A stretch of DNA of 46,205 nucleotides from the sequence record DRR723986_7317; one strand, written 5' to 3'. Under the pieces are notes generated by a model. That model was not told the origin of the DNA, did no database searches, and worked only from the letters and a program-made list of their open reading frames with translations. Both the position numbers and the translations under genes were made by a program. The number at the start of each line of letters is the position of its first letter. Positions within the stretch are counted from its first letter, which is position 1. Below, piece after piece: positions 1-46,205 of the stretch.

Positions 1-1484
1 AACAAGCCTGTCAGGATCAGGAAAATATCCGAGAAGGAAAGCAGGAACGCTTCGCGGGTGACGATGCCTGACAACGTCTTCAAGGCGGCTGTTTCCGCGT
101 TCTGCCCCAGTTCCGAGAACGCATGTGTCATGTTGGTCAATGTCTCATTGACGACGGGACGCGACCAGTTGACCGTTTCGGAAATACGTTCGTAGTGGAA
201 ATCCTGACGATTGGTCAGCAGCGTGTTGATCACCGCAAGACCGACGGCACCTCCCAGGTTCCGGGTCAGGTTGAACAGGCCAGATGCGTTCTTGATCATC
301 TGTGGCGGCAACATACCAAGGGCGATATTGTTGATCGGTACCATGCACAGCATCAGCGAGCAGCCACGCAGGATCTGCGGAACCAGCAGTTCCCAGAAAT
401 CCCAGTCGTGCGTAATACCGGTCACCATGTAGGTGCCGATCGCAAAGCCCGAGAAGCCGATTGCCATCATCACACGCGGATCGAGCACGGACATCAACCG
501 CCCCGCAATCGGGGCTGTAAGGAACATGGCAAGACCGCTCACGAACATGGTCTCGCCAATCTGCAGCGAGGTGTAGTCGCGAACGCCGCTCAGATAGACC
601 GGATAAAGATATGTCAGGCCGTAGAGCCCCACCCCCATGATGAAGCTGAAAAGACTGCCCATGGCGAAGTTCTTGTCGGCAAACGCTCTCAGATCGACAA
701 TGGGTTCTCGCGCCGTGAAAGCCCGCCAGAAGAAGATCGCAGCTCCCAGCACAGTGATTGCGGAAAAGAAAACGATCTCGCCACTCTGGAACCAGTCTTC
801 GCCCGAGCCTTCTTCAAGAACGAATTCCAGAGAACCGAGGAAGATGGCCATGGCCGCGAAGCCATACCAGTCAAAATGATCGAGCAGAGACAGATCCGGC
901 TCGTCGAAATCGATCAGGGTAACAGCGGCAAGCGTAACGAAGATGCCCGGCACCACGTTGATCAGGAACAACCAGTGCCAGGAGCCGAATTCGGTGAGAT
1001 AACCGCCGAGCGTCGGACCGATGGTCGGTGCCAGCGTTGCCACAAGACCGATCACCGGAGAGATGACGTTGAATTTCTCACGAGGGAAAATCAGATAAGC
1101 CGTCGCGAAAACCGTCGGGATCATGCCGCCACCGAGAAACCCCTGCAAGGCACGGTAGACGATCATTTCCTCAATCGTGGAGGCAGTGGCGCACATCAGG
1201 CTCATCACCGTGAACCCGGCCGCTGACAGCGCGAACATCCAGCGCGTCGACAGCATGCGCGAGAGGTATCCGGACAACGGGATCATGATGACTTCCGCTA
1301 TCAGGTAACTTGTCTGCACCCAGGGAATGTCGTCCTGGGAAGCCCCAAGCCCGGCCTGGATTTCCGACAGGGACGCGGACACGATCTGGATATCCAGAAT
1401 CGCCATGAACATGCCGAACACCATGCAGAGGAAGGTGAACAGCTTGCGTCCGTCGATGGATGCGCTTTGTGCCGTCTCGCTCAT
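1..1484 (-). CDS. emrB: DHA2 (EmrB/QacA) family MFS efflux permease; 3' end runs off the window
   Basis: Missing from the ORF track because it has no stop in the window. Manual translation from ATG 1484 gives MSETAQSASIDGRKLFTFLCMVFGMFMAILDIQIVSASLSEIQAGLGASQDDIPWVQTSYLIAEVIMIP, the typical DHA2 N-terminus. The frame also reads sensibly at the window edge (DIFLILTGL). It lies downstream of an EmrA-like gene. Confidence 0.93.
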   Translation of the reverse strand, partial: MSETAQSASIDGRKLFTFLCMVFGMFMAILDIQIVSASLSEIQAGLGASQDDIPWVQTSYLIAEVIMIPLSGYLSRMLSTRWMFALSAAGFTVMSLMCATASTIEEMIVYRALQGFLGGGMIPTVFATAYLIFPREKFNVISPVIGLVATLAPTIGPTLGGYLTEFGSWHWLFLINVVPGIFVTLAAVTLIDFDEPDLSLLDHFDWYGFAAMAIFLGSLEFVLEEGSGEDWFQSGEIVFFSAITVLGAAIFFWRAFTAREPIVDLRAFADKNFAMGSLFSFIMGVGLYGLTYLYPVYLSGVRDYTSLQIGETMFVSGLAMFLTAPIAGRLMSVLDPRVMMAIGFSGFAIGTYMVTGITHDWDFWELLVPQILRGCSLMLCMVPINNIALGMLPPQMIKNASGLFNLTRNLGGAVGLAVINTLLTNRQDFHYERISETVNWSRPVVNETLTNMTHAFSELGQNAETAALKTLSGIVTREAFLLSFSDIFLILTGL

Positions 1485-1607
1485 GTGACGTAGCCTTGAA
1501 CCGGCGGTCATTCAGCCGAAAGAGACGGAATGGCCTGTGGCCGATCATTCGATACTGTTGGAACATCCGCGCAGCTGACGCTGTCGGCGGTCTGCTCTTC
1601 AAAGGGG

Positions 1608-1632
1608 CGGTATCCGCAAGATGCGGATACCG
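1608..1632. repeat. Perfect 11-bp inverted repeat inside the emrA-emrB spacer
   Basis: CGGTATCCGCA-AGA-TGCGGATACCG, with no U-tract on either side. Confidence 0.7.
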
Positions 1633-1700
1633 GGCTTGTGCGGTTGGAGGCCGCGGGGAGGACTTGAATAGATACGGACCCTTGACCCGCACCTGAAGGT

Positions 1701-2996
1701 CTAGTGGAGCGCCGACAGGGCGACGTTTTCTTTCTGGCCACCGGTCCTGGTGTCGACTTCGACAACCACCGACATGCCAGCTCGCAGATGTCCGCTTGTT
1801 ATTTCTTCTTCCGGAACCTTGATCTTCACCGGCACGCGCTGAACCACCTTGGTGAAGTTGCCTGTCGCATTTTCGGCCGGCAGAAGGCTGAAGACGGAAC
1901 CGGTCGCAGGCGCAATGCTTTCCACGGTTCCCTTGATCGGCTGGTCCGGATAAGCGTCGACGGAGATTTCAACCTCTGCCCCGGGCTTAATTCCCTCGAG
2001 CTGAGTTTCCTTGAAATTCGCATCGATGTGAGTGTCGGCCAGCGGCACGATCGCGGCAATTCGGCTTCCCGGCTGCAGCAGGGAGCCGACCTGGGCTGCC
2101 CTGTTGCCGACGATGCCATCTACCGGTGCCCGAATGATTGTAAAGGCGAGGTCGCGTTCGGCTTTCTCAAGAGCTGTCTTGGCAGCAACCACCGCCTGTT
2201 CGGCTTCTTTCTTCTGGCCGTTGAGCACATCGATATTGGCTTTGGCCAGCGTCACTGCCGCCTGCGCATTCTCCAGATCCGCCTGCGCGCCTTTCAGTGA
2301 GGCATCCGCAGTATCAAGCGTTGCCTGGCTGGCAAACTTGTTGTCCGCCAGTCTTTTCTGACGATCGAAGTTCGCGGAAGCTTCGTCCTTTTGCGCCTTG
2401 GCGGAAGCAACAGACGCTTCAGCCTGCAGCACGGAGGCCTTGGCAGCCGTAATCTGGGTCGCGATACGATCGACCGTTGCGCGGGCACTGTCGATGGAAT
2501 CCTTTGCGGACTGGACGGCAAGCTTGTAGTCGCCATCGTCGATCTTCAGCAGCACGTCACCGGCTTTCACGCGTTGATTGTCGCCGACAGCGACAGACGC
2601 AACATAACCGGACACCTTGGAAAGGATGACGGTGATATCCGCGGTCACATAGGCGTCGTCCGTGCTGGCAATGAATCTGCCTTCGGTCCACCAATGGTAC
2701 GCCTCATAACCGCCAAAGCCGAGACCGGCGAGCAGAACCAGCGTGAAGACCCGCTTGGCCTTGCCCTTCTTTTTCGGTGGAGGCGCTTCTGTGGTGGTCG
2801 TTGCGGTTGTTACCTGTGCCTGAGACGAAACTGCCACCTGCCCGCCTTTGTTATCGCTTGTGTCTTTCGCGGAAGATGGTGTTGCCTGTCCGCTATTCGA
2901 GGCTACTGAAGTCTCGTTGTCTTGATCCTGGCGGCTCGCAGCCTGCGGCCCACCACCGATCGCGCCGCTTTCGTTGCGGCCTTCTCTGAGTGCCAC
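1701..2996 (-). CDS. emrA: HlyD/EmrA family membrane fusion protein
   Basis: Single TM followed by STDDAYV, IRAPVDG and SLLPAENATGNFTKVVQRVPV motifs. Start placed at GTG 2996, which has AAAGGA 7 nt upstream; the track start (3062) would run through the operator palindrome. Confidence 0.92.
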   Translation of the reverse strand: MALREGRNESGAIGGGPQAASRQDQDNETSVASNSGQATPSSAKDTSDNKGGQVAVSSQAQVTTATTTTEAPPPKKKGKAKRVFTLVLLAGLGFGGYEAYHWWTEGRFIASTDDAYVTADITVILSKVSGYVASVAVGDNQRVKAGDVLLKIDDGDYKLAVQSAKDSIDSARATVDRIATQITAAKASVLQAEASVASAKAQKDEASANFDRQKRLADNKFASQATLDTADASLKGAQADLENAQAAVTLAKANIDVLNGQKKEAEQAVVAAKTALEKAERDLAFTIIRAPVDGIVGNRAAQVGSLLQPGSRIAAIVPLADTHIDANFKETQLEGIKPGAEVEISVDAYPDQPIKGTVESIAPATGSVFSLLPAENATGNFTKVVQRVPVKIKVPEEEITSGHLRAGMSVVVEVDTRTGGQKENVALSALH

Positions 2997-3033
2997 GATG
3001 GTATCCTTTGCCCAAAATTCTTGACCGCCCAGG

Positions 3034-3058
3034 CATTGACTGAACGGTTCGGTCAATG
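3034..3058. promoter_or_regulatory. Putative TetR (EmrR-like) operator
   Basis: CATTGACTGAAC-G-GTTCGGTCAATG, 12-bp arms with one mismatch, between emrA and the divergent TetR gene. A core-like copy TGAATGGTTCG lies at 3280-3290. Confidence 0.75.
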
Positions 3059-3383
3059 GCATTTATATGTTCATCTCCTTGGCGAACGCAAGGGTTCCGG
3101 CGAATTTTTTGCAACGCACAAGAGCCCCCTGTTCAACAACCTGGTTGATCGAGACGGCAACAAGACACTTTGGGAGGGGGACGCGAGACGCATCACCTGT
3201 CCGGAAGTCGGATCCTGTCGAAGATATTTTTTAGGGGGCGTTTTGACTTGCAGACACAGCTGGTCTGACCAGGAAAGATTGAATGGTTCGTCCTGTTGGC
3301 CGATAGTGTTGAGATTGACCAACCACCTGCCGAACAGTTGACCTTTGCATTTATGGGAATGCTTTTTGAGAAAAACCGTGTGT

Positions 3384-3412
3384 TTGACAGAATACTAGCG
3401 GTAAACTACTGA
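3384..3412 (+). promoter_or_regulatory. Putative sigma70 promoter of the tetR gene
   Basis: TTGACA-17 nt-TACTGA, ending 25 nt before ATG 3438. Confidence 0.5.
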
Positions 3413-3437
3413 AAGACGGCAGAAATTCGAGATTGCA

Positions 3438-4085
3438 ATGACAACCGAAACACAGGAACTACCGGCGACAGCCGAAGATCCGGCTCAGAAGACCGACAAC
3501 GCCAAGTGCAGGCAGATTCTTGCCGGAGCACGAAAAGTCTTCCGGGCAAAGGGATTCGATGGCGCCAGTATGGAGGTTATCGCCAAGGAAGCCGGCGTTT
3601 CCAAAGGCACGCTCTACGTCTACTTCAGCAGCAAGGAAGCGCTGTTCGAGGCGCTGATTCTGCAAGAACGTTTCAGCCAGGCGGAAATCCTGCGGGAAGC
3701 CCTCGTCAGCAGGGCTGACGTGAAAAGCGATCTGCACCGTATCGGCCGCAGTTATCTGCAGAAAATGGCGAATCCGGAAAAATTGTCGACCCTCCGCATG
3801 GTAGTCGGCGCTGCGGAAAAATTCCCTCAGTTCGGCGTCCTGCTCTACGAAGCCGGTCCATGCCAGGGCCGACGCGACCTTGGTGCCTTCATCCAGGAGC
3901 GGATCGACCGCGGCGAGTTGAAGGACTGCGATGTCGAACTGGCGGCAGGCCAGTTTTTCGACTTGTGTGTGGCGGGCGTTCTAAGGCGCATGCTACTCAA
4001 TGCTGGCCCAAAGCCGAGCGAAGAAGAAATCGAAACCAATGTTGCAGCAGCGGTGAAGGTGTTTCTGGCGGCCTACGCAGCGTGA
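3438..4085 (+). CDS. TetR/AcrR family regulator (EmrR-like), divergent from emrAB
   Basis: HTH ILAGARKVFRAKGFDGASMEVIAKEAGVSKGTLYVYFSSKEALF; C-terminus AVKVFLAAY. Confidence 0.93.
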   Translation: MTTETQELPATAEDPAQKTDNAKCRQILAGARKVFRAKGFDGASMEVIAKEAGVSKGTLYVYFSSKEALFEALILQERFSQAEILREALVSRADVKSDLHRIGRSYLQKMANPEKLSTLRMVVGAAEKFPQFGVLLYEAGPCQGRRDLGAFIQERIDRGELKDCDVELAAGQFFDLCVAGVLRRMLLNAGPKPSEEEIETNVAAAVKVFLAAYAA

Positions 4086-4215
4086 CAGGCCGCGCTGCCT
4101 CCCCCCCCCCTCAAAGTTCACATGAATTCGATTTCCGACCTGACCGGGGCGGACAGACGGGCGTAACTTCCTATATTAAGCGGTAAAGCAATTGCCACCG
4201 CACACTGTAGGTTCC

Positions 4216-5697
4216 ATGACCGCCCGACCGCCCATTTTCCAGTTCGACAATTCCTACGCACGGGACCTGCCCGGCTTTTATGTGGCCTGGGAAGGCGCGA
4301 AGGTGCCAACGCCGCAGCTTGTGGTGTTCAATCGTGAACTTGCAAAAGAACTCGGCCTTGATTCCAACCTTCTGGAAACATCCGAAGGCGCAGAGATCTT
4401 TGCCGGGGTCCGTCAGCCGGACGGCGCATCGCCTCTTGCCCAGGTGTATGCCGGCCACCAGTTTGGCGGCTTCTCGCCACAGCTGGGGGATGGCCGCGCG
4501 CTTCTTCTCGGAGAGATCATCGACAGCACCGGCAATCGGAAGGACATTCAGCTGAAAGGGTCGGGACCGACCCCCTTCTCCCGTGGTGGAGATGGCAAGG
4601 CTGTCGTGGGACCGGTCCTGCGCGAATATATCCTCGGCGAAGCCATGCATGCACTCGGCATCCCGACGACAAGAGCACTGGCAGCCGTAACCACCGGAGA
4701 AACCATCTACCGGGATGGTCCGAAACCGGGCGCAGTGTTGACTCGTGTCGCCGCAAGCCATTTGCGGGTCGGTACCTTCCAGTATTTTGCAGCACGCGGT
4801 GAAACGGACAAAGTCCGCCAGCTCGCCGACTACGCCATTGACCGCCATGATCCGGATCTTGCCGGACAGCCGGACCGCTATATCCGGCTGTTTCGGGGAG
4901 TAGTTGAGCGCCAGGCAGCGCTGGTCGCCAATTGGGTGCTTGTCGGGTTCGTTCACGGTGTCATGAACACCGACAACACGACGATTTCCGGCGAAACAAT
5001 CGACTATGGCCCCTGTGCCTTCATTGACGCCTATGATCCGGCAGCCGTGTTCAGCTCCATCGACCATGGTGGACGATACGCGTTCGGCCGCCAACCCGTC
5101 ATCATGCAATGGAACCTTGCCCGGCTTGCCGAAACCCTGTTGCCCCTGATCCAGCCCGATGATCTGGACAAGGCAGTCGAACTGGCAAGCGCCGAACTTG
5201 GCCGCTTTCCTGATATCTACCGCGCAGCCTGGCTGAACGGGATGCGTGCAAAGCTGGGTCTAGTTGAAGAAACCGCGGAAGATCAGGACCTGTTCGAAAC
5301 GATGCTTTCGGTCCTGCAGGAACAATCGGTCGACTACACGCTCGTCTTCCGGCACCTGAGCGAGGCTGCTGTCGGCGAGCCGCAAAAGCTGCGCGAGCTT
5401 TTTGTCGATCCGACACAGATAGACGGCTGGCTGAAGCGCTGGATGCAACGTCTCGAAAGTGAAGGTAGAGCGCCTGCAGATACCAGGACGGCGATGAACC
5501 TTGTCAATCCGCTCTACATTCCACGGAACCACAAGGTGGAAGAGGCACTCCAGAGCGCGGAAACTGGAGAGTATTTTATGCTCAATGAGTTATTGGATGT
5601 TCTAAAAGCTCCGTATGAAGAACGAACCGGCTTTGAGAGCTATGCCCTTCCTGCCCCGGAGGCGTTTGGTCCCTATCAAACATTCTGTGGAACCTAA
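4216..5697 (+). CDS. selO: Protein adenylyltransferase SelO (YdiU/UPF0061)
   Basis: YAGHQFGGFSPQLGDGRA, QLKGSGPTPFSRGGDG, GFVHGVMNTDN, IDYGP, NPLYIPRNH and C-terminal TFCGT (Cys form). ATG 4216 chosen as start. Confidence 0.95.
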   Translation: MTARPPIFQFDNSYARDLPGFYVAWEGAKVPTPQLVVFNRELAKELGLDSNLLETSEGAEIFAGVRQPDGASPLAQVYAGHQFGGFSPQLGDGRALLLGEIIDSTGNRKDIQLKGSGPTPFSRGGDGKAVVGPVLREYILGEAMHALGIPTTRALAAVTTGETIYRDGPKPGAVLTRVAASHLRVGTFQYFAARGETDKVRQLADYAIDRHDPDLAGQPDRYIRLFRGVVERQAALVANWVLVGFVHGVMNTDNTTISGETIDYGPCAFIDAYDPAAVFSSIDHGGRYAFGRQPVIMQWNLARLAETLLPLIQPDDLDKAVELASAELGRFPDIYRAAWLNGMRAKLGLVEETAEDQDLFETMLSVLQEQSVDYTLVFRHLSEAAVGEPQKLRELFVDPTQIDGWLKRWMQRLESEGRAPADTRTAMNLVNPLYIPRNHKVEEALQSAETGEYFMLNELLDVLKAPYEERTGFESYALPAPEAFGPYQTFCGT

Positions 5698-5853
5698 GGT
5701 TTAACCGCGCTCCCCTCACAGTCGGTTCGATTGCGCCAGGAGCCACCTCGCTCATGAACGCCGCCGCCACAACCCTTGCAGTAATCGGATTGCCATCTGC
5801 AGCCGGAACCCTATTCTTACGTAAGGTAAAAAGAATTCCCCGGGGGTGCTGAA

Positions 5854-7917
5854 ATGAAAATTATCCCACTTCTGCTGACGAGCACCTTGCTGCTTTCCGG
5901 ATCTGCCTTCGCTGAGGAAAACGGCCTTCCCCCACTCACCCCGGACGACCTGCAGTTCTCGCCCGAGAATATGGATACCTCCGTGGATCCGGCCGACGAT
6001 TTTTATCGCTATGCCTCAGGCAAGTGGCTCGACCGGGTGAACCGGCCAGCGGACAAGGCGCGTTGGGATGTTTTTTCGATCATCGGCGAAAGACTGATCA
6101 AGCAGCTTGCGGCTGTTTCCGAAAAGGCAAGCCAAAGCTCCGCGGAAGCGCCCAAGGGTAGCCCGACGCAGCTCGTTGGTGACTTTTACAAGGCCTATAT
6201 GAATGTCGAGGCGATGGATGCTGCAGGCATCGAACCGATCCAAAGCGACCTGCACGCCATCGAAGCCTTGGAAACCCTGAACGACCTTACCCGGTTCGCG
6301 GCTGACCAGGCCGCAATGTCCGGACCTGCCCTGTTTGCGATTTTCGCGCCGAGTGCAGATCCAGCCGACAGCAAGCGCTACGCCATTTTTTCAGCGGGCC
6401 CCGGCTTCGGTGTGGAAGACCACCATCTCGAACTCTTGCGCAACAAGGAAGGCGATCCGCGTATTCCCGCCTACCATGCCTATGTGGCGGAGGTCATGAA
6501 GGTCGCCGGTTATCCGGAGGACGATGCCGCTCGCATCGCCGACATCACGCTTCGAATAGAAACAGCGCTTTATGCCGGGATACTGACACCCGAAGAAGGC
6601 AACGATCCACGAAACCGCTATAGCAAACTTGGTTATGAGGAGGTCCAGGCCCTGGTGCCGGAATTCGACCTCGATCTCTATCTTGAAACAGTCGGCTTCG
6701 AGAAACCCGACGCAGTCTACATGTTTGAACCAAGGGCTTTGCCTGAGCTCTCAAAAGTGCTGAAGGAAACACCGCTTGAAGATCTGAAAGCCTATGCGGC
6801 TTATCGGGTTATTGAAAACTACAAGGAATTCCTGACATCCGCCTTCGAAGAACCCGCCAAGGAGTTCAATCTTGTTCTGACCGGTGCACGAACGGACCGT
6901 CCTCGCCAGGAACACATGTACGACCTGCTGAAAGAGAACCTCGGCCATCCCGCCAGCCAGCTCTTCGTGGAAACTTACTATTCCGACGAGACCAAGGCCG
7001 AAGTCATCAAGATGGTCGAGCGCATTCACGGGAAGTTTCGCGAGCGCGTCGAAACGCGGGATTGGTTGTCGGAAGATACTCGCGCCGAAGCCCTGAAGAA
7101 GGTCGACACCTTCTACTACAAGGTCGGCTATCCCGATGAATGGGTCGATTATTCCAAACTCGAGATCGGGGCCGATCCCGTTGCAAACATGCGCAATCTT
7201 GGAGCCTTTTCCATGAACCGCATACTGGAGAAAATTAAGAAACCCGTCGTGCACGAGGAATTCAACACGCAGTCAACGCTGCCGATCGTCATCAATGCCG
7301 CCTACACGCCTTCCATCAACGGCTTCGAAGTCAATGCGGCCATCACCCAGCCGCCAGCCTATAGCCACGACATGGACGCTCCCTTGCGCTTCTGCCGGAT
7401 CGGCGCGGTCATCGGCCACGAAATGACTCACGGTTTCGACAGCGGTGGCCGCCGATACGATGCGGAAGGCAACTTCCGTGACTGGTGGACGGAAGCCGAT
7501 GCAAAGGCCTTCGACAGGGAAGCCCAGAAACTGATCGACCAGGCCAACGCCTTCGAAGTGCTGCCTGGCCTTAACGCCAACGGCCCCTTGAATGTCCGAG
7601 AGAACATGGCCGATGTCGGCGGCATCACGCTCGCCTATGAAAGCCTGATGGATTATCTGGCCGAGCACCCTGAGGAAAATGTCGAGATAGATGGCCTGTC
7701 GCCGGCCAAGCGCTGTTTCATCGGTTGGGCCCAGTTCTGGACGGCCAAGGCCTCCGACCCGTTCCTGCGCATGCTTGTCGCCGGTGACGGGCATCCTCCT
7801 AGCCCTTATCGAGCTTTTGCGGCCCTACAACATGTCGATGCGTTCTACGAGACTTTCGGCATCGAGGAGGGCGACCCGATGTGGTTGCCACCGGAGAAAC
7901 GGGTAAGAGCCTGGTAA
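5854..7917 (+). CDS. Secreted M13 family (neprilysin/PepO-like) zinc metallopeptidase
   Basis: Signal peptide ending SAFA; DPADDFYRYASGKW, INAAY, zinc motif GHEMTHGFD, ENMADVGG and C-terminal KRVRAW. Confidence 0.93.
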   Translation: MKIIPLLLTSTLLLSGSAFAEENGLPPLTPDDLQFSPENMDTSVDPADDFYRYASGKWLDRVNRPADKARWDVFSIIGERLIKQLAAVSEKASQSSAEAPKGSPTQLVGDFYKAYMNVEAMDAAGIEPIQSDLHAIEALETLNDLTRFAADQAAMSGPALFAIFAPSADPADSKRYAIFSAGPGFGVEDHHLELLRNKEGDPRIPAYHAYVAEVMKVAGYPEDDAARIADITLRIETALYAGILTPEEGNDPRNRYSKLGYEEVQALVPEFDLDLYLETVGFEKPDAVYMFEPRALPELSKVLKETPLEDLKAYAAYRVIENYKEFLTSAFEEPAKEFNLVLTGARTDRPRQEHMYDLLKENLGHPASQLFVETYYSDETKAEVIKMVERIHGKFRERVETRDWLSEDTRAEALKKVDTFYYKVGYPDEWVDYSKLEIGADPVANMRNLGAFSMNRILEKIKKPVVHEEFNTQSTLPIVINAAYTPSINGFEVNAAITQPPAYSHDMDAPLRFCRIGAVIGHEMTHGFDSGGRRYDAEGNFRDWWTEADAKAFDREAQKLIDQANAFEVLPGLNANGPLNVRENMADVGGITLAYESLMDYLAEHPEENVEIDGLSPAKRCFIGWAQFWTAKASDPFLRMLVAGDGHPPSPYRAFAALQHVDAFYETFGIEEGDPMWLPPEKRVRAW

Positions 7918-7959
7918 ACTTCAGCAGGATAATCTCCAGCCTGGTAGTCAGGGACCTCC

Positions 7960-8547
7960 CTACCCTGCCAGGCGCTCGACCAGAAAGTTCATTTCCTGCT
8001 CCAGCTTTTCTCCCGACAGGCCGACGAACCGTGCTTCCAGGCTGATCGTGACGAGACCGTGTACCGCCGCAAAAGCGGTACGTGTCCGGGCTGCGAGATC
8101 TTCTTCCATCATGCTTGGATCGAGTTCGCGCAACGGTGCTGCGATGAAACCGAGAAGCGCGATATTTTCCTGAATATGCCACTCAGGCACCGCCTTGCCT
8201 TCAGGCAAGTGATGGCTGAACAATGTCATCCAGAGGTTTCGATTGTCGCGCGCAAACGCCAGATAAGCCAGCGCCAGCACCTTGAGCCGTGCCAAGGGCT
8301 CATCCACGGTTTCGACTTTCGATGCCATCAGATCCTTGATGCGGCCGAGCGTTACCGAGTTGACCGCAAGCAACAACGCATCCTGGTCCGCGAAATGCTT
8401 GTAGACCGACCCTACCGAGTAACCGGCATCAGCCGCGATCTTTCTGATGTTGACCGCTTCCATGCCCCCTGCTTCCACGGCGGCAATCGCCGCTTCCAGA
8501 ACGCGACGATGGGTTTCTTCGCTTTTTGCTTTTTGAACTCCGGCCAT
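7960..8547 (-). CDS. TetR family regulator (WHG-type C-terminus), divergent from the pspA operon
   Basis: HTH VNIRKIAADAGYSVGSVYKHF; LALAYLAFA and FAAVHGLVTI. Confidence 0.92.
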   Translation of the reverse strand: MAGVQKAKSEETHRRVLEAAIAAVEAGGMEAVNIRKIAADAGYSVGSVYKHFADQDALLLAVNSVTLGRIKDLMASKVETVDEPLARLKVLALAYLAFARDNRNLWMTLFSHHLPEGKAVPEWHIQENIALLGFIAAPLRELDPSMMEEDLAARTRTAFAAVHGLVTISLEARFVGLSGEKLEQEMNFLVERLAG

Positions 8548-8564
8548 TAACCGTATCGCACCTC

Positions 8565-8642
8565 AAAAGTGAACTTTGTTCATTTTTCATCTTGACCTAA
8601 TCAAAATGATGTGGCTTTGTCAAATAGTGAACAACGTTCACT
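8565..8642. promoter_or_regulatory. Two GTGAAC-N3-GTTCA(C/T) operators with divergent -35 boxes
   Basis: AAAAGTGAAC-TTT-GTTCATTTTT (8565-8587) and AGTGAAC-AAC-GTTCACT (8626-8642). TTGACC at 8592 on + and TTGACA on - (tgtcaa 8618-8623) lie between them. Confidence 0.75.
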
Positions 8643-8658
8643 TTTTGAGAGAGGCACG

Positions 8659-9357
8659 ATGTTTGAGCCATTCATGAACCAACTGAGGGCGCTGTTTCTA
8701 ACCAGCGCCGAGGAAAGCCGGGACAATCAGTCTCTTGCTCTCCTCTCCATCAACACGCGTACAGCCGCCGCTTCCGTCCGAGCTGCCCAAGTTGCTCTGG
8801 CCCGCGCCAAGGCAGAACAGCAGCAGGACCGCAAGAGGCTGTGGCAAATCAATGCATCCCTCGAAGATCTGGAGAACAGGGCTCGCAACGCCCTCCTCAA
8901 AGGTCTTGAACCCCTGGCGAGAGAGGCTGCGGAAGCTATCGCACTTCTGGAAGACGAAAAGTCGGCGCTCGAAGAGGCAATCCGATCATTCGACGGCGAT
9001 CTTTCAAGCCTAACGGAAACCTTGCACCGCGCCCAGAGCCGTCTGCGCGCCCTCAAGCGCGGTGAACGCACCGTTGAAGTTCGCGACCAGATCCAGAAAG
9101 CACAGTCCTTTGGCTCCAGCACCGGCCAGTCGGCGCTCGCCATTGCAGAAGGACAGCTGGAGGACATCCGCCGACGCCAGGAACGCGACCAATTGGCCGA
9201 ACAGGAATTCAAGACCTTGTCGGCAGCGGATAACCCGAGTGCGGTTATCGAAAAACTGGGCGATGCCGGTTGCGGCGCGCCTGTGAAAACCAGAGCGGAC
9301 GATGTGCTCGCCCGCCTGAAATCCGACATTCCCCTTCTTCTGGAAAAAAGCAGCTAA
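8659..9357 (+). CDS. PspA/IM30 (ESCRT-III-like) family protein
   Basis: Long coiled coil with LENRARNALLKGLEPLAREAAEAIALLE and terminal ADDVLARLK. GAGAGG RBS precedes ATG 8659. Confidence 0.85.
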   Translation: MFEPFMNQLRALFLTSAEESRDNQSLALLSINTRTAAASVRAAQVALARAKAEQQQDRKRLWQINASLEDLENRARNALLKGLEPLAREAAEAIALLEDEKSALEEAIRSFDGDLSSLTETLHRAQSRLRALKRGERTVEVRDQIQKAQSFGSSTGQSALAIAEGQLEDIRRRQERDQLAEQEFKTLSAADNPSAVIEKLGDAGCGAPVKTRADDVLARLKSDIPLLLEKSS

Positions 9358-9372
9358 CACGAGGACAAGACC

Positions 9373-9654
9373 ATGCAGGAACCCACAGTCAAACATTCCA
9401 ACAACTGGACCATTTTTACCGCCGGCAGTTTCGCTGTTGCCGCTATCATGATGGCCCTGGGCATCTGGAACCTTGAAGCAAGCTTCTCCGCGAAAGGCTT
9501 CTACGCAATGGCCGCAATCATGCTGGTCCATACAGCGGTCACCCTGACCAAGACCATGCGTGATCGCGAGGAAGCCAACAAGTTCCATAACCGCCTGGAA
9601 GACGCAAAGACGGAAAAACTGCTGATGGACATAAGCAAGCCGGAACAAGTCTGA
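9373..9654 (+). CDS. YiaA/YiaB two-helix inner membrane protein
   Basis: Two TM helices with GIWNL..SFSAKGFY and TLTKTMRDREE; GAGGA RBS. Confidence 0.82.
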   Translation: MQEPTVKHSNNWTIFTAGSFAVAAIMMALGIWNLEASFSAKGFYAMAAIMLVHTAVTLTKTMRDREEANKFHNRLEDAKTEKLLMDISKPEQV

Positions 9655-9664
9655 TCCAGAAATT

Positions 9665-9700
9665 AAACTGGGCGGAGTTTCTAGCCCTCCGCCCGGGTTT
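9665..9700 (+). terminator. Intra-operon stem-loop between yiaAB and aas
   Basis: GGGCGGAG-N9-CTCCGCCC (9670-9694) followed by GGGTTT; the U-tract is weak. Confidence 0.55.
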
Positions 9701-9756
9701 CAAAGATTGAAGGTTATGAAGCAGACTGACAGATAGCTGCTTCGAAGGAGGACCTC

Positions 9757-12700
9757 ATGAGCGCGTCACTGATGACATCCAGGCGTTTCGCACCGCTCTT
9801 CTGGACGCAGTTTTTCTCTGCATTCAACGACAATTTCCTGAAAAACGCCCTGGTGTTCCTGGTGTTGTTCCAGGTTGGTGGACACGGTGCAGACGGTGGC
9901 AACACCGGTGTTCTGATAACACTGGCCGGGGCTGTCTTTATCGCGCCCTTCCTGTTTCTGTCCGCACTCGGGGGTGAGCTCGCAGACAAGTTCGACAAGG
10001 CACGGATTGCCCGGGCAACCAAGCTTGCAGAAATTGCAGGCGCAGGCCTGGCCGTGACAGGCATGGCCTTGTCCTCCCTCCCCATCCTCTTTGCCGCGCT
10101 GTTCGTGTTTGGTGCAATGTCTGCCTTGTTCAGCCCGGTCAAATACGGGCTGCTCCCTGATCATCTGCCGGCTTCGAACCTGCCGCGCGCCAATGCCTGG
10201 ATAGAAGCGGGAACTTTTCTGGCAATCCTGGGCGGCACGATTTCCGCCGGCCTTTTGTTCAGCACCGGCGCTCCCACCCTGATCTTTGCCCCAGTGATGA
10301 TAGCCCTGGCTCTCGCATGTTACGGGCTGAGCCGGCAAATTCCCTCCGCACCGGCAGCCGCCCCTCATCTGACGATTGACTGGAACCTTGCGACATCCAC
10401 ATGGTGCGTGGTGAGAGATCTGGCTGCCGATCGCCGTCTCTTCCTAGTAGCCATGATGAATGCCTGGTTCTGGCTCATCGGTGCCATGGTGCTCGCTGTT
10501 CTGCCGCTGATGGTCAAGACGTTCCTGGGCGGTGAAGAAATTGCCGTCACCTATTTCCTGACCGTCTTCGCCGTTTCGATCGGCATCGGGTCGGCAATTG
10601 CCGCCTGGCTTCTGGCTGGCCGCGTCGTCCTTTTGCCGGCTCCCGTCGGAACGCTTCTGCTGGCGCTCTTTTGCCTGGATGCGGCATTTACCCTGGCAGG
10701 CCTGCCGGCAACCGCAACAGCATCTGGCTTGCGCGAGTTCCAGACCCATGAGGGCGTAATCCGTCTCAGCGTCGATATGGCCGGCCTTGCCATTTCCGGA
10801 GCTTTGCTGGTTGTTCCCACCTTCACGGCACTCCAGACCTGGGCGAAACCGCAGGTGCGTGCCCGCCGGATAGCAGCGTCCAACGCCCTTGGCGCTGCCC
10901 TGATGACGGTTGGCGGACTGTTGCTGGCAGGAGCCCAGAAACTTGGATTTTCCGTTCCCGCGATTTTTCTGGCGCTGGCCGGGCTGAACCTTGTCGCAGC
11001 TATCGTGATGCTCAAGATCCTGCCGACCAACCCGATGCGCGATGCAATCTCGATCCTCTATCGCGCCATCTTCCGGATGGAAGTCAAAGGCCTGGAAAAT
11101 CTGGAAAAAGCCGGCGAAGCCCCGATCCTGGCGCTGAACCACGTTAGTTTGCTGGACGCTGGCCTGGCTCTGACCCTGACCGACAAGAAGCCGTCCTTCG
11201 CCATCGACTATGACATTGCCCGGCGCTGGTGGGTCAAACCCTTCCTGCACCTTGCTAATGCCTTGCCGATCAACCCGTCAAAACCCATGGCCACCCGCGC
11301 ACTGATCAAGGTGGTGAACTCCGGCGAGCCGATGGTGATCTTCCCGGAAGGCCGGCTGACTGTCACCGGAAGCCTGATGAAGGTCTACGACGGTGCGGCC
11401 ATGGTGGCCGACAAGACCGGGGCCATGATCGTCCCGATCCGTATCGACGGCCTTGAAAAAACGCCGTTCTCCTACCTGAACCCAAGCCAGATCCGCAAGC
11501 GTCTGTTCCCCAAAGTGAAGGTGACAATCATGGAACCTACCCGCCTGGACCTCGACGACGAACTGAGGGGACGTCAGCGGCGCGCTGCAGCCGGCGCCAA
11601 GCTGTACAGCGTCATGTCCGAACTGATGTTTGAAACCAGCCTGACGGAAGACGTGACGATCCTGGAGAAGGTAATCGCCACGGCAGAAGAATACGGCTAC
11701 GGCAAGCTGGCGGTTGAGGATCCGGTGTCCGGAAAGCTGAATGCAGGCAAACTGCTGACAGGCGTCTCAGTGCTTGGCCGCAAACTGTTGCGGCACACCG
11801 GCGGAGAAGACACCCTCGGCATCATGCTGCCGAATGCCAATGGCGCTGCCGTTACCGTTCTGGCGACCATGTCTGCCGGCAAGGTGCCCGCCATGATCAA
11901 TTTCACCGCCGGTCAGGAAAACATTCTCGCGGCCTGCCGTGCTGCGGATGTTCGTACGCTGTTGTCTTCCCGCGCCTTCGTCAAGCAGGCCCGTCTGGAG
12001 CAACTGGCTACAAACCTGGAAGACCACGTTCGCATCATCTGGCTGGAAGATCTGCGCTCTGAAATCGGCTTGATGGACAAGATCCGCGGCCTTCTGACCA
12101 AAAGTCGCCCCCTGGTACGCACTCAAGCGGACGACACGGCAGTGATCCTGTTCACCTCCGGATCGGAGGGAACACCGAAAGGCGTTGTGCTGACACACAG
12201 GAACATCCTGTCCAATGCCACGCAGACAGCCGCCAGGATCGATTTCACCCCGAACGACAAGGTGTTCAACGTCCTGCCGATGTTCCATTCCTTCGGCCTG
12301 ACGGCGGGGACCATCCTGCCGCTGATATCCGGTGTCCCGGTCTATCTCTATCCCTCACCCCTGCATTACCGGATCGTTCCGGAGTTGATCTACACCTCCA
12401 ATGCGACGATCCTGTTCGGCACCGACACCTTTCTCAACGGGTATGCCCGTGTGGCCCATGCTTACGACTTCCGCTCCCTGCGCTACTGTTTTGCAGGCGC
12501 GGAGCCGGTGAAACCGTCAACCAGGCAGATCTATCAGGAACGCTTCGGCCTGCGTGTTCTGGAAGGATACGGCGTGACCGAGACCGCACCGGTCATCGCG
12601 CTCAACACGCCGATGTACAACCGTCCGGGCACGGTCGGCAAACTGATGCCCGGCATGAAGGCTCGCCTTGAGCCCGTACCTGGTGTGGAAACCGGCGGCA

Positions 12701-13176
12701 GACTCCATGTTTCGGGACCGAACGTGATGGTCGGTTATCTGAAGGCCGAAAATCCCGGCGTCGTCGAACCACTTGTCGACGGCTGGCACGACACCGGCGA
12801 CATTGTCGAGATCGACGACGACGGCTACATCATCATCAAGGGTCGCGCCAAGCGCTTCGCCAAGATTGCAGGCGAGATGGTGTCTCTGTCCGCCGTGGAA
12901 GCCCTGGCGGGTCAGATCTGGCCGCAGCATCTGTCCGCAGTTGCCGCCATCAAGGATGCCCGCAAGGGCGAGAAGCTGGTGCTCGTGACGGAAAACCCGG
13001 ATGCGGACCGCGCAGCCTTTGTTGAAGGCGCCAAAGCCCGAGGCGCACAGGACCTCATGATACCGGCAGAAGTCCGTGTGGTATCCAAGGTTCCTGTCCT
13101 GGGTTCCGGAAAGCTGGACTTCGCAGCGGTTGCAAAACTGGTCAAAGACGGATCTGAACTGGGCGAAGCCGCCTGA
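9757..13176 (+). CDS. aas: Trifunctional LplT-like MFS / lysophospholipid acyltransferase / acyl-ACP synthetase (acyl-[ACP]--phospholipid O-acyltransferase)
   Basis: N-terminal MFS with TQFFSAFNDNFLKNAL; acyltransferase motifs NHVSLLD and FPEG; AMP-binding motifs FTSGSEGTPKG, GYGVTE and DTGD. GGAGGA RBS. Confidence 0.93.
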   Translation: MSASLMTSRRFAPLFWTQFFSAFNDNFLKNALVFLVLFQVGGHGADGGNTGVLITLAGAVFIAPFLFLSALGGELADKFDKARIARATKLAEIAGAGLAVTGMALSSLPILFAALFVFGAMSALFSPVKYGLLPDHLPASNLPRANAWIEAGTFLAILGGTISAGLLFSTGAPTLIFAPVMIALALACYGLSRQIPSAPAAAPHLTIDWNLATSTWCVVRDLAADRRLFLVAMMNAWFWLIGAMVLAVLPLMVKTFLGGEEIAVTYFLTVFAVSIGIGSAIAAWLLAGRVVLLPAPVGTLLLALFCLDAAFTLAGLPATATASGLREFQTHEGVIRLSVDMAGLAISGALLVVPTFTALQTWAKPQVRARRIAASNALGAALMTVGGLLLAGAQKLGFSVPAIFLALAGLNLVAAIVMLKILPTNPMRDAISILYRAIFRMEVKGLENLEKAGEAPILALNHVSLLDAGLALTLTDKKPSFAIDYDIARRWWVKPFLHLANALPINPSKPMATRALIKVVNSGEPMVIFPEGRLTVTGSLMKVYDGAAMVADKTGAMIVPIRIDGLEKTPFSYLNPSQIRKRLFPKVKVTIMEPTRLDLDDELRGRQRRAAAGAKLYSVMSELMFETSLTEDVTILEKVIATAEEYGYGKLAVEDPVSGKLNAGKLLTGVSVLGRKLLRHTGGEDTLGIMLPNANGAAVTVLATMSAGKVPAMINFTAGQENILAACRAADVRTLLSSRAFVKQARLEQLATNLEDHVRIIWLEDLRSEIGLMDKIRGLLTKSRPLVRTQADDTAVILFTSGSEGTPKGVVLTHRNILSNATQTAARIDFTPNDKVFNVLPMFHSFGLTAGTILPLISGVPVYLYPSPLHYRIVPELIYTSNATILFGTDTFLNGYARVAHAYDFRSLRYCFAGAEPVKPSTRQIYQERFGLRVLEGYGVTETAPVIALNTPMYNRPGTVGKLMPGMKARLEPVPGVETGGRLHVSGPNVMVGYLKAENPGVVEPLVDGWHDTGDIVEIDDDGYIIIKGRAKRFAKIAGEMVSLSAVEALAGQIWPQHLSAVAAIKDARKGEKLVLVTENPDADRAAFVEGAKARGAQDLMIPAEVRVVSKVPVLGSGKLDFAAVAKLVKDGSELGEAA

Positions 13177-13181
13177 CATTA

Positions 13182-13213
13182 CGCCCCGACCTGACGCAAG
13201 CCGGGTCGGGGTG
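13182..13213 (+). terminator. Stem-loop downstream of aas
   Basis: CGCCCCGACCTG-ACGCAAGC-CGGGTCGGGGTG with G-U pairs; no clear U-tract. Confidence 0.55.
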
Positions 13214-13405
13214 AATACTGATCACCACACCTCTTTATCTTATCTAGAGAGATTTTTCAGCATCGCCAACAAGACATCAGAAGAACATTTCCCGATCTAA
13301 ACCGCCAGTAACGCAAGAATTGCCCTCCCGGCGAAACTAAACCTTAAGACGAATGATACAACCTGTGAACGCATACCCAACGCCAGACATTTCCGGAGCT
13401 TACGG

Positions 13406-14467
13406 ATGCGTTTTAAAAAAGGATTTGCCGTAGCCTTATGCTTCGGTTTGCTCGCCTGCTCGGATAACGTTCCATCCGGAGACCCGCAGTCCGGTCTGAA
13501 GCGCGACATGCGCGGTTACAAGGCATCACCCGGCGTCCTCGTAGCGGAAGACGGGACACCTCATTGGATCCAGTCCGCGGTGACCGGGTACAAGGAAACG
13601 ACCTTGGACACCGACCTTCCCGCGAAGGTGGTCATGCAGCAGCCCACTGCGTTCTGCCGCTTCCGCAAACCCAACCTCGGAGAATATATCGGCAATGTGC
13701 ATGTCGGCACAGGCAACATGCATGCGCCGATCTATACCTGGTCGAAAACGAAAATTCGGGAACGGGCACAAAAGCTGGCTGAAAACGCCCAAAAACCAGC
13801 CGACGACCCCAGAAAGATCCGTGTCGACACGATGGTACTCAGTGCAAAGGACGACAGTTTTCCTGTTGTCGATGTCGTGGTTACGGAAACCGAAAAGCCG
13901 GTCTACCTGATCCTGCAAAACGAATTCGGCAAGATCCTATGGAACATACATCTGGCACCTGGCGCCCGCATCTCGCATGTGGTGGCACTCGGTGTCGGCG
14001 ATATCGCTTTCGCCAATCTTGATCCTGACGTGCCTGTTGAAATGGCCGGTGCAAGAACCCTTCGTTCCTGCGGTGTTCAGCCCTGGCGAAAGATGCAAGA
14101 TCACTGGCTTTTCGCAAGAAACGCCAAGGAAAATCCGAGCCTTCATGAAGAGCCCGTTGCCAAGAACAAGGCGGCTTATCGCAAGTACGACAGCTGGTTC
14201 AAGAGCGCCTTCGGCATAAGAAGCGAGCAAAATCTCGCGGGCGTGGAACGGTCAACTCATGTGCTCGTTGGGCCACTCCCGGAAAATCTTGATGACCGGA
14301 TTCCCTTCCGTCCACTGGGGGGATCACTCGTCATCATGACGCCGGTCGAGAACATCGCAGTAGCTGGCAAGTCCGGCTACGAGGACAAGGCGATGGCGCA
14401 GATCAGGCCGCTGGTCGACAAGGCTCTCGGACGTGACAGCACCGCCAATTCCAATTCCGGTTCATAA
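13406..14467 (+). CDS. Hypothetical lipoprotein
   Basis: 353 aa; MRFKK followed by a hydrophobic stretch and lipobox LLAC. GGAG RBS. No family recognised. Confidence 0.8.
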   Translation: MRFKKGFAVALCFGLLACSDNVPSGDPQSGLKRDMRGYKASPGVLVAEDGTPHWIQSAVTGYKETTLDTDLPAKVVMQQPTAFCRFRKPNLGEYIGNVHVGTGNMHAPIYTWSKTKIRERAQKLAENAQKPADDPRKIRVDTMVLSAKDDSFPVVDVVVTETEKPVYLILQNEFGKILWNIHLAPGARISHVVALGVGDIAFANLDPDVPVEMAGARTLRSCGVQPWRKMQDHWLFARNAKENPSLHEEPVAKNKAAYRKYDSWFKSAFGIRSEQNLAGVERSTHVLVGPLPENLDDRIPFRPLGGSLVIMTPVENIAVAGKSGYEDKAMAQIRPLVDKALGRDSTANSNSGS

Positions 14468-14486
14468 GCAACAGGGAACAGTCTTG

Positions 14487-15242
14487 ATGCGTATCCTTCA
14501 AATCGCCTGCGGAGTGATCTTTTTCGCAGTGACGCTCTACTACGGCTACATCATGTTCAGTGTTGCCAACGTCGCGAACACTGTCTTCGGCTTCAAGAAC
14601 GATCCGCTGAAAGGACAGGCGACAGTCCACAACGCCAGGCATGGCTCAGGCGGTTCCCTGAAAGACGGCTACGTCGCCCTCACGGACTTCAAAAACCTCG
14701 ATGCCGGACGGGTGGTCAATATCGTCATGCCCGTATCGGTGAAAGAGCTCTTGAAGGAAACAGGAGCTCCTGCCGACATGGACATGATCGAGGTCTTCAT
14801 CTCCGGTCAGGCCCCCAGAATCGCGGAAGCCGAATGCAAGCTCCTAGTGAAGACAATTGCATCGAATTGCCGGGTAAAGCTGACAAAAGCCAAGCAATTC
14901 AAGGATGATCCGAAATTTGCCGAGATCAGGATGCAGCTTGAGTTCGTAGAGAAGCAAGTCCCCGGTGCATTCGAGACAGAGAAGCCTCTCAACTACCAGG
15001 AAGTGGACGCCGATCTGGTGGACAGTGCCGGAATCTATGCCGAAGCCTGGCTGAACGAATTCGAGAACCGACGGGCGAAACTCTATACCACTGCAGCCCG
15101 CGCCTGCGATCCCTTGCGGCGTCAGCACGGCAATTGTTCGGTGACTGAAATCAACGTTTTGGGACGATGGGAAAAACGCGAGGAATTCGTGGTCATACGC
15201 TCGAACGCAACCCTGTCATATCTGTGGCCCGAAAGGACCTGA
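14487..15242 (+). CDS. Hypothetical membrane-anchored periplasmic protein
   Basis: N-terminal TM (ILQIACGVIFFAVTLYYGYIMFSV). Starts 19 nt after the lipoprotein gene. Contains two Cys pairs. Confidence 0.75.
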   Translation: MRILQIACGVIFFAVTLYYGYIMFSVANVANTVFGFKNDPLKGQATVHNARHGSGGSLKDGYVALTDFKNLDAGRVVNIVMPVSVKELLKETGAPADMDMIEVFISGQAPRIAEAECKLLVKTIASNCRVKLTKAKQFKDDPKFAEIRMQLEFVEKQVPGAFETEKPLNYQEVDADLVDSAGIYAEAWLNEFENRRAKLYTTAARACDPLRRQHGNCSVTEINVLGRWEKREEFVVIRSNATLSYLWPERT

Positions 15243-15274
15243 CCAGGGTCGCGTCTTCTGCAATGTGAACTGCA

Positions 15275-16642
15275 TCAGGCCGGGGCCATCACCTCGGCCT
15301 TTGCCTTTGCAACGGCAGCTATCAGCCGGTCCACATCTTCCGTCCGGGTTGACCAGTTCGAGACGCTGATGCGAAACCCCTGTCGTCCTTTCCAGGAGGC
15401 CTGACCGAACCAGGCTTCACCGGAAGCCTGAACATGGCCAGCGATGCGGGCACAGGCGTCTTCCGCCCCCGGCAACGTCGCAAACACCTGGTTGAAATGC
15501 ACCTCATGCGGCACTTCGAACCCGAGTGCTGTCAGATCCCCTGAAATGCGCCTTGCATGACCGTGAAAACGGCTCAGCATGTCCTCAAGACCTTGCCGGC
15601 CGAGGGAAAGCAGCGCAGCCCAGGTCTCGGCTCCACGTGCAGACCGGCTGAATTCAGGAGCGCGGTTGGCCGGATTTGATACGGTCGCCGGCAGATAGGT
15701 GGCCCCGATTGCCATCGACGCCTGCATTTCCTGCGGATGGCGGCACAAGGCCAAGCCTGAATCATATGGTGTGTTGAGTGTCTTGTGGCTGTCGACCACC
15801 CAGCTGTCTGCCTTCTCAAGTCCCTTGAGAGCCGTTGCCGTATCGCTGCAGGCCCTTGCCCACAGTCCGAAAGCGCCATCAACATGAAGCCAGGCACCAG
15901 CGGCATTACACTTGTCGCCGAGTTCGTCAAATGGATCGAAGGCTCCGCTGCAAACGTTTCCTGCCTGGCACAAAACGAGCGTGCGATCATCCAGTTCGGG
16001 TAGCTTGTCGATCCGCATCCGCCCTTGATCGTCCACCTCCACCCACTCGATCGATTTCGTGGCCAGGCCTGCCATCCGAAGGGATTTCAGCACGGTTGCA
16101 TGAATTTCGGCGCTGGCGACAATCCGCAAGCCGGGAGCACCAATCAGGCCCTCTCCTCTTTCGTGGCCAAGGCGCGATAACAGCGTGTCGCGCGCGGTGA
16201 CCAGTAGCGCCATGTTTGACATGGTCGCACCGGTGGTGAAAGCGCCATCGGTACCTTCAGGCAGCCCCAGAAGCCTAACGATCCAGGACACCGCCGTTTC
16301 TTCCATCTTGATCACGGAAGGTCCCGTCAAACCGTCTGCAACCTGATCCCACGCGGAGAGCAAGGCCCGGGCCGCGGAGGCTGCAGGCAATGCGCCCCCT
16401 AGAACATAACCGAAGTACCGACCTGCCGCCGTCGCAACAGTGCCCTCACCGCCCACGGTCTCGAGCAGATCAAGAATATCGCCAACGTCGGCGCCCTGCT
16501 CCGGCAGACCCGGATCGAGCTCGGCAAGACGAGACAAATTCGGCCCGACGCGCCGATCCGGCAATTGTTTCAGATAACGCACGCCGCGCGCCGCGCCGTT
16601 CGAAAAGGCTTCCGCTTGAAGGCCGAGAAGGCTATTTTCCAT
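15275..16642 (-). CDS. Group II PLP-dependent amino acid decarboxylase
   Basis: RYFGYV, TTGATMSN, GAFDP, WLHVDGAFG and PLP-lysine motif DSWVVDSHKTLNTPYDSG. Confidence 0.92.
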   Translation of the reverse strand: MENSLLGLQAEAFSNGAARGVRYLKQLPDRRVGPNLSRLAELDPGLPEQGADVGDILDLLETVGGEGTVATAAGRYFGYVLGGALPAASAARALLSAWDQVADGLTGPSVIKMEETAVSWIVRLLGLPEGTDGAFTTGATMSNMALLVTARDTLLSRLGHERGEGLIGAPGLRIVASAEIHATVLKSLRMAGLATKSIEWVEVDDQGRMRIDKLPELDDRTLVLCQAGNVCSGAFDPFDELGDKCNAAGAWLHVDGAFGLWARACSDTATALKGLEKADSWVVDSHKTLNTPYDSGLALCRHPQEMQASMAIGATYLPATVSNPANRAPEFSRSARGAETWAALLSLGRQGLEDMLSRFHGHARRISGDLTALGFEVPHEVHFNQVFATLPGAEDACARIAGHVQASGEAWFGQASWKGRQGFRISVSNWSTRTEDVDRLIAAVAKAKAEVMAPA

Positions 16643-16655
16643 GTTCGAACTACCA

Positions 16656-16699
16656 ATCTATATCGAAGAGTATCTATATAGATGAATATCAATATAGAT
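16656..16699. promoter_or_regulatory. Triple 12-bp palindrome array, putative ArsR operator
   Basis: ATCTATATCGAA (16656), ATCTATATAGAT (16672) and ATCAATATAGAT (16688), at an exact 16-bp period. Confidence 0.7.
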
Positions 16700-17059
16700 G
16701 TAGAGTCAAGTTCATTGGCAATGGCGGCACTGGCGAGCCCTGTGCGGCTGCAGATCCTTTTGTGGCTGCTCGACCCTCGAGCCCACTTCCCCCGCCAGCG
16801 GGACGGAGACCTCGTGGATGACGGCGTGTGTGTGGGTTTCATCACCGACAAGGTCGGCCTCAGCCAACCGACCGTAAGCTCACACATGAAAAAGATGTCG
16901 GAAGCAGGCCTGGTAACTGGAAAGCGGATCGGCAACTGGATGTTCTACAAACCCGACAGGACAAGGCTTGAAGACCTGGGGTTGAAGCTCACTTGCGCAT
17001 CGCAAACGGATCCTGAAGCCTCAAATGCTGGCCAACTGGCCAGCGAAACCGTTTCCTGA
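16682..17059 (+). CDS. ArsR/SmtB family transcriptional regulator
   Basis: ALASPVRLQILLWL, GVCVGFI..KVGLSQPTVSSHMKKMSEAGLV..KRIGNWMFYK. Alternative start at ATG 16721. Confidence 0.9.
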   Translation: MNINIDVESSSLAMAALASPVRLQILLWLLDPRAHFPRQRDGDLVDDGVCVGFITDKVGLSQPTVSSHMKKMSEAGLVTGKRIGNWMFYKPDRTRLEDLGLKLTCASQTDPEASNAGQLASETVS

Positions 17060-17261
17060 ACAACCGCGGCTTGAGCAAACTCATCCGGGCGGTTCTGCCG
17101 CATGTCGCGGCTTGCAGCTGCAAGAAATCTCGGACTAGATCAGGAGTAACTCTTGATCGGAATCGATTGATGGTCCTTTGATCAAACCTGAAGTGTCGGG
17201 GTGGCTCGTTTCTGAACACCGCTTCGCGAAATTCTTTTGCCTATCAGACAGGAATGCAAAC

Positions 17262-17690
17262 ATGTCCACGCCCGCTTATGACGACCAGAATGTCTTTGCC
17301 AAAATCCTGCGCGGCGAACTGCCGAGCCACAAGGTTTACGAGGACGACAAAACACTGGTGATCATGGACATCATGCCCCGCGGCGATGGTCATGTTCTGG
17401 TGATCCCGAAAGCCCCTTCCCGCAACATCCTGGATATCGCACCGGACGATCTCAACGCGGTCATGGCAACAACGCAGACCATGGCCAGGGTTGTGATCAA
17501 GGCCTTCGATGCCGACGGCACGACCATCCAGCAATTCTCAGAGCCTGCCGGTGGCCAGGTGGTGTTCCACACCCATGTCCACGTCATTCCACGTTTCGAG
17601 GGCGTGTCGCTGAAACCCCACACCGGCGCAATGGCAGACAATGACGTGCTGGCAGCCCAAGCAGAAAAGATACGAGCCGCACTGGCCTGA
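17262..17690 (+). CDS. HIT family (HINT-like) nucleotide hydrolase
   Basis: YDDQNVFAKILRGELP, GHVLVIPK and histidine triad GQVVFHTHVHVIPR; AGGA RBS. Confidence 0.95.
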   Translation: MSTPAYDDQNVFAKILRGELPSHKVYEDDKTLVIMDIMPRGDGHVLVIPKAPSRNILDIAPDDLNAVMATTQTMARVVIKAFDADGTTIQQFSEPAGGQVVFHTHVHVIPRFEGVSLKPHTGAMADNDVLAAQAEKIRAALA

Positions 17691-17730
17691 AGCCAGGCGT
17701 GCATCTCCAGCCATTAAGCACACAACAGAC

Positions 17731-17767
17731 AACGCCCGCCTGGCTTCAAACCGGGCGGGCGTTTTTC
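17731..17767 (+). terminator. Rho-independent terminator between the convergent HIT and SBP genes
   Basis: AACGCCCGCCTGG-CTTCAAA-CCGGGCGGGCGTTTTT. Confidence 0.8.
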
Positions 17768-17778
17768 TCGATGCTCAA

Positions 17779-19392
17779 TCAGCTATCGAACCACCAACGG
17801 CTGCAGGCACGGGCACCGTCGAGCTCCCAGCTCGATGCCAGTTGCTCACCATGCTGAACATTGCTGCGGCGGGCATAAACGAAGTTGCGGAAGAACGGGA
17901 TGATCGTGCCGCCGTCGTCATGCGCAAGCAGCGCCATTTCCCGGTACATCTCCGCCCGCCTGGTGTCGTCCAATTCGGCTTTCGCCATCAACAGCAGTTC
18001 GTTGAAACGCTCATTCTGCCAATGGCTCTCGTTCCAGGCGGCGTCGGACTTGTAGGCCAGAGAATACATCACGTCCGGTGTCGGACGCGCCCCCCAGGCC
18101 ACCACACAGAACGGTTTCTTCAGCCAGACATCCGAGTAATAGCCGTCGTTCGGTTCACGCACGACCTTGATGTCGATGCCTGCCGCCTTGGCATGTTCGG
18201 CATAAAGCACGCAAAGATCGACCGCGCCGGAGTAGATGGATTCAGCAGAGGAGATGCTGATGGACAGTCCTTCGGCACCTGCCTTTTTCAGCAGCGATTT
18301 CGCCTGGTCCGGATCGTAGTCGTGTTGGGGAATGTCATCCGGCCAATAGGGCATGGCTGGCGAATGGTGGAAATCGTTTGCCTTTGTCGCTGCACCAAAG
18401 GCGATCTTCTCGATAATCTCGTCGCGGTTCATCGCGAGCTTGAGTGCGTTGCGAACATCCTTGTTGTCAAACGGAGGCGTGTCGCAGAACATCGGCATCG
18501 TGAGCGTCGAGGCAGACGGCACATTGTCGATCTCCAGATTTGGATTGCGCGCAAGCAGACCCATCGTCTTCAGATCGATAAGCGAAACGGCATCCACGTC
18601 GCCAGTAACCAGAGCCGTCTGACGGGCGTTCGGATCGGTCAGGATGATCAGTTCCACGCCGTCGAAATGTGCACCGTCGAGATGCCAGCCGTCATGGCGC
18701 GTCAGAGAGAACCTGACACCGAAGTCACCGGTTTCGATCTTGTAGGGACCGGTACCGTCGCCCGAAGCCCAATCGATCGAGCCATCGGCGTTCCCCGGAC
18801 AGATGGCCAGATGGTAATCGGTCATGAGCCACGGCAGATCCGCATTGCCCGATGACAATTTGAAAACGATCGTGTTGTCGCCGTCCTTGACGATATCAGC
18901 GACGTCGGTCAGCAGAGCCTTGGCCGCGGAGGTCGTGCTGTCGCCGCGGTGGTGGTTCATCGATGCAATGACGTCGTCGGCTGTCATCTTGCGGCCGGAG
19001 TGGAAGGTAACGTTTTCGTTGAGCTTGAAAGTCCACTCCGTTGCGTCCGCATTCGCCGTCCATTCGGTGGCGATATCCGGCCCAAGAGACCCATCTGGTT
19101 CGATCAGGGTAAGATAGCTGCGGTGAGTATGCGCCAGCACGATCATGGCGATGGTGAGATAGGTGCCCGGATCGTGGGTGTCTGATGTGTTGCCATCATG
19201 AATGCCGACCTTGAAGGTTCCGCCCTGCTTTGGTTGCGCCTTGGCTTTCGTGGTCCAGAGCCCTGTTGCGGCGGAAGCTGCAACACCGGCAGCCATGGAA
19301 TAATTCAGGAAATCACGGCGGGAAATGCGGCCAGATCTTGCGGCCTCGCCCAGCTTTTCCAGCATTTCCGTATCTTTGTACTTGTCCTTCAT
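17779..19392 (-). CDS. ABC transporter substrate-binding protein, family 5 (peptide/nickel), Tat-exported
   Basis: Twin-arginine motif SRRDFL; VTFHSG..TADDVIAS, DGTGPY, VRNALKLA and YDPDQAKSLL. Confidence 0.92.
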   Translation of the reverse strand: MKDKYKDTEMLEKLGEAARSGRISRRDFLNYSMAAGVAASAATGLWTTKAKAQPKQGGTFKVGIHDGNTSDTHDPGTYLTIAMIVLAHTHRSYLTLIEPDGSLGPDIATEWTANADATEWTFKLNENVTFHSGRKMTADDVIASMNHHRGDSTTSAAKALLTDVADIVKDGDNTIVFKLSSGNADLPWLMTDYHLAICPGNADGSIDWASGDGTGPYKIETGDFGVRFSLTRHDGWHLDGAHFDGVELIILTDPNARQTALVTGDVDAVSLIDLKTMGLLARNPNLEIDNVPSASTLTMPMFCDTPPFDNKDVRNALKLAMNRDEIIEKIAFGAATKANDFHHSPAMPYWPDDIPQHDYDPDQAKSLLKKAGAEGLSISISSAESIYSGAVDLCVLYAEHAKAAGIDIKVVREPNDGYYSDVWLKKPFCVVAWGARPTPDVMYSLAYKSDAAWNESHWQNERFNELLLMAKAELDDTRRAEMYREMALLAHDDGGTIIPFFRNFVYARRSNVQHGEQLASSWELDGARACSRWWFDS

Positions 19393-19629
19393 CGTCAGAT
19401 TACCTCCAAGTTTACAGTCACCATCTGGCTTGCGCCCGGTTTCAATCGTTAACTCTAGGTCGGCTGCGTTTTATCCGATCATCCCCCATTCGAAGTTTAG
19501 TGCCGCAAAAACGACGTTTCGTTAGATAGTGCGCGGCAAAAGATTGTCCTGTCAGGATTGCGGATAGAAGAGAAGGAAACAGCAGACTGTGCTGCGCATC
19601 GCTGAGAAGACGCCGGCTGTGACAAGATT

Positions 19630-20280
19630 TTACGCGACGCCCGCCTGAACAGCAGCGTCTTCCTGTTCCCTGGCCATGTTCTGGTCTTCCTGCAGCACCT
19701 TGACCACCGACGGCCTTTCCGCGAACCGCTCGATATAGGCGGTGAATTCATCGAATTCCGGTACGATGCCGAACATCGTTCCCCACCGCAGCCCCATGCC
19801 CCACAGAACGTCGACAGCCGTCATACGTTCTCCAAGAACGAAAGGTCCCTTTGCCAGTTGGGCACGCATGCTTTCCATGACGGTATCAAACGAACCATAG
19901 GCGGACATGGAATGCGGCGGTTCTTCGCGCTTGAGCGCGCGGTCTATAAGTGCCGGCTCAAAACAGGATGCCATATGCACGAACCATCGCAGGTAAGGTC
20001 CGCGCAGTGGATCATCCAGCGAGGGTGTCAGTCCTTTTTCGGGAAACAGATCGGCCAGATAGACATAGATCGCGACCTGTTCGGTAATGACTGCCTCGCC
20101 AACGCGCAATGCCGGAACTTTGCCAGCCGGGTTGACGGCAAGATATCGGGGTGTCCGGTTTTCACCCAGCTTCAGATTGAGCACATTCAGCTTGTAAGGT
20201 GCGCCCAGTTCCTCCAGGAGAACACGTACGCCGGTGGCGCGTGTCTGAGGTGCATAAAAGAGTTCGACCTGATCCGCCAT
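19630..20280 (-). CDS. Glutathione S-transferase family protein
   Basis: LLEELGAPY, YLAVNPAGKVPAL, ITEQVAIYVYLAD and GPFVLGERMTAVD. GGAGAGGA RBS. Confidence 0.93.
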   Translation of the reverse strand: MADQVELFYAPQTRATGVRVLLEELGAPYKLNVLNLKLGENRTPRYLAVNPAGKVPALRVGEAVITEQVAIYVYLADLFPEKGLTPSLDDPLRGPYLRWFVHMASCFEPALIDRALKREEPPHSMSAYGSFDTVMESMRAQLAKGPFVLGERMTAVDVLWGMGLRWGTMFGIVPEFDEFTAYIERFAERPSVVKVLQEDQNMAREQEDAAVQAGVA

Positions 20281-20365
20281 GTTCCTCTCCTTGACCGGGT
20301 GCAATCGCCATACTCTTCAACCTAGCCTATCTGGCGGGCAAGTGAACACGGGAAATCGCTTGGTG

Positions 20366-20740
20366 TCAGGAAGCCATCGTGTCGAGGATCAGCCAACCGG
20401 AAATGAGAAAGACTTCTGCGGCAAGTACGCCAACAAACACACGTTGCCGGGCTGCAAAAAACGATGCGAAGCCGAAACCGGCGGCAGCCAGACGCAGCCA
20501 GAGCGGTGTTTCTGCCAGCACACCTTGCGGGAACAGGATCAGCTTGGAAATCACTCCGGCCACCAGCGCGGTTGCAACACAGCGCACCCAGATCAGCAGT
20601 TCGCCGTCTTCACGCAGCCGGCCACCGGCAAAGACACCCAGCCACCGCCAGACGTCAGTTGCAAACCAGCCGGCGATGATGATCATCACCAGTGGCCACC
20701 AGGTTTCGGATACCAATCCACCTGCTGTTGATCCCTCCAT
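20366..20740 (-). CDS. azlD: AzlD family membrane protein
   Basis: Small multi-TM protein (TDVWRWLGV, ATALVAGV) whose ATG overlaps the azlC stop (TGATG). Confidence 0.78.
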   Translation of the reverse strand: MEGSTAGGLVSETWWPLVMIIIAGWFATDVWRWLGVFAGGRLREDGELLIWVRCVATALVAGVISKLILFPQGVLAETPLWLRLAAAGFGFASFFAARQRVFVGVLAAEVFLISGWLILDTMAS

Positions 20741-21501
20741 CACGACAGCCCCCTGCGCATGATCCTGGTTCCGAGGTAGGCAATCGTGCCGCCTACTAGG
20801 CCGGTCCAAAGCAGATCCAGCCCGGGCAGATAGGTGAAGAAGACCGGTCCGAGCAGCAGTCCTGCGACCATGGCCGCCCGGTCGGCATTGAGCCTTGCAG
20901 CCCCCCAGAGCGAGCACAGGAAATAGACAGGTGTCAGCAGGAACAAGGCACCCGCCACCATGCCCGGCATGCTTTCAACCAACAGATAGGAGACACCGGT
21001 CATGCAGAAGACGAAGCTGGTCACCGCCGCGCCAAAACCAATGAAGAACGGCAGACGTCCTTCCCTCGGCATGTCCGGCAGGTGTTTCATCGCGAACACC
21101 CAGGCAGTCACCGCAACGAAATGAGACGCGATCAGCAATTGCCAGGTCTTTGTCTTGCCCGGCACCTTGACCAGCGGCATCAAGGCCATGGTCATCGGCA
21201 TCAGGCGGACTGACGCAAGAGCGACGGCAATTCCGGCAGGAAGGATACCCATTCCGGAAGAAATCGCGCCGGTCAGAACCACGATGGAAGGCAGCGCCCA
21301 GACGAAACCGGTCATTGCCAGCGTCTCAAAGAGCGTCAGCCCTGTTTCACGGGCAAGCCCCGCATATCCGACAAACGCCGCGGTCAGAATAAACGCTGGA
21401 ATAGACACCGCCGCCCGCGCTCCACGCGCCATCCAGACCCGGGCATGTTCCGGCGGGTTCTGGGATTCCTGGTCGATATCTGGCTGATCAGGAGCCGTCA
21501 T
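20740..21501 (-). CDS. azlC: AzlC family branched-chain amino acid exporter
   Basis: Multi-TM protein (AFVGYAGLARETG, VWALPS, SVRLMPM), paired with AzlD. Confidence 0.82.
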   Translation of the reverse strand: MTAPDQPDIDQESQNPPEHARVWMARGARAAVSIPAFILTAAFVGYAGLARETGLTLFETLAMTGFVWALPSIVVLTGAISSGMGILPAGIAVALASVRLMPMTMALMPLVKVPGKTKTWQLLIASHFVAVTAWVFAMKHLPDMPREGRLPFFIGFGAAVTSFVFCMTGVSYLLVESMPGMVAGALFLLTPVYFLCSLWGAARLNADRAAMVAGLLLGPVFFTYLPGLDLLWTGLVGGTIAYLGTRIMRRGLS

Positions 21502-21632
21502 CAAGCTGACTCATCTCTGGGCAGTTAGTAAGGTAGCCTTACCTTTTTGGAGATTTTCTGTCCAGAGTGCCAATTGGTGAAAGAGTTCGGCACGCGAATT
21601 GCCGAACACCCTTTTGATGCCCTCTGAACAGC

Positions 21633-22337
21633 TCACACCGACCGCGTCAGCCCACCATCTATACGTATGTTTTGACCTGTGATATAGGCCGCCTCGTCGC
21701 TGGCCAGATAGGCGATCAGGCTTGAGATTTCGTCCGAGCGGCCGTAGCGGCCCATGGGGATCCGCGACAGGCGATCTTCCTTCTCCGGCAGGCTGTCTAT
21801 GAAACCGGGCAGGATATTGTTCATGCGCACGTTCTCGGCAGCGAACTTGTCGGCAAACAGTTTGGTGAAGCTGGCCAGCCCTGCCCGAAACACACCGGAA
21901 GTCGGAAACATCGGATCCGGCTCGAAGGTGGCGAATGTGGAGATATTGATCACCGTTCCACCACCTTGTGCAGCCATGATCGGGGCGACAAGGCGTGCCG
22001 GCCGAACGACATTCATCAGGTAGTAGTCCATGCCGAGGTGCCAGTCCTCGTCGGAAATTTCCAGTATGTCGCCTTTCGGGCCATGTCCGGATGAATTGAC
22101 GAGAACATCGATCCGGCCAAGAGCGTCCACCGTCTTGCTGACAAAGGAGGTCAGGTCGTCAGCAACCAGATTGGATCCGGTGAACCCGACCCCGCCCAAT
22201 TCCTCCGCGAGCGCTTCCCCCTTGCCGGAGGACGACAGAATTGCGACCCGGAACCCATCTGCAGCCAACCGTCTTGCTGCATCGGCACCCATGCCGGAGC
22301 CGCCAGCGGTGATCATCGCAACCTTGTTTTCGCTCAT
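21633..22337 (-). CDS. SDR family oxidoreductase (atypical active site)
   Basis: TAGGSGMG, GRIDVLVNS, RMNNILPG and YITGQNIRIDGG. GGGAGA RBS before ATG 22337. Confidence 0.92.
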   Translation of the reverse strand: MSENKVAMITAGGSGMGADAARRLAADGFRVAILSSSGKGEALAEELGGVGFTGSNLVADDLTSFVSKTVDALGRIDVLVNSSGHGPKGDILEISDEDWHLGMDYYLMNVVRPARLVAPIMAAQGGGTVINISTFATFEPDPMFPTSGVFRAGLASFTKLFADKFAAENVRMNNILPGFIDSLPEKEDRLSRIPMGRYGRSDEISSLIAYLASDEAAYITGQNIRIDGGLTRSV

Positions 22338-22522
22338 GTCCGTTCTCCCGAAAGTGTCTGCTTCATAGCTAGGCAAGCAGCCGGGCGGCGGCAAATGATT
22401 TTCCTGAATGGTTTCAATTCCAAACATGAATGAGAACAAGCGCAGTACGCCTGTTGGAGAACAGGCCCGGGGCGTGTTCCAACCCGGCCCGTTTCGCGCA
22501 TTGCGCGTCTTCGGTGCATGCG

Positions 22523-22558
22523 AAAAACAAAAAGGCCCCGAATTTCTTCGGGGCCTTT
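22523..22558 (-). terminator. Rho-independent terminator of clpA
   Basis: On the - strand: AAAGGCCCCGAA-GAAA-TTCGGGGCCTTTTTGTTTTT. Confidence 0.88.
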
Positions 22559-22579
22559 CCTATCTGATTGTGCAGGGCC

Positions 22580-25027
22580 TCAGTCGGCCAGCGGCACCTT
22601 GGGCACAAGGCTTTTCTTGGCCGGACCGCTCTTGCCTGCAGGCGGCTTCGTATCCTTGGCGGCCGCTGCCTTGGCAGCAGGCTTGCGCCGGCGTTTCGGC
22701 TTTGCCTTGGTTTCGGTCTTGGCCTTGGCTTTTGGCGGTGTCGCACGCTCCTCGATGCTTTCCAGAAGCAGACCTTTGCCGTCCTCGGACACGGTGACCT
22801 TGACCATTCCGCCTTTCTTCAATTTGCCGAACAGCACCTCGTCGGCCAGAGGCCGCTTGATGTGCTCCTGGATGATCCGCCCAAGCGGGCGAGCCCCCAT
22901 CTGGCTATCATAACCCTTGTCGGCAAGCCACTTGACGGCATCTTCCGTCAGCTCGAAGGTCACGCCGCGGTCAGCCAGCTGGACTTCCAGCTGCATGACG
23001 AACTTCTCGACCACCTTGTAGACGACTTCCATCGGCAGATTGCCGAACGGAATGATCGCATCGAGACGGTTGCGGAACTCCGGCGTGAACAGCTTGTTGA
23101 TCGCTTCCGCGTCGTCGCCTTCCCGCTTCATGCGGTTGAAGCCAACCGGCATCTTGGCCATGTCCGCGGCACCGGCGTTGGTGGTCATGATCAGGATGAC
23201 ATTGCGGAAATCGACCTGCTTGCCGTTATGGTCAGTCAGCTTGCCATGGTCCATCACCTGCAACAGGATATTGAACAGGTCTGGATGGGCCTTTTCGATC
23301 TCGTCCAGCAGCAGCACGCAGTGCGGATGCTGGTCGACACCGTCGGTCAAGAGGCCACCCTGGTCGAAGCCGACATATCCCGGAGGTGCACCGATCAGGC
23401 GCGACACGGTGTGCCGCTCCATGTATTCGGACATGTCGAACCGGATCAGTTCAACACCCAGTGAAGATGCCAGCTGCCGAGCGACTTCCGTCTTGCCTAC
23501 CCCTGTCGGGCCGGAGAACAGGTAGCTGCCGATCGGCTTGTCAGGCTCACGCAGACCGGCACGCGCCAGCTTGATGGCAGACGCCAACGTCCCGATAGCT
23601 TCATCCTGTCCGTAGACAACCCGCTTCAGATCCTTGCCGAGGTTCTCCAGAATCTCCGCATCATCCTTGGAAACGGACTTCGGCGGGATCCTGGCCATGG
23701 TGGCAATCGTGTTCTCGATTTCCTTCACGCCAATGGTCTTGCGGCGGCGGGCTTCGGGAACAAGCATCTGCGAGGCACCGGTTTCATCCAGCACGTCGAT
23801 CGCCTTGTCCGGCAGCTTGCGGTCGGAAATATATTTCGCCGACAGCTCCACAGCCACCTTGATGGCGTCGTTGGTGTAACGAACCTTGTGGAAGTCCTCG
23901 AAATAAGGCTTCAGGCCCTTCAGGATATCGATCGCGTCCGGGATCGACGGCTCGTTGACGTCGATCTTCTGGAAACGGCGTACCAGCGCCCGGTCCTTCT
24001 CGAAGAACTGGCGGTATTCCTTGTAGGTGGTCGATCCGATACAGCGGATCGCTCCGGAAGCAAGCGCCGGTTTCAGGAGGTTGGACGCATCCATTGCCCC
24101 GCCAGAGGTTGCACCGGCGCCGATCACCGTATGGATCTCGTCGATGAACATCACCGCACCCGGGTAGTCCTCGATCTCCTTGACCACCTGCTTCAGCCGC
24201 TCCTCGAAATCGCCGCGATAGCGGGTACCCGCCAGCAGCGAGCCCATATCGAGCGAGAAGATGGTGGCATCCTTCAGGACATCCGGCACATCGCCATTGA
24301 CGATGCGATGCGCCAGCCCTTCCGCAATGGCCGTCTTGCCGACACCAGGGTCGCCGACGAAGAGCGGATTGTTCTTCGACCTGCGGCACAGGATCTGGAT
24401 CGTGCGCGAAATTTCGCTGTCGCGCCCGATCAGCGGATCAATCTTGCCGTTAGTGGCCTTGGTGTTGAGATTGACACAGTAAGCTTCAAGAGCGTCCGTC
24501 TTCTGACTGGACTTCTTCTCGGTTTCAGCTCCGGGCATCACATCTTCTTCATCCGCCCCTTCGACTGGACGGGCCTCGGACATGCCGGGACGCTTGGCAA
24601 TGCCGTGCGAGATATAATTGACCGCGTCGTAACGGGTCATGTCCTGATCCTGCAGGAAGTAGGCCGCATGGCTTTCGCGTTCGGCAAAGATCGCAACAAG
24701 CACGTTGGCACCGGTCACCTCTTCCCGGCCTGACGACTGGACGTGGATAACCGCCCGCTGAATCACGCGCTGGAAGCCCGCGGTCGGCTTGGAGTCCTCG
24801 TCACTGTCCGTGACAAGGTTGTCCAGCTCGGTTTCGATATATTCAACCAGATTGCGGCGGATCGTTTCCAGATCCACGTTGCAAGCCCGCATGACCGCAG
24901 CCGCGTCCTGGTCGTCCAGCAACGCCAGCAGAAGATGCTCCAGCGTTGCATACTCCTGCTGTCGCTCGTTGGCGAAGGCCAGAGCCTGGTGAAGTGCTTT
25001 TTCAAGACTGCGTGAGAAGGAAGGCAC
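22580..25027 (-). CDS. clpA: ATP-dependent Clp protease ATP-binding subunit ClpA
   Basis: Clp N-domain ([19 protein letters not shown]); Walker A motifs GDPGVGKT and [23 protein letters not shown] and PEFRNRLD. Directly downstream of clpS; GTG start. Confidence 0.98.
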
Positions 25028-25039
25028 GTGCGTTTGTCC

Positions 25040-25372
25040 TCACTTTTTTTCCATGACGCATTGCAACGGATGCTGATGCTTGCGCGCGAAATCCATCACC
25101 TGGGTGACTTTCGTCTCCGCGACCTCGTAGGAATAAATCCCGCATTCCCCGACGCCGTGATGGTGAACATGCAGCATAATGCGGGTCGCCTCTTCGCGGT
25201 TTTTTTGGAAGAAGTTCTCCACAACGTGAATGACGAACTCCATCGGAGTGTAGTCATCGTTCAACAGCAGCACTCGATAGAGATTTGGCCGCTTGGTTAC
25301 TGTTTTGGTACGGGTGACTGTAACCGTTCCGGCGTCGCCACCGTCATTGTCATAATCAGAGCCCGCCGACAT
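25040..25372 (-). CDS. clpS: ClpAP adaptor protein ClpS
   Basis: [30 protein letters not shown] and [10 protein letters not shown]. Start uncertain (25372 or 25405). Confidence 0.96.
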
Positions 25373-25703
25373 TGCCGTTTCTTTTGCCTCTATCACTCCG
25401 GCCATCACCAAATTTCGAATCCTGAACACACTGCCCTGCGCAGCTGGTCCAGAGCTTTCCGCAGCACGGACTGCGCCGCGAATACGCATTCTCAGTGGTA
25501 ATCCTGCCGCGCAAGCCGCGCTCGCGCAATGGTCGATTTCATCAACATAAAGGTCAACAGCGCATTTGTAGTCCCTGCGCTGCCGGTCAAGAGGAATGTA
25601 GGTTGCCCGTTAATGATTAAAAGGTGGCAAGAGAACGCATTTCGAAATCAGGCTGCAAATGGCAGGATGAACCGCGGCAAGCCTGTAAATCTGTGCATAT
25701 ACG

Positions 25704-25732
25704 AAAAAACCCGGCTCGTCGGAGCCGGGTTT
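25704..25732 (-). terminator. Rho-independent terminator of the phasin gene
   Basis: On the - strand: AAACCCGGCTC-CGAC-GAGCCGGGTTTTTT. Confidence 0.85.
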
Positions 25733-25770
25733 GAATCTTCAAGCCGTCCTGCGACGGCTGAAAGGAAAAC

Positions 25771-26103
25771 TTATTTCGCAAGCTTGCCCATCACACCTTC
25801 GTAAGGCTTGTAGGCATCCTTGGACATGTCGGTGACCATTTCACCAATCTTTGTCATCTCGCCAACAAAACCTTCATAAGCGGTTTTGACGTAGTCGGCC
25901 TGCGCTTCAAATGCCTTGTCGAGGGACTTGGAGGAAACGAGCTTCTCAACAGCTGCGGAACCTTCCTCGAAGGACTTTTTCTGGTAGTCGGCCATTTCAG
26001 CGGCGATGGCCTGGAAACCCTTGCTGACGGAGCCGAAAGACGCCATGGCCATATCCATGTTGTCTTTGCTCATCTTCTGCATTTCATCAAAGTTGTTCAT
26101 CAT
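25771..26103 (-). CDS. phaP: Phasin family (PHA granule-associated) protein
   Basis: Helical 110-aa protein with KGFQAIAAEMADYQKKSFE..KSLDKAFEAQADYVKTAYEGFV. It sits next to clpS as in many rhizobial relatives and has PhaR-like boxes upstream. Confidence 0.85.
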   Translation of the reverse strand: MMNNFDEMQKMSKDNMDMAMASFGSVSKGFQAIAAEMADYQKKSFEEGSAAVEKLVSSKSLDKAFEAQADYVKTAYEGFVGEMTKIGEMVTDMSKDAYKPYEGVMGKLAK

Positions 26104-26196
26104 TTTCTGCCCTTTTCCGGCGAACCGGTTTCCAATCCCAAGCATCGGCCTTATGGGGCGGCCCGGCGCGCGTATCGCGTTACCTTACGGGATTTT

Positions 26197-26245
26197 GTCG
26201 TAATGCACTGCACAATAAGTGTCAAGGCGATTTTGCATTGCAAAA
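26197..26245 (-). promoter_or_regulatory. Phasin promoter with two TGC-N3-GCA (PhaR-like) boxes
   Basis: On the - strand TTGACA (26225-26220)-17 nt-TACGAC. TGCACTGCA (26204-26212) lies in the spacer and TTTTGC-ATT-GCAAAA (26231-26245) just upstream of the -35. Confidence 0.7.
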
Positions 26246-26425
26246 ACAACCATTACGCGAAATTGACAATCCTTCCACGGCGTAAGCTGTCAGACTTCCC
26301 TCTGAAAACAGACGCCCCTGATCGAGACCGGTACCAGCAACCGGAAGCAGGAAACAACAGAGCCTCAGCAAGATTTCAGTCAGATTCTTGAATTTGACCA
26401 ACTTCGGAACAACAGACACCAAAAA

Positions 26426-26522
26426 TAAACGAACGCTTAACCAATAAAACAAATTGGAATAAGAATTAGATCTAGACAATTCTTATCAAGTACGCAAAAC
26501 ACAACCTTAACCAACAATTAAC
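26426..26522 (+). promoter_or_regulatory. CtrA-binding boxes upstream of the DD-carboxypeptidase gene
   Basis: Perfect TTAA-CCAACAA-TTAAC (26507-26522) and one-mismatch TAAA-CGAACGC-TTAAC (26426-26441) in an AT-rich tract. Confidence 0.72.
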
Positions 26523-26709
26523 TCTAACAAAAAACTATTTTTTTAAGTGCTTTTTCGATCATTCATTTACTCATTCGTAACCGTGATTCCATCAAATGAC
26601 ATGGAGAACGACGGGGCCGCGGCTTTGAATCGCAGGGGGTTAAGATCCGAACCGTGCCGCTCCAGATACGAACCACGTGACCCAGAATGGGATAGTAATT
26701 GTGTTTGGG

Positions 26710-28395
26710 ATGCGTATTTTTCGCAAAGGACGGGCTCTCGCCCGCACCGCTAAGATCTTGACCCTCGGCCTGGTGCTCCTGGGGGTCCCGGCAACGGCGA
26801 TGGCCAACCCGAAATATGCGGGGATCGTCGTTGATGCAAAAACCGGCAAGACACTTTACTCCTCTTCGGCTGACGCCTACCGGTATCCGGCATCGCTCAC
26901 CAAGATCATGACGCTTTATCTTGTGTTCGAAGAACTGGAAGCCGGGCGACTGTCGCTGGACTCCAACCTGAGCGTTTCCAGCTACGCTTCCGCACGTCCG
27001 CCCTCCAAGCTGGGCCTCAAGCCCGGCGGCACAATCAAGGTCAAGGACGCCATCCTCGCACTTGTTACCAAGTCCGCGAACGACGTCGCATCCGTGATCG
27101 CTGAAAACCTGGGTGGCTCTGAAAAGAAATTCGCCGAGCGCATGACCCGTACGGCGCGCCAGATCGGCATGTCAAAGACCACTTTCCGCAACCCGCACGG
27201 CCTGCCCGACAGCGGGCAGCGTACGACGGCCCGCGACATGGCGACGCTTGGCCGCGCGATTCAGGAACGGTTCCCGCAGTACTACGGCTACTTCAAAACC
27301 CGTGCCTACAAGTACAACGGTCGCACCTATGGCAACCACAACAAGCTGCTGGGCCGTGTAAAGGGCGTAGACGGCATCAAGACCGGTTACATCCGGGCAT
27401 CCGGCTTCAATCTGGTGACGTCTGTGAACCGGGACGGACGGCAGATTGTGGCCGTCGTGATGGGTGGAAAGACCGGCGCGTCACGCAACGCGCAGATGAC
27501 AAAGCTCATCAACTCCTATCTGCCCAAGGCAAGCCGCGGCCCGAAAACGGCCCCACAGATCGTTCAGAACATCACTGAACCGACTTTCGTGGCAATTGCG
27601 CTGAAGAACCCGCCTCTTCCGAACAGCAAGCCGGGAAGCGAACCTGTGCCTGCAACGGGTGAGCCGATGGTGCTGGCATTCACCGCACCGTCCAACCCTG
27701 GCGCCATTCCGACACCGGCTCCGCCCCCCCTTCCCGTAACTGCGTCCAATGCGCCAGTCATGGCTTCGGCCCAGGCCCCTGCTCCGGTTCCAGGCTTCGG
27801 CAACGACGTTCCGCTGCCGCCGAAACTGGTCAAGCAACGCTTTGACAGCACGTTTGCAGTCGCAACAGCTCTGCCGCCAATCCCGCCTTCAAGCCCGGAT
27901 GAGCCGCTGAACACCAATTCGATTTCCCGGACTGCCCTGATCGAAGCTGCAAGAGCAGAAGTCGTGAAGTCGGACAACAGCCAGCGCGCTGTCGGCTCCG
28001 CGCAGTCGGTCAAGACGGTCTCCGTTCAGACGATCGCGGTCAACACGACGCCGGTTGAAACGGTTGCAGCGCCTGAAACCACCGCTGCCGACAACAGCAG
28101 CGACGACGACAGCGTTACGGTTGCAACCAGCGACACCCGCGATGTCGAGCCGGGCTGGCAGGTCCAGATCGCCGCAACAGAATCCGAAGGCCAGGCCATC
28201 ACGATGTTGAAGAACGCCAAGGCCAAGACCGGATCCGCCCTTCGTGGCCGGGTCCCTTACACCGAACCCGTCGACACCAACGGACAGACCCTCTACCGGG
28301 CCCGCTTCGTCGGCTTCGACACCAAAACAGCTGCGTGGAATGCCTGCAAAAGCTTGAAAAAGGCAAAATACGCTTGCTTCGCCATCTACCAGTAA
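26710..28395 (+). CDS. D-alanyl-D-alanine carboxypeptidase (peptidase S11) with Pro/Thr-rich linker and C-terminal SPOR domain
   Basis: PASLTKIMT (SxxK), KSANDVA (SxN) and GIKTGY (KTG); C-terminal WQVQIAA...LYRARFVGF...AWNACKSLK. Start could be 26677. Confidence 0.92.
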   Translation: MRIFRKGRALARTAKILTLGLVLLGVPATAMANPKYAGIVVDAKTGKTLYSSSADAYRYPASLTKIMTLYLVFEELEAGRLSLDSNLSVSSYASARPPSKLGLKPGGTIKVKDAILALVTKSANDVASVIAENLGGSEKKFAERMTRTARQIGMSKTTFRNPHGLPDSGQRTTARDMATLGRAIQERFPQYYGYFKTRAYKYNGRTYGNHNKLLGRVKGVDGIKTGYIRASGFNLVTSVNRDGRQIVAVVMGGKTGASRNAQMTKLINSYLPKASRGPKTAPQIVQNITEPTFVAIALKNPPLPNSKPGSEPVPATGEPMVLAFTAPSNPGAIPTPAPPPLPVTASNAPVMASAQAPAPVPGFGNDVPLPPKLVKQRFDSTFAVATALPPIPPSSPDEPLNTNSISRTALIEAARAEVVKSDNSQRAVGSAQSVKTVSVQTIAVNTTPVETVAAPETTAADNSSDDDSVTVATSDTRDVEPGWQVQIAATESEGQAITMLKNAKAKTGSALRGRVPYTEPVDTNGQTLYRARFVGFDTKTAAWNACKSLKKAKYACFAIYQ

Positions 28396-28412
28396 CCGCG
28401 TAACGGATGCCG

Positions 28413-29120
28413 TCAATGTCTTCTGAGAAGCGTGTCTTTAGCCTCGTTGATTTTCGCCGCGAGGAAACCGGAGCCTCCCTGGTCGGGATGGACCCGCATC
28501 ATAAGCCTGCGGTGCGCGGCTCTAATTTCCGCGTCCCCGGCATCGGGCGTAAGCCCCAGGATCTGGTAGGCCTCCTCATCTGTCATGGGGCCAGAGCTCG
28601 CCGCGCTTCCCTGCCGCTCTGCTCCATTCGCCTGGAAGTGTTCACGCCAACCGGCAAGCCTGCGGTCGAGATAAGCTTCGACTAGCTTCTGGCTCTGACC
28701 GTCCTGGGCCGTTTCCTGCCAAAAGGCTTCCAGGTCCGTTTCGGTCAACTGATCCAGCTCGCGCCCCTGATAGGTGCCTGCCAGCACGATCCCGGTCATG
28801 TGACCGGAATCGTGATCGAGTTCCATCTCCACCATAGCGGTCCGCACGCGGGAACGTTGTCCGGAGGTTTTCTGAGGTTTGTAGCCTGACGAGAGCCAGT
28901 TCAGCCCGGACATCCCCAGCACGGACAAGCCAAGCCCGAACAACGGGATGGCAAACACGAACCGGCCCGTCAGCGCAAAGACCAGCGCCAACACCATCAG
29001 AAACGCTCCTCCGAAGAGGCGCAGTCCTCTGGCCAGATTTGCGGGATTGGCGTTCACGAACTTGTTGCCGAGCGTCAACAGGGCGGTCAGCAGTATCAAG
29101 CCGATAATCAAATAAATCAT
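28413..29120 (-). CDS. Membrane protein with C-terminal DnaJ domain (Pam18/Tim14-like)
   Basis: Several N-terminal TMs; J-domain [43 protein letters not shown] with intact HPD. Confidence 0.9.
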
Positions 29121-29267
29121 GTGGCGGTTGGTTCCCCGTTCGCCGGCCCGGGACCATCACATTGGGATGCCCCGGCCCTACTCCAGTCACGTGTCGAAAG
29201 TTGCCGAGTATGTAAACCTCCGGCACCGGCTACAGCAAGGAAGTGCAAGCCCGGCGCTTTCCGGGCT

Positions 29268-30008
29268 CTAGCGGGCCGATGGTAGCTGCTGCAGCAGAAG
29301 CGTTGCGCCCTTGCCGCCTTGCTTTTCCAGCTGCTGGAGTGCCGTCCGGCCTCCGCTGGCGAAAACGGCAACCGCTTTCAAAAGATCGGCCAGTTGCTGG
29401 GCAGACCCGGAATCAAACCGGCAAAAGGCGCCGTTGGTCAGTCTGGCCATCTCGCGAAACGCGCGCTCAGCGACGCCGTCACGCCCCTCCTGAAACAGGA
29501 ACATCGGCACACCAAGCATGCCCAGCTGACCAGCCTTGTCACACAGGGCATCCACGTCCTCCTCCATACAATCGCCGACATAGACCAGCGCCGCGATTTT
29601 CTCGGTATTGGCCGCGGACAAGGCAGCCGAGAGCACCTTTCGGATCTGGGTACGCCCACCCTGACAGGAAATCCGGCTCATGGCCTGGGCAAGCTCAGTG
29701 CCGCTGGAAAACCAGCGGGACGCCCGGCATTCACCGAAACCGCGAAAATAGACAAGCTTGATGCTGAGGCCTGAAATCTTGCCGGCTTCCTGAAACATCT
29801 CCGCCTGGATCTGACAGGCCTGGTCCCAGGTCGGTTGACGGCTCATGGTAGCGTCCAGGGCAAACACCAACCGCCCGCCGCTGCCCGGTTGCGGTGCAAT
29901 TTCCTTGGCCTTCTGAAGAAAGGCAGCAACATCGGAATCGGCTGAAGGCACGCGGGCGTCCTGCTTGACCATAGGGTCTACCGTGCCTTTGCCGGTCTTG
30001 ACGTTCAC
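29268..30008 (-). CDS. Stand-alone VWA domain protein
   Basis: RLVFALDATMSR (MIDAS-like DxTxS), GGRTQI and LVYVGD. GTG 30008 has AAGGAGG 5 nt upstream. Confidence 0.85.
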   Translation of the reverse strand: MNVKTGKGTVDPMVKQDARVPSADSDVAAFLQKAKEIAPQPGSGGRLVFALDATMSRQPTWDQACQIQAEMFQEAGKISGLSIKLVYFRGFGECRASRWFSSGTELAQAMSRISCQGGRTQIRKVLSAALSAANTEKIAALVYVGDCMEEDVDALCDKAGQLGMLGVPMFLFQEGRDGVAERAFREMARLTNGAFCRFDSGSAQQLADLLKAVAVFASGGRTALQQLEKQGGKGATLLLQQLPSAR

Positions 30009-30111
30009 GGCCGCCTCCTTCTGCCAGTTGGTGACACTCAACTTGGGTCGGGGCAGCCGTTTTGGCAAGTCTCAAGCCGTCGGATGCGACATGGCGCAGC
30101 CGATCATGTTC

Positions 30112-30753
30112 TTACGCTGCCGCTGAAATCAGGCGTGTCTTTCCGGGCCGAGCCATCTGCAGATATACCTCCATGACGAGGACGTTAGGCACCCAGCACA
30201 GCCAGGCGATAAGTGGATAGACGACTTCAAAATCGACCCCTGCCGCCATACTGCTCCCCAGATAGACCCGCAATGTTACGGCAGCAAATGTAAGAGCTGC
30301 CGAACGCAGCATCCAGGCTCGGTGACGCGGGAATTGCCGCCTCAAGGCAAAGGCGAACGCGATGCCGGTCGTCGCCAGCCACAAGACTGCGAGAATCGCA
30401 AAGCCTGTTGCAGCGAAGGTCCCTGCAGTCGTGTGAAAAGCCAGCTGAAGTCCCGCAATCCCCGAGATCAGGATCGACACGACGTACCCTCGCCCCAGCC
30501 AGCGATGCAGTTTCGGCCTGCTGGCTCGCAACCTTGTCATGAATTGAAACGGCATCAACGCAAGTGCGATCGGTGCAACACCGATATGGGCGTAGAGCAT
30601 CAGCGCATTTCCGTCGAGGTTATGCGCCACGAATTCCATTGAAGCAGATACCCCCAGCGCCAAAAACCTCAATGAAGCCACGGCGACCAGAGCGGCGCTC
30701 ACGGCTGCCGTCCAAAAAGCCACGTTTGCTGCAAACCTAGAAACCATCGACAT
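30112..30753 (-). CDS. DUF2306 family membrane protein
   Basis: LYAHI, LHRWLGRGYV, HRAWMLRSAALTFAAVTLR and WLCWVPN; GGAGG RBS. Confidence 0.85.
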   Translation of the reverse strand: MSMVSRFAANVAFWTAAVSAALVAVASLRFLALGVSASMEFVAHNLDGNALMLYAHIGVAPIALALMPFQFMTRLRASRPKLHRWLGRGYVVSILISGIAGLQLAFHTTAGTFAATGFAILAVLWLATTGIAFAFALRRQFPRHRAWMLRSAALTFAAVTLRVYLGSSMAAGVDFEVVYPLIAWLCWVPNVLVMEVYLQMARPGKTRLISAAA

Positions 30754-30771
30754 ACCGATCCTCCAACATAA

Positions 30772-30812
30772 CTTGACAGTGTCAAGATAAAGTGAAACTT
30801 GACACTGTCAAG
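30772..30812. promoter_or_regulatory. Two perfect CTTGACA-N-TGTCAAG operators
   Basis: CTTGACAGTGTCAAG (30772-30786) and CTTGACACTGTCAAG (30798-30812), between the divergent DUF2306 and TetR genes. Confidence 0.82.
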
Positions 30813-30815
30813 CGA

Positions 30816-31436
30816 ATGACCGATGAAGACCGCATGACAGTTACTCCTCCTCGTCGCAAAAGAGACGGCAGTCTTCGAAAAGCCCTGGTTGATGCAGGTG
30901 TGGCGCTTTTGCGAGAACGTGGTCCGGACAAGCTCTCGTTGCGTGAATGCGCCGCCAAGGCAGGTGTGTCACACGCTGCGCCCGGGTATCACTTCAAGAA
31001 CATCGCAGGTTTGTCGACGGCGATTGCAGCGCGCGGTTTCGCCCTGTTTTGCCGAGCGATGGAACAACGCCTCGATGCATCTCCTCCTGCGGCAACAGAA
31101 AGACTGAGCGCGATCTGTCAGGGGTACCTGGATTTCGCCACCGGCCACCCGGAGCTGTTCCTGTTCATTTTTTCGGGACAGAAGTTCAATGAGGATGACG
31201 AGGAATTCGCGGTCCACGCCTCAAGGGCCTACGCCATCCTGCGCGAAACATGCGCACCGCTGATCCCTGAAGGGACCGATCCGGAAGAAATCGAGATACT
31301 CGTGTGGTCGCTGGTGCATGGCTATGCCCATCTTGCCATGACACGAAAGAAGGAAAACCCGGGCCTCGGGCGCGGCTGGCCGGAACTCGGCACACTGGTC
31401 ACGCATCTTCAGAAGGCCCTGCCGGATCCAGGCTGA
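30816..31436 (+). CDS. TetR family regulator (WHG domain)
   Basis: LSLRECAAKAGVSHAAPGYHF and WSLVHG. Start 30816 or 30834. Confidence 0.92.
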   Translation: MTDEDRMTVTPPRRKRDGSLRKALVDAGVALLRERGPDKLSLRECAAKAGVSHAAPGYHFKNIAGLSTAIAARGFALFCRAMEQRLDASPPAATERLSAICQGYLDFATGHPELFLFIFSGQKFNEDDEEFAVHASRAYAILRETCAPLIPEGTDPEEIEILVWSLVHGYAHLAMTRKKENPGLGRGWPELGTLVTHLQKALPDPG

Positions 31437-31446
31437 TATCAGCGGA

Positions 31447-31881
31447 TCAAAGCAGGCAGAGTTCCGTAAGATCCCGCCGCATGTCCTCCGGCATGGCGTG
31501 TGCCGCGCCACCAGCCTTGAGATCCGCCGGCGCGTCCTGCGCCTTCAGATATCGCCAGCCCTGAAATGGCCGCTTGGGCTGGTACTGCGTCAGGATCAGT
31601 CTCGGCTCCATCACCAGGTCGCAGCGTTTGACGCCCGCCTGATCCGTAAACGGCCTGATGTCGATCAGGTGCTGACGCACCTGGATCTTGCCCTTGATCA
31701 CCCAATAGAGAGACCCACCGTCCAGAAGCTCGTCCTTGCGGGTTGGCACCATGCGCGTCGTATGGATCGTTTCCGCCGGAAGTCCCGATTTGCGGGCGTT
31801 CTCCATACGAAAATCGATCCAGGCCTGAAGAGACTCGACGCTGTCCGCGCCGACGCACAGTTTTACCAGATGCAAGGTCAT
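31447..31881 (-). CDS. DUF1489 family protein
   Basis: LHLVKLCVG, TRMVPTRKDELLDGGSLYWVIKG and RPFQGWRYL. Confidence 0.88.
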   Translation of the reverse strand: MTLHLVKLCVGADSVESLQAWIDFRMENARKSGLPAETIHTTRMVPTRKDELLDGGSLYWVIKGKIQVRQHLIDIRPFTDQAGVKRCDLVMEPRLILTQYQPKRPFQGWRYLKAQDAPADLKAGGAAHAMPEDMRRDLTELCLL

Positions 31882-32002
31882 GCTTCTGACGTATCAGGCT
31901 TCCCGCCAAGGTCAAGATTGTGGCGAGAAACGGCGGTGGATTGTCCAATTTCGCAGGCAGCTTCAGCTTGCGCCGATGGCAAGAACGGGGTTCTCTTTGC
32001 CC

Positions 32003-32887
32003 ATGGAAGTATTTGTAACGGGTGGAACCGGCGAGATCGGTTCTGCCGTGGTAAAGCGGCTGGTTCAAGATGGTGCCAGGGTAATCGGTCTGGCCCGCTC
32101 TGACGCGTCCTCGGCAAAGCTGCGTGCGTTCGGTGCAAGTGCTTACCCGGGCGACTTGCGAGCACCGGAAAGCTGGGTATCACGGGCGGCCTCATGCGAT
32201 GCCGTCATCCATCTTGGTGCAACTTTTTCCGAAGACATGGGCCGTGTTGACCGCCAGAGCATGCTTGCGTTGAAGCAGGCATCAAGGCACCGCAAGCAGC
32301 CGCTCAAGATTATCTACACCGGAGGCATCTGGCTCTTTCCCGCAACGACAGGCGACAGCCTGCTGACCGAGAAAACCCAGTTCGCGCCCCTACCCGCGTT
32401 TCGCTTCATGACCGAGACGATCAGGACCCTGTCACACGGAACGGATCTCAATCTGACGGTCATTCATCCGGCCCTCGCCTGCGGCCAGACGACCGGTCCG
32501 ATTGCCGAGATGACGGCCGCGCTGAAGGAAGGCAGGCCGTTTGAAACCCGCGCGACGTCGCAAACCAAATGGGCGCTTGTTGAAATCAACGACCTTGCCG
32601 CGCTTTATGCTCTTGCCCTCAAGAACGCACGGTTCCGGATGTCCCTGATCGCGAGCTGCATTCCCGGCATCTCGGTCGGTCATCTGGCATCTCACATTTC
32701 AGCCCGCCACGGACTGCCGCTGGAAATCGTGACAGTTCTCGCCCCTGAGGCAACCGAACCGCTTACCGACTGGGCCGCCGGTTTTGCCTTGTCGCAGTCC
32801 GTCGACGTCAGCCATGCCCAAAGGGCAACTGGCTGGCAACCGGAACATTCGACAATAGAGGACCTCGTGGTATCCCTGTCAAAATAG
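32003..32887 (+). CDS. NAD-dependent epimerase/dehydratase family protein
   Basis: VFVTGGTGEIGSAVV..L, LARSD, DAVIHLG and IYTGG. Confidence 0.88.
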   Translation: MEVFVTGGTGEIGSAVVKRLVQDGARVIGLARSDASSAKLRAFGASAYPGDLRAPESWVSRAASCDAVIHLGATFSEDMGRVDRQSMLALKQASRHRKQPLKIIYTGGIWLFPATTGDSLLTEKTQFAPLPAFRFMTETIRTLSHGTDLNLTVIHPALACGQTTGPIAEMTAALKEGRPFETRATSQTKWALVEINDLAALYALALKNARFRMSLIASCIPGISVGHLASHISARHGLPLEIVTVLAPEATEPLTDWAAGFALSQSVDVSHAQRATGWQPEHSTIEDLVVSLSK

Positions 32888-33000
32888 ACGATAACCTTGA
32901 GTTTTGAGCAGCTTAGCGCCCCGAGTCCGGTATTGGACAAAGACTTTCTAAAGTTTTGAAGGTGTATGATCCGGACAAAAGCTCAATACAGGGTCCGGGC

Positions 33001-33543
33001 GTGTTACGTACATTCACATCGTTGCTGGTCTTTCTCGTTTCCGTTTTGCCACTTCAGGCGGAAAGCATCCCCGTTGGCATATTCAAGGTGGTGAACACAG
33101 AAGGGTTCGTTCAAAGCAACGGCGAGCGCATCGCGCTGGCAACCGACATGAACGAAGGCACGGCCCTGATCGAAAGGGATGCCACCAACCGTCTTGATGT
33201 CGAGATCAACGGCGCCAAACTGAGCCTGTTTCCGCTGGAACAAGGCCTGGCCGCGCTGACGTGGGACGCCAACGGAACGTCCCTGCTTCATGGCATCGAC
33301 ATTCAGGCATTGTTCGGGAAAGACAATCCGGAAGATGTTCCGGCCTGGGGCGCGGAACTGGACTGGCCAGGATCCGGCACCGTCCAGCTTGTACTTCTGC
33401 CTCTGGGTGAAAGAGCCTATACCGCGTTCCTCATCAGCCATCCCGGCAACAGGACAGTGGTGCGGCAAATGGAATTCAGGCAGTCCTACGGGCCGTCGGA
33501 CAGACCCGAGATTTCGTTCTCAACCAGTTCTGCCGGAAACTGA
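33001..33543 (+). CDS. Hypothetical secreted beta-rich protein
   Basis: Signal-peptide-like N-terminus (LRTFTSLLVFLVSVLPLQA) from GTG 33001, followed by a terminator. No family recognised. Confidence 0.65.
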   Translation: MLRTFTSLLVFLVSVLPLQAESIPVGIFKVVNTEGFVQSNGERIALATDMNEGTALIERDATNRLDVEINGAKLSLFPLEQGLAALTWDANGTSLLHGIDIQALFGKDNPEDVPAWGAELDWPGSGTVQLVLLPLGERAYTAFLISHPGNRTVVRQMEFRQSYGPSDRPEISFSTSSAGN

Positions 33544-33610
33544 CAAACCCGAAGTTCGAGCGACGCCTTCCCAGCTCGGAGAATACCGAGCTCGCATAAA
33601 ATGTCCGCTA

Positions 33611-33650
33611 AAACGACAAAAGGCGCAGCCTCACGCTGCGCCTTTGTTTT
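33611..33650. terminator. Bidirectional Rho-independent terminator
   Basis: CAAAAGGCGCAGC-CTCAC-GCTGCGCCTTTGTTTT, with A/T tracts on both sides. Confidence 0.82.
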
Positions 33651-33667
33651 CCTTGCGTCCCGCTGGC

Positions 33668-33802
33668 TTATTTGGCGGCGGCGACGGCTTGTTGTGCACT
33701 TTCAACATCGTTGAACAGAAGTACCATCGTCAATGCGAGGCCCACTGCAGCGACAGTCCAGAGAGTGACGCTCCAACAAGATTTCTGCACGTTTTCGTCC
33801 AT
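33668..33802 (-). CDS. Small (44 aa) single-TM protein
   Basis: MDENVQKSCWSVTLWTVAAVGLALTMVLLFNDVESAQQAVAAAK; the stop lies 17 nt before the bidirectional terminator. Confidence 0.55.
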   Translation of the reverse strand: MDENVQKSCWSVTLWTVAAVGLALTMVLLFNDVESAQQAVAAAK

Positions 33803-34062
33803 AAAAACCCTACATATTGTTGTGCGACGCCGGGTCCCACCGACCTCAAATATGGCGCCATTGAGGCGAGGAGGTAAACGATCCATTACCATTTCGCAAG
33901 CGCAAAAAAAGAGCAGCTGATCCCGCATTTTTGCATTCCTCGTTTCGCATCAGGAAATTCAGCCACTTAGTCCTCTCGATGCTGCCAGTTAGGGACCAGG
34001 AAAAAGTCTGGTAAGACAGACCATGGTCGGATTCGGCCACCGGAGAATCAAAAGGGATCAGG

Positions 34063-34818
34063 ATGCACGCGCTCTCGAATATGGACCTGGCAGCAGCCGC
34101 CTGGTTTCTGTTTGCCTGGCTCGGTTTCAATTTGCTGATCGATGTCAGTCCGCTGCGTAAAAAGACATTGTCCAGCGCCATGGAAACCTACAGACGCGGC
34201 TGGATGCGTGCCATGAGCCTGCGGGAAGTCCGCATCATGGACACGTCTATCATGTCCGGTCTGCAACAAGGCACCGCCTTCTTCGCGTCAACGTCCCTAC
34301 TGGCGATCGGCGGCGGTTTTGCGCTGCTGGATGCAACGGAACGCATCGTTCAGGTCGCTGGTGACCTGTCCATCCCGGTGGCCGACAGCCGCGCGCTCTG
34401 GGAAATCAAGGTGCTCGCCCTGATGCTGATCTTTGCCTATGGATTTTTCAAATTCGGCTGGGCGTACCGGCTCTTCAATTATGCCAGCATCGTCATGGGC
34501 GCAGTCCCGCAACAAGGTCAGGCACCTGACGAAGTGATCGCGAAAATGGCTGCGCAGGCGGGGGAGCTGGGCGTTCTCGCCGGCCGCCATTTCAATCGCG
34601 GCCAGCGAGCGCTGTTCTTTTCGATCGGCTTCCTTGGGTGGTTCGCCGGGCCTTATGTATTTGCCGCAACCACCCTCGCCGTTCTCCTGGTCCTGCTGCG
34701 TCGTCAGTTCGTTTCCAAGGCCAGAGCCGCCGTGCTCTTGGGGCAATATCCGAACTTGGGATCCGCGGACAAATCCGGCGAATACACCGATACGGGTTCA
34801 TCAAACCCCTTCACCTGA
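34063..34818 (+). CDS. DUF599 family membrane protein
   Basis: RRGWMRAMSLREVRIMD, AFFASTSLLAIGG, FFKFGWAYRLFNY and HFNRGQRALFFS. Confidence 0.88.
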   Translation: MHALSNMDLAAAAWFLFAWLGFNLLIDVSPLRKKTLSSAMETYRRGWMRAMSLREVRIMDTSIMSGLQQGTAFFASTSLLAIGGGFALLDATERIVQVAGDLSIPVADSRALWEIKVLALMLIFAYGFFKFGWAYRLFNYASIVMGAVPQQGQAPDEVIAKMAAQAGELGVLAGRHFNRGQRALFFSIGFLGWFAGPYVFAATTLAVLLVLLRRQFVSKARAAVLLGQYPNLGSADKSGEYTDTGSSNPFT

Positions 34819-35951
34819 TAGCGACCAAAAAGGCCCGACCGGCACCCCATGATATCGGCCAGGGCATCCGAGACCAGAAGCTGGCGCTGCAGGTCCTTTG
34901 CAAGCTCTGCAATACGGGCCGCAAGATTGACCACAGGGCCGACGACCGTGAAGTCCAGCCGCGTTTCGCTGCCGACATTGCCGTAGAAGACATCGCCCGC
35001 ATGAAGGGCAATTCCAACGCTCAGGTCAGGTGTGACCGAACAGGTTCGGGCCGTGTTGATCGCCTCGATCCGCGTCAGCGTTTCACGTGCTGCCATCAGC
35101 GCACGCACCGAGGCGTCCCTGGCTTCCTCTTCGGTCTCATACGGAAAGATCGCCATTACTTCATCGCCAATGAACTTCAGCACCTCGCCACCGTGGGCTT
35201 CGACAGCTGCTGTCATCGCTCCGAAATACTTGTTCAGAAACAATACGATCTTGTCAGCCGGAAGTGTGTTGGAAAGACGCGTGAACCCACGGATGTCGGC
35301 GAAGCTGACAACCGCCTTGATCCACTCGCCTTCTCCACGCCGCGTGGTGCCGTCCAGAACCTTCGAACCTGCCCGCGGGCCGACATAGGTGTCCAGAACG
35401 GTTTCAGCGGTGCGGCGTAGTGTTTTGAGTTCACACACGAGGGCAAGCGGCTGGATCAGCGATTCAAAAACGCCGATATGCGACCCTGAAAATCCGCCTG
35501 GTGTCTTGGTGGCGAAACTCGCAACCTTCACCGAGCCGTCGGAGAACCGCATGGGCAGAGCGATATAGTCGGTATAGCCTTCCTGGCGCAGCTCTGCGGT
35601 AATCGGAAATTCGTCGGCGACAGCCGGCTTCTTGCCGATTTCCACTCGAACGGCCTTCTGCGTTTCATGCACGCGCTTGATCGGGCTTTTCTGGTACTCG
35701 TCCTGCGATTTGTTCTCCGCAGTGTGAAGACGCAATTCCGGCGTCTGGCCGTTGACCCAGATCGAGCTTTCCGCGCGCACGTTCGGATGCACCACCCAGA
35801 TCCCTGTGGTGACACGATCGACCGGAACTTTTCCGGCGCGCAGACGTTTCGCCATCTCAGTGACGATTTCCAGCGTCCCCTTCAATTGGGGCGCATCGCT
35901 GTAGAGCCATTGTACGACGTCTGCCGCAACGATCGGCGCTTCGAGGACCAT
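34704..35951 (-). CDS. Class III adenylate cyclase with N-terminal GAF-like domain
   Basis: FADIRGFT, VLKFIGD, VGIALHAG, GNVG..RLDFTVVGPVVNLAARI and VKG. ATG 35951 has AAAGGA upstream. Confidence 0.9.
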   Translation of the reverse strand: MVLEAPIVAADVVQWLYSDAPQLKGTLEIVTEMAKRLRAGKVPVDRVTTGIWVVHPNVRAESSIWVNGQTPELRLHTAENKSQDEYQKSPIKRVHETQKAVRVEIGKKPAVADEFPITAELRQEGYTDYIALPMRFSDGSVKVASFATKTPGGFSGSHIGVFESLIQPLALVCELKTLRRTAETVLDTYVGPRAGSKVLDGTTRRGEGEWIKAVVSFADIRGFTRLSNTLPADKIVLFLNKYFGAMTAAVEAHGGEVLKFIGDEVMAIFPYETEEEARDASVRALMAARETLTRIEAINTARTCSVTPDLSVGIALHAGDVFYGNVGSETRLDFTVVGPVVNLAARIAELAKDLQRQLLVSDALADIMGCRSGLFGRYQVKGFDEPVSVYSPDLSADPKFGYCPKSTAALALETN

Positions 35952-36063
35952 CAGCCCACGTCCTTTCAAATCCCTGATTGAGCCCAGTATATGGGAACAT
36001 GCTCCGCACAGTAAAAGAGGTTCGATTTCAAAAGTCGCTGGCAGTCGAAAGGGTTTTGCAAAT

Positions 36064-36861
36064 TCATGGACCAGGGAAGAATTCCGTGCTCCTGCCAAGC
36101 ATCCAGTAGACAGCCAGACCAACCCATTCCCGGTAGGCGATATCAAAGCGCCGAAGGCCTTTTGAAGCACCGTCGAAGCCAAGCGACTTGTCCTGCGGTC
36201 CACGCGTACGATAGTCGACCGGATATGCCGTCACCCCGGTCCAACCGGCCTTTTCAAACACTCCCATGGCGCGCGGCATGTGATAGGCCGAAGTGACAAG
36301 AAGCCACTGCTGTCCGGGCTGTGGTTGCACAATATCCTTTGCGTAGACTGCGTTTTGCCAGGTGTTCTGGGACTTGTCTTCCAGAATGACGCGATCGGCA
36401 GAGATGCCGAAATCTCGAAACAGTCGCGCAGCCCCTTCGGCTTCTGTTGCCTGGTCCGACACGATCATGCCCTGCCCACCGGTGTGGATGATCTTCGCCT
36501 CCGGCAGCGCTTTGGCCAGCCGCGCAGTGATGGTGATGCGCTCGGCGGACATTGTCAGGGCGGTGTCGCCCCGCACGCCGGTCACCACCGTGTCCACGGC
36601 ACCACCCAGAACGATGATCCCGTCATAATTCTCCAAAGTGCCGGGACGCTGAAAACGGTCCTCGAGGGGCACAATCAACCAGTTGGCTGCCGGTGAGAAA
36701 GCGCAAACCACCAATCCAAGAAAACCGGCAAAAGTCAGAAACCGTCCACTGCGCCGCCACTTTGACGTAAGGCTGAGCACCAATCCCAAAGCCATCAGAA
36801 CAACGAGAAAATTGGATGGTAGGATCAGAAATCCGCCGATCTTGGATAGGTAAACATACAT
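36064..36861 (-). CDS. YdcF/ElyC (DUF218) family protein
   Basis: Two N-terminal TMs; IIVLGG, ERI, TGG, EDKSQNTWQNA, LVTSAYHMPRA and REWVG. Confidence 0.92.
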   Translation of the reverse strand: MYVYLSKIGGFLILPSNFLVVLMALGLVLSLTSKWRRSGRFLTFAGFLGLVVCAFSPAANWLIVPLEDRFQRPGTLENYDGIIVLGGAVDTVVTGVRGDTALTMSAERITITARLAKALPEAKIIHTGGQGMIVSDQATEAEGAARLFRDFGISADRVILEDKSQNTWQNAVYAKDIVQPQPGQQWLLVTSAYHMPRAMGVFEKAGWTGVTAYPVDYRTRGPQDKSLGFDGASKGLRRFDIAYREWVGLAVYWMLGRSTEFFPGP

Positions 36862-37171
36862 CTGAAAAATCCGAATCGTTGCGGGCCCGATGCGTGACAA
36901 AGATACGGTGAAACCGACAATATTGAGACTTGAAGCTGAAGTGAGCACACATCCTGACAGCTTTGAGCCAAAATGGTTTTCACGGTCTTGGTCCGGATTT
37001 TCCAGTCGTTCTCCCGATCGACAATTTCGACAATATTCGAGAAACAGACGTCCGCCCACGCATTGTCACAAATCTCCAGGTTGCATCATTATTGTCTCTT
37101 TATTTCAACGATTTAATTGATTCGAAAGAAAATTCACCCAACGTTAGATTGCAACCCTAGGAGGATCGATC

Positions 37172-37717
37172 ATGAGCCTGCCGATTGAAGTGGACCAGCA
37201 GCAGCCGGAAATCACCAAGGCTCAGATCCCTCTGGAGACAACCGACTTCTTCAATCAGATCATTCGAGAGCTTAGCGGAGCACTGCAGGAAATTGTCGGA
37301 GTGAACGAGGCGGAGGGGTTCATCGCACTGGTAGCCAACCGCATCGGTGAAAAGATCAATTCCGATTACAAGTCTGCCCTGCATCTTGAACAGATCCCTA
37401 GGCCTTTGCTCGCAGACGTCCTGGCTGACCTGAAACGACGGATCGGCGGCCAGTTCAGTGTCGAATATGAAGACGACAAGGTCTTGATCCTCAAGAACGC
37501 CCGCTGCCCGTTCGGAGATCGCGTCAAGGACCGCCCGTCCCTCTGCATGATGACGACAAACGTCTTCGGAAGAATTGCTGCAGATTGCCATGGCTACGCC
37601 AGGGTCCAGATCGACAGGTCAATTGCCCGCGGTGATACTGACTGTCGTGTTGTCGTCCATCTGGCTCCGACCGTAGAGAACGACGTCAACGGCAAAGAAT
37701 TCTACAGGGTTCGATAG
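37172..37717 (+). CDS. Methanogen output domain 1 (MetOD1; V4R/H-NOX-like) protein
   Basis: LQEIVGVNEAEGFI, DLKRRIGGQF, CPFG..V..RPSLCMMTTNVFGRIAA and IARGD..CRVVVHL. Strong AGGAGG RBS. Confidence 0.82.
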   Translation: MSLPIEVDQQQPEITKAQIPLETTDFFNQIIRELSGALQEIVGVNEAEGFIALVANRIGEKINSDYKSALHLEQIPRPLLADVLADLKRRIGGQFSVEYEDDKVLILKNARCPFGDRVKDRPSLCMMTTNVFGRIAADCHGYARVQIDRSIARGDTDCRVVVHLAPTVENDVNGKEFYRVR

Positions 37718-37719
37718 CC

Positions 37720-38715
37720 GTGCCCAGGTCCACTGCCATCATATCGGCCCTTGTGCAGACCATGCCCCAGCCTATTCTGCTGCTGGACGATTATGGCCGT
37801 GTGGTTCTCGCAAATAAGGCAGCCAAATCTCTTGCCGGAATTGGCGTGGGTGAACAACTTTCGGACAAGGTCAGGGATACAGCGCAGGTGGATGACTACC
37901 TGTCGATGTGCAGGTCTTCAACCACTCCCGTTCCGGTGCGCCTGAAACTTCTGTCCGGATATGAAAGCGTTGCCTTTGGCCACAGATTGTCTGTGCCGGG
38001 CACCGGAATTGATGGAGCCGTTCTTGTCCGCTTCGACGAGAACATGAACCTTTCCAGCAAGTTTGCCGCGCTCAACGCCGATATTTCGTCGCTCAACAAC
38101 AAGATCTTGCATTTCGGCCAGGAGCGGACCGAACTTGAAAACCTGGCACTCACGGATCCGCTTACCGGTATCGCCAACCGCCGCGGGTTCGACCAGGAAC
38201 TGGACAAGGAATACAATCGATCTGCTCGCTATAACCACGACTTCTGCATCTCCCTGATCGACCTGGACCATTTCAAGTCGATCAACGATGCCCATGGCCA
38301 CCAGCTTGGAGATGAAATCCTCGTTCATTTTGCGCAAAGGTGTCTGGAACATCTTCGCCAGACGGATGTCGTTTGCCGTGTGGGTGGTGAAGAATTCGCG
38401 CTGATCCTGCCGGAAACAAATCTGGAGCAAGCAACGATTGTCGTCAGCCGCATGCTTGATCTGTTGAACGCGACACCAATGTTCGCGCGCGGCAAGAGAT
38501 ACGCCTATACCGCAAGCGCGGGCCTGGCGGAAAAAAGGTCAGAAGACACCCCTTCCTCGCTTTATGAACGGGCTGACAGAAATCTTTATTTGGCAAAGGA
38601 AACCGGCAGAGCCCGCCTCATCGCCGGGGAGGCCGTCCCCACGGCAGCGGCCATCGAGACCGGAAAATCCGGCGAATGCCGGAAGTCAGGGCTCATCGAT
38701 TCGCAGCATTTCTGA
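37720..38715 (+). CDS. PAS-like domain plus coiled coil plus GGDEF diguanylate cyclase
   Basis: MPQPILLLDDYGRVVLANKAA (PAS start); LTDPLTGIANRR, DLDHFKSINDAHGH, I-site RQTD, GGEEF and ADRNLYLAK..GR. Starts 2 nt after the MetOD1 stop. Confidence 0.93.
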   Translation: MPRSTAIISALVQTMPQPILLLDDYGRVVLANKAAKSLAGIGVGEQLSDKVRDTAQVDDYLSMCRSSTTPVPVRLKLLSGYESVAFGHRLSVPGTGIDGAVLVRFDENMNLSSKFAALNADISSLNNKILHFGQERTELENLALTDPLTGIANRRGFDQELDKEYNRSARYNHDFCISLIDLDHFKSINDAHGHQLGDEILVHFAQRCLEHLRQTDVVCRVGGEEFALILPETNLEQATIVVSRMLDLLNATPMFARGKRYAYTASAGLAEKRSEDTPSSLYERADRNLYLAKETGRARLIAGEAVPTAAAIETGKSGECRKSGLIDSQHF

Positions 38716-39019
38716 AATTGATCCGAACTTTGGTTATTGCTGACAGGCTTCGATTTGGTCAGGCTTTTCGCCGATCCGACCACCGCGCGCATTCCTTAGT
38801 TGCCTCACTATTTTTAACAATGTGGACGCCGATGCCTCCGCGGGGCCTGACTGACCGCTGATTACGGGTCCTGTAACGCGCCTGTCACATTTTACCGACA
38901 TCTTCCTGCTCAAACCGTTGAAAACGGCGACTTTGGGGCTGTTTTCACCGCACCAATTCGCCATTAGCGGGCACTGGTGATTTTGACAAAGGGTTTATCC
39001 GTGATCGGAGTCACAGGGC

Positions 39020-39034
39020 TGGCACGCTTTCTGA
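39020..39034 (+). promoter_or_regulatory. Possible sigma54 (-24/-12) promoter of the globin-like gene
   Basis: TGGCACG-CTTT-CTGA: the -24 element is perfect, but the -12 reads GA instead of GC. Confidence 0.35.
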
Positions 39035-39080
39035 GTCATCTTGGCGACATCGAAATGAAGGATCAATGAGGGTTAGCCAG

Positions 39081-39485
39081 ATGACACTCTATATGAAACT
39101 AGGCGGTCGCACGGCGATCATGCGGGCAATGCCTCGCCTCAAAGCGAGACTGGAACAGGACCCGTGTTTCGACGTGACCAGCTTTCTGCCGGAATTCGAA
39201 CACTCGGACGATCTGACCGAGTTCCTGATCTTCCTTGCCGGTGGAGCGCCATTTTACGACGGCAAGCCCGTCTGTGAACTGCTGGCGCCGATCTGCACCT
39301 GCAACAACATCTACGAACGCTTCGTGGATCACCTTGTCGCAGTCATCTTCGACGGCGCCCCTGCCCCCGGAGACGAAGAGCACCTGCGTGAGCTCATGTC
39401 CCGACTTCGGCCGCATGTGCTCAACCCCAAGCCGGTTGCACCGGTAATGGTCTATTCCGTCGAACCCGAACCGATCTGCCTCTGA
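39081..39485 (+). CDS. Group I truncated (2/2) globin homologue lacking the proximal HisF8
   Basis: TLYMKLGG..AI, QDP, FL..LAGG..FYDGK and ..HVLN match the trHbN/GlbN pattern. Alternative start at 39066. Confidence 0.78.
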   Translation: MTLYMKLGGRTAIMRAMPRLKARLEQDPCFDVTSFLPEFEHSDDLTEFLIFLAGGAPFYDGKPVCELLAPICTCNNIYERFVDHLVAVIFDGAPAPGDEEHLRELMSRLRPHVLNPKPVAPVMVYSVEPEPICL

Positions 39486-39528
39486 TCGGTTCGGATAGAA
39501 AAAACGCCGGCATTTGCCGGCGTTTCTA
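39466..39528. terminator. Tandem hairpins / terminator between the globin-like gene and clpP
   Basis: CCGAACCGATC-N7-GATCGGTTCGG (39466-39494) spans the stop codon. It is followed by AAAAAACGCCGGCA-TT-TGCCGGCGTTT, whose U-tract is on the - strand for clpP. Confidence 0.8.
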
Positions 39529-39552
39529 CGTTTGCAGTCAGGTCAGTCGGGA

Positions 39553-40167
39553 TCAACCCAGTTCGTCCACGCTCGTGACGATCTTGCCGACCAGACCGTA
39601 GTCGATACCCTCTTCCGGGCTCATCCAGTAGTCGCGATCGGTGTCTTTTTCGATCCGTTCGATCGGCTGGCCTGTCGCCGCCGCGAAGATCTTGTTCAGT
39701 CGATCGCGCATCTTGATGATTTCCTTGGCCTGGATCTCGATATCCGTAGCCATGCCGCCGGCACCACCGGACGGTTGATGAAGCAGGAAGCGAGTGTTCG
39801 GCGTGCAGAAACGCTTGTCCTTGGGAACCGACACGTAGATCAGCGCACCGGCGCTGGCCACCCAGCCCATGCCGAGGATACGGACCTCGGGTGCGATGAA
39901 CTTGATGGTGTCGTGAATCATGTCACCGGATTCGACATGACCGCCCGGAGACGAAACAATGACCGTGATCGGGTCGTTGGAAACCTGCGCCAGCGCCAGA
40001 AGCCGGGCGCACACGTCGCGGGCCATGTCCTGTGTCACCGGACCGGTGATCAGAACTGTGCGCGCTTCGAACAGATGCTTGTCGACCTGGATCGACGGCT
40101 GGCTCTTGGGCTTATCCTCGTCTTCATCGTCGAGGCGTGCAGGCACCGTGGTCGAATAGTTTTTCAT
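39553..40167 (-). CDS. clpP: ATP-dependent Clp protease proteolytic subunit (stand-alone paralogue)
   Basis: SSPGG, GWVASAG (catalytic Ser), LLHQP (His) and DTDRDYWMS (Asp); GGGAG RBS. Confidence 0.93.
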
Positions 40168-40350
40168 GCGCAGGATTAAGCTCCCTTTGCTGTTGGGCCG
40201 GCCTGGCCGGCATTTTCGATGGGCTGACGGAATGTTTCGCCGCCCCGCGTTGGTCCATGTGTAAGCGAAGTCAGTTGCACTCGCAAATCATCAGACCCTG
40301 ATTAGCGTGAAAAGAGTTATCAGATCGGCAACAGGTGACATTGCCCTCTC

Positions 40351-41208
40351 TCAATCACCCGGTCCTGTCGTCTCGCCGAAGCGCTTTTCCTGTCGCCCGA
40401 CAAGCAGATACCAAACCAGCATGGCTGCGAAAGGCAGGGACGGCCAGACGAACCACAATGTGGACAAGCCAGAAGTCAGCAGGTTGATCACGAAAAACAG
40501 GCCGATCATGAAAACGCAGCTTCGCACCCGCTTTGGCTGAGCTCTCAACCAACGGCGCGCCTGTTCAAACCCGGAGGCAACCGCCTGGGTGTCTCGTTCC
40601 CATTCCGGTCTTGGAATTTCGGTCTGGCGTCGCTCTGCAGTTCCGTTCGTCTCCTGCCCGGAACGTTTTTCCTCCGGCGCATTGCGACCGCCAATACGCA
40701 CGCAATAGGTTTCAACGGGATCGGTAACGTTCTTGACGTGCTGAGGGCCTAGCGGCTCAAAGCCCAGCGCCATCTTGGTCTTGACCTGGTCATAGACCGA
40801 TTGGGAGAGCATGATTCCACCCCTCGGCGCGATTTCCTGCAAACGGGCAGCAACATTCACACCGTCGCCGTAGATATCCTCGCCCTCGACCATGATGTCG
40901 CCGAGATTGATACCGATGCGAAACTCCATCCTGTTCAGGTCCGGAAGGTCCGCATTGCGAACGGAAAGCTCGTTCTGAATGTCGACGGCGCATTGAACGG
41001 CCTCCATCACCGAGGCGAACTCGATGATGACAGCATCACCCCATGTGTTGACGATACGTCCATTGTGACGCTCGGTCAGCGCAGACATCACCAACCGATA
41101 GGCCTTGAGCCGGTCCAGCGTTCCGTCTTCATCCCGCTCCATGAGCTTGGAATATTGCGCAACGTCTGCGCACATAACTGCCGCCAGACGCCGCTTGACC
41201 CGTTGCAT
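40351..41208 (-). CDS. Class III nucleotide cyclase with C-terminal two-TM domain
   Basis: RRLAAVMCADV..YS, NTWGDA, FRIGINLGD, DIYGDGVNVAARLQ and VKN; C-terminal FFVINLLT...WFVWP. Confidence 0.9.
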   Translation of the reverse strand: MQRVKRRLAAVMCADVAQYSKLMERDEDGTLDRLKAYRLVMSALTERHNGRIVNTWGDAVIIEFASVMEAVQCAVDIQNELSVRNADLPDLNRMEFRIGINLGDIMVEGEDIYGDGVNVAARLQEIAPRGGIMLSQSVYDQVKTKMALGFEPLGPQHVKNVTDPVETYCVRIGGRNAPEEKRSGQETNGTAERRQTEIPRPEWERDTQAVASGFEQARRWLRAQPKRVRSCVFMIGLFFVINLLTSGLSTLWFVWPSLPFAAMLVWYLLVGRQEKRFGETTGPGD

Positions 41209-41322
41209 GCTCTTACCCCGCTTACTCCCGCTTAGGAATGGGAAGGCAAACCGGAAATTGCAAGGGAAAATCCACCGAATTCGCCACCCAGCCCGAAGTT
41301 CGGCCAACTAAGAAAAGCAGTG

Positions 41323-41727
41323 TCAGATGTCTCCGGCGAGTTTGCGCAGTGCTGCCAGGGCATCATCGGCGCGCTCTTCGGGCACAAAAACGTGATCGTG
41401 AAAATAGGCTGCGACCACATTTGCCGAAATCCCCTCAGTGGCCAATGCAGCCGAGATCGACGCCGTCAGACCCACGGCTTCAAGTGAGGAATGCACCGTC
41501 AGGGTTATCCGGCGAAACCATTCGGCCTCGGCCAAACCCAGTTCGCGCGCACGCTCCACCGGCAGGATGGCTGTCAGGCCCTCCGTTTCCGCAAAAAGCC
41601 CGATCGGGTCGTATTCCGCCAGGTCCGTCATGGATTTCGAAGCGAAGGTGCAAAACACATAAGGCTCCGGATCCAGCATCGGACGCATCTGGGAGATCAG
41701 GGTGGCAAGGTCGGTTTCACCGGTCAT
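41323..41727 (-). CDS. ACT domain protein (DUF2241/ACT_7 type)
   Basis: MTGETDL..L, ETEGLT, ITLTVHSSLEAVGLTA and ISANVVAAYFHDHVFV. Confidence 0.9.
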   Translation of the reverse strand: MTGETDLATLISQMRPMLDPEPYVFCTFASKSMTDLAEYDPIGLFAETEGLTAILPVERARELGLAEAEWFRRITLTVHSSLEAVGLTASISAALATEGISANVVAAYFHDHVFVPEERADDALAALRKLAGDI

Positions 41728-41740
41728 TCGGATAATCCAT

Positions 41741-42331
41741 TCAAAGAAGTTTGCGCATCAGCGGCCGCCGCGGGCTTCTGCGTGCGATTTCGACAAAACC
41801 TGCTCTACGGAAGACGTCTGCTATACCCACGAAGCCTTCTCCCCATTGAAGGGGCTTTTCCGATTCCATTGGACAGGCATCCAGTTGATGCGCTCCCTGC
41901 GCTTTGGCGTGGCCAATGCCTGCATCAAGCAACACGGACATCAACCCGGTTTTGCGATGTCCGTTTCTGATAAAGAAACAGGTGACGGCATATGTCGCCG
42001 CCAGCGCTTGTGCGCTGTCATCGGACAGCGGCTGGGTGGTTTTGCCAAGCTGAAAACGCAGATACTGCATGCGCGGACCCAGTGCGATCCAGCCCACGGC
42101 CAGATTGCCGCGGTAGGCCAGAAGCCCTGGCGCCGGACCAGTGTCCACTTTCTGCTGGAATGCATCGCGCCGTTCATCACGGGTCATCGCTTTCCAGTCC
42201 CTGCCTCGCATGAACGGCCACATACACCAGCAACCGCCAGACGCCCCCCGCTCCGGTCCGAACAAATCCACCAGATCCGCCCAGCGCTCCGGGGTTGCAA
42301 GCTGAATATGGACGGGATCGTTATGTGTCAT
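41741..42331 (-). CDS. GNAT family N-acetyltransferase
   Basis: GCWCM, GLLAY..AVGW..LGPR, VTCFFI..HRKTG and FRRAGF; GGAGGAG RBS. Confidence 0.88.
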   Translation of the reverse strand: MTHNDPVHIQLATPERWADLVDLFGPERGASGGCWCMWPFMRGRDWKAMTRDERRDAFQQKVDTGPAPGLLAYRGNLAVGWIALGPRMQYLRFQLGKTTQPLSDDSAQALAATYAVTCFFIRNGHRKTGLMSVLLDAGIGHAKAQGAHQLDACPMESEKPLQWGEGFVGIADVFRRAGFVEIARRSPRRPLMRKLL

Positions 42332-42410
42332 ATCCACTCCTCCGGATAGCAAAGTTGCACGGAAAGAACGGGGACGGCAATCCCGGTGAAAGTGTCTGTT
42401 CCACAAAAGC

Positions 42411-42436
42411 AAAACGCCGCTCAACAGGCGGCGTTT
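42411..42436 (-). terminator. Rho-independent terminator after the SRPBCC-VOC gene
   Basis: On the - strand: AAACGCCGC-CTGTTGA-GCGGCGTTTT followed by GCTTTT. Confidence 0.75.
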
Positions 42437-42503
42437 CGAATTCTCATTCTTCGCTCAAGCCTTGTTGGGCAATCAAGACAACGAGCTGCGTGAATGCTCC
42501 AAT

Positions 42504-43466
42504 TCAGGCAGCGGCTTCCAGCCCGGCAATGTCGATCTTTCTCATCTTCATCAGGGCAGCACTGACACGGCCGGCCCGCTCCGGATTGCCTGCATGCATC
42601 AGCCGAGGCAACGCCTTCGGTACGATCTGCCAGTGAACACCGTAGCGGTCTTTCAACCAGCCGCACTGCCCTTCTTCCCCGCCATCGGCAAGGAGCGCCT
42701 GCCAAAGCCGGTCCGTTTCTGCCTGATCTTCCGTCAGTATGGAAATCGAGGTCAGGTAACTTGGCTGCATATCCGGGTTGCCGTTCAGGATCATGAAAGG
42801 TGAGCCCGCCAGGGTGAACTCGGCAACAAGCACAGGTCCATTCGGATCCGGCCTGAAGACCGAGCCCATCACGCTATCCGGCAACAGGGACGTATAGTAT
42901 TTGGCGGCTTCTTCGCCCTTCTCACTGAAGAACAGGCAAGTGCGTACCTTGGCGGAAAACGCAGGAGTTGTTTGCAAGCCCTCAATGGCAATCGACCTAG
43001 CAAGCTCATCAAGCTGAGCGGAAGCGGCCTTCCAGCCTTCCTCAAAACCCATTTCCAGGTGCTTTTTCCTGTCTGCTTCCGAAGTGTGGCGAGCCCCCCA
43101 TGTGAAGCGCGTACCAACACCGGGTACATCTGCCAGCTCCACATACCCGGTCATGAACGCGTTTTCTCGCGGCACATATCCTTCCGAATAGGCATCCGTG
43201 AACGTCAGTTTCTCACCGTCGACAACTTCCAGAAACATTCCGACGTTCTCGAACAGCTCCCCTTCCGGACCGGCCATCACTGTATTGAAACGCCCTCCCG
43301 GACGGACGTCCATATCGGCCTTCGGTACGAACCAGGGCTTCGGGCAAAACCACTGCTTCAATAATTCAGGATTGGTCCAGCATTGCCAGACCGCCTCACG
43401 CGGCGCGGCAATGACGCGGCTGAGTTCCAGTGTCAGACCTTCCTTGCGAATTTCGACTTCACTCAT
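42504..43466 (-). CDS. SRPBCC (AHSA1-like) plus VOC (PhnB/3-dmu-9-3-mt-like) fusion protein
   Basis: N-half LELSRVIAAPREAVWQCWTNPELLKQW...HLEMGFEEGW; C-half EEAAKYY, LNG, DQAETDRLW and CGWLKDRYGVHWQIVP. Confidence 0.9.
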   Translation of the reverse strand: MSEVEIRKEGLTLELSRVIAAPREAVWQCWTNPELLKQWFCPKPWFVPKADMDVRPGGRFNTVMAGPEGELFENVGMFLEVVDGEKLTFTDAYSEGYVPRENAFMTGYVELADVPGVGTRFTWGARHTSEADRKKHLEMGFEEGWKAASAQLDELARSIAIEGLQTTPAFSAKVRTCLFFSEKGEEAAKYYTSLLPDSVMGSVFRPDPNGPVLVAEFTLAGSPFMILNGNPDMQPSYLTSISILTEDQAETDRLWQALLADGGEEGQCGWLKDRYGVHWQIVPKALPRLMHAGNPERAGRVSAALMKMRKIDIAGLEAAA

Positions 43467-44098
43467 TGCGCTCTCCCGTTTCTAGACCGGCCGAACAACA
43501 GTTCGACGTAACGTTTCAGATGATCGATGCTGTCAATTGCTATCGACGGCGCATTGCCTGCCTTTGCCAGCACGAATGCCCCCTGGATCACGACCTGTGT
43601 GTGAAGCGCCAGACTTTCCGCACCACCTGGAACTTCAACGCCCCGGGCTTCAGCTGCTTCTGCGATATCGGAAACCAGCGTTGCGGCGTGCCCCGTTATG
43701 CTGCGGTTGCAGGCATCGCGGATGGAGGGGTTCGTGTCATAGACTTCCTGGACCATGGTCCCGACCAGACAGGTGAACTCAGTCACGTCGCCGTGCACCA
43801 GTGCCTTGCGGAAATCGAGATAGCCGAGCACCCGGTCCAGCGGATCTTCGGGATCGTGATACGCCGCCTTCTCGAACAGAGCCCCGGTCGTTTCAGACCA
43901 ATAGTCAGCAGCGGCTACTGCCAGATCGTCCTTCGAACGAAAGTGGTGGAAGAAGGCCCCCTTGGTCACGCCCGCCTCCCGGCACAGATCATCTACGGTG
44001 GTGGCCGTGTAGCCCTTCATGCGGATCACACGCAGTGCCGAATCCAGCAGCTTGATCCGCGCATCCGGCCGTTTCGCCTTTTGAGGTTTCTCTGTCAT
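43463..44098 (-). CDS. TetR family regulator (NemR-like)
   Basis: GYTATTVDDLCREAGVTKGAFFHHF, CLVG and IQGAFVLAK. 4-bp overlap with the downstream gene. Confidence 0.92.
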   Translation of the reverse strand: MTEKPQKAKRPDARIKLLDSALRVIRMKGYTATTVDDLCREAGVTKGAFFHHFRSKDDLAVAAADYWSETTGALFEKAAYHDPEDPLDRVLGYLDFRKALVHGDVTEFTCLVGTMVQEVYDTNPSIRDACNRSITGHAATLVSDIAEAAEARGVEVPGGAESLALHTQVVIQGAFVLAKAGNAPSIAIDSIDHLKRYVELLFGRSRNGRAQ

Positions 44099-44104
44099 AC
44101 GCTA

Positions 44105-44133
44105 CTAATACCGACCAGTTGGTATGTTGTCAA
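44105..44133 (-). promoter_or_regulatory. Promoter with operator in the spacer; probable leaderless tetR mRNA
   Basis: On the - strand TTGACA-17 nt-TATTAG-6 nt-ATG. Palindrome ATACCGAC-CA-GTTGGTAT (44108-44125) lies in the spacer. No SD. Confidence 0.72.
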
Positions 44134-44329
44134 TCAACTTGCTTGACGACCGTGCAGCGCCTTCCTTTCAGCGGCTAGCAAGGATGCGCCAAACGCGTTT
44201 GAGCGAGCGAGCGGGATTTCTGAAATTGAGGCATTGAAAAACGAAAGGGTTCCCCGCCAACACCTGAATTGAGCGGACGAAGAACGCTTGGTGATCGCAA
44301 CACACCGGGATTTAAGCCCAGGCCATGCC

Positions 44330-45019
44330 TTACCAGGGGATCGGCCTGCCGGTTTGATCGAAAAATCCACCGGTGTCTGCAGGCGTAAGACTGGTCAGCA
44401 CATCGACAAGACGCTCTGCTGCAACAGCCGGTTCCTGAACATCGAGCCCGGTTTTCGCAAAATTCTCGGTCAAGGGTGTTTTCACCGTGCCGGGATGAAG
44501 CGCAACACAGATAGCAGCGGGATTTTTGCGTGCCAGTTCGATAGACGCCGTACGGACCAGTTGATTGAGCCCAGCCTTGGCGGCCCGGTAAGCAAACCAT
44601 CCGCCAAGACCGTTGTCGCCGATCGAACCGACCCGGGCCGAAAGCGTCGCAAAGACGCTTCTTCCCTCTTTCGGGAGGAGTGGCAAAAAGTGTTTCATCA
44701 GCAGTGCCGGTCCAATGGCGTTGATCGCAAATGAACGGGCAAGGACTTCAGGATCGAGTTCGCGCAGGCTCTTTTCCGGACGGGCACTGCCCAAGGTGAG
44801 AGTTCCGGTGGCATCGAACAGCAATCGAACATCCCCCTCTTCCTCCCTTATCCAGTTGGCACAGGCCTGGATCATGCGTTCGTCGAGCAGGTCGAGAGGT
44901 GGTGACGACGTTCGATGAAGGGCGATAACCTTGTCGTAGCCGCTGCCCGCTTCAAGGTGGTCTCTCATGGCTGAGCCAATTCCGCCGCTGGCCCCAAAGA
45001 TTACGGTAATTGACGTCAT
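44330..45019 (-). CDS. SDR oxidoreductase, CsgA/C-factor-like
   Basis: GASGGIG, PEKSL, LSARVGSIGDN.LGGW.AYRAAK (YxxxK) and LHPGTV.T. Confidence 0.92.
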   Translation of the reverse strand: MTSITVIFGASGGIGSAMRDHLEAGSGYDKVIALHRTSSPPLDLLDERMIQACANWIREEEGDVRLLFDATGTLTLGSARPEKSLRELDPEVLARSFAINAIGPALLMKHFLPLLPKEGRSVFATLSARVGSIGDNGLGGWFAYRAAKAGLNQLVRTASIELARKNPAAICVALHPGTVKTPLTENFAKTGLDVQEPAVAAERLVDVLTSLTPADTGGFFDQTGRPIPW

Positions 45020-45089
45020 TCACTGCCTCACTTTCGTCGTGACAGCGATACGCAGAAAAAGCCGGATCGGTTCGCCAGCAGGATTGGTC

Positions 45090-45482
45090 TCAGGTGCTGC
45101 CGACCGTCGCTTCCCAGGGCCCATCAACAAATTCGGCTTCGTCATCCCCTGGCCAGGGAGGCATGGAGATACAAACGAACTGCAGAACGCTTTCACCGGT
45201 GTTGCGGTACTGGAAAGCTGTTCCAGCCGGGATATCGATGGAGACACCGGCTTCCAGGTCGACAACGCCCTGGCTGGAATCGTTGGACCTCCAGATCTGT
45301 CCATGGCCGGAAAGCACATGCCAGAACTCATGCACGGTCCTGTGCCGTGTTGCGCGGTTGGTCTGGCCGACAGGAACAGTCGAATGGATCATGTTTCCTG
45401 TCGGCCCATCCATGATGAAACGGATATCGGCCCCCGCCGGAGATTTCGCGTCGGGCTTTTCGGGAAGCCGGGTCTGTTTCAT
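45090..45482 (-). CDS. Cupin domain protein
   Basis: HRTVHEFWHVLSGHG, IDIPAGTAFQYRN and PPWPG. Confidence 0.85.
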   Translation of the reverse strand: MKQTRLPEKPDAKSPAGADIRFIMDGPTGNMIHSTVPVGQTNRATRHRTVHEFWHVLSGHGQIWRSNDSSQGVVDLEAGVSIDIPAGTAFQYRNTGESVLQFVCISMPPWPGDDEAEFVDGPWEATVGST

Positions 45483-45503
45483 GCCATTCTCCGAGTTCGG
45501 TGA

Positions 45504-46205
45504 TCAGGCCGTCTTGTTAAAGATCTCACGACCGATCAGCATCCGCCGAATTTCGGAAGTTCCCGCACCAATCTCGTACAGCTTGGCGTCACGCAGCAAA
45601 CGCCCGGTCGGATATTCGTTGATGTAGCCATTGCCACCAAGCAGCTGGATTGCATCAAGTGCCAGTTTGGTTGCGTTTTCGGCAGCGTAGAGGATTGCAC
45701 CAGCGGCGTCTTCGCGCGTGGTCTCGCCCCGGTCGCACGCCTTGGCAACCGCATAGACATAGGACTTGGTGGCGTTCATGGTCACATACATGTCGGCGAC
45801 CTTGCCCTGAACAAGCTGGAACGTGCCGATCGGCTGGCCGAACTGCTCGCGCTCGTGCACATAGGGAATGACCACGTCCATGGCTGCCTGCATGATGCCG
45901 ACGGCCCCTGCAGCCAGAACGGCGCGCTCGTAGTCCAGACCCGACATCAGCACGTTGACGCCCTTGCCAACCTGGCCGAGAACGTTTTCTTCCGGCACTT
46001 CGCAATCCTGGAACACCAGTTCACCGGTTTCGGACCCGCGCATGCCGAGCTTGTCGAGTTTCTGCGCGACGGAAAAACCGGGGAAGCTCTTCTCGACCAG
46101 AAACGCGGTAATGCCCTTCGGCCCGGCTTCCGGATCGGTCTTGGCATAGATGATCATCGTATCGGCGGACGGACCGTTGGTGATCCACATCTTGGAGCCG
46201 TTGAG
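45504..46205 (-). CDS. ivd: Isovaleryl-CoA dehydrogenase; 5' end outside the window
   Basis: [41 protein letters not shown] and [19 protein letters not shown]. Confidence 0.93.

Follow-up and report, generated by a model that had tools for sequence, protein, structure and literature searches.

Within the window, by which we mean the whole 46,205-nt stretch of sequence record DRR723986_7317 that was analyzed, the gene for a small protein of the MetOD1 family lies directly ahead of the gene for a diguanylate cyclase, and our best explanation, which as a whole we regard as probable, treats 37172-38715 as a two-gene, translationally coupled sensor cassette (Table 1). The TAG stop codon of the MetOD1 gene ends at 37717 and, after the two nucleotides CC, the cyclase gene begins with GTG at 37720; a GTG start right behind the MetOD1 stop codon is likewise found in three other genomes of the genus. 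A promoter-like site lies in the 112-nt divergent intergenic region 5′ of the MetOD1 gene, and contig starts at 37151 and 37166 in RNA libraries from two studies point faintly to a 5′ end. RNA-library contigs from runs of three studies span the pair, though neither a single transcript nor an expression level can be deduced from contigs, and DNA carry-over is possible. Every sequence feature named in the original prediction (the 181-aa MetOD1, the 2-nt gap, the GTG, GGEEF, RxxD and YLSMCRSS motifs, the helix, and a globin-like gene further downstream) was recovered where it had been placed.

Table 1. Features of the MetOD1-cyclase locus, in coordinates of the window.
Feature	Position	Strand	Basis or remark
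Promoter-like TTGTCA-18-CATTAT	37063-37092	+	Consensus scan, 9/12 matches, weak
Shine-Dalgarno-like AGGAGGA, 5 nt before MetOD1 ATG	37160-37166	+	Read from sequence
MetOD1 gene	37172-37717	+	ORF, 181 aa; proposed sensor subunit
PAS-GGDEF diguanylate cyclase gene	37720-38715	+	ORF, 331 aa, GTG start
Partner PAS domain, cyclase residues 9-129	37744-38106	+	Leave-out profile; AlphaFold2; Foldseek
YLSMCRSS, cyclase residues 60-67	37897-37920	+	Motif position
Partner-domain C-terminal helix, residues 107-133	38038-38118	+	DSSP on AlphaFold2 model
KFAALNADISSL, cyclase residues 114-125, within C-terminal helix	38059-38094	+	Motif position
GGDEF catalytic domain, residues 143-298	38146-38613	+	Pfam
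DLDHFKSIND, residues 181-190	38260-38289	+	Motif position
RQTD I-site (RxxD), residues 213-216	38356-38367	+	Motif position
GGEEF, residues 222-226	38383-38397	+	Motif position
Globin-like gene, 134 aa, outside module	39081-39485	+	ORF 39066-39485 with start moved to Met6

The small protein belongs to the MetOD1 family, as had been proposed: it matches Pfam PF18546 at E 4.3e-23 and 82.4 bits (cut-off 23.8) over profile positions 1-141 of 142. Its 2330 homologues share ~50% identity across phyla, and one source labels many of the stand-alone ones "predicted ArsR family transcriptional regulator." All four of the Cys residues originally noted in the window's protein are present, at positions 112 (CPF), 125 (LCMM), 139 (ADC), and 158 (DCRV), but only Cys112, Cys125, and Cys158 are invariant among 28 diverse homologues (alignment A1), where they fall in the motifs CPF, LCMMTxNVFG, and CRV; Cys139 occurs in the window's protein alone among these 28 sequences. 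The same alignment contains no invariant His, and His71, His140, and His163 of the window's protein are not conserved.

An AlphaFold2 model of MetOD1 (pLDDT 83.5) was matched by Foldseek to Bet3/TRAPP at E 5e-5, with TM up to 0.74, and to the sensor domains of MopR, PoxR, and DmpR (5kbh, 5kbe, 5fru, 6iy8) at E 2e-4 to 2e-3, with TM 0.54-0.61. Its nearest Atlas clusters are those of V4R (PF02830; score 0.90, 176-178 shared features), and the predicted fold is V4R/Bet3-like. The relationship to V4R is at superfamily level only: the V4R Pfam profile (PF02830) gave no match to MetOD1 up to E 10, the NCBIfam models, the SufR model included, gave none either, and a PDB profile search returned nothing, the best E being 0.24. 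The HNOB profile (PF07700) was equally without a match up to E 10. Of the V4R/H-NOX-like fold originally suggested, the V4R part is borne out; heme- or gas-sensing of the H-NOX type finds no footing in a protein with neither an HNOB match nor an invariant His. According to the parts of Galperin 2018 (PMC5847659) available to us, the kinship of MetOD1 with HNOB and V4R had already been published, three highly conserved Cys are a feature of the family, and the Cys cluster is common to V4R and ATC hydrolase, from which a related enzymatic activity was suggested.

The cyclase is composed of a PAS domain, hereafter the partner PAS domain, followed by a signalling helix and a GGDEF domain. The last of these matches Pfam GGDEF at E 4.6e-44 (residues 143-298, profile positions 1-160 of 161) and NCBIfam TIGR00254 at 160.8 bits. 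Upstream of the GGEEF active-site motif lies the metal/substrate motif DLDHFKSIND (DxDHFKxxND). An RxxD motif stands five residues before GGEEF (RQTD-VVCRV-GGEEF), a spacing retained as RxxD-x5-GGEEF in the four other intact copies from the genus, and these motifs predict a catalytically intact GGDEF domain with a product-inhibition site. At the N-terminus, Pfam PAS_8 matches residues 8-58 at E 1.7e-6. A more specific profile, built from the N-termini of 51 kinases encoded behind MetOD1 genes and leaving out the window's sequence, gave 60.3 bits with residues 9-129 of the window's cyclase and matched no other ORF of the window, indicating that the N-terminus "YLSMCRSS ... KFAALNADISSL" is a member of this one family of partner PAS domains.

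Members of this family are N-terminal and ~135 aa long, and carry the motifs LPEP, YLxxCSRS, LLRL, and FxxLNxxIxxL (alignment A2). The profile separates them clearly from PAS domains located internally in the same chains, which score at most 23 bits vs 75-187 bits for the N-terminal domains. Partner domains of other loci share 15-31% identity with the window's. The AlphaFold2 model of the domain (pLDDT 90.7) has PAS topology followed by a long helix, H107-133, and the top Foldseek matches are PAS domains of FixL, PpsR (Q-PAS1), and LOV proteins. Of 78 partner domains, 70-73 retain residues F115, L118, and L125 of the C-terminal helix, and this helix is presumed to be the signalling helix, or coiled coil, that joins PAS to GGDEF.

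Stand-alone MetOD1 and the partner PAS domain prove to be conserved neighbors well beyond this locus. In six-frame profile searches covering 80 of the genome loci that match MetOD1 (at least 551 in all), the partner domain was found directly 3′ of MetOD1 and on the same strand at 77, in many phyla, starting 14-226 nt past the end of the MetOD1 match. The profile used for this survey was trained on 51 of the 77 loci, and the other 26 are independent matches. Two of the three loci without a partner have at most 120 nt of contig left; the third, L014, has a MetOD1 gene with room downstream and still no partner, which counts against the cassette. The commonest bacterial MetOD1 is thus a stand-alone protein that is almost always encoded before a transducer bearing one particular PAS domain, a pairing that is near-obligate. 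Literature searches returned no account of a bacterial MetOD1-PAS pair, and the portions of Galperin 2018 (PMC5847659) and PMC11784639 available to us make no mention of pairing with a dedicated PAS domain.

What follows the partner domain varies. The 77 paired loci comprise 65 with kinase outputs (HisKA, HisKA_2/HWE, or HisKA_3), two with GGDEF, and 10 in which the output was cut off or could not be assigned, so a variable output lies behind a constant MetOD1-partner input pair. These counts leave aside a whole-library search with the partner domain, whose 128,488 matches at E 0.001 are dominated by generic and multi-PAS proteins. Because histidine kinases account for the output at 65 of the 67 determinable loci and GGDEF at two, the window holds a rare cyclase-output variant of the module, one that has no receiver. 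It had been suggested that the locus might be a reduced form from which a B12-binding gene is missing; the two-gene form is instead the standard one, and neither 72 upstream ORFs nor the downstream ones that were scanned contained a B12-binding domain (downstream sets of 63 and 18, with seven loci in both under different ORF choices).

Fused forms of MetOD1 were also encountered. It stands N-terminal to sigma-54 AAA+ activators (AAA+-HTH; P0190, P0191) that have no PAS domain and follow the MopR/DmpR design, and two apparent fusions join MetOD1, partner domain, and kinase in one chain (P0186, P0187), though each is the sole member of its cluster and has low-complexity linkers, and both may have arisen through frameshift errors. 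Fusions to a P-type ATPase (P0185), Glu dehydrogenase (P0188), and an FGGY kinase (P0189) were set aside as probable gene-calling artefacts.

The distribution of the pair within the genus follows the same pattern. Among 72 genomes compared, MetOD1 is present in five, and these five, with no others, also give strong full-length matches to the partner domain (E 6.9e-18 or better), adjoining MetOD1. In all 15 of the MetOD1-less genomes examined, the cyclase is absent from the locus as well, and in the five carriers the pair is found, within one shared backbone, at three positions that differ slightly; the pair has been gained or lost as a unit in the genus. Decay, too, is joint: in one carrier, G049, both the MetOD1 and the cyclase gene contain an in-frame stop, while the other four pairs are intact. 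The idea that MetOD1 acts in trans on the PAS-like N-terminus of the cyclase is strongly backed by this comparative genomic evidence, both the pairing at 77 of 80 loci and the shared phyletic pattern in the genus.

We therefore favor, with reasonable rather than high confidence, a two-gene MetOD1-partner PAS sensor cassette with an exchangeable output domain. MetOD1 would be the signal-binding subunit, with its three-Cys (Cys3) site beside a ligand pocket; by analogy to the Cys3Glu zinc site of the phenol sensors DmpR, MopR, and PoxR, the Cys3 site would most likely hold a metal, and metal, thiol, or redox sensing by MetOD1 is possible. The subunit would dock on the N-terminal PAS domain that is dedicated to it in the product of the next gene downstream, and docking, relayed through the long C-terminal PAS helix, would set the dimer geometry of the output domain and with it the activity, the signal running from MetOD1 to the output. 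That output is a histidine kinase in most bacteria; here it is a GGDEF cyclase, which would take the signal directly into c-di-GMP. A complex prediction for MetOD1 with cyclase residues 1-135, run with alignments unused and no controls, scored 0.02 (mark 0.34) and is uninformative either way.

Several known systems resemble this arrangement in part. Stand-alone H-NOX proteins, in which a proximal His ligates heme, are encoded beside histidine kinases or diguanylate cyclases, as in the HnoX-HnoK and H-NOX-HaCE pairs. These pairs, like the one described here, place a small soluble sensor in an operon with a signalling enzyme of kinase or GGDEF output and exert control in trans, as we propose for MetOD1. 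A likeness of MetOD1 to HNOB, both by iterative searching and at the level of predicted secondary structure, has been reported (Galperin 2018, PMC5847659). Unlike H-NOX, MetOD1 has three invariant Cys in place of an invariant His and finds no HNOB match at E 10, its partner carries a dedicated N-terminal PAS domain (77 of 80 loci), and nothing points to a gas ligand.

The V4R sensors of the sigma-54 activators MopR, PoxR, DmpR, and XylR match MetOD1 in predicted fold, share the Cys cluster with it according to Galperin 2018 (PMC5847659), and have the same layout as the MetOD1-AAA+-HTH fusions. In DmpR, as described in the available text of PMC7264223, zinc is held by Cys151, Glu172, Cys177, and Cys185 beside the phenol pocket. 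MetOD1 differs in being a separate polypeptide, proposed to act on a PAS domain and not fused to an AAA+ ATPase, in having no Pfam V4R match, and in the spacing of its Cys (112, 125, 158 vs 151, 177, 185 in DmpR). Archaeal MetOD1 is of the same Pfam family, PF18546, and stand-alone forms are also listed for archaea (Table 3 of PMC5847659), with MA2445 a methanogen example (PMC11784639); the MetOD1 considered here differs in being bacterial, spread over many phyla, encoded upstream of a transducer, and accompanied by a PAS domain dedicated to it. Because archaeal REC-MetOD1 response regulators carry MetOD1 C-terminal to the receiver, as a methanogen-specific output domain (Galperin 2018, PMC5847659), its role as an input is one that we infer.

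An alternative places the real sensor in the PAS domain of the cyclase or kinase. MetOD1 would then be not a receptor but an enzyme in a supporting role, or a factor that serves cofactor delivery to that domain or its maturation, with, for example, C-S chemistry like that of ATC hydrolase. The partner PAS domain could indeed be the true sensor, as structure comparison ranks PAS domains that bind cofactors (FixL with heme, NifL with FAD, LOV) as its best matches and 53 of 78 members have a Cys on an F-alpha-like helix; the Cys cluster shared with ATC hydrolase and the related activity suggested for it (Galperin 2018, PMC5847659) fit an enzyme, as would the contrast between ~50% identity across phyla for MetOD1 and 15-31% for the partner domain. 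Against this, the partner Cys is absent from 25 of the 78, MetOD1 also serves as N-terminal input of the PAS-less sigma-54 activators, and its closest structural relatives of known function are ligand sensors, not enzymes. We consider this alternative unlikely.

We think it just as unlikely that, within the same two-protein architecture, the Cys3 site itself does the sensing, as an Fe-S cluster or redox-labile metal-thiolate comparable to the C-terminal region of cyanobacterial SufR, and reports oxidants, iron, or NO instead of a small organic ligand. The Cys of SufR bind [4Fe-4S], and the window's C-x12-C-x13-C-x18-C recalls the C-terminal C-x12-C-x13-C-x14-C of the cyanobacterial protein; hhalign places Cys112, Cys125, and Cys158 of MetOD1 on three SufR Cys, and the ArsR-family name that one source gives to many stand-alone homologues points the same way. 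Yet the hhalign result is not significant (P 0.15 with three SufR sequences; P 0.023-0.037 and a probability of 1-2% with 21), chance matches arise easily where alignments are rich in Cys, Cys139, third in the SufR-like spacing, is the one confined to the window's protein in alignment A1, and the SufR model was among the NCBIfam models that failed to match. Kinship of MetOD1 with SufR is a lead only.

The globin-like gene downstream had been drawn into the module by adjacency. It likely spans 39081-39485 and does not start at 39066, because homologues begin at Met6 of the ORF, and it starts 365 nt past the cyclase stop. Its product matches Pfam Bac_globin (PF01152) at 19.5-19.7 bits, below the cut-off of 21, and has an invariant Leu73 (alignment A3) at the expected position of the proximal His, nine residues past the conserved Tyr of GGxxxY, a motif that we take as the guide to that position. 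In public records this genus-wide protein carries a wrong ClpP label. The gene is present in 64 of the 72 genomes of the genus vs 5 of 72 for the pair, and in all 15 examined genomes without the pair it sits in the same backbone slot, between DUF218 and ClpP. It directly follows the pair in three of the five carriers; in G076, DUF218 separates the two, and in G049 the pair is present and the globin-like gene missing. At the loci of other phyla, no globin was found among the upstream and downstream neighbors scanned. A terminator scan gave no terminator-like site in the gap that separates the cyclase gene from the globin-like one, and hence no sign of transcriptional separation. A three-gene redox- or gas-sensing unit of MetOD1, cyclase, and His-less globin, for which the shared strand, the adjacency, and the lack of a terminator-like site might speak, is already contradicted by these synteny data, as well as by a MetOD1 with no invariant His or HNOB match, and we regard it as extremely improbable. 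The globin-like gene is a genus-wide backbone gene and a bystander outside the module, occurring independently of the pair, and our analysis removes it as a misleading lead. The original prediction had itself said that a globin unlinked in related genomes would drop out of the module, and this is what the genomes of the genus show.

Returning to the two-gene cassette that we favor, a far broader reading may be entertained, on which stand-alone MetOD1 and its dedicated PAS domain would form a universal bacterial "plug-in" sensor cassette that has hitherto gone unrecognized, with a redox-, iron-, or metal-responsive Cys3 centre sharing ancestry with the end of SufR that binds the cluster, and with one input wired to kinases, c-di-GMP cyclases, phosphodiesterases, and sigma-54 activators. 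We consider this doubtful, at perhaps one chance among several; were it true, the reach of the cassette would be comparable to that of H-NOX or PAS-heme systems, and the window would offer the most direct assay system for the signal, the output being c-di-GMP synthesis by a 331-aa soluble enzyme.

In conclusion, previous descriptions treat MetOD1 solely as a methanogen "output" domain, and the pairing pattern reported here defines a sensory unit of two proteins that is open to testing and whose outputs are interchangeable. The version in the window is experimentally the simplest, consisting of two small soluble proteins whose product, c-di-GMP, is measurable in vitro without a phosphorelay, and this simple pair offers a direct route to the signal and to the role of the Cys3 site.

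MetOD1 and a PAS-type domain encoded directly after it form a conserved two-gene module, and the window carries this pair with a GGDEF output. All three ORFs of the original prediction were recovered as described and at the same coordinates. The 181-aa protein matches Pfam MetOD1 (PF18546) at 82.4 bits, with no match to it in an NCBIfam search. The cyclase has a weak Pfam PAS match (residues 8-58) and a complete GGDEF domain (residues 143-298), with GGEEF at 222-226 and RQTD five residues N-terminal of it; it also carries YLSMCRSS (60-67) and KFAALNADISSL (114-125). Judging by the source names of homologues and by gene context, the window otherwise consists of ordinary chromosomal sequence from a Roseibium-like alphaproteobacterium. 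Elsewhere in it, a 1139-aa ORF at 9757-13176 (+) has an MFS transporter, an acyltransferase, and an AMP-binding domain, and looks like an ordinary fusion of the lysophospholipid transporter/acyltransferase/acyl-ACP synthetase type.

Features at the MetOD1 locus of the window
Feature	Coordinates	Strand	Remarks
MetOD1 ORF	37172-37717	+	181 aa; AGGAGGA ahead; TAG ends at 37717
Cyclase ORF	37720-38715	+	331 aa; GTG start at 37720
Globin-like ORF	39066-39485	+	Bac_globin score slightly under cut-off; probable gene 39081-39485, 134 aa
Promoter-like site	37063-37092		weak hint

With each species represented by one genome, a scan returned at least 551 loci encoding MetOD1 relatives, the best 80 of which were examined. 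On a first pass, most same-strand downstream ORFs encoded histidine kinases, with at most a weak PAS annotation over the N-terminal ~140 residues, and residues 1-135 of the window cyclase align over their full length with these kinase N-termini. An iterated profile scored this N-terminal domain at 75-187 bits, vs no more than 23 bits for other PAS domains of the same proteins. A second profile, for which only the N-termini of 51 kinases were used, leaving out the window and both GGDEF cases, scored the window cyclase at 60.3 bits over residues 9-129 and matched no other window ORF. Taken together, the two profile tests establish that the partner domain is a distinct family. The two N-terminal motifs flagged earlier in the cyclase are the signature of this family: YLxxCSRS, whose Cys is present in 53 of 78 members, and, along the exit helix, FxxLNxxIxxL. 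The partner-domain model (pLDDT 90.7) has a PAS topology with a 27-residue helix after it, and the PAS domains of FixL, PpsR Q-PAS1, LOV, and DosP are its best structural matches. A six-frame search places the partner domain directly downstream of MetOD1, in the same orientation, in 77 of the 80 loci, bearing out the suggestion that MetOD1 and this PAS variant are conserved neighbors; two of the other three loci have no more than 120 nt after the MetOD1 gene, leaving L014 as the one true miss. MetOD1 is covered by a 2018 census (Galperin et al., PMC5847659), and a 2025 Methanosarcina paper gives the function of the domain as unknown, other literature matches being unrelated mentions; the bacterial pair is not described in the portions of the MetOD1/PF18546 and V4R-kinase literature that we found, the 2018 census supplements aside.

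The partner proteins differ in output. Among the 77 partners are 65 kinases (HisKA, HisKA_2/HWE, or HisKA_3 type, many of them hybrid with a receiver), two GGDEF proteins, and 10 with no assignable output, whether because of a contig end or otherwise. Since the GGDEF partners comprise only a Roseibium record and a GGDEF-EAL protein encoded by a Francisellaceae genome, the window represents a rare output variant; a further protein from Stappia (P0192) has a truncated piece of MetOD1 fused to a GGDEF domain. The window had also been proposed to be a reduced variant lacking a B12-binding gene, which does not hold, as the two-gene arrangement is the norm. No B12-binding domain was found among 72 ORFs upstream of MetOD1; these neighbors are heterogeneous, and the sole recurrent gene is a REC-kinase in 10 Nostocales-type loci. 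In these cyanobacterial loci (L019, L020, L023, L047, L055, L061, L065, L068, L070, L071), a REC-kinase or kinase gene lies directly 5' of MetOD1 on the same strand (~3000-4900), a lineage-specific three-gene arrangement in which the MetOD1-partner gap is longer (84-226 nt). Two further loci, L050 and L062, whose records are titled as two plasmids (pSFB and pSFA) of a single cyanobacterial MAG, both carry the pair, with the pSFB partner ORF ending after its HisKA domain, and a separate record (L051) has a Mutator-family transposase upstream; the plasmid copies and the transposase are hints of possible mobility of the cassette.

Within the genus, MetOD1 is present in 5 of 72 genomes, and strong full-length partner-domain matches occur only in those five, each adjoining MetOD1; four other genomes gave weak partial PAS matches. 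We compared the locus across the five carriers and 15 genomes without MetOD1. The backbone order (DUF599, class III cyclase, DUF218, globin-like gene, ClpP, class III cyclase, ACT protein) is kept in all 15 MetOD1-less genomes, and the GGDEF cyclase is likewise absent from the locus in every one. In three carriers (G001, G055, G068) the pair separates DUF218 from the globin-like gene; it lies on the opposite side of DUF218 in G076, and between DUF218 and ClpP in G049, where the globin-like gene is missing. In the G049 locus (L102), MetOD1 (5980-6525) has an in-frame stop at the invariant Gln39 position and the cyclase (6545-7480) has one just after GGEEFAILLP, which could reflect joint pseudogenization or sequencing errors; the ORFs of L002 (5085-6210) are truncated in the same way and this record may come from the G049 genome, so the two were counted once. 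RxxD and GGEEF are kept in the remaining four pairs, all of them intact. Given the shared absence, the three insertion positions, and the double stops, the pair is gained and lost as a unit and possibly decays as one. In the window, the flanking class III adenylate/guanylate cyclase genes, at 34704-36203 (-) and 40351-41307 (-), belong to the conserved genus backbone, so the insertion site was already rich in nucleotide second-messenger enzymes; ~290 N-terminal residues of the former are without a Pfam match.

The original prediction had added the globin-like gene to the module. This genus-restricted gene is found in 64 of the 72 genomes, always beside ClpP and in a position independent of the pair, and we therefore place it outside the module, as the original prediction itself foresaw for a globin gene unlinked in related genomes. 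Its homologues begin at Met6 of the ORF, hence the shorter probable gene. There are 64 of these in the database, all Roseibium or Labrenzia where names are given, and their frequent label "Clp protease ClpP" looks like a propagated misannotation. Their alignment shows invariant MTLYxKLGGR, GGAPxYDGxP..LL.P.C, and FVDHL together with an invariant Cys77; the position expected for the proximal His under the truncated-hemoglobin motif register is an invariant Leu.

RNA-library contigs from three studies cover the pair, although contigs are no proof of one shared transcript and could stem from carried-over DNA. In two studies contigs begin at 37151 or 37166, just 5' of the MetOD1 ATG (one with an adapter-like loose end), and upstream contigs end at 37054 and 37086, a weak hint that a transcript 5' end may lie at 37151-37166, within the divergent intergenic region.

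A word-indexed search returned 2330 MetOD1 homologues of ~163-222 aa. In the 120 listed, PF18546 is the sole domain and identity to the window protein is ~50%, including sequences from Planctomycetota, Acidobacteriota, Nitrospirota, Cyanobacteria, and Burkholderiales. Three of the four cysteines noted earlier (Cys112, Cys125, Cys158) are invariant in an alignment of 28 diverse sequences, as are CPF, LCMMTxNVFG, and several helix residues, but Cys139 is confined to the window protein. The AlphaFold2 model (pLDDT 83.5) matches Bet3/TRAPP subunits and the V4R-type phenol-sensor domains of MopR, PoxR, and DmpR, and the nearest named ESM Atlas clusters, PF18546 left out, are V4R; no sequence relative was found in the PDB, and neither V4R nor HNOB of Pfam matched with the threshold relaxed to E 10. 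This kinship agrees with the family's only printed description, where Galperin et al. 2018 (PMC5847659) state a resemblance to HNOB, V4R, and ATC hydrolase and a three-Cys cluster common to MetOD1 and V4R. Thus, of the V4R/H-NOX-like fold proposed earlier, the V4R side stands, but the missing HNOB match and the lack of any invariant His in the 28 sequences do not support heme or gas sensing of the H-NOX type. In DmpR, Cys151, Glu172, Cys177, and Cys185 are the zinc ligands in the corresponding region, adjoining the phenol pocket (PMC7264223), and by analogy the MetOD1 Cys3 site may hold zinc.

Eight MetOD1-containing proteins exceed 317 aa. In P0186 and P0187, MetOD1 is followed by the partner domain and then a HisKA_2 kinase; both may be artifacts, being single-member clusters with low-complexity linkers. 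In P0190 and P0191, an N-terminal MetOD1 precedes an HTH_8-containing activator of the sigma-54 AAA+ type, a layout like that of MopR and DmpR with MetOD1 replacing V4R, which puts MetOD1 in the input position.

Alternatively, MetOD1 might act as an accessory enzyme that serves a cofactor bound by the PAS domain. Its Cys3 site might itself be a redox or Fe-S sensor, as the cysteines align with those of the cyanobacterial SufR end (C-x12-C-x13-C-x14-C), but that resemblance is statistically insignificant. The MetOD1 and PAS pair is what kinases, cyclases, and a GGDEF-EAL protein have in common. The simplest reading is that MetOD1 would be a trans-acting sensor subunit, which would bind the partner PAS domain and switch the output via the PAS exit helix. 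Such a scheme would work like the H-NOX/kinase and H-NOX/cyclase pairs.
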